Below, one piece after another: positions 1 through 64,000 of a DNA stretch of 64,000 bases. The stretch is from Hydrolagus colliei (lineage: Eukaryota), in contig CM068756.1 of assembly GCA_035084275.1 (NCBI GenBank), positions 5,580,001-5,644,000 of the forward strand, in the 5' to 3' direction. The position numbers and the translations under genes are program-made. The notes under the pieces were generated by a model that was given only the letters and a program-made list of their open reading frames with translations, had not been told where the DNA came from and did not search any database. Every line of letters begins with the position of its first letter. The first letter of the stretch is position 1.

Positions 1-2431
1 GTTACTTCACTGTTAGTAAATAGACAGGAAAAATATACTTAGTGTAAACTTCATTTGCTCTTTTTTGATTTGCAGCAAATCATCTCCTCTGACACTTCCT
101 ATGAATTGTGATGGACAAATTCACACCTTCCTGGTAGGACCTGCTATTTAAAAATCTAGAATATCTTGAAGTAGACAGCCATTCACTTCCTGTTGAGAAT
201 GCTATCCTTCGCCCTCGGCACCTCACTTGTCACTCTATCTTCTGTAGTGGAAAACTATTCCGTTCCTGATAGTAATGCTGTCTGTCCTAAGCCCACAGGC
301 TTCTCAATCATCACTCCAGCTTTCTATTGTGGTGGACAACTACTCTTTTCCTGGTGGGAGTTCTATCCTCTATCCCCAGCCTTATCAGCCATCACTCCAA
401 AGTACTTTTGCATCAGAAAACCAATCACTTCCTGACATGATCGTTAACTCTCAGTCCAGATATGTCAATCATTGATCTAGTTCTTGTTAGCCCTCAGCTA
501 GTGTTGCTTGCAAAAAAAATTATACTTGTAAAGCAGTTGTCATTATAAATCAAATAGAGTAATTGATATGAAAACAGTTCATCTCAAAGTGAATCGTGGA
601 ATGGGATTATTAGTTAAATACATTTTTTTATATGGAACAGAACAGCAATCTAATCTCATCACAGTCATATGATCAGGTTCAAAAAATTTCCCCTTCCCTT
701 TCTCCCCTTCCCACTGAGGAGGTGCCTGCTCCGCTCAATGTCTCCATCTTCCCTCCTCTCCACCCTCTTGAGTTGATGAAGTTGAGATCAAGAGCTGCTG
801 TGCAGGAGAATAAAACTCTTCGGACAACTGCAGTTAAATTCAAAACATTATTCAATGTCACTAATCCTTGGTGTGCAATGATTTAGAAGACAATCAATGC
901 TGACCCTTGGTGATAGATTGGACATCTTAACACTAACATTCCTAGCCTTCATGAGCACAAACATGTACAAAATAAGTAATATGTAATAGAACAACTGTAT
1001 ACATAATCATCGTAATACACACACAGCACGGAAACTAAGGACCAAGCAAGGCTATTTGGCTTATCAAAACAAATACTTCCATAGATTTACATCTAAATAT
1101 AAAATTTGTTGATATGTCATAGCCCATAATGGACACCACTTTACTTACTAAATCTCCTATGCGAAAGTTCCAACGATTAATAATTCCCATCAGCAAAGCT
1201 CTGACTTGCCTGCTGGATATTAATTGCTCCCTATTGGGAGGGGACATCTGAAATCTAGCACGCAAATAAATATACATAAATTAAAATATGCAAAAGAACA
1301 GATGAACTAGTTTGGGTCTCTGAATAATGAGAATGCATTTCATCACGTATTTGGAGAGTACTTTTTTGAAAGTGTGTCACACTCTGGTCAACATAAATGC
1401 TATTTCTGGCAATAAAGGGCTGTAAAGAACTCTACAAGGACGCCTTTGGGCCTGGGAATTTTAATTGCTAATATCACTTCTCTGTTCTGGATCTTCCTTT
1501 GAGACCTTCACTAGCTTAAATGTATCTGGATAGTTAGAGATATCCTCCAGGGCAGTTGTCAACTTAGAAGAATATAGTTATTGGTAAAACCTGTTAAAAC
1601 AATCATTTATTTGATTAAGGTCAACTGTGACAGAATTAGCTGGCAAATTAATTTGACAAATAGCAAGGGACTTTCATCATTATAGACATATGCATCTTAG
1701 CATTTTTACCATCCTATCCCCTCGATGTAAAAAAGGGCCTTTGTGTCCAAGATTCCCTCAACCTTTCTTGAAACTCATTCCAGCTGCTAATGACTCTTTG
1801 TGTAAAGCAATACTTCATGGTATCTGAACTGAAATTGCCCTTCATAATTTAGAACCTAAACCTGAGCTTTGTACCTGAAGTTGAATAATACCTCTAATAC
1901 CACTAATTCTCAGATACAAAATGAAAACTAATTTGGACTGTATTATAAATGGTTTGAACCAGGTGCAGTCTCCATGCTTGGCATTGGTTGGGCAGTCTCT
2001 GCACAGATTTCTGTTAATAGTACTTTGAGAATAAGCAGAGTATGACACATGTAATAGGAATGTCTTCAAGACCAAAGGTTATGGCAGGAAATATTAAACT
2101 GTTTGAAAGGCATTTTGAAGATATTTTGTTGACTTCAGGCCATGTGTTATTGACATATCATGGCATATTATGGCGCGGAAAACTATTTTAAAAAAAAGTA
2201 AAGTATTTTAGGTATCTATTACATTTAAATTATTAGATTTACAATATGTTAAATTACATTTCATACCTAGCATGTAGACATCTTATATATTCATTTTCAT
2301 ATGTTAATCCACATTTTAATATTGCAGATTAATTAATAATAAATCCAGTGAAATTATTAAAATAGCTCTGTAAGTGTTCCTGGCAAGTCTCTGAGTGAGT
2401 GCCTAAATGTATTAAGTGTAGTTTGGCATTG

Positions 2432-2825
2432 CTACAGTAGTACTAGCACCTCTACAGTAGTACTGTACCAGCAGTAGTACTCTGTCTTGCCAGCTTGTAC
2501 TGCTTTACTGCAATTTTGACGTTGCGTCTGTGGTGCCATTGAACCATATGGTGCATGCAGATGTGTCCTTCGTGAAGGCAGGTCTACTTTATGAATACAG
2601 TTTTCCCACATCTGAGGATCAAACACTGATGGTGTTGCAAACAGAGGACTCAACACATCTCTTTCTGCTTGTTGTTGAAATGTCACAAAATGTTGGTCAG
2701 TTGGGTGGTTTGATATATGTGAAAACCCATCACTATGATTAAGAGTATCCAAACCCAACACAGTTTCATGGATGCCACCTATACATTTTGGAAAATAGAT
2801 GCAATTTGCCTCTGAATTTCACTTA
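2432..2825 (-). mobile_element. Highly eroded PIF/Harbinger transposase-like relic (intronic)
   Basis: Minus-strand translations EIQRQIASIF...QHFVTFQQQAERDVLSPLFATPSVF...THLHAP...YYCWYSTTVEVLV loosely follow the recalled Harbinger motif order (YRxIAxLF, FIxFP, IDxTH..AP, KGWYS..LQ). Confidence 0.4.
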
Positions 2826-2859
2826 CCACCATTTGCTTTCTTTGAATCACTCAGTAACT

Positions 2860-2922
2860 AAATAAATTCAATAATAACTCAATAAATAGAAACCAAATAA
2901 ATTCAATAATAACTCAATAAAT
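2860..2922. repeat. Local tandem duplication, 28-bp unit aaataaattcaataataactcaataaat x2 (35-bp period)
   Basis: Two identical copies at 2860-2887 and 2895-2922. Confidence 0.9.
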
Positions 2923-3018
2923 TCAACTTAGCAAGATGAACTTAGAGATGTTTTGAAATAGTTATAAAAAGAGATGAAGTGTACCTTCTATTAAAACAAC
3001 TGTTTATCTTTGTTTGTA

Positions 3019-3331
3019 TAATAATAATAATCCTCATATTTGATATTGTGCTTTTCACGTCTTTTAGATGTCTCAAAGCGCTTCAGGGAATATGCTGTAA
3101 AGTGAATTCACTGTATTTTTGTGGGTGAAACACGGTAGGCAATTGCGCATAGCAGTGTCCCACAAACAGTTGTGGATTGAAATGACCAATTTATTATTGT
3201 GTTTTTCTGGAGGGATTATTATTAGGCCTGTGAAGTAAGAAAACTTGCCCAAGGTTTTGCCCTGCCTGGAATCGAACCCAAGTCTCTCACTTGTAAGGCA
3301 AGCGTTCTAACCACTGACCTGCAGGACTCCA
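3019..3331 (-). mobile_element. Full-length tRNA-derived Deu-type SINE (dominant family)
   Basis: Reverse complement shows A box-like (AGGTCAGTGG) and B box (GGTTCGATTCC), central TGGGACACTGCTATGCGCAATTG, L2-like tail ending (ATT)n; matches other copies in the window. Confidence 0.92.
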
Positions 3332-4071
3332 GATTATCAGTTAACTGGGAAAGAGATTATAGTAATTACAGTGATGACTTTAAAATAACAAAATGTAATA
3401 GATTGCAATAATATAAATGACTGATTTTAGAAAGCTCATGTGTCTCACATTTGCATCACATGCCTGCAGATTACCTGCAATGTTTACTTTGCACAATGCC
3501 TCCAACATCTCTCAGAGATATTTCAATAGTTAAAGATGACGGGGTTGTAGTTTGCAGCATTTCATAACACATTGAATGCTTTATGAAACATAACTAATTT
3601 TCCCCCAATATTTATTGAATGCATCTTAGTTTTATTACTAGTCTATGTATATATCGTACCCTTCGAAATTTTAGGAATACAGTGAGCAGATTAGCCTACA
3701 GTCTCCATCTTGTGGCCACAGAACTGCATTAAATAAAAAATGGTCTACAGTACACAATATGTTTTTGGTATTTGATATATGAATATCAAATATGTAATAT
3801 TAAATGAATTGAAGCTATAATATATTTTAAAAGAGACTTGAAGCTAGGATAATTTTACTGGTGATTTATCTAGCAGTACATATAGGGTATTAGATGTCTG
3901 GCGGTGGAGAAACAAGACACTAATTGAATTAAGAGTATTCTGATGATATAGTAACGCACAAAACCAAAACTACAGTTTTATTTGTCATTAGAACTTGAAG
4001 ATCTAATTATTACTTTGCAGCTTCCACTCACATTTTTGCTTGTTTAAAACAAATTTTCTTGACTTTTTCAG

Positions 4072-4095
4072 AAAGATTTGTCCTCAGTGAAATTG
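4072..4095 (+). CDS. 24-nt coding microexon (phase 1/1) of an unidentified probable membrane-protein gene; encodes (x)RFVLSEI(G)
   Basis: Polypyrimidine acceptor aaattttcttgactttttcag, donor TTG|gtaaat, upstream CTCAC branch-like motif; joins in frame to exon 6281-6326 (G+GA=Gly). Confidence 0.65.
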
Positions 4096-4859
4096 GTAAA
4101 TGTTGGATTATAAAAACAATTGTACTCATTGCGTTGCTTGTGACTCTCACATCTTCAAATAGGTGCAAAGGTGTACATCAATCAGATTTTACTTGCAATT
4201 GTTTTCTTATTTATGCTGAGATCGTGCCAAATAGACTAGCTTACAGTCTGCACAAATAATTTTTAACAATTCAAGTAAAATACAATTAATAAATATATGT
4301 AAACTGGTGAAAGTCATAAACAATGCCATTTACACGACTGCTTTTGCTAAAATGTTTTCCTACAAACAATAATGATACTGAATATAAAATTATATTATAC
4401 TCATACAATTGCATTGGTTATTTTGGAGTGCACAGGCGTAAGTTTGCCTAACTTGCTAAGCTGAGCACAAAGGTAGCAAGGTCATGTCAACAAATCCATT
4501 ATCCAGAGCATACATGATAAAATAACCCCCTGTAGTGATTATAGTACTACTCATATAGATTAACTGCCTTGCTAGTCATCAATTCTCAATGTGTGTGTGA
4601 TTATGCATTAACTATTCAACAATCTTTATGAAAGGATTTGCTAATATATCTTAAATACTGTAGTTGGAGACATACCTGGTCATCCTTGGGTGCTTTTCTA
4701 CGGAAACAAATCAGATTTGGATCTGACAACAATGTCCAGAACACTCCATTTATCATCTTTAAATGCCCAGGCACTACACTTCACAGTGATTCTAGTGAAG
4801 TGCATCTTGACAATGTGCTCTATCAAATTCAAATGCATTAATAATGTCCAACATTTTGA

Positions 4860-4924
4860 ACAACAACGACAAAATTACATTTATAGAGTGCCTTTCATGT
4901 CGGGAGGCTATCCCAAGGTGCTGA
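4860..4924 (-). mobile_element. L2-clade 3' tail stub ending (GTT)n
   Basis: rc CACCTTGGGATAGCCTCCCGACATGAAAGGCACTCTATAAATGTAATTTTGTCGTTGTTG; similar stubs recur >10 times in the window. Confidence 0.75.
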
Positions 4925-5459
4925 ACAATAACTTGAAGCCTTGTGTTCTTGAGTGTTGTCTGTGGGTTTGTGTCTGTGTTGTCCTCTATACACTGATTTA
5001 TTGAGTTGAGTTGAGACATGCAGTTTGTCTCAGGGAGTTTACCCAAACTCCGCTAATACACCATTGGGATTAATGGAGGCCTTGGGGTAGACTAGCTTCC
5101 TGTCCCCTCAATCTGAATGGCATTGAGGAATCCTGGAAAAGAAAGAACTGTATCTTTGTCAAGTTATCCTTGAAAGACTACCTATGTTGAATCACCAAAT
5201 ATGCTTGTAATGTGTTGCCTGTCAAAGAATTATCAGGGAACAACACAGTAAAAAGTGTTATGTTTGGTTTATGTGAAGGAGCGGTTCAGAATGAAGTCAC
5301 AAAACAATTCCCTACAGCACGTTTCATGGCAAAGAGGAACAACCTAAATCCCTCTGCGTTTATGTGAAGCAAGGAACTGTAATGAACCACGAGATATACC
5401 CTCTACCGAGATCTCTGCTTTTATGGCTCCACTAGCTCCACACCCTCAAGATCTGCCAC

Positions 5460-5518
5460 CTGGTTCCCTGTCATCTTCCATCTGCTGTCTGGTTCCCTTT
5501 CATTTTCCATCTGCTGTT
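5460..5518. repeat. Tandem duplication of a ~29-bp unit ctggttccct(g/t)tcat(c/t)ttccatctgctgt
   Basis: Two adjacent near-identical copies. Confidence 0.85.
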
Positions 5519-5709
5519 TCCCTTATCACTGTCCCCAGGCCATCCCCATATTGAATGGATATGGATTGTACCAACTTCTATCTCTGAGAACAGTAGGTCA
5601 CCTCAGTCCTGGGTATTTACATATTAATACAGCCGAGCTTCTAAATAACAGTTTAATAGTAATTGTACTTCCTTAAATCATTTTTATATTTTTTAAAAAT
5701 GAGCTTCTT

Positions 5710-5729
5710 CCCCCCCCCCCCCCCCCCCC
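5710..5729. repeat. Poly-C homopolymer (20 nt)
   Basis: Seen directly. Confidence 0.95.
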
Positions 5730-6280
5730 ACCCTCCACATATCAATTGGGAGAACTTGAATCTGTACTCATCTCCCAAGGAAATAAAAGAAGGAAGCCAA
5801 ACATATGTGCTAACATCACGCTGCCTGGGGCAAGATTCCGTTTTACTGCCCTTCTGCATTTCCACGTTTGAAAATACGGGTAAAAATACATTAGGGTGAC
5901 ATCTTTGTTCAACAGCATTTGTAACTCATTATTCCATTCCTGGTCAATCAGTCCAGAAGTAGTGTTGAAGAGGGTTGAGGCATAGCAATAATTTGTTAAG
6001 TTAGCAGGAGGTATGCTCATTTATGCAAATACCCTATAACATATAAGAACCTCGTAGTGCCCAAGAGAGAAATTCTCTCACTTTTGAGTGTGCAATCTGT
6101 CAACTTTCTCAGCTGCTGAACTAATGCCTCACAGTTCCATTGTGCATATGGGAGCTACAATAAATAGCTCTAGTCATGCGATGAACTCTTACCAGGGCTG
6201 AGAAACTTGTATATCATTAAGCCCAGTATGTTCACAGTTAACAGTTGGTTATCTGAAATAGTTTTGCCTTTATCATTCAG

Positions 6281-6326
6281 GAGATATTTCAGTGTTCTCT
6301 ACTTTATATGTACTCGTATGGATCCG
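6281..6326 (+). CDS. 46-nt internal coding exon; encodes (G)DISVFSTLYVLVWI(R), a hydrophobic putative transmembrane segment
   Basis: Acceptor gttttgcctttatcattcag and consensus donor CCG|gtaagt; open frame is phase-compatible with both neighbours (CG+A=Arg). Confidence 0.8.
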
Positions 6327-6672
6327 GTAAGTATTAGACTGAATTGCCTCGTGTTATAATTGTTTCTAAAAAGAGATAGGTTTCCACATTTTGTGGAAAT
6401 AGAGCTTCAAGATCCTGAACAAGGGTAATCAGCACAAAATATTTACTCTTAGACTGCATCTTACCACTAGTTGCACATCATTATGTATGTCCTTTGTTTA
6501 TCTTTTCAATAATTCTGTTTAAAACAGTGATGGATCATTACATTATTGGGGAAAATGTGATTAGGAGCTTGAGAGTATAAATAAGATGAACAACATCTGG
6601 CTATTTATGTAATTTCAGCTATATACTGTATTAACTCACCTTGTTTTAGTAATTTGTCAGTTTTTCTCATAG

Positions 6673-6844
6673 ACTTTTTCCACTTGGGACTGCGCTGAGG
6701 AGGCCAAAATTCACTGAACCCTTACAACCAGCAGAAAATGAAGACATTCATCCCATCAGTCAGTGTAACTCGGATTGCACAGGTGAAAGTCCCGCAAACA
6801 TAAAATTGAGAACAGAAAAAACAATTGGACAAACCGCTGAATAA
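6673..6844 (+). CDS. Terminal coding exon; (R)LFPLGTALRRPKFTEPLQPAENEDIHPISQCNSDCTGESPANIKLRTEKTIGQTAE*
   Basis: Acceptor tttttctcatag; 57 codons open to TAA (6842-6844) in exactly the frame dictated by the previous exon; the other two frames hit stops early; polyA hexamers follow. Confidence 0.78.
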
Positions 6845-7144
6845 ACTTGGATAGATTTCTATTATTCTCACAGCAGAGCAAATATGGAATATTAAAGTCA
6901 TGATGAAGCCATTTGTGTCTGAAAGCAGATGTGGAATAGACTAGTTTAGCGTTTACAGGAGCAGAATTTCTAAAATGTATACAATACAGAAATATCATAA
7001 AAATTCATTCCTACTAATGTTGATTTAGACAGTACTTAGTTGACTTAATCATGGAAAATCAGAGCATCAAAAGTTATATTTTAAGAGCAGTGGATAAATT
7101 ATGATTTTAAAAGTTCTAATGAACTTTTTTGAACTGTCCCTTGT

Positions 7145-7150
7145 AATAAA
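7145..7150 (+). terminator. Candidate polyadenylation signal AATAAA for the upstream gene (alternatives 6840-6845, ATTAAA 6891-6896, AATAAA 7372-7377)
   Basis: Canonical hexamer ~300 nt downstream of the stop; hexamers are common in AT-rich DNA, so the used site is uncertain. Confidence 0.35.
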
Positions 7151-7578
7151 CATGCTGCTATTTATATACCTATACTCACTGGATTTACCAGCTTGGATGC
7201 TGTAAATAGTGAGTATACTGCGGTAGCACATTATTGCCTGAGTTAATGATATTTCTTTAGCTATTAGATCAGTGAATTAATGACACTCACGATACCTGAA
7301 AAGTTTCCTGGATACTACTGCCATAAACATACTCTTGAACAGGTGGCATGGGACTGAAAGATTGAGTTTTGAATAAAGGCATTATGGTCCCACTTAACCA
7401 AGGTGAGTAAAATGATTATTTAAAAGATTCTTCTTGGAGGTTTATTTAAGGAGTGTGTTCTGGGTTTGACTATTTCTGAGGAAATACGTGTGGCAAAGCC
7501 AGGCAGGTCCGCAGTAATTCATGTGTTATATGGAAAGCTTTAGACTTCGTCAACTCTACAGCCTAAAGTCTAAAGAAG

Positions 7579-7897
7579 AATAATAATAATAATCTTGGCA
7601 TTTGATATAGCTCCTTGCATCCTGGCATTTGATACGTTTCTTAGACATCTCAAAGAGCTTCACAGAATATACTGTAAAGTGAATTGAATATGTGGGCAAA
7701 ATGTGGCAGCCAACTGTGCACAGCAGTGTCCCACAAACAGTCGCAGATTGAAATGACCAATTTATTATTGCTTTTTTGATGGATTATTATTGGGCGTGTG
7801 GAGTAAGGAAACTTGCATGGTTCCGCCCTGCCTAGAATTGAACCCATGTCTCCTGCTTGTAAGGCAAGTGCTCTAACCACTGAGCTAGGACTCCACA
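7579..7897 (-). mobile_element. Full-length tRNA-derived Deu-type SINE with a small duplication in the tail
   Basis: rc GTGGAGTCCTAGCTCAGTGGTTAGAGCACTTGCCTTACAAGC...GGTTCAATTCT; Deu-type core; (ATT)n tail. Confidence 0.92.
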
Positions 7898-8136
7898 GAG
7901 AAATGAATTCACAAAGAAGTTAGATCGTTACAGAGGAGGACCTTGCTGCGTGGTAACCAATAATCCCACCAAAACCTACTGACTCTGCAGACATCCTTAG
8001 CTTCTAACTCTAACTCACCATTTTACTGTGAACCAGGTAAAAAGGAAAAGAAAAACTGCTATTAAATGGCAGTGGCTGTCAATACCACACTCAAAATGGC
8101 AGTAACCATCTAGCTAACCCACAGGATGGCAGAGAG

Positions 8137-8197
8137 CAACAACAGCAGCTTGCATTTATATAGCCCTTCATGCGGGGTAGAGTCGCGGAGAGCTTGA
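8137..8197 (-). mobile_element. L2-clade/SINE 3' tail stub
   Basis: caacaacagcagcttgcatttatatagcccttcatg, similar to stubs at 27018 and 37066. Confidence 0.65.
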
Positions 8198-8274
8198 ATG
8201 GCACTCGGTACCTCTGAGTGCCATTACAAACTTGCGTTCCAATGATGTGACCACTGATACCCTGCCACACGCTG

Positions 8275-8289
8275 GTTGCTCATGGTAAC
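8275..8289. promoter_or_regulatory. RFX X-box-like motif GTTGCTCATGGTAAC in a locally GC/CpG-richer patch
   Basis: One mismatch to GTNRCC-N(0-3)-RGYAAC; motif only, no functional evidence. Confidence 0.35.
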
Positions 8290-9240
8290 ACCGCTTGCCT
8301 CAATGTATTTGCCACTGGGACGCACTGCACAGCTTCCAACACACAGCAATTGGCAACAATCTTCTATTTTCCAGGTGCCTGCTGCTGCTGCTCTGTGGGC
8401 TGGGCGTGAAGCCCTGACTGCCTCGAGATTGGGATGCTGAGGGGAGTAGAACAAAAATAGAAAAAAGCACCCGAATGAAGGGCGAAAGAGGCAAGGAAGG
8501 AAGAAAACTGGTGGAAAAAGAGCCGTACAAGTGGAGATGAAGGATCAGTTAGGAAGATCTGAGCACAGGGAAAGTCAAAGAAATAGTAAGTAACAATAGA
8601 AATGTTGATTTGTCTCTTAATTCTTCTCCTAGTTTTTTTTAATAATGTGAAATTCTCTCTTATTAACGACAAGAATACTGATGGTGCAATTCCAACTTGT
8701 TGTGCTAAGGCTGTAGGAGTAGATTAACAGCTGCACTGTCTCTGAGTGAGTCCCTGGAGCAGAGAAGAGACAGCGAATGTCCTTTACATCCACTTGTACC
8801 GGGACTAATTTACAATGTGGCAAAGCATGACTATTAATCTATCCTTACAACTACAGGGAAAAAATATTGGAACAACGTCATCTGTTTAATCTTTCTATGT
8901 GTATATTAGAAGATACAAATCAGTTGGTTGCACAAGCATATACGTCCCAGTCACGTTTCCTCCAGATTTTACGTCTAAAATAGTTGATCGGTATAACTTT
9001 AGTCATTAAAAGATGATATAGATATAAACTATCAATGGAGAGTATTTCAGTATTTTAAAACCCACGATCAGCATCACCAACCCACTGCTTCTTGTCCTCA
9101 TTTTCTCTCCTATTATTTTTGACGATGCTGCCATTCCTCACTTTGGCCTTCAACCCTTACCCTAGTTTCTCAACCTAAATAAACGGGTTCCCTTTTACAG
9201 AGAAGGGAGTTTCTCCCCGCCAACAATCCTCCAGATAAAC

Positions 9241-9386
9241 TTGGCCATTCACATCATGGCTGTTTTGGGGACACTGCTGTGTGAAAATTGGCTGCCAGTT
9301 TGCTTAAAATTTATAGTCTCTACGATTTACTGTAAATCCTATGAAGTACTGTTTCAATCACATTGCAAGGAGTAATAATTATTATT
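9241..9386 (+). mobile_element. Diverged 3' half of Deu-type SINE
   Basis: ggggacactgctgtgtgaaaattggctgcc core and tgcaaggagtaataattattatt tail. Confidence 0.8.
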
Positions 9387-12235
9387 GCTTGTGTTGTACC
9401 TTCATTAATATTTACAATGGATTAAGCTTTAGATATCATCCACACATTGTCATCCAAAACTTTTGGGGGATTATGGAAACCATTTTGCTCAAAACATTAC
9501 AGAATAAAATATATTTTACCACAAGGAAAGACTATCAAGGCCAATGCATTCTAAAGATGGTAGTGTATAAGACCAAGGAAGTAACTAAGTGGTCCATAAG
9601 AGAATATCAATATGAACTGTTTGTTCACACAGCCTGGCAAGTTACAGCTTCTGAAGCTAGTTTATATAATTCAATCCAATTGTACTGATTGATTCTTGAA
9701 ACTGTGAGATACAGTTGACATTGCATATTACAGCATTCGGGTAGCAACTAGCCTCTGGAAACCTGTCAATTCATACATTATTGCTACACTGGTTGATAGA
9801 TGATAGTAATTTTATTAAGGATGAAGAGCTTGCTAAGTGTGTTGACTTCTCTCGAAGCTTCTGAAAGTTTAAAGGTCAAAATAATATAGAACCTGAAAGA
9901 ACTGAGACTCTTCTGTTGATGATGTGAGTTTGTCATAATAGCAACCATAAAAAGGTAAGTAAATTCTGTAGAAAAAGCAAGTGAAAACCTTTCTTCGAGT
10001 TTTCTATATCTGTGCCTTTGTTTTATTTGAAAAAAATGCAATCTTCAATGCTTCTAATTAAATCTCTTGCAAAGTGTTTACCTACTGTATATACAGTCAC
10101 TGCACCCTTCTGATACATTTTGATGACCTGGTGACATATTATGTCAAATTTAAAGATTACTATTAAGTCACTTTTCATGCACATGAACTCATTCATCTCC
10201 AAAGCAGATGTCTACCAGCTAACTGATGAAGAAACACTTCAACTGATGAGGCTTGAGGCAATAGCTGCTGAAAGGCATTAACCGGAGTCTGTGAACACAT
10301 GTTTGTACATGCAGCCTTTGGAATCTACCTTGATTGGTTTGCAGAGATGTAAGAGCCTGCTGCTTAAACTCTGCACCTCCAATTGGTAAAACCATTGATC
10401 AATGGAAGAGAGCTGTGCCTGAGTGGACGGGAAGATGGTGGCCACGCCCTAACAGGTAGTGTGGTCCTAGCTGAAGAAGCAGTGGAAAAGCTCGCCAGAA
10501 ATCTGGAAGAAGAGGACCTTCTGACCCAACAGACCATTATTGAAGATAGTTGTACCCATTACACCCACTACTTCTAAATTCCATGCGCAATCTACTATTT
10601 CGCAAACTTGGTAACCAATCCATTTAATCTTCTGAGTATAGACTTGGCAGTTTTCCCTGAAAAGGAAATCAAGCAACACTCCAGAACATTAATCTAACCT
10701 TACATTATACATTACATTCATTTGGTTTTTTTGGAATGACATTTCCATGGTTGGCAAACTTTTTTTCCTCAAAGACACAATGGTCTAAAACATGATTTGA
10801 ATGATTTTTCGGAACATGGTTAGCTCACTCTTATGTGATGAAGATGAGGCATACAGCTCTTCTCTCATTCTCTCTCCTAGCTGGTAAAAGATAGATGTTG
10901 TTGAAGTGCTAATTATCTTCTAAGAATTGCACTTGTGTGTTGGAGGCATGCAAACAAGATCAATAATTTTCAGTGGAAGGAATATTGAAATGTTCATGGC
11001 AAAGTTTTAGTTCAGGAATTTTAAGTGAACTCTGCACAAATTATTCAAATTCACTTTTTTGTGTGTAATATGGAGTATCTGATAATTTTTGAAAGGCAAT
11101 AATATAGAGATATCATTTGCGTGAAGATCATTTTTGTTCATGTTCCAGCAAATATAAGAAATTGCAGTTTGATTGTTTTTAATTTCATATGGTAAAAAGG
11201 AAGCATCTCTATGTTTAATGATGGGATTAATTAGAATTTTATTTGCATCTTTAAAAAGTAATTATGTGCAAATGTGTTCAATTTTCCTCAGTACATTTGT
11301 TTATGCTGCATTTCAAAGTAATACCAGTAATTAATCAATACAAATAAATATTTTTAAAACAATATAGTTATTGAAATACAACCTAATGAAAATAACAAAT
11401 AAATCTTCACTTAAAGAGTTTTATACAGTAGTTTGACATGAAGATCTGGAAAAATACTTGATAAAACTTACCAAAAAAACTATTTGTTCTAGGACTTATC
11501 CAACAGCTTATTTTCTGCTTTTGTGGAAGAGTGGGATAGTAGACAGATATTAATGAGCAGATTAGTGGAGTTTTATTGAATCAGAAAAGACTTGTGGCAA
11601 TCTTCTGCAGCCACCGGGCTGCTGAAAATGGTGGTGTTTTCACCATTTACTTAATAAAAACTGCAGTGTGTCGGGGTATAGGTCAGGTTAAAGTGCTTCT
11701 GTTCCATACATCACTGAGAAATGTCAGTAATTTAGTCTACACTGTATTACTCTTGGGAATAGGTGAGGACCTAAGATGTCAAAGCAGATGGGAAAAAGTA
11801 GTTAAGGGTTAGATATTGCTAAATTTGTTTTATTTGTAATGCTACAAACATTGGACAATGTGTAGCATTAATGTTGAAGGTTTCTTATGTTGAAATTTCA
11901 TGACAGGTCGGAAAGTTATCTATGTTATTATTTTCAGCATGAACTTGTAAAACTAATCTCTTATCATAAAAATGGTGTGCATTGTACAAATCTGTTCAGG
12001 CGATATTGCATTGCAGTATTTTGTAGCTCATATGAGGCACATTGCCGGGGTGTAAGTTCATGCATGAGTGTGGGAGCTGCTTCATCAGTGAAATTGAGAG
12101 CTTGTGGAATACTACAGATTGTGCTATGATCCTCAGTTGTTCATTTACATGTGTACAGATTACCATAATCTTGGGGTAGGACTAATGGTCAAAATATCTG
12201 TGTAGCAATTGGTATGGTAACATTCTAAAGAATTA

Positions 12236-12342
12236 CCGTCCCTGCTCGCCCTCTCTCCTGTTGTCAATCACCTGCTTATGTTTAAATCCCTGACTGTCCA
12301 GCGCCTTGGGACATCCTTGCTATAGAAATGTAGTTTGTTGTT
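12236..12342 (+). mobile_element. L2 LINE 3' end fragment
   Basis: C-rich 3' UTR followed by ctgtccagcgccttgggacatcc...atagaaatgtagtttgttgtt tail. Confidence 0.65.
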
Positions 12343-15300
12343 AGTGTTATGATCCATCTGCTGTACGCAGTCACGTCAAATAATTTGTTTGTGGTTGATT
12401 ATTGTTGAAGAGAATAGTTCAAACAGCAGATTTATATTAGGTTAAAATCATTTTAACAGAAAGGAGCATTTCTATTGGAAATGTGATAAAATGTGATGTT
12501 ATGTGACACTGGGCATATGACAGGTGAAATGTCTGTACCTTTACTGGTAATACAGTGGTGGTAGGCTGGTAAAACATAGGTTAATTATAGCTTTTTTCTA
12601 ACTGAATAGAATTTCCTACAAGAAGCACAAAATGAAAGGTCAGGAGCATTAGTGAATGTTACATTGCAAGAATATAATATTTGTCCTGCTGTACTCAACA
12701 CAGTGAATTCTCGAGTGGCAGAGGACTTCAAACTCAAAGAAAAATCTCCATGGAATCCTCCCAGCCAGTCACAGAAATGTGGGAGACATCTGAGAGAGGG
12801 TCAGCTGCTGCCCGCTGACCAGATTATGCTGCATGGCTTGTAGACAAGAGAAGGTACTGAAATAATTGGATTTTTAAAAAAAAAAATGTGGTGACAAGTT
12901 GCAGACATTTTTACGTGTCAGGTAATAAAAGTTGACGAGCTTCGCACGTGTAAATAAAAATGTGGCTGAAGATAATTCTGCTTTCCAGGTTTATAGCGCA
13001 ATGCCGTATCAATGTTTGGCTTTTCAATTCTTGTTCACTTGTTTAGTTTTTAAGAATGAAATAAAGTGTTTGAACTCCTGTGTGTGCTGGCTATGTAGTC
13101 GTCATTATTTGGTCATTGTCTGCATATCATCTGTAGTCACCCTTTGGTACGTTATTAATTAATTTTAAATGATGTGCTATAAATTATTTTCCACTGAATG
13201 AAACAAATTACTTGAAGACTATATGACGTGTCTAATTTAGTTGGCAAATATCAGAGGCGCCAATTTTGATCTATATTATTTCCAGAAACAGGTTATAAAA
13301 CATAAGTTGAATTAATCATAACCAGAAAGAGTAGTGACATATTCTTGTCATTTCACCTTAAGTGCTTTTTTGTATGTTTTAAAGCCTTGCCAGAATGGCA
13401 GAAGCTCATCTGTTGCTGAGTGCATGATGCTTTTTAATGGTAACATAGCAACTTGGGTCCTGGATAGCAGGTGACAAAGGTCAAACTCGAAGACTGCACA
13501 AATATTGTGTTCTGGATTTATTGTTTTAATTAAGAATGTGGCAGTTAGTCATAAACAGTTTATGGTGTTTTGCACAGTGCGGCATTTTGAAATCAGTTGT
13601 TTTTTTTGATGAAAATATGATACCAGCTGCAAATGTTCTCAACATTCAGAAAAAATACAAATTGACTAAGAACGTTATGTAATGTTTGACATTTGAAATG
13701 TCTTGAATGATTGTTTTTAAGGCCATCAACACGGTTGGTCGTGTGGATATCAGTCAGGCAACAAAAGAAGCTAAGATGTGTGTACAATGTGGTCTATAAT
13801 ATTTTATTGAGCAAATGAAAGTACTGTATTGAAAAGGGTATCAGAAAGCTGACAAGTTAATGCTGCCTCATTAACAGTAAACTAATTAAAGCAATGGAAA
13901 AATACAAAAATATTAGTCCTTTTATACAAGATTGCAGTACTCTTATTAAAAAGATCAATAACTGAACAAGATAGATAAGTTGTATACATAAGTTTTTTTT
14001 TGTTCATTCATGCATGCAGAGGGACAAAAAGGCACAAATGGTCAAGCTTCCTCCACTATAGAATTATGACTGCATTCCCCAGAGGTGTAGTTTGCACTGT
14101 AGTCCTTCTCAAATATGATTAAAATATAAAATATGGGTGATAATGTCAATAGAGACTCAGACGTGTTATTTTATTGATCTGTATGACTATTTTGTGCTGT
14201 GTTCAGTCAAGCTGTGTATATGTCTTATTCAACATTATTTTATTAACCTAATATTTGTACCTTACATTACCAGACATACCTTTCATTCAGTGAAGCACAG
14301 AGGCACAGGTCTCTAATCAGAAGTGACAACCTATATACTTTCTTTCAGCCATTATCCAATTGCCTACAGCTAAGAGCGCTGTTCCCTGAGAACGTTTTGA
14401 ATTGGGTTATTTTTATTGAGGTATTAAAGTAATTTTTCAGTTATTCGTAGGTTATCCGTTGCAGAACACTTTTTTTGGATAAAAATCTACTGGCAATTTT
14501 CAAGGCTGCAGTTGCATATTTTGAGATGAAAATTCTATGCATTTTACCATTACTGGGTGTAAATGGATTTTGGAAATTTGGGTTAAAAATTGAGTCTCTG
14601 GACTTAATTTTGGGCTACCTAATAGAGAATATTGCGTTCTGACAAATCTTTCAAGAAAAGCTAGTTTGGGACCATTGAAAAATGACCTTGGATTAATAGA
14701 CTGTACTGAAGTATGCTGGTGTGTCAAGTTTATTTTTATATTTGTTGACTGATGTGAAATAGAACTTTCCTGCAATTGTGTGGTGTTCATTGTTGGTTTA
14801 TTTTGTATTTTTGCTGTTAAATAATGCATTTTTATCCCTACAGTTTCAGTAACTAGGATCTTTAGTGTCTTGTTACTAAAGCCTGAAAGAGCTCAATATC
14901 ACTGCCCTTACTACATTCTGTTTATTCCGCTTTATAACGAGCATAATTCAAGAAAGATGATGGTATAGTAACTGAAACTTTAAAATATTTCCAATATTTT
15001 CGTAGGCATTATGATCTTTCAAGTTATGATCTTGCCGGAAATTTACCACATTTAGATCCTTGCTGGATAATAACTTAATTGTCCAATATGTAAAAAAAAA
15101 TTGTCAAGATGGAACATTATGTTTATAACCAGACAGCACAGAACTGGACAGTTAGTATTGTAAGAAATAAATCTGGGACAAGGATAAACCGTTTTGGCTC
15201 CATTAAAACAATCACACAGTGTTGGGCAAATATTTTTTTTACTGCCATTCTGCACCCCATCCTTGTTTCCAAGAGAAATCAGTCATCTATGTTGTCATTG

Positions 15301-15582
15301 TATTTCAAAATCAGTTCCCGTTTCACACATTTTCTATAAAGTTGTACACACTTTTGACTTGGTAAAGTCATAATCATCTCACATCACAAATATTATGCAA
15401 TATTAACATTTGTAGAACTTCTTCCTCCCCATGTTAAAAACTAAAAACTTTTGAAAGTTATTCTTTTGGTGACAAGGCATGGTTGTTGTAACATTAAAAC
15501 ACATTTGTTCATATATAAGATTACATCCAAGATTGTAGTTGATTGAATTATATTATCTGGCAATGCAGTCTATTGTGTGTAA

Positions 15583-15586
<4 letters not shown>

Positions 15587-15616
<30 letters not shown>
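15587..15616. repeat. (AT)15 microsatellite
   Basis: Seen directly. Confidence 0.95.
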
Positions 15617-15618
<2 letters not shown>

Positions 15619-16723
15619 TCAAGTATCTTCTGGAAACAAATTGATAAGATTGCAGATATTTTCAGTAAAAATGGTGCATACTTAGGAATAAAAACATTTG
15701 AAATTTAAGTAATAATGTCAGTTTAATCATGGCATCATTTGATTTCCTTTCAAATAACATTTTAATGTTGAACATGGCTGTGACTTGTTGCTAATTGCTT
15801 TTAATAGCAATGGAGTGTGTTGACCCAGTGGTTTAAGTGGAAGCTTCAGCACCATATGAAGTAGACATATGATAGTTTTCAGTAAATGTTTCAAGTACAC
15901 AAAGTAAAATCGAACCCAATCAAATTAAATGTAATTTTGCTGTTTATTGTGCTGTAAAGCAGTTTCCACAATACAGCCAATTATAGCTTATAAGTGAAAA
16001 ACGCAACTGCTCCATGCATTTTCCCCAGAATATAGCTTTGCCTCTAACATGTACATGCATTTACAGTATGATTCATGTGTTGACATGGCATATCCGATTT
16101 TGTTATGGATCTCTTAGGAATAAGAACAATACAGTAAAGCCATCATCCAGGGATGTTCTTCAAGCAAATATTTCACGGACATAGTTCTTTTTATATTTAT
16201 ATAATAATTTAGTGTTATGACAATGTTTTCCCAATGCTGTTTGCTTTTTTATCCCTATGTTATTATATTTCCGAACCAGACCTAATAACAGTGTGTGAGC
16301 TGAGCTGCAAAAGCCTTATTTTCTAAAATCCCATAGGATCGAAATGCACGCAGATAGATTTAGGAATCAGAGTGTTGGTGTAGAACTTCACTGAAGAATA
16401 CTGTGCAGTGGCCTGGAAAGTTTTGGTTGCTAAAATTATTCATTTTAGTTTCTTTCTCCTTTTGTGTTGAATTTACAAGTTGAGTTGTGCACCCAATTCA
16501 TCTTATATTTTCCTTTTGACCTGTCTATTCTGGTCACGTTATTGGCCAACAACTGATTTCCTTCCTGTTTTGTGGTTTGTTTTTGCTGCACAAATATGGC
16601 AGCCCACAGTTCAAGTGATGGCAACGGGAATCTGGGTGGTATTAATGACAAGAGGCCCAGATAATAGACACTGCAGCAAGCATAAGATAATTTTATATCA
16701 AGCGTCTTGTATATTGACTAAGC

Positions 16724-16827
16724 AATAGTAATAACCCCTACGTTTGATATATAGTGCCTTTCAAGTTGGGAGGACATTTCAAAGAGCTTCACAGAATTTA
16801 CCGTTAAGTGTAGTCACTGAGTATTTT
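16724..16827 (-). mobile_element. SINE 3' tail fragment (left arm of inverted pair)
   Basis: Similar to rc of the family tail (aaagagcttcacagaatt...aagtgtagtcactg). Confidence 0.78.
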
Positions 16828-16858
16828 CACTCTAATGCTACATATTACATATGTAACG

Positions 16859-17010
16859 GTATGCGCAATTGGCTGCCATGTGTCTTCCACAAAATACACA
16901 GTCACTACACTTTACATTCATAGAATATACTTTCAAATTCTGTGAAGCATTTTAAGACATCTTGAAGATGTGATAAGGCACTATATCAAATGTAAGGATT
17001 ATTATTATTA
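16859..17010 (+). mobile_element. SINE 3' half (right arm of inverted pair)
   Basis: tgcgcaattggctgcc core through ggattattattatt tail. Confidence 0.85.
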
Positions 17011-17534
17011 TGTATTGTCCTGTATTATTCAAGTTGTTTAACTGCTGTTTCCACTTCATTTAAAGCATTTAATTATTTTAATGAGATATGAACACCAATC
17101 CTGGTCAGAAACCCAAACAGATCTGATTATAATTGGTTTGGCTCTTTGGTTTTAATTGTTAAGAAAAGATAAATCTGTGCTTTACAGTTTTTTGACAAAA
17201 TAGCACAACATCGCAAGCTATTTCTGGTTTTAAAGAATGACAAATCTGCCATTTTGCTGTCTTAATTGAGCCGGAAGGAAAGTAGGGCACCAGTAGCACA
17301 AAGCTTTAATTAGGAAAGGATGAAACATTTAGTGGGGGAAATCTGTAACATCAGATGGAGGAAACCCTCGCATCTGCTGAGGATGCCTTGGTGTATCCAG
17401 CAGGGAATGCCTGAACAGCAGTTGGAAATTCCCAAACTCTTCTGGGAGAACCCCTCATAGTCGGTAGGGAATTCTCACGCATTTGTAGGTGCAGTGGTGG
17501 AGTTTCTCGAGAAGGAAATTTCGATGATCACAAG

Positions 17535-17960
17535 ATCATCTGTATGAAGAAGGCTCTTTGGCCCATTTGATCTCATCTCTCCAGAACACCCCCCCAGTGC
17601 CTCCCTCTCCCCACCCCAATCACTGCATCAAGCTGCTTCTTTAATGAATCTAGAGTCCTGACCTCTAGCACCTTTTCCTGACAATCTGTTCCAATCATTG
17701 ATTGCCCTCTGCATAAAGAAATGCCCCCTGGTATTTGTCCTGAAATTACCCTTTACAACTCCAAACCCACTCCCTCTTGTTCTACTCATGATACATCCAT
17801 TAAATTCAATTTAATATTTTGTACACTTCTGAGTTGTCTCATCTGAGTCACCTCCTCTCAATTCTGGATGAGCTCTAGCTTGTCCTGTTGTTGCTCATTC
17901 TTCTAACACTGGGGATCATCATCGTTGCTATCCTCTGCACTATCTCTAGAAGCCTGGCCT
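17535..17960 (-). mobile_element. CR1 LINE 3' fragment (end of ORF2 plus 3' UTR), degraded
   Basis: rc contains CR1 ORF2 C-terminal hallmarks (LEIVQRIAT for LExVQRRAT; ACAAGAGGGA; TGGAACAGATTGTCA for WNRLP) and a TGGGCCAAAGAGCC tail. Confidence 0.8.
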
Positions 17961-18888
17961 TATGTCTTATGTCTCCTTATGTCCAATGAGAATATGCTTT
18001 CATGATGTCAGGAAACCTTCAAAATCAGTTAGAAGAAGCCTTGAGGTTCACCTTTAGGTAGCTTGGAGATTTCATCGGTTCCAGACTGTGGCTGGATACT
18101 GTTTAAATGCAAATTCCTGTGGTTGGTCCATTAGTTGACTGGATTTACTTGAGGAATCCCAGAACCTTTATTTAGGTAAGGACTTGCTGTCAGTTACAGC
18201 TTCCTGATGACTAAGAAAGCGGAAGGAGGAAGTTATTTAATAATAAATCTTAGGACATTACCATTGAAAAGCTGTACATCTTCAACGCAATTATGAAGGT
18301 TTTTCTCAATGAGTTAACATGGTCAACAGTGGAGTTACTTAGTCACAATGGAGATTAGATGCCTGCGGGTTAGTAATAGTAACTAACAAGTGAGGATGCT
18401 TTGACTGTGGTGGAGAGAATATATGTTCAGGTGATTGGTCCTGTCAATAAAGTAGATCAGATTACTCTAATTTGGTTAATTGTTATCTGGATATACACAG
18501 AAATTTCACCTGGATCTAGAAATCTGAGAGGAATGTTTTCAAAATTAGAATGAATTTAAAAATCTGCCAAATTCTGCACACCCTGAAATGGTAAGAAAAT
18601 AGCACCACCCAGGGGAACAAAAACATTTCTCTGCATCCTCTTAACCCATTCTCATTCTTTCTTTTGGGCTGCAATCTGTTCCAATTACACTGATCTGGAT
18701 GACTCGATTTATTTGATCAAAGTGTATCACTGAGATCTGCAAGACTTGTATTAATTATTGTGTGTTTGGCATGGTGATCTGATCAATGATAAGCTTGCAC
18801 TGGTCCATATTCCCATATGGCCAATGGCAAATTAAAAATCATTTAAGGACAGATACGGAACTGGACAAATTCAGTCAGACTGCTTCAC

Positions 18889-18951
18889 AACAACAACAAA
18901 AATTACGTTTATAGAGAGCCTTTCATGTCAGGAAGATGTCCCAAGGTGCTG
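18889..18951 (-). mobile_element. L2-clade 3' tail stub
   Basis: Near-copy of the 4860-4924 stub. Confidence 0.75.
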
Positions 18952-19127
18952 AGAGGAGTGAACAATACTCTTACAGGAGAGTATCTCTGGCAAATGTAGT
19001 TTTGAAATTCATTTAAGTGAAAAGCATCTTAAATTGAATACTTTGGGGATATCATATTACATATTTCTGTAATGATAGTATTGGACTCCATTTTCCTTTC
19101 ACGTGACTATGGGTTCCACATGGACTG

Positions 19128-19250
19128 GTCAACAATTGTAACATGTCAACTGCTTCCTTGACTGAGATCAGATACTCAGCAGAGGCCTCAATTTAGATCC
19201 GTGACCTTTTGGTCTGTGTGGGTTAATGATGCATTGAATATTAGACCATT
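19128..19250 (-). mobile_element. Ancient SINE 5' fragment, AmnSINE2-like
   Basis: rc CACACAGACCAAAAGGTCAC...CTGCTGAGTATCTGATCTCAGTC...GCAGTTGACATGTTACAATTG resembles the recalled consensus (CATACAGACCAGGAAGGTCCC...GTGCTGAGTTAGCTGATCTCAGCC...CTACAATTG); the family name is tentative. Confidence 0.55.
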
Positions 19251-19342
19251 GATGGATTTGAGGTTAATGATTACATCTATCCACCCAAGTCAGTTCAACT
19301 GACTCACACAGTTTCTCTTTCTACCCTAAAATAAATAATGAC

Positions 19343-19503
19343 TTGGTCACTCACTGTTTGTGGGACACTGTTCTGCGCAATTGGCTATCGCATTTTGCCC
19401 ACAAATATACAGTCAATTCACTTTCCAGTATATTCTGTGAAGCGCTTTGAGACGTCTAGAGGATGTGAAAAGCACTATATCAAATAAAAGGATTGTCATT
19501 ATT
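19343..19503 (+). mobile_element. 3' half of Deu-type SINE
   Basis: ctgtttgtgggacactgttctgcgcaattggct core and family tail. Confidence 0.88.
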
Positions 19504-21431
19504 CACCCAATGTGCTTGAAAATGCCTTAAATCCCTTAAAAGCAACATTTAAAATGTAAATCTTAAAATAAATATATCAGATATTATTTTAAAAGTGTGT
19601 GCTGGTTACATGACTTTACCTTTGATGAAAGAAGTTAAATGAATAATATTAACTTTGGTTAGACTGTAATATTTTGTGAACCGAAGTGATAAACGGTTAT
19701 GGATAAGTGAACAATATTAGTATGAACCAGAGTGTGAATTGGGTCATTAAAACTCCTGATTCGTGTGGATTGAAAAACATCAACAAAAATTATCCTTGTT
19801 ATTACATGCAACAGAATGAGCTTCAGCTAATTGGTGCAAGAGGATTTTTATTTCCCATTGTAGAGACTTACAAATGATGGCTGAAGTTTAGAATGGCAGA
19901 CCATGTACGTGATAACACCTGAAGCTGCCAGTGTATGGTACTGAAATATTTTTATTCTCACTATTACCCATGCGTGACATGGATGTGAACACAGTGTGTA
20001 ATGTGTTGCTAAAAGCCTGGCTTGCTGATATTGTTTTAAGACATTTGGTGGCAGTATAACCACACACCCTTAACCATTAGACAGCAGTCAATTGTAGCGC
20101 AGACTTCCAGTGACCTTTAGCATGTAGAGCTGCATTTATCACTGATCACAAGAGTAGATTGAAGGTATTTAGTTCTGTTTTACTTTCCACTTATAATTTC
20201 TTGTGGCACAGTAGCAGAATGAAAACAATTGTTCACTTGGGAAATGTATCTATCTCCATCTGGCTGTGTAGTACAGCCAGCTGCACCTGAACCTCACAGG
20301 ACTGGTTCTGCGTTTTAGCTATTCAGGTTACAAAGGAGATATTTTCCATTCACTTATCTATCTAAAACTTTCAAGGTCCCTTTTTTCTGATTACTAACAT
20401 CTACACATTTTTCCACGGCCTTCATGATCAATAGAGTTGGTTATTTAGTAAGTTTTTTTTCATGCAATTTGATTTTGGATTAATGTTTCCTCCAGGAGAA
20501 AGCTGAGATCTTGTCTAAAATATATTGCAAATATATATTTGTTTGCCCTCTGTTATTCTCCCTTGTTGGTGCAGCTCATCATCACCTTTCCCTCTCATGG
20601 TTAGGTCTGAAGACTTTTCCATAGTGACTGTAAATGCAGATTTTTGACCAGCTGGCCGGAGGAATGAGTCAAAGAAATTATGATTATAGTGCCTTTCATG
20701 TTGGGAAGACACGCAACTGACTGGGAGCCTGAGCTAAGGGAAGGAGAGAATTGAAGGTTTATGCCAGATGTTTTTCCATCCTAAGATGTAACGCCTGACC
20801 TCCATGTCTAAGTATCAGCCCAGCTCATAAGTGAAGCACTCACCGAACAACTGTGAGAAAATTGCGAGCACTTTGGAATTGCAGCGAATTCTAGCACCTG
20901 CATTGCATTAGAAGGCAAGAGTAGTCACTGGTTAATCTGTGTTTATTAGCTAAAATTGTCTGAAAATACAAAATCAATACTGTAATCAATTGCTGGATAC
21001 TTTGATGTGAATTGAATTATTCTGTGATTGATTTGCCTCTCATTCTCCCCGCACCATACATTATTCCTAGCTGTGAGTACGGGCTAGAAATGTACTCCTG
21101 GTCTTCGACTACCTTTGCTCTTTAGCCGATTGCTAGGAGGAGATGTGAGGAGCATCCTGAGGGAATTACCTGACCTCTGCCCATTATCTCTCCATTGCAG
21201 CAGAGGCTGAGCTCACCAGACATGGACATGGAGGCTTAGTAATTCTATGGACTGGCACATTGGAGTGCCAATGCACAGCACCATCATGCTTCCTCTGAAA
21301 ATGAACTGATGTGACAACATGACATGCAATTTCAGCTGTAGGTATCACAAATGACTGGAAACAATAAAACACATCAAGGAAAAGATTTTCAGTATTTGTC
21401 CTCAGAAATCATTTAGAGGGTTTCACACAAT

Positions 21432-21491
21432 CACATTTCCCTCCTGAAGTGAAAGGCGCTCTACAAAAGTAATTTTGTTGTCGTTGTTGTT
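21432..21491 (+). mobile_element. L2-clade 3' tail stub
   Basis: cctcctgaagtgaaaggcgctctacaaaagtaattttgttgtcgttgttgt. Confidence 0.7.
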
Positions 21492-22034
21492 CCTTGCAAA
21501 AACAAAATAAAAGTGGATTTTAACTACATTTTCAGGTAATAACAATAAAACATTTCAAAGTAAGAGTGTAAGTCAGAAGCCAAGCCGATATTGTTGTCAT
21601 GGAGTGTCCTTTATAAGTGTGTCATATCAAAAAATACTATGTATTTTGTATTACTGTACTATCTATATTTCCTTTCTGTTAGGTTTATTTGTTTAGAAAC
21701 AATGGTGGGTTTATTTGATAGAATGAGCATCTGTCTGTTGCACATGACTGATCTTGGGTAATATTTTGAAAAATATTCAGTACCTTCAGTCCATCCATTC
21801 TGAACAGATACGCGTCAGCTTTTTTGTGTTTATGTGTTGTACAAAGGTTTGCACTATGTTGTTTCTGCACACAGAAAATGATCAGAAATGTGCTACAATG
21901 TTGGAACAATGGAATTTCTTTTGAGGTCAGAATGACAGAAAATTAAGGTTCTAATCGTTAAAACTCACAGGAAGTTGGAGTATGCCATATTCCTACCAAA
22001 GTGATACATCACTTGACTCGCACAAGTGAATGGC

Positions 22035-22905
22035 TCACTGTACTTTTCAACATCTATATGCTCCCCTTGGTGACATCATCCTCAGACATGGGGTCAGCTT
22101 GCTGTCATTCTGCCTCCAACCTCGATTCCAGGACCACAGCTGTCCTGATAGACGGCCTGTCGGGCAGAAAGTCCTGGATGAGAGCTAACTTTCTACAGTT
22201 GAATATCAACAAGACCAAGGCCCTCCTGATTAGCTTGCACCAGCACTTCTACACCTCAGGCACTGCCAGCATCAACCTCCATGGTTGCACACTCCACCTC
22301 ACCAAGCCAGTCAGGAACCTAGGTGTCTTGTTCGATCCTCAACTGTCTTTTCTGCCCAACATCAATGCCATGACTCGCTCTGCCTTCCCTCACCTCCGCA
22401 ACATTGCCCGAATTGCCACTACCTCAACCCCTCAGGTCGTTGAAACTCTCATTCATGCCTTCATCACATCCAGGCTCGACTATGCCAATGCCCTGCTTGT
22501 CAGCCTCCTCAACTTCTCCCTCCATAGCCTGCAGATCATCCAGATCCCCTTAGCTCATGTTCTCTCCCACACCAAGCTCCATGACTCTATTACCCCATTC
22601 TCGCCCGACTCCACTGGCTTCCCATTACCCAGAGGATTAAATTCAAGATACTGGTCCTCACCTTTAAAGCCCTTCATGGCTTTGTCCCACCCTACTTCTG
22701 TGATCTCCTAACCCCCTACCAACCTGTCCGTTCCCTCTGCTCAGCGTATCCGGCCTGCTCTATGTCCCCCAACCCATCTGCCCCAGCAGCAGCGAGTGAG
22801 CCTTCAGCCACTCTGCCCCAACCTCTGGAATTCCATCCCGCAATCCCTCCCTAGCCTCCTTCCAGTCCCACCTTAAGACCCTCTCCTTTGACTGTGCCAT
22901 TGGCA
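22035..22905 (+). mobile_element. 5'-truncated L2-clade LINE; degenerate reverse-transcriptase C-terminal region (ORF-track 22001-22711)
   Basis: Motifs LFNIYMLPL, WMRANFLQLNINKT, VRNLGVLFD, HLRNIARI, ETLIHAFITSRLDYANALL; the YADD segment is deleted and the 3' part is frameshifted, so it is inactive. Confidence 0.93.
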
Positions 22906-23080
22906 CCCCCATTCTCCTCCCTTCCCACCATCCTCCCCGATCCCCACCCCAGAAGTTATTGGTGCAAAGTATTTTTCACATTGTTATTTACGTTTAATAG
23001 AGTACTGTATAGGTAGCGTCTTTACTCAATAATTAAGTGTATCTGTAATTCTCTCTGGCTACATGGTTTACCCATTGCAC

Positions 23081-23389
23081 ATAATAATAATCCTTGCATT
23101 TGATATAGTGCTTTTAGCCCTCTAGATGTCTCAAAGTGCTTCACAGAATATACTGTAAAGTGAAATGACCATATATTTGTGGGAGAAGCATGGCAGTCAA
23201 TTGCACACAGCAATGTCCCACAAATAATCGTGGATACAAATGAACAATTTATTTTAAAAATTCTTGAAGGATGATTATCAGGCATGTGGAGTAAGGAAAC
23301 TTGCCCAAAGTTTTGCCCTGTTGAGAATTGAACCCAGGTCTCTTGCTTGCAAGGTGAATACTCTAACCACTGAGCTACAGGACTCCACA
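23081..23389 (-). mobile_element. Full-length tRNA-derived Deu-type SINE
   Basis: rc GTGGAGTCCTGTAGCTCAGTGGTTAGAG...GGTTCAATTCT; core; (ATT)n tail; CACATAAT occurs at both junctions. Confidence 0.93.
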
Positions 23390-24984
23390 TAATATAGCTG
23401 TGCTTACACCTGTGCTTAAATTACAGATACCATTACTTTTTCTTATATAATAGTAATTTTTTCAGCCAATTTCATGAGATTCGAAGTGCTGACAACTTAC
23501 CGTGCACCTTACCTAGTCAATGATCTTTGAACTGTGCAGAATATAAGATGAATTCTGTTTTGTGTGAACTTGTCAGTTGTTTGGCACTCTTATCTTATAG
23601 GGGAATAGACTGAGATAAATTACTCCAAATGTATTGAGGTTATATTACAATTTTAAGAAATATATGAAAACACTTGGAACATACTGGAATTAGCCAAATC
23701 TTATTAGCATTTATTGGAACTCATCTCACTTTCACACTTATTAGAAGCACTTGCTATTCAAACAGCTGCTTTTTCCTGAAAGTCCACTAGGGATTCATAA
23801 CATGTGAAGACTGCAAATGCTATCAGTATCAGTAATAACAGATTACTTTTTTTACTTTGAGTGTAAACCGTCCTCGTTGCCATCACCCCCCCTACCTCCA
23901 CCCCTCATTCTTTTGCACTCGTCACACTACCTCACAGGTCCAAGGGTGTCTGAAAGGGGGAAATGTGAAAATAAAGAGTTCTCAGATCTCTGCTAACACA
24001 ACTTTGAAGTGACCCCAAGGGGTACCTGAGAACAGATTGGATCTATTACTATATTGGTGGAATCTCACTTGGTGAGCTGTTCAGGGGAGCTGGACTTGTG
24101 AATTACCTGAGTTGTGTTGTGGCATTATAGTAATGTAGGGTAACAAAGTTCACACTTCAGGGAGAGGAGTTAACAAAATACGACGACTCTATTGCCAGTA
24201 GAACCTCCAATAGGTGGCTGGGTGACAACCTCACTAGTTATTAACAGATGTTAAGGGAATGTGATTGTTTGAAGTCTGAGACATAGTTTCAAGCCAGAAG
24301 ATATTTTACTGATACCAGATTCATTTGAGGTGTGTCTTGTTACAAGTATGGTCTGCCTACCAGGAACTTAAGCTGTAGCTGTAACTTTGCACGAAACAGA
24401 ACTATTTATTTGATTGATTTGATGTTCCGTTCTAGATGGAATGGAGTCTGCTGTAACAGGACTAATTGCATGGTGGTCATATATGATTGGGGCATGTCAT
24501 TCTGCTTGGCTGGAATGATTCCCATCTTTTCTGCGTCTTAATAAACTGCTTCAGCTTTAACCAACTGTGTCTAACAGCTTATCGAAACTTGGAAACAAAG
24601 AGGAACTTAAAGGCTGGCCCACAAAAGTTAGGATGAGAATCTCCATTACAAATATCTTTATGAGATCAAAAGTTTAATGCAGTGGGTCCTAGTAGTTATT
24701 CTATTGCTAACTGCAACCTTGTTAACTCTAGCAGTGGCTATGTAATCTATTTGAGTTTCAAGGCAACCGCATATGTTTGACCACAAGTCAGCTTTGCAAT
24801 GTTTACAATATGATAAAGATCTTTTAGCTAACAACCAACAGTTAAAACAGATTGCTTTGTTCCTGGGTAAACCAGACAAGCAGTTATTTTGTGTGTATGC
24901 ACAGTCAAATTGAGACCTGGCTTCTAAATGAGATAAGAATTGAGGGAGGAACTATTAGCTCAAGAACAAAACTCTATTTAGAGT

Positions 24985-25205
24985 TGAGGCTTTCCCCTTC
25001 CCACATTCCCTTTGTGTTGCTTCCTCCCATGCCTCCTTCAAGGCATAACCCAAAACACAACTCCTTTTCGACTATACCTTCAGCTGCCTTCCTTCCTCTC
25101 TACCCTCCTTTATCCCAATCCTGCCCCCATTCTCGGGTCCTGATCCCCAACTGTTCAGCGGCTTGCCATGTCCTACCGACGTGAATGGCTCTTTACAAAT
25201 GTCAT
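24985..25205 (+). mobile_element. L2 LINE 3' end (ORF2 terminus, C-rich UTR, tail)
   Basis: gcctccttcaaggca...aaaacacaactccttttcgactataccttc resembles the L2 ORF2 end (SFK..KT.LF..F), followed by a gacgtgaatggctctttacaaatg tail. Confidence 0.7.
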
Positions 25206-25301
25206 TTTTTAAACTGTTTTATTTATTTATCCAATAATTCATAAACAAAATATTTTTACAAGTAGCATTTATAAATTTTACACTTGTGGTACACACATTA
25301 T

Positions 25302-25556
25302 AGGGCAAAACCTTGGGCTAGTTTCCTTACTCCACATGCCTAATAATAATCCGTCCAAAAATAACTTATAAATTGGTCATTTCAATCCACGACTGTTTGT
25401 GGGACAGTGCTATGAACAAATGGCTGCCGCATTTTGCCCACAAATATAGTCAATTGACTTTACAGTATATTCTATGAAGTGCTTTGAGATGCCTAGAAGA
25501 CATGAAAAGCGCTGTATCGAAATGCTAGGATTATTATTATTATTGTTGTTGTTATT
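25302..25556 (+). mobile_element. Deu-type SINE lacking most of the tRNA head
   Basis: agggcaaaaccttgggctagtttccttactccac through the (ATT)n(GTT)n tail. Confidence 0.92.
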
Positions 25557-27017
25557 CTGCTGGCTCAAGTAAGGCAGAATACCATTCTTTTTGATAATCT
25601 GGAATTTTGGAAATGATGCACAGTTGCTGAATTTCTGCTGGAAAACAATTACTGGGGTGTTTGTTAATTTATTTAGCAGCAAATGTGATTTTATCCAGTT
25701 CATAAATTTCTTCCATGTGGAAAACTCATTAATTTTCTAAACGTTTTAATATTTGTTGTTATTTCCAGAACGGAAAATGCATTGGGAATATTATTCATTT
25801 CCATTAGTTTTACTGCACATTCATATCGGGTTATCTGAATTAGTTCTTACGGTGTTTTCCAGTCGCACAAAGAGTGACACTTTTGTCAGTCTTGATTATG
25901 AATTTCAAGGTCAGTTCTCAAACAGGGGTTACAAGTTCAAGCCTCAGGGCTGTCTGTCACTTAAACATACCTGCCTCAATGGTGAATTTGCTGAATTCGT
26001 AGCTGAACTGCTTTTGATGGTGACACAGTTCACTATGGAGAGACAAGCTTGCCATTGTCTGACTGGGCTCCAAGGAAACATTTATGACGGCTGTGGATAT
26101 GTTTGTGTCCCAGACCATCATCTGCCTTTTTGAAAGAGTGTATAGAGTGGCGAGCAACATGTGAAGAAAACTATAGGTTTTTAAAAATCAATAAAGTTTA
26201 CATTCCTAAGAAATTTGCTAAGAGTCCATACAAAACTGTAAAGAAACAATTTGTTGACATACACATTAAAGCATAAAAATATCTTCAGATGCATTGGAAA
26301 CATGATAAATAAACTGTGGGTGTATAATACATATTTTAGTATTTGTACATTCAACCTATAAAGTGCAAAAGCAACGCTGTCACTTTAATGGCTATTAAAG
26401 TTGACACTTAGAAAATGTGTACTCTGACAGATTAGGGTTATATGAGGAGTTGAAAAACCTCTTTACGAGTAATTTGCAGCTTACATTTTTTGGTAAAGAA
26501 TCAAATCCATCTCTCTACCTTCTCTCAGTCACCTGCTTTTGCCGGTTCACCCACATCCTACAGCTGAGAGGCTCGTGGGGTGACCTGTTCTCCAGCCTGT
26601 TCTCCCACAAATGCGCTATGAACCAGCCAGCCAGCCAGCCGCTGTGAGGCATGTGGTCGTAGCCTAAGGACAAATCTCTCTGAGTTTCTCATCCTCCTGT
26701 CTCTCTGTGGGGAAGACTGTGGTGATGCTGTTCAATGTAATACAATTATTACTTCTGCTACTCATTGATCTGCTATTTCATCGGGGTGGGGGTTTGGCGA
26801 TGGGAAACAGTGGCAGTCTTAAAAATCATGAGTCTTTTCATTTAAACTCTAATACTTTGGAAGCAGTTGCCTTTTTGACAAACTATATGTTAATCATTCA
26901 AGCAGTGAAGTACAGTACATTTATTTATATACTCTGTATAGAAAAATAAAGAGATGCATATTCAAATGATGTTAAAAGAAAGCAAATGAAACACTACACG
27001 TATTGCTACAACTTGGG

Positions 27018-27078
27018 ACAACAACAACTTGCATTAATATTGCGCCCTGCACAAAGAGGAGTGTCGCCGAGCACTTGA
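27018..27078 (-). mobile_element. L2-clade/SINE 3' tail stub
   Basis: caacaacaacttgcattaatattgcgccc. Confidence 0.6.
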
Positions 27079-29241
27079 CAAGGAAGAGTTGCTAAGGTCT
27101 AATGTGAGGTGGAGTAGTTGAGTGGAAACCATCAGTCACACTTTACTTGGAGACAGACGTGTACAAGAACCTGGTTACAAATGTTAACCAAGACCTGGGA
27201 ATTTGAAGCCCAGAGTCCCAGTCTGTATGGCACAGCACACAAATGGTTTTATTCCCTGGTTCACTTAATAACCTGCGCTGAAATTTACACAAAATTGAGC
27301 ATCATAATCATATAATTTTGTTGCACAGGCACAGACCAATGTTGAAAGTTCCAGTTGGAATCAAGCTCAACGATTAACCAGAGAACCAAGCACTAACCAG
27401 ACATGCGCCTTGGCCTTGCCTCTTAGTGTAAATTTGAGTTGAGTGAATAAAAATAGATGGAAAATGAATCCCTCCCCACTTTACTGCCGAGTGTACCCCT
27501 GAGTCAATACAGGTCCAGTATTAATTGTACATTAGTGATTTTGATAATGAAAATCAATGGGGGCAGATACAATTACTTTTCTATTTTAATATCTTTCAGC
27601 AAGTATAGGCTGCGACAAGAAAAGCCAACCAATGTCACATAACCTGAAGTGGCAGCAGAACGAATAAACCCCAAGTAGGATACAAAACTGGGATTTTGTG
27701 ATTTACTGAAAAGTGAACCGGAAAGTGACAATGGGGCTATTCTGTTATGTTCACTAACATTAGTGAGCAGTTATATTGGAGTAAATGGGTGCACAGAACA
27801 GATCGTTCCCGGTAATGAATTTGTACCGAGAATGACCTATTCTGCTCAGTGTCAGAAAGTGCCGTTAAACAGTGCAGTAAATATAATTAAAATAGGCAAT
27901 TGAGCTTGTTAATGCCTTTTAAAAGGCCATGAGTGACTGATGCTAGCATTTCTGCTCATGTGGGAAGCCATCTTTAATGGTGGGTTAATTTCTTCAGTCT
28001 GACCTGTCACTGCTGTGCCTGACTATTGTATAATCTAGAGTATTCACTGGTGGGCAGATGATTGCAGTGCAGGAGTTTCCACAGGAATGAATCTGGACAC
28101 TCAGTTGTGATACAGGTGGAAATTTGAGGACAATTAAAAGGAATTTAAAACATGATGACTTCAAATGGGAATTCATAATCAGGAATGACATGAAAGGAAT
28201 TGCAGGAACTCTGCTCCTCGATTTACATTCTCAGCGTGAATGGTTATGGAAACAAAATTTCACTCGGATCCCTTCTAAAGGACTTGTTGCATTTCAGACA
28301 TCATGTAACATGTTCTCTGTATACAGTATACAGTTGATAAATGCTAGATGCCAAGCCATATTTTCACAATGAAAAACTGCGCAGAATACATATTAGAAAT
28401 GGACTTGAAAGTTGTTCCTTCTATACAAGAAATAGTTCTTCATCTGATCACCCAGTTTTGTGGGTACAGTATTTGCTTGAATCTGGTTGCGGCTGCATAA
28501 CAGAGAGAAGAGTTGACATTGAGCTGCACTATAATGTGGAAGCCATCCATCCAAGTTGCTTAGGGATCTCTGAGCATAGAGCAGTGCACATGCATCGGGG
28601 TTTGGAAACCTTCCGAAATTAATGCCTCTGAGGTTCGACCTAGAGACTCAAATCAGAACCTTATAGAGTTCCTGATTTCAGATCTCAACATGTTCACTAC
28701 ACTAGAATGGGAGAGTTCTTGCACACCATGTTTGCTGATGCTACTAAATATAGAAACTAATACACGTGTTGATAAAAAGAATAAAATATGTAAAGAAACA
28801 TTTCAAACACGCTATTTATAAATCACCCCGCTAATATAATTGTACTTAGTTATCTGTTTCCAAACTGTAATCGACTCAAATTTAAATAGAGCAATTCATT
28901 GACTTGAAATCAGCTGGAATGGGTTTGTACCCCATGCACATGTCATTATCACCCAGTTCATTGTATTTGAGTTTCTGAGTCAACAAATGTCTACAAGACT
29001 ATTTGTTTTTTTTAAAAAGAAAAAACATTGCGATAGAACTACAGTTTATATTCAGTATTTCTACCACCCTCAAGTAGAAAACATGTGAACATTTGTGAAC
29101 ACTTTTCAGGAAAATCGTTAATAAATTGTGTCAAGCACTTGAATATCTTGGTTTACATTATTCCTCTATTGTCATTTACACTGAACATAGCATGGATGGT
29201 GAGGTGATGATTTTAGTCATGTGTTGACTATACATATAGTA

Positions 29242-29305
29242 TATGCTGCACGTGCTCCTGATTGAAAGGCACTCTATAAATGTAATTTGGTTGATGTTGT
29301 TGTTG
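29242..29305 (+). mobile_element. L2-clade 3' tail stub
   Basis: ctcctgattgaaaggcactctataaatgtaatttggttgatgttgttgt. Confidence 0.7.
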
Positions 29306-32300
29306 TATAGCCAGTACTGACTGTGGCGGAAACATAACATATGCAAGAGTCTTCACATGTGTTGAGTTGCAATATAACCTATGTGTTTTGTGCCATTCAC
29401 TCTTAATAACCATGTTGTGGTTTCACCAGCTGGATCTACATTGGTACCTGTACTTGCATGTTGTGTGTACATCATATCAACTGTGTTGTACCTGCTGCAC
29501 TCAATGTTCCTATTCTTAACAGTTTTGTTTGGCGTACCAACTGTTGTGCTGGAGATTAATGTGTTATATTCTCTGAGGGAAATCCCACCTTCATTATACA
29601 GTATTGCAAGTTATCACCCAATAATGCATCACAGAATGTAATGCATTTTGCAAAACAGCAGAATTGTAACTAATTTTGTTGCATTTTATTTGACCTAAAA
29701 TCAATTATTTTGACTACAATTGTGCATGATTGCCTATGTGGTTTACCTTTCTAAAAAGGTGGATGGCAGAATGAAGCCCCTTGAGGTGGCTTCCTTCTGA
29801 CATGAGGTCTGAATGGACAACTCAGTTTCAGCATAGCTTAAGATAAAATGAACCAAAATGGAATCCACTGTATCCCCTTCTTTGTAATGTACAAAAATCA
29901 AGCTGTAACATTTGTACACCATATTGTTTATTGCTGCTTTTAATTCCCAATGGGTTCGCAGTTTGTGTGTGATAAAAATCAAACCCCCCAAAATTACTAC
30001 TACTGTATCTAGATTTTCTATCAATTAAAAAACATTCTTATGGTTTTGTCCTGAGTAAATATCACCTCGAATAAATGGCCTAATAAATACATGGACAATA
30101 ATAGATACATAGGAATGATCACCAGATAGTTGTCTTGCGGGAGCAAACCTCAAGAGGTTAATGTGCAGTAGTGGAACCCAGAGATGAGATTATTGGTTGG
30201 AAATCATTACTATCCAGTCATTATTTAAAAAAATTAAATTTGGCAAAACAAAGTTGGTGAAGGTAGTTTAGTTTTCTTTTGTTAGCCGCAGATATTGACA
30301 ATCAGGACACTCCGTGCAGTTGATGCATGATGACAGCCTCAATGAAGGATTAACAATAGTATTTATACTTGATTGCTAAATAAAGCAGCACGCACCCCAC
30401 TACATTTAACTACAAAACTTACATTTCATTGGCATTGCCTAATGCCTGTTGTTCATCTCTAAAATGTCACAGAGATGAACACTGCCAATCCAGATCAATT
30501 CACTACCAGATTTGAGTCAAGTTTTAATAAAACTATAGAAACTCTAAATCCGTAAACTAAAGCACATTAATGTTTCTATCGGCAGATGCTCAGGTGTCTA
30601 TACTGTAACCATACTCTGAGGGGATCTGTAAATATTTAGAATTTGCTGCCTAAAATACTTATGTCAAAAATAACTTCTTGTTTTGACTTCTCTTCTGCAC
30701 ATCATCAAATCGCTTTGTTTCATGGCTGATCTTGCTATGTTTCCCACATTTTCGTCCTTTACAGCCTTTGCTAATTACTGTTGAAACCCAAACATGATTG
30801 TGAATGATAGTGATTGGGAATGATATTTCCCTACGTAACACTGTTACATGTGGAAATGACTGAGACCATTTGAAGTGTTTTCAATGGTTGTCGCCCCACC
30901 CCATCCCATTGCCCCCATTAGACCACCTCATTGTACAGGCCAAGAATTAAATGTAGGATAATCTGGCCAGGTATGAGTTTCTCTCCAGGCAAAGCATTCA
31001 ATAACTGGGTTGGCATTGCATTTTCGATTCATGTAGCAAATGTATCACTTTACATTTCTTTACAACAGAAATGTTCTTATTGTTCAATGATTGAATTTTG
31101 GAAATTAAACAACCTGCTTTTTCAAAGCCTACATAGAAAGCATCAAACAGAATTTCCATCTGGAATAGAATTTCTCAATTTTACATGATCTGATTATGGC
31201 ATGTTTTGCTTCAAAATGGATATTGAACTGTGGTAGAATGTGTATGAGACTTGTTTAAATACAGGATTTGCATTCGAAGACTGCATTGTACAATTGACAA
31301 ATTAATGAATAACTGTAGAGTTTGACAAAGTTTGATATTCCCAGTACCGCAGTCATGTGCTTGATTGAATTAATTTAGTGTATATACAGTTATGTAGTGG
31401 TTGTTTTCCTTAAAGCTGTGTGGTAATGTTATTATGCCACACAGATTTTTAAAGTGAGTTGTTGCAGTTTACAAAGAGGTTAGCCGTCAATTTGAAAAAC
31501 AAAAATTTGAAATAATATTGTGATGGAGTCAACTTAAATATGTGAGATGCTTTTTTTGTTTTGAGAAATCTATGGAAAATTATTTCTCTACCCAGTGCAA
31601 ATCCCTGCACAGCAGAAATGTCTCACTGGTTGGCAAGCAACAAGGAGCAAAACTTTACCTTTTTATTTATTCCTTTCTATTAGACAAACATTGTGGGAGG
31701 TTTGGGTTGTTCAGTAAGTTTCTCAACACCATTCGTTTTAATGAATGTTCTCATTAATAGGGATTCCCCATAAAATTTCATCCTTTGTTACCATTACTGT
31801 GTCAGTTATTATTTATAAGCAAGCAGGCATTCAAGTAATCAAAGTGCAGGAGGACATATTGAATAATGCTACTATATTTACTAACACTAGAACCCAATCT
31901 GTTGCTTCTCGCTACAGATTTGTTAATCCTCATAGTCATGGCCCAACATGTTTCATTTTCAGGTCACGCAAGAACATTTTCAGTAGTATTTTATGACAAG
32001 GCTCAAGGGTAAAGATTGATTACAGTTACATAAAAGTACATTGTTCTAATGTCATCATCTTGAATAATGACAGTCGCACTTCCACACAATACAGATAGCA
32101 TTGTTTCCCCGTGTAACTTACATGAATTGTCAAGAAAAATTAGCACAATTAACTTGCCCTGAGGTGTTTTGTAGGGTTGAGAATTTGTCACATTGCAATG
32201 CATTCGTGTTGTGATACAGAAGAATAGACTGTGATTGACGCTTTGGTTGGCTTTTCTCCAAAATGGTTCGAAAGACATCATGTCTGTTTCCAGCAAACAC

Positions 32301-35018
32301 CACTGCACGCAATAAGAGAGGAGCTTATAAACTTTGGGTCAGTTGAGATTGCATTTTAAAAGGACGCAGAAATTTTGAAAACGGGAACAATTGTTTTTGC
32401 AGATTGCTTATTTATTGTGTGCCAAAATGATGGTCTTGTATTCTGTATGTAATTTAAAACTCAATCTCCCCATTGAAATTCTAAAATAATTTGCCTTGGT
32501 GAATATCTCATATGAATATGCAATCCTGAATAATTCCACGGATTTCTTATTTTTCTTGTCTAAAGCAACTCATTTCTACTTTACAATTTCTCTTTAGAAC
32601 TTGCTTTGCCTTGGTTATGTTGATCACAGGTGGCATTCATATGGTGTGTGTTTAGATTTTGACTTTTCTTCCCTTTAAATGAAGGATAACATGCAGAATT
32701 CTTGATCATTCTGTGATTTTCTTTTCTCGGTTGTACTAACTTTTGATCATTAAATCTGAGTTATCAGCTAGGTCAGAAGCAAAAAAAAACAGCACAGTTA
32801 ATAATTTTAGATTGAGTTCGTTTTTCTTATTGAGTACTGCAATAAACCTTAAATATCCCAGGTGCTGGGTAAAAGAAGAAATGTAGAAACTAGGTATCAT
32901 AAAATCTGGTATGCCTATACAGAGTTTATGAGATATTCCTTTATGATTAGGTTATGTCTTTCATGAAATACTCTTATACAGTGATCTGAAACCAAGGACT
33001 GGCATAGGTGAATTTGAAGCAGGAAAGTAGTAGTTATCTCATTTTAGACCCAAATATATCATGTTCATGTTCAAAACAACCATCAAATATACCAGCTTGT
33101 GAATATACAGTATGAAATCAGATTGTAGCCCTGTACTAAATTGAAAAATCAGAAATTATCGAATTTAAAGTTAGAATCATATTCTTTGCATGAACTGTGC
33201 TTTATTATTTGAATAGTACATTATTTTGGCCTTGCTAAGAATGATACTATAAGTGCAATTCAAAAACATCTTGTTCAATTTACAATATAAATAGTCCACG
33301 GTATTGTATAGCTTTCCTGTTAATGGGAAAAAAGCGATGAACAATTTTTGATTTTTATGCCATTACAAAAAATTACATTCCTTGTGTTTTTGTTAACTGC
33401 GACAAAAACATATTTTACAGAACAGAATTGTCCAATGCTTCATTTAAAATTATGTTAATGAAGAATCAATTGAACACATGCAGGCATAATTAATGCATAC
33501 CAAGCTTTATTGAAATGGAATGAAATAACATTGGCATACTAGATGTTACATTGTCCACAGAAAGCTACAGCTGGAGATACCCATTCTCACAACTGATACA
33601 GTCCATGCAAGCTATATAAAAATCAAACCTATCCAAGATAACAAAGGCTAGTTCGGACCTGTTATTTAAGTGAACTATTATAGCTTAGCATGTCACAGGT
33701 CACCTGCTATAATCAGTTAAGGCTTAAGAATACTCACTGTGAATCATGTATGATGGCTTGAGTGACAGGCCACCAAATAATATCTATATCATTGTTAGTT
33801 TGACTAGCAAAGTCTCACAGCATACACCTTGATTAAGTGGAACAAACAGCTTGCTAATAAACGTTTGAGCCTTCATGAAAGGCTGAAACTGATGTGTGAT
33901 TCCAGGGAGTACAACTAATTTAAAAACAGAGGCTAAAAATAAGATTTAGATGCAATTACCAACAAACTGAATAGTACTCAATTATTTTACAGATTAAAAA
34001 CGGTCGTATATTTCAGAATAATGAGTATAAAAAGACAGAATCCACTGTTGAAATCTTAAATCATCTGTTATTTTGCTGCAGATACTGAAATCTGTATACA
34101 ACATTTTGAAATGCCATGTTGCACAATACATTACAGAAAAGGATTGGTAGTTTCAAGTGATTTTAAATGCTAAGAGTGCATAATGTATTTTGTACATGTG
34201 TCAAGCAGATAGGAGGGAGAAAAAGAGGAAATTACACTTTCTGCATCTGTAGATACTGTCAACTGGAGAAAGTCTTGATTCACATGCTATGTTGTTACCT
34301 CGAATACAGTTGGAGTTTATTCGATGTTATTACCTTTATCAAAAATGTACACCTAGAACGCTCAGAATTAGGAAAGCAGATTATGATTCTCTAAAGAAAT
34401 GTACCCACCATTCCAGACAAGAACAATTTCAATGTGTAAGTGACATGCTTATGCAGAACTCCTGCAGAACAATGGTTTGACTATTGAACATGGCAATGTG
34501 TTTTCTGCATCGGCTGAACACAAAAATAGGATTTTTGGTACCCTGGTCCCTTGTTCTAAAAGTCTTTCTAACTGATAATACATTGGCGGAGTCTTTCAGC
34601 TTCTCAATTACTACAAGCAACATTCCAGGTTCTTTTACACCTTCTGAACAGATTTATCTTTCTAATCTATGGTGACTTGCAATGCTTCAGTGAGTCCTTG
34701 CTGTTCAAAATTAGCCATTTTCAACTGGTTCATTTCTGCTTGTAAATATTATTATAATATTTCTTCTCAGGCTCCTTTGCTTGTTCCTTTATATGCTCTT
34801 TCAATTTAATTAGACAGTCTAATTTTACCAGATTACTTTGCATTTCCAGAATTTGTATTCAATATGCATTGAGATTCTTCTGGTTTTATTCCATTGTGTT
34901 GATTTCTTGGTGCAGATTCTCTATTGGTTCGAGTGATGGATTTATGCCCTAGTTATGAGGCACATTTTACATTGTCTTGACGAGATGTAGAATATCTATA
35001 ATCCTTGTATTGAATAAA

Positions 35019-35213
35019 AATAATAATAAGCCTCCCATTTGATATAGCATCTTATCACATCTTTTAGAGTCTCTAAGTACTTTACAGGATATACTATAAA
35101 GTAGATTGACTGTGTATTTTGTGGGTAAAAACAGTTTGTAATGCCAATTTGGGTCACAAATTTGCACACAGCAATGTCCCATAAACAGCCATGGAGTCAC
35201 TGACCAATTTTAT
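35019..35213 (-). mobile_element. 3' two-thirds of Deu-type SINE
   Basis: Family tail and aatttgcacacagcaatgtccca core (rc). Confidence 0.85.
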
Positions 35214-35279
35214 TTAACGTGAACATTATTTATTATTATTATTTAACATCATTTATTGATGGGTTTAATGTCTACGAAG

Positions 35280-35410
35280 CATGGCACCTGCAAAAATGCA
35301 ACTCCCACCATGGAGTTTCAGCTGAGAGTAGACTCTGTGATTTCAAATGCAAAGGTGGGGCTTGGATGTCAACCTTCTGACTCAGATGGGAGAGTGCAGC
35401 CATTGATGCA
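35280..35410 (-). mobile_element. Older SacSINE1-like SINE head fragment
   Basis: rc GCACTCTCCCATCTGAGTCAGAAGGTTGACATCCAAGCCCCAC matches the head at 51095. Confidence 0.6.
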
Positions 35411-36355
35411 GCTCTAATAAATCAATTGAGGAACAGGTATCAGCCCATGTAGGAGTCCAATCTCCCAATAATTAATTTTCCATTGGGTACCAGTTAGTCC
35501 GCAGTAGAATTCAGATCCAATTTTTAAACCTAAAAATCATATTACAGTACTTTTACATGTTCTTTGGGGCTCTGCTGGACCAGCTACTAGAAAATAAAAT
35601 AAAGTAAAATAAGGTTAGAAATTAAGCAGCTTAGTTAGCTTAGTTGCACGTGTTACATCCCCTCGAACATCCAGAGTGATTTTGAGCTGACTGTATAATT
35701 GTGATACTTTGGCTCCAAATTGTTTTGCTAAATGCACCGCACCAAACTGGAACCTGCAGTTTAATTGGGGCGTTAATGATATAGTGTTTTGAAGGAAAAC
35801 AGTGAGAGTAAATAAATCCTAAAACAATACACAACAAAGTGGGACATCTGGAAATTAATAATCATTTATAACATTGGTCCAGATTTGCAATAGAACAATA
35901 CAAATTTGGTCTGATTTGTTACAGTGCATACTCTATTTAGCTAATTGTGATTCTGCAAACCTCTATACCAATGCAAGGAACTCTGTATAAGCTAGTGTGG
36001 TACAGTAATTTAAGCCTGTCTGCCAAGGGTACGAGATCATAAGGAGGACTCAAGTATTTTACCTCTGCATTATGACACAAGTCTGAAACATTCACATAGT
36101 ACCTTTCTGGCCTTAGGCCATATATTTACAGTATATTCTCTGTTAGTAAATGTACAGCAGTTTCTTATTCAGAGAAAACTAATGGTGTTTGGTTTCTTTC
36201 CCAATTCTTTCTACAATCTTTATAGTTATTAAACAACATGAGTTTCAAAAAGGTTAAGGTATCTATCTGATTCCTTTATAATTTTTTTTCTTTCTCCTGT
36301 GAATTTTACTGAGGCAGCACCTTCCTCAGCCCTGTTTCTTCGTCATTCTTTTGTC

Positions 36356-36487
36356 NNNNNNNNNNNNNNNNNNNNNNNNNNNNNNNNNNNNNNNNNNNNN
36401 NNNNNNNNNNNNNNNNNNNNNNNNNNNNNNNNNNNNNNNNNNNNNNNNNNNNNNNNNNNNNNNNNNNNNNNNNNNNNNNNNNNNNNN
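36356..36487. other. Assembly gap (132 N)
   Basis: Run of N; ORFs spanning it are artefacts. Confidence 1.
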
Positions 36488-37065
36488 AGATTTAAGGGGA
36501 GGTGGAAAATAGCAGTAAATAGCATGAAAAGCACAATGCTGGGTGCAAAAAGAGTGTGAATGTTACCACTAATATTGTAAAAACAGCATATGTTCATGTC
36601 TAGAGTTTGAATTTATTGAATTAGTGTAGAGTATCATGGTTGTTAACATTATCAGCCAAACAATATGAAACAGGATTTTGGCATTAAACAGCATTACTGC
36701 CTCAGATAATGCATTTCTAAACTACGTGCATTTTGTCAAAAAGGTTTCCTAATTCAAAACAGCAATTGCATGTCTTGGAATCACTGGTGTTCTTCGTGTA
36801 ACAAACAGCCTGTTCGAGGATGAGGATAATGCCTTTGGTCCAATCCAGGGCTTCCAGTGTAGAATTGGTGCTTCTTATTTTGGTAAAATGGTCCCAGGTC
36901 TTAAGATTGTTTTGTTGAGTTGATTATTATTTACTTGAGATCTCAGGAGTGAACTGATATTTGGTTTTTTTTTGCGGTATTTGCGGTATTTCTAAAAGGG
37001 AACTCAGCACTGGAAGCAGATTGTGTCAGAGCCAAATTCCCACGTGAAGGAATGCCACACACATC

Positions 37066-37128
37066 AATAACAACAACAACTTGTATTTATATAGCGCCCT
37101 TCATGTAGGGTAGCGTCCCGGAAAGCTT
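37066..37128 (-). mobile_element. L2-clade/SINE 3' tail stub
   Basis: caacaacaacttgtatttatatagcgcccttcatgtagg. Confidence 0.7.
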
Positions 37129-37230
37129 AAGATTCTGGTTAACGGAAGGCACTGCTTTTGTGCAACATGGATTCCTTATTAAGGAATCCTATTAAGAAAT
37201 ACAGAAAACTAGACCTGTATAACAATTCAA

Positions 37231-37330
37231 TTTTGCCCACAAATATATAGTCAATTCACTTTACAGTATATTCTATGAAGCGCTTTGGGACATCGATAAG
37301 ATGTGAAAGGCAATATCAAATGCAAGGATT
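37231..37330 (+). mobile_element. 3' tail of Deu-type SINE
   Basis: ttttgcccacaaatatatagtcaattcactttacag...aaatgcaaggatt. Confidence 0.87.
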
Positions 37331-37842
37331 AAAGTCGTTTTGGGAGACTGCCAGTCACTATATGACATGCAATTGCTTGCATTTCTATATGTACACTTGT
37401 ACATTGGGTGGTGATTGTGTTTGTGTCATATAGGCCTATGAATATAAAACAATAATGCAGTCTACTCGTTTTAAATAAAATTTTGCAAAAGTAAAAATTC
37501 CACCTCTTCAATATATTTCTATTTCCACGATGTTAATAACAAATATAATGTTACTACAGTACAATATTAGGTTTGGAGCTTCACCCCAGTTCTTAGCATT
37601 GAGAATATTTATCCATTAACTATCCATTTGTCTGTCAGTTTCCTTGATGATCACTTTTAATAATTCTTAATATTATTATCCAAATCATGTAAGTGAGGCC
37701 AATCTTTACATCCATTGTAAACGCTGTACAGTACAAAGTTTGTCTAAAGTTTTGTATTACAATATTATAGTACTTTGTGTGAATTCCTTTTAGTTTCATA
37801 CAAAATTGCAGAAAATATCATGAACCAGATCACACTCATTAT

Positions 37843-37904
37843 TACCTTGGGATGTCCTCCTGACGTGAAAGGCGCTATACAAGTATAATTTGGTTGTTGT
37901 TGTT
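37843..37904 (+). mobile_element. L2-clade 3' tail stub
   Basis: accttgggatgtcctcctgacgtgaaaggcgctatacaagtataatttggttgttgttgtt. Confidence 0.75.
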
Positions 37905-39769
37905 ATATTGCTAATCATACCTGACCCTGTTACGCAAGTAAAATACTCAACAGTATCACCATTGAAAGCAAAATAGCATTTGTATTGTAGATCAAATATT
38001 TTACTGAAAATAATGCCTTCTATTTTTCAGGCCAAAGAAAGGGAGCTTTAGAAAATACAAAAGGATTTCCAGAGGCATCATTTAAATATGGTCTTTCTTT
38101 TATTGGTAGAGCCTAAAGAATTAAATAAATCCTTAAAGTCAATTTTATAAAAATGCAAATGTAGGCAACACAATTAGAAACAGTCAAAAAATTGCAGATA
38201 AAATTGGAAATCTGCAGAGCAGACTTACAGCACCACTGCCATATTACTGTATAATCTATCTGGATTCTGTCACTGCTAGTCAGTCTTGATTTTGATAAAT
38301 AGCCCTAAATCTGCCTCTCTGTAGTTCCTACAAGTTGCCGTAAATTTCCATCATGTTGGAGCTGTTGTACAATGATTTGAATAATTTGGAGTTAATCATT
38401 TTTACTTCAAGCATCCGATAGTCCTTAGACTTGGGGGAGTGGATTTGGGTTTCTAATCGTCCTGTGTATCGCACGGCTGGAGATAAATGGCACTGACTCC
38501 AGAAATCTACATCCACATTCCCAATGCAAAACTATAATTAATTTTATGTAGTGTTTTGAAATTGATCTTGATCAGGTTTATTTTTAAATTTTTAATCCAT
38601 TTAAAAGTTTTATCACGAAGCATATTCTTGGTACGTGAGGATTTACTTGTCGTTTGTGCTGGTGCTTTATTCTTGTTCATTTAAGAAGGTGAAACAGAGG
38701 TCATGCAGCACAGCTAAATGCTGGACTGTGTCCTTTGCATGTTTTTAAGCTGATTGTGGCCAGAATAAACTTCGTCAAAAAAAAACTTAGAAAATACTGT
38801 CAGAGTTACAGCTTTGACTTGTTATTTCTGTCTGAAAGACCTCATCCATAAGAAGTGCTCATGATGAAACTATTACATGCAATTTACATCATGGTTACTC
38901 TAATGAATTGTAATCTGATATTTTGTTTTGGAAAGGAAAAAGAAAAGAAAACGTTTGGGCTGCTGCATACATATCCGTATTGCACTTCCTATTGTTGAAC
39001 AAATAAGAATTGAATCCTATATTCCCACAGCTCATGTGAAATTGGTGTGCAATGTGCAAAGCTGTAGTATTTTTGGCTTACTTAGGTGTAAAAACAATCT
39101 GTCGCTGAAAGCTTGAACAATATTAATGAATTTGATTATTTAGTCAAATAGATCAGGCATTGCAATTTTATGTTTTTAATCATAACTGTAAACCCTGTAG
39201 CCTCAGGGTAGTTTTTTAATTTGTATAGCTTTTTATGAAAATAAGAATAATTGCTTTGCTGGGTTTTAAGAACTAATATTAACAGATCGCTGGCTAGTTT
39301 TCTGCTGCTTACATTTCTGACCTCTCGATGGATTTTTTTTTGTCTTTTTAAGATTATGGACAGGGACGTTGGGCAGTCTGGTAATAAATATTTCAGTTTG
39401 CTTATGAAGGCTAATGCTGTCATCTGAATATGGAATCATCTTCCTTTCATGCTTCATTATCATTTCATGGAAGTAATGACACTGATGTGAAAGAATATTT
39501 ACAGGGTTTTCAGAAGCCATTTATCCAAATACAGTTCTCTGCAGGGGCACCTTGGTTTAAAGAACGTGCCTAATGGTGGTATATTTTAGATATTGTCTGT
39601 GAAACAGAAAATCAATGTTGATATAAATCTGACTGGCAAGGTTAAAGATGTACCTTAATCATTAATATCTGGGTAGAAATCTGGTTAGTCTTGTAATCCT
39701 TACTGGTTTCAGTTTATTCTAACAGTATTTGATAAGAGGTTCTGCCTTCAATCACAGTTTTTAGCTTCC

Positions 39770-40490
39770 TCTCCGAGACAGTGGAGTGAAAAAGAGCATT
39801 GGCAATCATATTACATTTGTTGTACTCGTTATGCTTTGATAAACAAATGTACTTAATATCTCCCGGAGCTCTGCAGAGCACATTCGTTTGATTCACACAG
39901 GCGACTCTCGGAATGATCAGATTCTTCATTGTTTCACTCTGACCGCCATCTTGTTACCATCAGTAGGTGCAGAGGTTACATTTTCCAGTGTAACGCCATC
40001 ATGTTTGAACATCCTTTTTTTATTTTAGAAAATGGATTATCACGGTTTTAAGCGACAGGATGAGAAGAAAAAAAACACATCGTTTTAAGTAATGAATGCA
40101 GAACGATGCAGGTTTATTTCATTTCAGTTTCTTCTAGGATCAAAATGTGTTGCGCCTTGCGGCCAGATTCAGCAATACCGATAATGTTACCACACTTGTA
40201 GGATATTCGTCAGTCAACTTCATGTTCAGTCAAATAGACAGATTTTAATTAATACATACTCAAGATTAACCATGTAACAGCGTAGAGAACACAGAAACAC
40301 TGACACGGAGGATAGTTAGTGCAACTCAATTCAGGGGTGAAAATTTCACTGCAGATTATCACATCATATCTGTTCTGAAATATCGCATGTTTCAACCCTA
40401 TGTGTTTGTTATAGCTCAGGTAAGGTTCTCAAAGTCGGCATCCTAGAATCAAAATCTGCTAAATCTTTTTTTATTTGGAATCGGATAGTG
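39770..40490. promoter_or_regulatory. CpG-retaining promoter/enhancer candidate with YY1 motif CCGCCATCTTG (39943-39953)
   Basis: About 20 CpGs counted by eye in ~720 bp versus ~7 in a comparable stretch at 42.7-43.4 kb; YY1 consensus plus a second CGCCATCAT at 39994; no recognised repeat here. Confidence 0.5.
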
Positions 40491-40544
40491 CTCCAAGTGG
40501 ACTCACACCATCTGTCAAATCCAAAAAGTATGAACAATATTCTA

Positions 40545-40640
40545 TACACTTGATATTGTGTATTTACCATAGAAATGATGTTTCAAAGGGCTTCACAGGA
40601 TATACTGTAAAGTGTAGTATAAAGTGTAATGACTGTGCAT
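40545..40640 (-). mobile_element. Diverged SINE 3' tail
   Basis: caaagggcttcacaggatatactgtaaagtg matches the family tail. Confidence 0.75.
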
Positions 40641-42552
40641 TCCTAGCCTAATTAAAAGAGATTATTAATATTAAACTCGTATGAATGAGTCGACTGACAC
40701 TAAATTAGATTTTTAAAAACTAGTTTATTTTTATTTCAAGAATCCATTATTGCACATTTCGTGCTTTAATAATGTGAATTTGCTGAATTGAAAAGTCTGT
40801 AGGCATTGAAATGTACGGCTTGATGCACTGATTTGAAATATAAAAATTCAGGACTGTAAAAAAAGTGCAGTTATTATTTTTACTGGGATAGAATAAATCT
40901 CTCCACAAGAAATCACAAAAAAAATTGCATAAGCTGCAGATGCCAGGAAGCTTTGAAAACTTTTGTTCAAAATAAAAGGTTATCACCTTCACACTACATT
41001 CAGTCTGTTATTCAGCAATGAGTTGGGAACACACTGTTTGATTAAAGTGCAGAATGCATTGAGTAGCTACTAAGAATCTGACAGGCAGCATACCTTCATT
41101 AGACAATAAAAATGGAGTGTAGCTGCTAGATCGGACAGCAGATGGTGGTGATGCAGTGCTTCCAACTTAAGTAAGCCAATAGAACCACGCTTCAGAACTT
41201 GACCCATTCTCACTTTCTCAATCTACAATTTAACCCTCTGTGTTTGGTCCTTCATGCTCAAGGTTTGTTAACTGCACTGTCCACCATCTTTTACTGCTTG
41301 GCAATTGATCCTGCGCTGTGTACAGAAGGAAAATGACTCACTGCAGTAATTACATTTTGTAATGATGATGTCTTCTACGCTCAGATTGACCCATCTTTCC
41401 CTCTGATCAAATAACTTAAGCAATGAAACCTAAAAAGGGAAGAGGATAGCAAAATGTGTTTAGGAATAATTCAGAGTGAATGTAACCCATTAATTCGCTG
41501 TGTAGTTAAGGTAAAATTCCTATTTCCTTTGTGTTCTCTTGGGCTTGTATCTATCTATATTAATTGCTGCAAATTGTGTCCAGAATCCATTCGTTTAGAG
41601 TGAGATATAATTTAGATCTAGTATTATATCGCAAGGTGTAAGGAATTGATCATGACAGATTCATCTGGTGATGTCATCAACATGTGACACACCAATTATC
41701 ATCAATTTAAAACATTTGAATTTAACTATTCATGAGCGACTTTAAATAAGATCTGGCTCATCTGGTGCGACTACATTAAGTGAGCACTTTCACTAGCATG
41801 AAAAGGACTATGATTCCACGAGTGTGTTACAGTCTTGCCAATGAATCAAAGAACGTCAATAACACAATGTCAAAGGTGCAATATTAAGTTTAAGTATGGG
41901 TTGATTGTCTTAGCTTTCAAATGCATTCCAAAAAAGAAATCTCGGACATTGGATTGCCGCATAAGACTTTGATGCCGTGAATTATCAGGTTTGCCAATAA
42001 TAAAGTAGAGATTGGCATCTATAGATTAAAACTATCAGATCATCAGGGGTGCGTTACAAAGGTACATGTTGTTCCAAATTGATTTTTTACTGTAATATGT
42101 ATGTAAGTAGTGTAGCCGCCGATACACATATAAGCACAGTAGGCTGTGCTTATCTATAATGGATCTCTGATCATCCAATGTTTTTTAATAGTATGTATAA
42201 AACAGTTTGTATTTTTATGTTGTGGCAATTTATTTTTACAATTTTGCACTCAATCTCAATATAAAGCACCAATTACCGGTAATTATATCCAATGCCAGGG
42301 AGAGATCACGGCTTCTTCTGTAGTGTCTCAACCAACTCGTTTTGAGCAATGCCGAGTTCTGATAGCTTCTCAATTTGGATTATCACGTTACCAATACCAA
42401 ATTCTAATCAATCTTGCATCATGGACCCACAACCACTGGGATTTAGGTTAAGAGTATCTGAACCCTGCAACAAACAAAGTTTCTTCATCCAGAAACAGAA
42501 TTCAAACTTTAGTCCCAAGAACAGTGTGCATATCCAATGTTCTACCCATGGT

Positions 42553-42660
42553 AGTAATAATAATCCTTGCATTTGATATTCGCGCCCTTCACATTGGGAT
42601 GAGCCACTCTCATGGCACTGCACAGAGTTTATTATAAGGTGCAGTGACTGCGTATTTTGT
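42553..42660 (-). mobile_element. SINE 3' tail
   Basis: taataataatccttgcatttgatattcgcgcccttcac. Confidence 0.8.
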
Positions 42661-43594
42661 ACACTAACCTCTTACTTGCTTTTCAGTTTTTTAAAAAAAA
42701 TTATTGGATAAGATTCATACAAGGATAAAATGTGGAAAAAAATAGAACAATGATGTGTGATTAATAACAGTGTATATATACATGAGAACATGTGTAAAAT
42801 ACAATCCTGCTTTTTCCTAACAATTCATTAGTATGATTTAATATAGTCTTAAGAAGATGGAAAGCATTTAATAAAAACATAAGCAGATTTTAGTTTATTT
42901 TTTAATAGTATGGAAATCTTGGAATGTATTAATGTGTTAAGAGTGCGAAAGAGATCATATTCAACAACTTTATATCAATATTACAGTAACAATTAACAAA
43001 TATCTGACAGTTTTTTTCGTTGATATTTTGATAAACACACTTGAGTTTCAAATAAGTTTTTAAAAATAAAAGTGAAAGTCATTTCTCATTAAGAGTAAGT
43101 AACCTACATTGACATTTCTCACACTGGGGATACTTAAATTTAATCTAATTGGGACGAGTGATGCAATGTCAACTTTAATGTCAACATTAGTGAGGTATTT
43201 TTTAAAAATTTGAGCTGAGTACTCCTACCCATTACAATGCGTGAATTTATTCCATGTTGGACAATTGCAAATGGTGGAGGTGACAGACTTTCATCCTCAC
43301 GTTCTAAGCTTGATTTTGCCTGAGTGCCCCGGAAGTGTGCTAATCCACGATACCAACCATTGAACCTTATTTGAGTCAAATTTAGAGAGGCCATATTTAT
43401 TTGCAGATTGTGCACACTCCAGACTACATGGCATTAGATTTCCCTGCAAACCAACACATCCAAACCAATAGCTTCAACAACAGAAGCATGCAAGTGCAGA
43501 GTTAATCGGTGATCTCTGTACTGGTTGAGAGGACACGAAGTAATGCGTGGGGACTTCAGTTCAGAAAAAATAAAGCAGTGTCTGCAAAAGAGAC

Positions 43595-43688
43595 AAAGGC
43601 AGGTAATTGGAGTTGAGGTACAGATCAGCCATGATCTAATAGAATGGCAGAACAGGCTTGAGGCACTGAATGGCCTACTCTTATTTCT
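43595..43688 (+). mobile_element. Chondrichthyan-type CR1 LINE 3' UTR
   Basis: ggagttgaggtacagatcagccatgatctaatagaatggcagaacaggcttgaggcactgaatggcctactc matches the recalled shark CR1 tail. Confidence 0.85.
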
Positions 43689-44359
43689 AAAGATCGTTTG
43701 AAAATATTTCAAGTATTTTGTGGAATAGTTCATTACTAATTGTATTTAGTCAGCTAGCTTTAAGTGTTTATTAGTGGACATAGTGGTTTCTGGAACAAAA
43801 TATAAGAGTCACAAAGGTTTCATGTAAAGAAACCACCATTGATTTATGTGCTAAGTGTTTAGGACCATTTTAAGGAGAGGATGAGAGGATTTTAATACTT
43901 TGTCTTTAGTGCGACAAACAACTCCAGTAATCTACCCTTTAAATCCATTTTTGTACTCCACAATGGTTGCCAAACTGTCAAACATGAAATAATCTCCATT
44001 GACTTGTTGAAAAATACTCCAGGCTTCTAAAAATGTTGATGTATTTTTTTTTAACTGATAATATTGCTAGGTAATTTTTACAGGCCCATAAATGAAGATG
44101 ACAGCTTACTTTTGCAGTACAATAGTACTGTCATAAAGCTGTCTACGAATTTAATTAAAATATTTTGAACTATATGAGACGGCTGACTGACAACAGTGTG
44201 CAAATTTTATTTCTAGATAGTTTTAAAACTCAGGCAGTGAATACAGAACCATCAAAAATAATTCTCTCCCTAAATTTATTTCTATCTATCTTTAAACGAA
44301 ATGAAAGTACCTTACAGTATTTTTCCCCATTCATGCACTATAGAATTGCTAAGAGATAA

Positions 44360-44975
44360 TGGTTCCAGTTGTAATACATAGCCACGAGGTCTGGTGCTTA
44401 TTTGCAGCTCAGTTCTCAGACACCATTAGTGCTATGCTTGTGTTGTGCCAGATTTTAATGCGCTCTCTCTCACTGACATGTGATTGTTGTGCAAGCCACA
44501 TTTGTCAGCTCATGAATGCACTAATTGGGGAGCAGATCAGTGAAAATTGTGCTTTGTCATTATTAAGATCATGTTTCATTTTGTATTAATGAGCTGCAAT
44601 CCCTATATAATGCATATATTTCATTAGATCACAGGTGATACAATGGCAGGTCCATGACTGGTGAAGAGAGGGTTGTAAAACTGCTGGTACATGAGGTCAG
44701 TGTTAATTTTGAATGCTTGATTCATGTTACAGTTGTTACCTCCATGTGCCTTTTAAACAAAAAATATATTTTAATATAATGGGTTTTTACAGGTGACAAT
44801 GACAAAAAGCTGGAACCATGCTTGATAGCACCATTAGTGCTTCCTAAGCCTTCTAATGAACTTCAGGTTCATAATATAATCGAGCAGATCTTTGTTATGA
44901 GCTTGAGGCAACAGAATTGTTTGGGTTGTGGGGAAAGGAGGTGGCTTCGGATACGCTGATTTGTTGCATGACTAT
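44360..44975 (+). mobile_element. Eroded PIF/Harbinger transposase relic
   Basis: From cag|GT at 44793: GDNDKKLEPCLIAPLVLPKPSNE..HNIIEQIF..CL, then GGG and LICCM in shifted frames (cf. GDxGYPLxxWLMTP..R..IE..F..CL..GG..CCxLHN); weaker upstream similarity (CASHICQLMNAL). Confidence 0.55.
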
Positions 44976-46065
44976 CTTAGAAAAAGAAAGCGCGAGGTTG
45001 ACAAATCGCTGCAAATCTGCAGTTGCCAAGAACGCAACAAATTTGGTTTGCAAATCAGATGCCAATGATAAATCTGTTAGTGGCGAACAATAAGTGGCAT
45101 AGCACAGAGGAAGGCAACTCAGGGGAGGGTTATGAGCTTGCTCCAATTGTGTCCTTGTATCCATGGTGTCCTTGTACCTAATTACTTTCCTGTAAGTTCA
45201 CCTTGTGGAGCATGGTGTACATTTGTGGTTCAGAACAAAAGATGAAATGAAAGATATGTACAGTATCCTAAGGTAACTGGCCTATGGTGGATCTTGCCAC
45301 ATGCCTTTTTTTTTGTCTCCCCGCTCTTTTCGAAAATGTCTCTTTTATTTCACAGAGTGATTGTTTGCATCTAGTGTGAGCTATGTGGTTTCATCATGGG
45401 ACCAACTCTTTCGCTTCACCAAGGGGGGAAAAGTTCCTTTTCGATAGTATTAATGAGATGTTAATAAAATCATATGAGTGCCCAGCAATGAAAGTGACAC
45501 ACAGACTAATGGTGCTTTGAAAATACACAAGTTATTCTTAAAAATAAACATAAGTCACTTGTTCCATTCATAAATGGTGTTTCAAACAGTTCCCCCCATG
45601 GTTACCACTTTGCTGCCAATCGGTTATTCCAGGTAGAATTTCAAAATACTGGGCAGAAAATAAGGATTTGTGTCGTTGACTGGAAGTTAAATAACCTCAG
45701 CAAAACCTTTTTAAAAACTGACTTCTCTCATCAAGCAGGTCTCCAAGTGCAATGATTCCCATAGCTTTTCACCTCTAAAGTAGAAAGTGCATCATCAATC
45801 TTGGTGTGACAGCTTGACTTATTCAACAATTTCTGTGTGTACATCTGGCATCCTCCAGCATGATAGGAAATGCCCCTATATGTGCAGGGTCCTCAATGTA
45901 TGGTAGCATGTCACTTTATAATGTATATGTGACATACTGCACGGCTACGTTATCAACTCCTGACCAAAACAGAAGGTGTCACTATTGGGATCACAGACAT
46001 TCTCTCCAGAAGTAGATTGTGCTGACAGGAGTTCTTTGTGCCAGCGTGACATTCCTGGTCACCAG

Positions 46066-46181
46066 CATGAGGCACTATTTGTATCTTAAAGGCATGGTTT
46101 AACCTCCCTGTTACCAAATACCAAAAATTTAGATCCCCAATAACACGAGGAGATATACTCTTGGACTCTTGTTTGTCAACA
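46066..46181 (+). mobile_element. Eroded non-LTR (Rex1/Babar-like) endonuclease-domain relic; may extend ~45.7-46.9 kb
   Basis: With one frameshift reads LTSLLP(K)YQKFRSPITRGDILLDSCLST, cf. recalled Rex1-type LKSVLPKYHQHVxCPTRGxNxLDHCYT. Confidence 0.45.
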
Positions 46182-47320
46182 TGAATGCTGATTCTGTTAA
46201 TAATTGAATTACAAATCAGTTTCTGGACATTGGCACAAAGACAGTATTGGGTATATAGTTCTGTTGTAGATCTGTAATTCGTCTGATGCATTGCACCATC
46301 CCGAGTGAAGTGAACGATGTAATTTGATCTGCCAGCTTCTTCATATTTATGACCATTATCTCTTTTACATCTTGGACAATACCCAAATCGTGGAATCCTG
46401 GCTCGCTCCACATAAAAGGTACTTCTCTAACTAGAGCCCCATATGACTTTTATTTAATGGTGTAATCTTTGACCTTACCCAGTTTATCTTGTATCTTGAA
46501 AGTCTGGAATAAAAGTTAACCATGCCCAGAAGCTGCAGAAAAGATGTGTATCAAACGTTCACATAGCCTAACACTTTATCTGATCAGTCAAGAATATTAT
46601 TCAAGAAATTTATGGAGGAAACCACTTTTCAGTATCACTTTCAGGAAAAGTGTAATGCAGTCAAACTACCGTTCAGAATTGCATAAAATAACTGAATTTA
46701 ATCACAGACGTTAAACTAATGCAATCCTTCTCTGTCACCTGCTGTAGTCTGGGTGTCATCCTTTTCAGTTGCATAGAAAGAGTCCTGTAAACAGCTTTAA
46801 CTCTACCAAGACTAGAAACACATGGAACCAAACTGCTCATGTTGACAGCCTGGCTGGGTACATCAGGCTACATTCGTAGAATTTTGTGTTCAGGATCATT
46901 CAACATCATCTACGAGTTGTCTTTTGTGATTTAGCTTAACTAAGTAATCAGATTCTAAACAAATTATTGTTTCTTCTTGTTGCAACCTGCTCTAAGCAGG
47001 CATTGCATTTTTGAGAAAGTTTTGACTTCCGTACAAACGTACATTGAAATACTCAGAAGTGATTGGAACAATTGGGATGGAAAATCAGTAGTGCCCTAAT
47101 TTTCAGCTCTGTCAGTTATCTTTGATATTCCTAATTTCTTCAATTGTTTTTTTTGTTTCTAGATCATCCAGATTGACCTACCCTTTCCATGCATCTTTCC
47201 TGCTAGATAGAGGAACTGAATGTCCTCCAAGAGCATTCGTTATGGTCCTCCTCGTTCTACACAGATTCAGTTCATCTTCATTTGAATAGAGTTTTGCAGT
47301 CAGCATTTACTCTTAGGTTC

Positions 47321-47384
47321 CAACAACAACATCAAAATTAAATTTGTTTGGTAACTTTCACTTCAGGAGGATGCCCCAAGGTGC
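47321..47384 (-). mobile_element. L2-clade 3' tail stub
   Basis: caacaacaacatcaaaatta...tttcacttcaggaggatgccccaaggtgc. Confidence 0.65.
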
Positions 47385-49394
47385 AGGATAGTATCCATTC
47401 AGCTTATGATTTGGTTACAGAATGTTTGGCCTGTGTCAGGGTGAAATTAATTTCAAACTTTGGAACCCAGCAATAAAATCACATGCAGCTGTTTTGCAGA
47501 CTTTGTTCGGATCATATTACATGGTTTTAAAGCTAGTTAGATGTTGATGGATTGTGGGGTGCGTTGCAGCCATCTTTGCTCCATGTGCCCTTTACTCTCT
47601 TTTGAACTGAAAGGTTAATTAATCTTATAAACAATTTCTTGGCAAGTCTTCTTCCCCAAAAGAAGTGGGCCAGGGTGCTGTTATGGGAAAGATTTTGTTC
47701 ATGCATTTCATGATAGTCTAGTCAATTGATCTCTGGACATGCCCCTGCTCATGTATAGCAGATATGTCTATAACTACACAGTTTACAGTTTAAAACTGGG
47801 ATTGATAATGTTCTGTAGATCATGCTGTTGACAGAAAGTCTAAAATATAACTTTCAGCAACTAAATATCTTGTTGTTAACAAGCATAAAACATTGGCTCA
47901 AATAAACAACTGAAATTTTATGCAGTGCAGAACCAGCAAATATGGAAAATGAATTCTGTGATTAAATATGTCTAAAAGTTTTAGTAAAAAAAAATTCAAT
48001 CCAGGATCCTAATTCCAAATACAGTACTTGTCTAGACATGCATATATTTTTTGTGGACAATTAGTTTTTCATTTCATTTTCACAGATTCTCTCTTGCAAT
48101 CATTTCAGAAGTAAAAGGATACTAGATCATGACTACTCTAACATTGTGCCTTAGGTAATAAAAGGTTTGAAGCTGCACAGATGGTGGGAGAACAAAGCCA
48201 ACTGGGTCAGGAGCATTAGAGATGGAAGGGAATCTAAAGTAGCGAATGCAAAAACATTAAAAGTGACAGAAGACCTTTTTTCATTCAGATAGTAGTCCAT
48301 CTTCATGCTGAGAGAACCTCTACCCTTTTGTGGATGCACCATCTGGTATCACATACTGGAAGATCAATAAAAGGCATAGCAACCTGGAAAATTATCAGCA
48401 GTGTCTTCAAAGTTGCAGATATTTTATTATAAAACAACACACCTGAAACTCAAGTAAAATGCCATTTCCTTTTAGCTGGTAGTCCATCTTCACTTGTTGG
48501 ACAGGTATCATCTGTTTCCTAACCACACAGCACATTGGAAGATAATAATTTATCTAAGGTACTGAAGTTGCATAAGATACAATGTTACAACAACCTGCAC
48601 GTAAGCAACACCTTTTACATGGAATGAACATCCGCAAAATGCTTATTTTAGACACCAGATTGAAGGATGTGGGAATCAAGCCATCTGGAATGCAATTGGC
48701 TTTTGAATGTTACGGAGTTAATGACAATTCGCTGTTCATTTTTGGCATGTATTAGGTTGTTACAGTTAATAGTAACATTAAGGTTTGAGTCTTTACAGGC
48801 AAGACCTTGAAAGGGAAAGGAAATGTCAGCATACAAATATCCCGTGCTTATAGAGTTACATTTATTAAGGTTTGAGTGTCCAATTTTGGGATGAAGACGT
48901 GATCAAATGCCATAAGGAGGAGATCTGGATCTATTTCCATATGATTACTGGAAAGCCATGGTTCAGTCTGGTTCGCATCCACTGACGTAACTAGGGTCGC
49001 TTTTCTCTTTTGGAAGAGGTTTGAGGCATGAGGCACATATCTTTTAGTTCCGTGATAATGCTTTGAGAGTTAACAAACTGGTGAGTATCCGGTGTTGAGG
49101 AGGACACCTGAAAATATTTTGGATTTGTTGTGCAGTGAGTGCAAGAAGGCTTGCAATTCATTATTCATGGGTAATGGAAAGTTACTGAGATTTTAAGTTT
49201 AATGCCATGGTATTCTCTGGCTGATAACTTAGAATTACGAAATGAGAATCTTAATAAGGGTCTAGTCCATCTCAGATTAAATCTTGACTTGCAAGTCTAT
49301 GTCTGTTTTCTATGAAACGTGCTGAAACTAAAATGAATTCTGTTCTTCATGCAACTTTTTCTTAGCTATAGTTTTGAAGGACCGGAGTTGTTAC

Positions 49395-49578
49395 TAATAA
49401 TAATAATCATCCTTGTATTTGATATAGCGCTTTTCATGTCTTCTAGATGTCTTCAATCGCAGCACAGAATATATTGTAAAGTGAGTTGACTGTACATACA
49501 TGGGAGTAACGTGGCAGCCAAATGCAGACAGCAGTGTCCCACAAACAGTTGGGGGATTGAAATGACCAATTTATTATT
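49395..49578 (-). mobile_element. 3' two-thirds of Deu-type SINE
   Basis: Family tail and cagcagtgtcccacaaacag core. Confidence 0.9.
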
Positions 49579-51094
49579 TATGTTCTATATTTGCATACAT
49601 TTTAACTGGGAGCATTAACTCTCTTTTACCTGAATTAATTGATTAATTTGAGGACTAGGGTGTAAGATTTCTGTAAGGAATAAGGATTTTTTTTTAATAA
49701 GGAATGTGTGTCACACATCAACATGTGGTAACTTTGCTCCTATGTAATCTACTTCCGAGGCTGAGTTCCAGAATAATAGAATGAATTAAACTGAAAGAAT
49801 TCCTTTAGAAATTACCTTGTTTTACACCCCTTTTGTCGCTATCACCTGCATTGAAATTCCATGCATTCAGCTTTATTTCTGAGTTTAGATTTATGTTGAT
49901 AGGGAAAGCTATCGTGTATTTTTTGCAGTTTGTTGCATTTAATATAGATAAATTGAATGAAGGAGCCATATTTCTATATAGATGAGGCAATGTGTTTTCT
50001 TGGTATATTTAACCAAGTGGAACTCTCCACTAGAGTTTTTAAAGATAAGTTGTCATGCAACACACTGAATTTCAATAGCTTTCACTATGGACCTTTCGGC
50101 CAGATGGAGTGCTTATTGTTTTAATCGCATAACCTAAAGGGGACCTAATTAGTTGGTTTTAGGCAGACCCACTTTCAGCAATAATCAAAGTCTTCTCTGG
50201 AAATTCAATATTGGGAATTCATTTTTATTCCATACAACAACACGTAACCCAGATTCACAGAGACAACAAACATACAAGATAGAATATGTTAGGCTAGCAC
50301 TTGTACAGGCAATTGTGTAACTATAGTTCCATCTACCCACAGAACAATCTAATATCTCTCTCTCAAATATATCATATCACTTGTAAGATTCTACCCCCAC
50401 CCACACCCCACTCCCCCCCAAAACACAATGGAATTTGTGCAATTTACATACAAAGCTCTTTATCATCACTATAATTGTTTCTTGAACTGATCAGAGAATG
50501 AATTACTGTATTTGGAGTGGTGGAGCACTTTTACTTCTTGTCATCACCTTAATGTGTCCCACTTTTTATTCACACACATAGAATTTCCTCCAGCAGACGC
50601 TACAGCTTTTCCCGCAAACCTGCTAAAATACTTTATTGCTCCCCCTATTTCAAAACAACAAAATTACTGTGTAGTGCATTTATCAAATATTTCCAACATT
50701 TTTAAGAGGCCCCAGTTATGGTCATTTTTTGCATTGCCTTTAAAAATTGATTCATTGGATGTTTATCACAACCTGAGATTGTTTAACCAATACTATTTGA
50801 ACTTCTTCAACACAGCAACAATTTATATTCTGAAGATTTACCACAGTACAGGTACAGACATTACACTGTATATAGATGTGTGGCTGCATTGAATTTGGAT
50901 AGTCACATACTATTTTCTGATTTGTACTAATTGTATGTATAGCATGTGAATGAGTGAAACTTGCTCTTAGATTTTCAGGACAATAGCAGTAAGCCATTGA
51001 GTCCATTGAATCTTTTGGATCTGTATCTCACTGAGGATTTAATCTTGGAACATTGACCATATTAAACTATTTCTTATGTTGTGTCTTAGAGGAT

Positions 51095-51340
51095 GTCAGT
51101 CTGGTTCAGTTAGTAGCATTCTCATCTCTGAGTCAGAAGATTGTGGATTCAAGCCCCACATTGGGACTTTGAACTCATGTATTCTAGGCTAACTAGGCAA
51201 GATTAATTTAAATAAATTTGCTGTCTAGTTTGCCCATAAAATACACAGTCAGTGTACTTTACAGTAAATCCAGTGAGGTACTTTGACATGCCCTCCTGAC
51301 GTGAACAATGCTGTAACAAAATCAAGAATTATTATTATTT
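51095..51340 (+). mobile_element. Older SacSINE1-like DeuSINE with internal deletion
   Basis: ggttcagttagtagcattctcatctctgagtcagaagattgtggattcaagccccac head, ctaggct, then L2-type tail cctgacgtgaacaatgct...aagaattattatt. Confidence 0.75.
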
Positions 51341-53180
51341 TGGAATTGAGACTTATCCAACACTTGCAGATTTATATAAATTCATTTTATAAAGTTGATT
51401 GTATAGAATTGAACAGTGTAGCTTGTGTTCAAACCATGATTAGTGAGCTGACATTAAATAATTCACATATACAGATTTGATTAAAGTATGCCTGACTTTA
51501 ATACTATTTAATACATATTAATATACCACAGCCTCTGATATAACAATCAATGGGTCTGTCAATCCCGAATTGCTAAAAATAACTATCCCATTATTCTGCA
51601 GAGGAGAAACGAAAGTATTGCTACTTCAACAATTGAAGCATGGTACGCTCATTGTTTACAGGGTCCACACTATCTAAATGCTCTTTCTATAATACAGTTG
51701 TATTCAATCTTAAATTTTTTCTATTAAAGGTTGCAAAGACTATATCTAATGTATATGGAGATGATCTTACTGTCAAACTCTTTCGTGGAATTGTAATGCT
51801 GACTAGAAAATTGGAAACAGTTACATTGAATGGAAAAGTAACAATTCTATTGTGGATCAATTCTCATCTTCAGCTCTCAGTTTCCTAGTCTGAAATATCT
51901 GGATGACAACATTTTCCTCCTCAGCTTAAAATATTAAGTTTTTATAAAGTTGTTAGAAAAGAATGCAAGGTAAATTGATTTTGACATACCAGTTAGGTTT
52001 ATGCTTGTTTTGTTCTGAGTTTTGCTTTCTTGATTAGTCATACAAGGTTAGCCAAGCTGTACAACGTGGAAAATTATTCACAATTATCATAAATTACCGG
52101 AAGATTATTCTTGAAAATTTGAATCTTTCTGTTTTAATAATTAAAATAATTTATAAGCATTATAGTGTAATTTTGTCTTAGAGTGCGTGTCATTTAGTGC
52201 TGCTAGTCTAAATATTATTAATGAAATAGAACCTTTCTGGAGCAGTGCATATAGCAGCTTAGAGCCTGATACAACAATTTTCCTTGAAATAGACTTTGAT
52301 CACTGCAGCATTAACCAAGGCAACAACATAAAAGTCAGTTGCCCGAGGGGCACAACAAAAAATTTAATGTAGACAACATTTCTATGAGTACCTAGTGATT
52401 ACCGTTACCAAAGCTGCTGTTTTTTTTCCCCCCTGCACAGTACTTTGAACCATGTGCACAATCACAGACTATTGAAGCAAAACCCCTCCCTCCAGCAATC
52501 ACATGATCCCTAGTGTATTTATGACAAAGCTCGTAAGCAGGCCTTTTGCACAGCAGATATAATATACTTGACATAACTCCTCAATTGCAAAAATGTTGAC
52601 GACCAGTGTAGATGTATTGATTTCTTTGCTTGCTAGAAACACCGAGGTGTTTTGTAGTTGGAGAAGGGGGAAAAGGCACTGAAACAGAATTGAATCTACT
52701 TCTTGGAAGCCCAGGTTATCAAACTCATTAATCTACATGTCAAGGGGCTAGGAATGAATAATTGTGTGTAGAATTTATCTGCCAACATGATAGCTACTTT
52801 TCAGCTTTCTCTTCAGAGCTCTTTCATTGTGCCAGGCTTTAATTATTATATGCTTTGTCTCTTCTATTTCAAGTCTGTTGGGGAGGTATGGAAACATGTA
52901 CTTCAGCATTATGGAGGACATTCACTGAGCACGGTGACACAAACATAGTCTTTGCATACCAAATTATTTTTTTTCTTTCTGAAGATTAATGTCTTCAAGG
53001 TTTTGTATTTAGAAATATTTTCTTAATAATTCATCCTTTGTTTTCTGTACGTCCCTCATCTATGTGGCAACATATTTACTGCCCCCCTTTTTTTTTACTA
53101 ATACTGTATAATCATTGCTTACTATTAAAAATATATGCAGTGTCTGTTATAAATATATTGTGTATATATTAGTGATAGAT

Positions 53181-53479
53181 GTCCTACAGCTCAGTGGTTA
53201 GAGCACTCGCCTTATAAGCATGGACCTGTGTTCACATCCAGGCAGGGCGAAACCTTGGGCAAGTTTCCTTACTCCACATGCCTAATAATAATCCTTCAAA
53301 AAAAACTATAATAAATTGGTCATTTAAATCCACGACTGTTTGTGGGACACTGCTGTGCATAATTGGCTGCCACGTTTCGCCCACAAATATACTATCAATT
53401 CACTTTACAGTATGTTCTTTGAAGAGCTTTGAGAAGTCTAGAAGATGTGAAAAGCGCTGTATCAAATGCAAGGATTATT
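53181..53479 (+). mobile_element. Full-length tRNA-derived Deu-type SINE
   Basis: gtcctacagctcagtggttagagcactcgcc head, core and ggattatta tail. Confidence 0.93.
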
Positions 53480-53707
53480 ATACGTACAGTTTTAACACAG
53501 GAATGGAATTAAATATGAAAGAAAATACTCTGCAATTGTGTTCATTTACATTGCAGTGCTCTAGTGATTAGTAAGAGCGCATAAATATTACCATCTTCAC
53601 CGCTTAGCCTTAAAGCACCACTTTCCTCTGTTTTTCACTGTGACTGAGAATTTAAGAAAATAGTGTGGTTTATACAGCTTATCCTTCTCGGGACATTAAG
53701 AAATTTG

Positions 53708-53811
53708 TAAAACAAAACAGAAATCGCTGGGAACACTCAGCCGATCAGGCAGCATCTATGGAGAAAGGAAAGTGAGTCAACTTTTCGGGGGTCCACGACC
53801 CTTCGTCAGAA
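53708..53811 (-). mobile_element. Penelope-like element terminal-repeat remnant carrying a hammerhead-like core
   Basis: rc TTCTGACGAAGGGTCGTGGACCCCCGAAAAGTTGACTC...ATAGATGCTGCCTGATCGGCTGAGTGTTCCCAGCGATTTCTGTTTTG resembles a recalled abundant chondrichthyan Penelope-associated repeat. Confidence 0.7.
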
Positions 53812-54376
53812 TTAAGGAATCCATGCAGCATTCTACAGAATATTTGTACAGATCTGTAAATAAATATAAAATGGAGATTTCATCATAATAAACCAAAGTC
53901 TTAAACGAGTTGATATTTTTCGTGCCTTGCTAAATGAGAACAGGGATAAATTGAAAATAATGCTAAGTTATTCATTTTTTTCATTTGGTTTTAGATGTTA
54001 AAATCAATATTATGATGTTGTCTTAAACTTTTTGGTAGGTGTCTGATAAATGTGGAAACCCATCAGTATGCTTAAGAATATCCAAACCAACTGAGAATTC
54101 CATGCATCCCACCTACACATGGAAATTCCAGACATAGATTCCCCCACCCATCAGAAATGGACAACAAAAATTGTGCTTCTGTGAAGGTTGCAAGCACTAC
54201 TTCTGCTTTGTCAGCTTCATTTGTGATGTGTTCATAATTAAATGGCCAACAATCTCATAGTATACAGACCACATTGGGGTCATAATTGCTAACCCTAGAG
54301 AAATGTAATATTTCAGCACCTGGCTGGGTTGGACAAACACAGATTGTTGATGATAATGACAGGTAAATCAGAAGGG

Positions 54377-54632
54377 TGTGAGCATGGTGTAGATGGTGGC
54401 ATTCCCACTTCTGCGTCAGAAGTTGCGTCAACCTGGAATATCAAGGATTTGGAGTTCATAGTTTAGGCTGACTATACAATTGCTGGGGAGGCCCTGGTTT
54501 GTCAGATGAGACACTAATGGTCTTGTGTGCTGATTCAACAATCCATGATACAATTAAGACTTTTGCCATCGTATCTTAGCCAAATTCTAATGTAATACAG
54601 TGATATATATATATAATGCAAGAATTATTATT
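54377..54632 (+). mobile_element. Highly diverged SacSINE1-like SINE
   Basis: ggtggcattcccacttctgcgtcagaag head, taggctgac, cagatgagacactaa, tgcaagaattattatt tail. Confidence 0.55.
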
Positions 54633-56155
54633 GTGGGTGAGGTTTGTGCATAGTAGCTGTAACTGCATAGCATTTGTTGGTTTTCCGCTAAGGAAATTTC
54701 CTTTTCTTTATCAATGCCAGTAATTCTTTAGTTCGAAGGCAAGACTTAAATTTCAGTTGAAATAGTGGATTTTACTTTGAAGAAAATAGGCATTTAAATC
54801 AATGGATTACGCTGGCGTGATGGAGAAGCACCCTAATTGTATCCAATAGAGATACAGTAGTTCTCAGTCCAGGCCTGTATGATTTTGCTACTGTCATCGA
54901 ACAACTACTAGCAAGTAGTGACATCAGCCCCCAGAGAGTTTAGGGATTTGAACTTGCTGGAATTAGGCCTGACTGCATAAAGGTGAATTACATGACATGG
55001 GCTTTGGATGACTGGTTTATCTACTTGCAATGTTACTTCAGCAATCAGATTTCCTATTAAGCTTGTTACTGAGGGTTCTGGGGTCAAACGTGTGTCAGCT
55101 GATATGTCTGAATGTGAGTGATATCCAAATAAGCGAAGGATTGTGGGTGAAATAATGGCACAAAATGAGGAGAGCCCTCTCTCTCTTTTTTGCTTCAGCC
55201 GAATTCAGCAGAATTGATGGTGGGAGAAAACATGTAAGGTTTAAAATTGAAAGTATCTAGGGATTTGGTATACATAATAAACATAGCTGTGTAATACTGT
55301 CATAAAGCTTTCATTCTGGGTAGTGGTTTTACTGCTATTGTGTCACATCTGCTACAATCACTTTTCATGTTTACAGCTGTAGAATAACACATTAACCCCA
55401 TCACTAGCATAAAGCCACATCTCGGTTTGAAGAAAATATCTCCTAGATCACAGTAACCTAGGTTGCTATTTCACACAGTGCCCGCAATAAGAGATTTTTA
55501 CCTTTGTGACATTTTGTGAAAAATCTGCATGCAAAATAGCTGCAATTCAATAGGGAATTTAGGACAATTATAACACTACAGTGTCAATGGTATAACAGAC
55601 AATAGAAACATTCAAAGACAGCCACAATTTAATGCTTTACTGAGAAATTGTGTGTAATTAACCAGCAAAAGGGTTTAAAAATGTACAAAGAATACAGCTG
55701 ACATTTTATTGCAATTAGAGTATGAGCCTTTTTTTTCCACTTTATTTTTATTTGGGTATTTGAATTCCTTTTTGTTTTATACCCTAACCTTCATCTGACT
55801 GGCTTTATATCTCCAGGCAAGAGTGCTTGGCTTGTTTTGAGGCTGCGCCAGTACCTCATGTAGCCAGGAGATACCAGGGGCAAATCTCTCCACTTCCATT
55901 CCTTCCTCCCATTTAACATCTTCCCTCTTGACACAGATCCAATTGGAAACCATAGCAGAGCAGGACTCAAATCCACGTCTAACCCCATTAAGTTACAGGA
56001 GAAAGGAGCAGGCGGTTCTATAATATTTAAGATGATACTGATTTTGTTTATTTTGCGATTGCAACAATGGATTTAAAAATAGTTATGGTGACAGAATTAA
56101 AGCTGTCCCATATTCAATCAAAATTCAAATGCATCTTTGTTAATGGTTTAACCAG

Positions 56156-56342
56156 TGCAAATATTATAGCGCTTTTCACGTCTACTAGACATCTCAGAGC
56201 GCTTCACAGAATATATTGTAAATTGAATTGACTGTATATTTGTGGGCAAAATGCGACAGCCAATTGCGCAGTATCGCACAAACAGTCGTGGATTGAAACT
56301 GACCAATTTTATTATTGTGCTTTTTATGGAGGGATCATTATT
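56156..56342 (-). mobile_element. 3' two-thirds of Deu-type SINE
   Basis: gcgcttcacagaatatattgtaaa...cagccaattgcgca...tgaccaattt. Confidence 0.9.
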
Positions 56343-56477
56343 AAAGGTGGCCATAACTTGTTTCCATCATTAAGTGTCTTTTCTTGTTTTGTTTTTGTTT
56401 ACTTTTTACTTGAACAATATTGTGCACCAATCTGACATTTTTCTCAGTTCAAATAATGCAATGGAATAAGGCTTTTA

Positions 56478-56590
56478 AATAATAATAATCCTTGCAGTTG
56501 ATATAATACCTTATAACTTTGATGAGATGTCTCAAAGCACTTCATAGAATATATTGTAAAGTGGATTGACTGTGTGCTTGTGTGGGCAAA
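56478..56590 (-). mobile_element. SINE 3' tail (left arm of inverted pair)
   Basis: aataataataatccttgca...gatgtctcaaagcacttcatagaatatattgtaaagtg. Confidence 0.85.
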
Positions 56591-56694
56591 GTAAGTCAAT
56601 CAATTCTTGTATCAGTAATTTCACAGAGACCAAACAAATTGGTCTCTAATAACAAAAAGTTATTAGCCTTCCTTGTATAGCTTTTAGATTAGAT

Positions 56695-56826
56695 TTGGGA
56701 CTTTGTTGTGTGCAAATTGGCTGCTGCAATTTGCCTTCAAAGTACACAGTCACTTCCATTTACCATATATCCTGTGAAGCACTTTGAAGCATCCGCCTGA
56801 TGTGAAAGTTGCTGTATCAAATAGAT
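56695..56826 (+). mobile_element. Diverged SINE 3' half (right arm of inverted pair)
   Basis: gggactttgttgtgtgcaaattggctgc core through tgtgaaagttgctgtatcaaat. Confidence 0.8.
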
Positions 56827-57822
56827 TCTTGATTTGAATCCTAAAATTATGTTCTCTTATTACCGCAGAATTATTTTATAGCTGCTATTCTCAGTAGGAT
56901 AGGTAAAGCAAGGGCTATGGTGAGGCAACTATTTAAGGACACTGTTGGGAGAGCACTGAGAAATAGATGGACATAATGTTGATGATAACTTTTAAAGCAT
57001 AGGTTTAAGCAGTGAAATAAATGCAGCAGATTGCACATTGAGCAAAGGCTTGTGTCAGTAGGAGGTGAAACCAAGCGCTAAAACAATCATTTGTAGAATT
57101 TTTTTTAAAAGCCCCTCAACTTCATTATTGCCACTCAATTAGTTGTTATCTAATGAAAGATTGGAAAAAGAGAAAATATCATCATCCAATAAAATGGTTG
57201 CTCATTTTATTTTGTCTGATCACAATTGGAGTTGATAAATATTAATGAGTTGATACTAAATTATGCATACAGATTGGAACCTCATAGGTTGGGATGCGTT
57301 TTAAAGCTGTACTGAACTCTATTGAAAAGTGAAACTGGCGTCTAAATTGTGAGTTGTGTAAATCATGTGTAAACTCAGGATCATAGATAATTACTGATGC
57401 ATTTAATTATACAATTAGTGGCCAATGGCAAAGATTATAGATGCACACACAATCAGGTTCACTAGTTGATCACCTAATTAAAGAGTACCAAATACAGTAG
57501 GTGTTTACCCAAAGGTTTACATAGGGGATGGCCAATTTGTGGCACCATTTGCAAATTAGACTTCAATATGGTGAAAATATCATTCAAAAAAGGGTAGCTA
57601 GATAATGGCAAATAATATGTTTTAGTATCTAAAATTTCAAGTGCCCCAATTTCAATCTACTATCCCTGCTGTCAAAGTAATAATGAATGCCACCACTTCA
57701 AGGAAACTTTTGCACAGTTCTTTGATCGGAGTAAAGGTAAGTAAGGAAGCAATATGTAATTCCCCCATGGTAAAAATAGTGATAGTTTTACAATGATATT
57801 TGAGCTAAGGAACGTTTCTTAT

Positions 57823-58445
57823 TTGACCACCATACTGGGCATTCACATGTGATATCCTCCGTTGAGCATCACTGATCATCTGATTCAATGAAAAAATTGC
57901 AATTGAGGTCTACCATCAGCTTGGCTTTGGCTGAATTCAGTCCATCACATTGAAGATCTTGGAGAAGTTAAAGAAATGGCATGGAATTGTTGCCTTCTTT
58001 CCAACTGTTGATTTGCATCTTTGTGGAATGCGATGAGCCCGTGATCCCTTTGGAACAGTTCTTTGACCATTCCCTTCAACACAAATAGATGTACCACAGT
58101 ATTTTTTGGGGGGGCAAATTTCGAAGATAAATTCCTAGACAAGTGACAAGAATGAACCAGTTGTGAAAATGTTTGGATCCGCCATGACCTTTACACCTAA
58201 AGCAGGACAGTTCTATTCAGCGAGGACATCCTCAATGCGCTATTATTTGACAAACTTCAATAATTGCCCCCCTGAAGAACTTCACCTATCCTTAGACACT
58301 ACTCTTCTGTTAGTCCTAGACTTGACATTTTGGCCCTGTGGATCCTTTCGCTGATATAAGGCCTTTTGCTGAGAGTCCTTTTGCTTGAGTGTCATAACCT
58401 CTCGTCTGTCCTGCTTTTCCACAGAAAGGATGGTGACAACACTTG
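57823..58445 (-). mobile_element. PIF/Harbinger (HARBI1-like DDE) transposase relic, N-terminal two-thirds, with stops and frameshifts
   Basis: Colinear minus-strand blocks LSKRPYISERIHRAKMSSLGLTEE*CLR / FRGAIIEVCQII / GVKVMADPNIFTTGSF / ELFQRDHGLIAFHKDANQQLERRQQFHAIS / FSKIFNVMD / FSLNQMISDAQRRISHVNAQYGG follow the recalled HARBI1-like motif order. Confidence 0.8.
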
Positions 58446-60562
58446 CTGTCCTTTTTTTAGGTTGGATGAAGTATTCATCTCATTAATGTCCACCTGACAT
58501 ATGCACAGACGTTTAAGTATTTGAAAACTGCACTGTGGCTCCATTTAATTGGACCTAGCCACTCATTAATGGCCTTAATTGCTGCTTCTCTAACCCATTG
58601 CTGATGGTTTAAAGCTATGTTGGAATCTGGGAACTTCCATTTACAATGCAAGCCTGTTTCCTGGTGTTTCATATTTGTCTGTCCAGGTGTTACCAGACCA
58701 AAGGCAAAACTATCTGAAATCTCACTCGATACAACTTGTTAGATAACACATCTGCTCAATCAGTCTTTTCCTGTTGCTGACAATTGCTGATAACGAACCT
58801 AGAAAAAAGTGCCGCAGCACTACAGATTGATTGAATTGATAATTATGTTAAATTTCCCCATGGGATAATGCACTCTTATTTTATTAATACGTGACATTAT
58901 CTCGACTATTATTAAATGTATTAATTTTAAACAGCTTTTCTCCATTTGTTTGAAGAAACATCAAAATATAAACTGCAACTTAACTAGTTTCTTGTTTACT
59001 AATGGGAAAAACTAACATTTATTTAGTCAATAAGGTCTTTAAAGAATAGAGGAAATCGCCTAGCTGCATATTCTCCTGAATCTGTTATGTCATAGCTAAG
59101 AGGCATTTCTTGTAGTTAGGCAGGACGAGAAACACTTTCCTGGGTAAAAGAATACTCACTGCTAGACTTGATGTATATGTAGAGTGGCTGTTCATTATAT
59201 CTCTCTGTCTGCATTAAGTATGCACATCTGCATATCAGCTGTCATTGTCAGCTGCTATCTTATCATTTAGGCATCCAGTGCTTTGTGCATCCTGTGGTTT
59301 TAGACTAGCTCTAGGGGATGTAAAGCACCTCTTTAGCCTGTTATAATTTATAGTCAAAAGGTCTTTGCTCATGTCAAGCCAAATCTATTTGGTTGCCTTT
59401 GAGGATTGGGGGGCCTTTTCACAGGTGTTTAAAAGGAGGGCACTAGTGTAAAACACAGGCTTTTTTTTCTTTTCTATATATGTATAATTTCTTGTTCTAT
59501 CACTTGGTTACAAATGGTGCACGTGAATATTTTAGACAATGCTCAATACTTGTGGTCACTGCTTCCCTACCACAAACTTATTTTTTCCACTCACTGAACA
59601 ACAGAACATCAGTTCTCTGTGCAGTGGAATAATACATGGTCAGAAAGTTTAATATGGAGTGAAAAATGACAACTACAACTATAGCGCCCTTCGCAAGTTG
59701 CAAAGGTGTGGAAAATTCTCAAATTCAATCGTAAGTTGGAAGATTTTTGTTTAAAAAGCTACAGCCATAAGCTTTCACATTAAGACTGAAATTTGTGTTT
59801 CTTAAATCTTAAGACACAAGGTTCTCTTAAAGTTAAGACAACAACAAAATACATTTCTATCTCACCTTCCAAGGTGCTGGACAGTCAGACCATATGGAAA
59901 CGTGGGGAGCTGATGTTAAGGACAGGTATTAGTGAATAAGCACGGTGATTGTAAAAAGAAAAGCATTGCCATCCTGAAGAAAAGATTCATGCTCTTCCTT
60001 TTGGACCAGGGTGAAGAACCAGGTGGTCCTGGAAATCCACCATCGGCTGCAGGAGATTTGCACGAGAGAACAGTTCAACTCTTCTTTCCGAAATGGAGTG
60101 CACTTGATTTTAAAAAAACTTACAGAAAGTTTGGTGTTTTTTTAAATTTCTTCCTTGAGCTAAAGTTTGTTTCCTGCAATGCGAGCTGACATTCAATTTT
60201 CCTTACAGTTCTGATGTGAATTTGTTCTATACACTGCAGAAATGAAAGACTTGGCAGGACAAGTTCAGCCATGGTAATCTTAATAATTTATTTTGAGTGA
60301 AGTGTAATTTGATGTGTATGCTAAGTGTGTTCTCTGAGTGCCTCACGTGTATCGTGTAGCTTCTTGTTGAGTGATTGTCTCTCTGTTATGCTCCTCAAGT
60401 TGCATAAGCAACAATATTGGGGTGGGGGAGGGAGCAAATGAGGGAGTGGTGATGATACAGAAGAGCCTCGATTTGCACATACAACTATATCAGAACATGT
60501 TTTAGTGCCAATACTTAATAGCATTACAGGTAACAGTGGCCTTTGTGCTTTTAGAACGGGGG

Positions 60563-60620
60563 CAAGTCATTAATGGGCTGAACAGCCAGTTTCTTTGCTG
60601 TGAAATTCTCTGGTTCCATG
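60563..60620 (+). mobile_element. CR1-type 3' tail remnant
   Basis: aatgggctgaacagccagtttctttgctgtgaaattctctggttccatg resembles the CR1/HE1 tail. Confidence 0.5.
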
Positions 60621-61139
60621 TGGAATCCTGACCTCTAAGCGGGACACATACAAAAATGATTCGCACATTGCTTGATGCACTTTGTTGTAATGTAGAAGAT
60701 TTTAAAAAGCAAAATATCTTTATAATGATTTTACAAAATTTTTAGGAATGAATTGAGCGCACAACTGGCTCTCAGGGCAATGCAGACTGCATGGAGATGG
60801 TGACAAAAAGATGAGATTGAATGCTTTTCATGGCTAATTAAGTGTAGTAACTATTCATGGGCAAACATACCACTATGTTTTTGCGCAGAAGAAGGTTCCA
60901 CAAATAGCCATAAAGGGAATCATTCACTTATAGGATTGTAAATTACTGCATTAGGGGACCAGAAAATCAGTTTCTAGAATAGAATTAGTCTTGGAACTAT
61001 ATCCCCAAATTAAACTTCCAGCTCCAAGTGTATGAAATTTGTAAAGCCATAACTACTTGATCCAAAATTCAGAACTGAAGGTGACAAATATTTAATTCCT
61101 GAGTGATTCAGAGTCTCTTTTTATCTAATGCTCAGAAAC

Positions 61140-62045
61140 GTTATCGATCTACATTTCCTCTTGCAATGTCAACTCCCCAAGACAAACAGATATTATTGCA
61201 GTTTAAAGACCCCTTTGACTCTGTCTACAGTTCCTGGCACTGTATTTTGAGCATCCTCCACATTCAGTTTATTCAGGCTACATGTGTGGTTACTACTCTT
61301 TCTCTGATTTGATGTCCATTCCATCCAAGCCATCTTTTTGATAACACTAAACTTCATAATGACTATGTCTGCCACAATAATTACAAATTATGCAATCTTA
61401 AACATAATATATGCTGCTGGCCTACTCCTACCTTTTTCCTTGAAGCCACTGATGCCAAATTAAATTTGGACATTGTTTGTGACAGGTCATCCACTTTAGT
61501 CAAACCATCAACTCAATGTCACTTGATAGAAATGTGGTTGCAATCTGTTCTCTTACGTGCAGTATAATTGGATTCAAATTCCGCTCCTCAGTTTAGAGGC
61601 TGCTCTAGTTGGGAACTGTTCTTGTACTGTACTAATGTCTCTCTCGTGGCTGCCAGTATGTCTGGGTATGCTTCAAAGCATAACTCATGGAGAGCAAAAG
61701 GAAAAGCTTCAAACAGCGCACCTGGATTTTGCTTACTGGAACGAAATCCAGTACCATACACTTTATCAACCCTTCCCCCACGCATCTTGGTAAATATACT
61801 GCTGTTAGTTTCATAGTGATGTGCATTGCACATTACAGTGAAACGCACACATCGTTTCCTTGCTGGAACTGGTGACAGCCATTTTGCAGCTCCATATGTG
61901 ATTTGTGTGGTGCCCTGAATACATACAGTATTTTCTGATCTAATTGCATAAAACTCCAGCCTTGCCCTGGACAAGAATACCTTATCATTTGAGACTGCAT
62001 TCACTGAGAGATAAGTCTAGCTCTTTCTGGCAAGAATGGGTATGA
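61140..62045 (-). mobile_element. Eroded PIF/Harbinger transposase relic (includes ORF-track 61588-62004 and 61193-61375)
   Basis: ILARKS*TYL..RARLEFYAI..CIQGTTQI..RKRC..VMCNAH..TKMRGGRVD..LFEA, then a downstream block AD..KMAWM..TVDRVKGVFKLQ; order matches EFYAIA/IDGTHI/NRKG/ICDA/RWPGSxHD/GD/VERxxGVLK. Confidence 0.6.
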
Positions 62046-62325
62046 ATTGGCAGCTCGCTTCATCTGTGTGACTACCTGTATTTTATTTGTAGATGTGCTG
62101 TTATTATCATGAATATTCCCCCCTCTACCCTGGTCGGCACTACATCAATATGAAGCACTCCAAGAAGTTATACTACATGACGAATGCTAAATAAATGCAA
62201 GTTGTTTTTGAATACACTTGGAACCAAAAGCTAGATGGATGTTACAGATTCTAATGGAACCGTGAGAATCCATTCTCACAAGAATGGAAGAACAGCATAA
62301 CTGCTCGAAAAGTAGAAGACGCTCC

Positions 62326-62405
62326 TAATAATAATCCTTGCATTTGATACCGCGCCTTCAAGACGTCTCAAAGCGCTTCTCAGAATATACTGTAAAGTGC
62401 AATGA
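62326..62405 (-). mobile_element. SINE 3' tail
   Basis: taataataatccttgcatttgataccgcgccttcaagacgtctcaaagcgcttc. Confidence 0.87.
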
Positions 62406-63679
62406 TGTTTTATCTCTGCTTCCATCGCTCTCTTTCCCTGTTTATCCAGGGGATGCTTTCCTATGGGGGGGTGGGTGGAGGGGTCCACATCAGAAACCAG
62501 GTTTCACTCCACTTTGCACACATTAGCTCCACATGATTTGCCAGATAACAGTTCTGCTCACTCAGCCTATTCATCTGTCAATCATAATTACTGACAACAA
62601 ATTTTAAACATTACCTCTAAATTGCCAGAATCCTAGCAGGGTGCGGAGCTGCAAGCAAGACACTAGTGGATGAGATGACATGGAAACTGACAGATTGGAA
62701 TTAAGGAGAAAGCAAGGCAACAATTAGCGAATAGAGTTTTCTTAATCTTATTATGTTCTTTTTTTGAAAAATAAGAGTAATTTCTTGAATGGGTACAGTT
62801 GATTGCTGGCTTTCTAATTTTATTCATAAAAATGAAATATTCCAAAAGCAAGAAAACATGCAGCAATGGTGTTTTAGGGCTATGATTAGATGCCAATTAT
62901 TATACACATACACTAGTTTGCTTAACATTCAGCAATTGACACCAGAAAAATGTGAGGTTTAATGATAATTTATGGATTACATCGAAGAGTGGTGCAATGT
63001 TGAGTTTACAAGTAAACGAGCAGTATTTAAATTAGATGCTAAAAGTGTATAACATAACCAGCAATGTATTTATATTTCCAATCTACAACAGTTTACCGCT
63101 TTATATCCTTTCTTCAGGTAGAAAGCAGGGTAAATGATTGCAGAATGTTCCATACCTTCCCCGGCCCAGCCATGGTTAATGAGATGTGTTTTCATGGGGT
63201 GAGCTGGAGAGAGTGTCACTTTTTCATTAAGATATGACAGCCCACACAGTAAACCAGAAATGAACTGAAGAAACGCATTGCGAGTTATTGAGCTTGGTTG
63301 TCAGATACCAGTCACAGAAACTGCATGCATAGCACGTTGAAATGAGACTCTGAACCGCTACAGTAGTGGACAACTACAACTGGCTAGTAACTTTGAAGTT
63401 TTGCAACATTTTCTTTTGCTAATGGTTACCTTTGAGGATCTACAATACAGTACACTACACACATGTCAAACAGTCAGCAGAGCAACAACAATTGTCTAGT
63501 AACTGTAGAAAAAATCCATTGGTTTTTTTTCTATGCACTTTACTGATTTAATTGGAAACCATGCATGTGACCCTCTCATTGTGAAATCGAATAAAGCATC
63601 TGCAAGACACGAGCCAGTAGTGCATAGAAACAGTGCGATGCAACTAGCAGTTTATGTATTATGGATTTCTCTATTACAG

Positions 63680-63831
63680 CACTGTTTAGCAGATGAATTG
63701 GCTCCCGCGTTTCACCCACAAATATACAGTCAGTTCACTTTACAGTATATTCTGTGAAGCGCTTTGAGATGTCTCGAAGACGTAATAAGGCGGATATTAA
63801 ATGCAGGGATTATTATTATTATTATTATTAT
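63680..63831 (+). mobile_element. 3' half of Deu-type SINE
   Basis: aattggctcccgcgtttcacccacaaatatacagtc...gggattattattattatt. Confidence 0.9.
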
Positions 63832-64000
63832 CTTAGGTGCCATTGAGAGAATGAATAATTACGAAATGATTGTAGTTCTGAGTTGAGAGATAATCCTGAG
63901 CTTTTGCAGCAGTGAGGTAATTTAGCAGAAAAAGCTTTCCATTACGATTCTGCATAAATGTTATGTAATTAAAAAATAAGGATTTTGAGGTTCCAGCAGC

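Follow-up and report, generated by a model that had tools for sequence, protein, structure and literature searches.

The segments described here come from the spotted ratfish Hydrolagus colliei. They are oriented head-to-head with ZNF507, 8–11 kb away from its CpG-island promoter, at the edge of the desert that separates this gene from TSHZ3. The window that was analysed is a stretch of 64,000 nucleotides (C23:5580001-5644000) of the 1.0-Gb genome, and negative coordinates are counted back from its first base. Upstream of the window lie a long, classical cadherin gene, which we take to resemble the non-mammalian "neural-cadherin-like" type, a DPY19 gene, presumably of the L3 subtype, and ZNF507 itself, whose first exon is fitted by a minus-strand donor at -4312 (Table 1). 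Beyond TSHZ3 stands a gene that we assume to be ZNF536-like. The large exon of TSHZ3 was found at +374 kb (PDB 2dmi, E 6e-64), and no host genes were recognised downstream between the candidate and TSHZ3. CCNE1-TSHZ3-ZNF507-ZNF536 is a conserved vertebrate regulatory block with 96 ultraconserved elements (PMC3436827); of the genes annotated in pig, TSHZ3 and ZNF507 lay closest to the interval (PMC4210560). Positions 8000-64000 of the window, which are part of the ZNF507–TSHZ3 desert, likely hold conserved non-coding enhancers. The ZNF507 promoter bounds the locus on the other side, and a candidate gene here can therefore span at most ~11.5 kb.

Some further elements of this neighbourhood deserve a brief description. 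Between DPY19 and ZNF507, on the plus strand, a 148-codon open frame (-39299..-38856) contains repeated ETESRR-like units and has no Pfam match; it may be one exon of a further gene that lacks annotation. Interspersed repeats of very high copy number occupy 3005-3343, 4851-4934, 7571-7902 and 23022-23420, some of them SINE-like with a tRNA-like head, and a search of Rfam returned four tRNA matches and nothing else, those at 3257 and 7832 falling within interspersed repeats. A 249-codon ORF at 21962-22711, with no Pfam match and with similar copies across the desert, resembles, as we take it, the 3' portion of a reverse transcriptase from an L2-type LINE.

Table 1. Features of the candidate locus and its surroundings. 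Splice scores are given as acceptor/donor where both apply.
Feature	Position	Strand	Remarks
Cadherin gene, long, classical	about -115000..-81700	+	laminin-G/EGF-like exons; next to DPY19, upstream of window
DPY19 gene	upstream of window	-	Dpy19 profile matches
ZNF507	upstream of window	-	Atlas 0.98 to chordate ZNF507 clusters
CpG island, ZNF507 promoter	-4500..-4050 (C23:5575500-5575950)		GCGCATGCGC, TCTCGCGA, five plus-oriented GC boxes
Predicted first coding exon	-4183..-4145	+	strong Kozak ATG
94-codon open frame	-2900..-2619	+	strong-Kozak ATG at -2762, acceptor at -2775
Predicted micro-exon, 25 nt	-1076..-1052	+	mildly positive coding score
Exon candidate	76..133	+	strong acceptor, 7.3/3.6; out of frame with best model; could be an alternative exon, part of a UTR or a pseudo-exon
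Degenerate direct-repeat array, single-copy	105..435	+	about 5 units of 60-85 nt, inside candidate locus
Micro-exon, 24 nt	4072..4095	+	TTTTTCAG at acceptor (7.5); donor TTG|GTAAAT (0.45)
Middle exon, 46 nt	6281..6326	+	TCATTCAG at acceptor; donor CCG|GTAAGT; 6.9/7.2, strongest splice pair
Terminal coding segment, 172 nt	6673..6844	+	CTCATAG acceptor, 3.6; 56 codons + TAA; basic patch RRPK, polar tail
Predicted 3' UTR	6845..7170	+	AATAAA at 7145

The initial annotation had taken three AG/GT-bounded segments for the 3' end of a spliced membrane-protein gene. The segments are present at 4072..6844, and their joined frame (phases 1, 1 and 2) runs for 79 codons to a TAA at 6842-6844 and gives the 79-residue peptide that was claimed. 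Two frames are open in the first exon and three in the middle one, whose product in the frame of that annotation is the hydrophobic core DISVFSTLYVLVWI; its other two frames stop 8–14 codons into the last exon. AATAAA occurs at 6840, 7145 and 7372, the copy at 7145 lying ~300 nt past the stop. Splice sites were scored with approximate matrices built from textbook frequencies, without fitting. On this scale, the best sites beside nine Dpy19 profile matches of the neighbouring DPY19 gene reach 0.1–5.6 for acceptors and 1.2–7.5 for donors in eight of the nine, the ninth match (the last exon) falling below 0; the first donor of the candidate, at 4095, is weak. Other boundaries were tried and rejected: alternative acceptors for the last exon at 6650 and 6661 both score below 0; an exon candidate at 5539-5596 was dropped for its donor (-1.7) and poor coding score; and a gene running on beyond a donor at 6783 was set aside, as no host-like ORF was recognised in the desert downstream, where tiny exons could escape.

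Earlier exons, which the initial annotation had envisaged upstream, may be supplied by two candidates that fit the frame, those predicted at -4183..-4145 and -1076..-1052. When every combination of seven upstream candidate exons was scored, the best complete model joined these two to the core (-4183..-4145, -1076..-1052, 4072-4095, 6281-6326, 6673-6844), giving five exons and 101 codons with compatible phases at all four junctions; no model outscored it at Markov order 3 and one did at order 2, and the top 15 models per order encode 69–126 aa. Two ATTAAA hexamers within 200 nt past the predicted first donor count against it. An alternative model of 98 codons starts at -2762. The open frame around that start has a non-coding-like score, and a homologue search with it gave 22 candidates, none at E≤0.01, and no match among 1.84 billion representatives. 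In the stretch from the island to 6281, the plus strand has 3, 4 or 5 open exons with strong acceptors at three cut-offs (4072 counted in) and the minus strand has none, against expectations of 0.8, 1.2 and 2.3 (P 0.05, 0.03 and 0.08). The initial annotation is partly supported overall. Its reading of the structure as the 3' end of a spliced gene is plausible from the strong middle exon, the coding-like last exon, the AATAAA sites and a CpG promoter that lies where such a gene would need it. The three segments probably form a genuine spliced unit, whose coding status is uncertain.

How far the unit resembles coding sequence was measured with a periodic Markov model whose training set was 15.3 kb of coding exons from the neighbourhood. 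By this model the last exon comes close to real exons, both against stop-free control stretches (p 0.067, 0.016 and 0.030 at orders 2, 3 and 4) and, again coding-like, against GC-matched controls (p 0.031, 0.004 and 0.031). For the 79 codons taken together, the coding signal falls short of significance at orders 2 and 4 (GC-matched p 0.19, 0.03 and 0.19 at orders 2, 3 and 4). The middle exon, in the frame of the initial annotation, falls in the bottom 1–4%; that frame is the least coding-like among the three open ones and scores lower than every one of 129 overlapping 42-nt windows taken from DPY19 exons, 12 hydrophobic ones included. Any open frame across the 237-nt stretch is expected 4.3% of the time, and the exonic excess of CpG (6 versus 3.0) is not significant (11%). 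Over window positions 1-9000, a genome-wide DNA run departs from the assembly by 11 base differences and 3 indels; for the upstream candidate exons, before the window, no difference was listed. Among the rows listed, the contigs of this run have no exon-exon joints, which does not bear on expression. One of the indels is an extra A behind 6815, in an A-run of the coding tail, which exchanges the last 7 residues for 6 others and may be an allele or an assembly error.

Searches for relatives used single exons or single ORFs as queries, the 14-residue hydrophobic exon being run against Pfam and its own genome only. With the last exon, proteins of 99–2000 aa gave 17 candidates, none at E≤1, proteins of 34–111 aa gave no candidates, and the PDB gave no matches; the best value in the Atlas, which contains chordate ZNF507 clusters, was 0.81, a lead only and not a homologue; and in metagenome contigs none of 562 pattern matches was confirmed. 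Pfam returned nothing above cut-off for the candidate exons and window ORFs (sets of 11 and 10 proteins and four exon pieces), no paralogues were found in the same genome with single-exon queries, and no description of a gene head-to-head with ZNF507 was found in the literature that was searched. No well-conserved copy of the last exon was thus retrievable from the collections searched, and a fast-evolving family would remain compatible with these results. The results agree with the earlier suggestion that the gene may be uncharacterised or lost in well-studied lineages, but single-exon queries stop short of proving it.

It is less easy to uphold the view, also part of the initial annotation, that the hydrophobic stretch is the last helix of a larger membrane protein. 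The 79 residues do contain one hydrophobic stretch, but it is marginal: its core of 13 residues ends in Arg and Pro, 19.7% of 599 random open frames reach its highest Kyte-Doolittle mean over 19 residues (1.65), and the insertion estimate is about +2 kcal/mol (a rough dG). No second transmembrane helix was seen by inspection in the upstream exons of the best models, and none occurs elsewhere in the 79 residues. Given the cap set by the ZNF507 promoter and a best model of 101 codons, there is therefore no room for a multi-pass protein, and with top models this short and a single hydrophobic stretch the claim of a last helix is not supported. The stretch should rather read as the only, marginal helix of a candidate microprotein. 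Under the positive-inside rule, a basic flank marks the cytosolic side of a helix, and the 101-codon model has such a bias, with five acidic residues and one basic before the core and four basic ones within the 13 residues after it.

Our leading, still tentative, reading is that the segments may be the final three exons of a small gene encoding a ~100-residue protein, whose single hydrophobic stretch would serve as a membrane anchor. Observed at the locus are the exon boundaries, the joined open frame, the position and orientation opposite ZNF507, the poly(A) signals and the flanking gene desert. For coding speak a middle exon that outranks all control open exons, the coding-like last exon and the full ATG-to-stop model; against it speak the worst frame in the middle exon, the marginal helix, the blank homology searches, the tail indel and the misfit of exon 76-133. 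The rest, namely transcription, the two upstream exons and translation, we infer. Divergent transcription from the CpG island common to ZNF507 would produce a five-exon mRNA, translated into a signal-anchored microprotein of ~100 aa with no cleavable signal. Its N terminus would lie outside and its polar C-terminal tail in the cytosol, because acidic residues precede and basic residues follow the core. Within a membrane complex the protein might play an accessory or regulatory part, the usual role of single-pass microproteins. SMIM-, FXYD- and PDZK1IP1/SMIM24-type microproteins resemble the predicted protein in having ~100 aa, short exons, one hydrophobic stretch with acidic residues before and basic ones after it, and a polar tail. 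Unlike them, the candidate is without a sequence or Pfam match, and its 13-residue core ends in Arg and Pro. The FXYD motif is absent from all candidate exon translations, and with no Pfam match either, the candidate falls outside the FXYD family.

Other explanations have to be weighed against a small coding gene. First, the locus may produce a spliced, polyadenylated lncRNA that diverges from the ZNF507 promoter, in which the 79-codon frame is incidental and any function would be exerted in cis, on ZNF507 or on the regulatory block of TSHZ3. We consider this possible; a non-coding RNA explains the locus almost as well as a small coding gene does. In its favour is the head-to-head arrangement with a transcription-factor gene at that gene's CpG island, as a matter of position only, and such an RNA would account for the strong splice sites, the misfit of exon 76-133, the tail indel, the low coding score of exon 6281 and the absent homologues. 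It fits less well with an open frame over three exons, for which chance gives just ~4%, with a last exon that is still coding-like after GC matching, and with a complete ATG-to-stop model that satisfies all junctions. The mouse lncRNA E130304I02Rik may lie head-to-head with Zfp507. This pairing is unconfirmed in the literature, with no match in the supplementary files searched of PMC3882496 or in the supplements of PMC10294071, PMC7671357 and PMC7181654. E130304I02Rik is termed a lncRNA (PMC10294071) and appears in co-expression modules of a study of hybrid subfertility (PMC7253214).

Two further known systems resemble the candidate. Long upstream antisense transcripts are enriched at the promoters of transcription regulators in mouse (PMC3882496), and the candidate resembles the divergent lncRNAs at transcription-factor promoters in facing a zinc-finger gene head-to-head across a CpG island; it differs from them in its spliced ORF of 79–101 codons and coding-like last exon, and its transcription is a prediction. 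Genes with lost coding potential that have lncRNAs as their positional counterparts in mammals are described in PMC5577775; the supplements of that paper, which may list genes by identifier only, gave no matches to locus names. The likeness here is a candidate coding gene in a non-mammal, at a place for which TSHZ3 and ZNF507 are the closest genes in the pig annotation (PMC4210560); the difference is that no orthologue of the candidate is shown in any species. The stronger proposal that an ancient, unannotated vertebrate microprotein gene on the ZNF507 bidirectional promoter was kept in the lineage of this fish, and in mammals either disappeared or became a divergent lncRNA, is one to which we give little credence.

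Second, a 56-codon open frame and cryptic sequences that look like splice sites could have come together by chance in AT-rich DNA that is never so spliced, which we regard as unlikely. The control was 944 kb of nearby non-genic sequence on both strands, with cut-offs chosen after the finding had been seen, and such post hoc thresholds weaken the case against chance. No open exon in this control matches 6281-6326 in strength. Exons with splice scores of at least 5/5 number 16, of which three lead to an in-frame terminal ORF of at least 56 codons within 3 kb. At relaxed cut-offs, 0.037 chains of exon plus terminal ORF are expected per 11.8-kb strand, or ~0.4 per 64-kb window (both strands), and at looser ones 0.49 and 1.9 per strand; these rates, the weak first donor (0.45) and the blank homologue searches all leave some room for coincidence. 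Against coincidence stand the lack of exons as strong in the control, the location of the chain no more than 11 kb from a CpG-island promoter, on the strand that points outward and with a poly(A) signal, and the restriction of additional exon candidates to the plus strand. The exon finder is a blunt tool: it separated the strands in the cadherin gene (25 versus 5) and showed no strand bias in DPY19/ZNF507 at the looser cut-off (24 versus 23; 3 versus 1 at the stricter), and strong acceptors taken alone have little strand bias. The core exceeds typical chance yet is not beyond it, and its genomic position lifts the structure above chance.

Finally, the repeat array at 105-435 raises the question of decay. 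The last four of its units are spaced 76, 85 and 81 nt apart, with identities of 65–74%, and the units share a CTTCCTG-like core that creates donor-like sites at 134 and 354; their lengths are mostly not multiples of three, and all four aligned units lack stops in one frame. The array looked like a frameshifted coding repeat, but a coding origin was rejected because its coding score is not significant (p 0.74 and 0.85). That the whole locus is a decayed remnant, a unitary pseudogene whose last exon retains codon bias while the upstream exons and the array have lost frame, is improbable: it draws on the spacing that makes the shared motif jump frame, on the one frame that stays open, on frame breaks that look real, since the DNA-run contig lists no indel within the array, and on the uneven coding signal among exons, but it is opposed by the array's lack of a significant coding signature, by the failure of the single-exon and single-ORF searches to find a parent gene or paralogue, and by splice sites that are still strong.

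A small protein-coding gene, tentative as that assignment is, remains the reading we prefer. Small genes often go unannotated in vertebrates that have been little studied, and because of this its presence would be only a modest surprise. If the unit is non-coding, it would be an ordinary divergent transcript. If it is coding, it would be a microprotein gene without a family, bordering the CCNE1-TSHZ3-ZNF507-ZNF536 block, which ranks among the most conserved regulatory blocks of vertebrates, and would offer a direct test case for the conversion of proteins to lncRNAs at bidirectional promoters.
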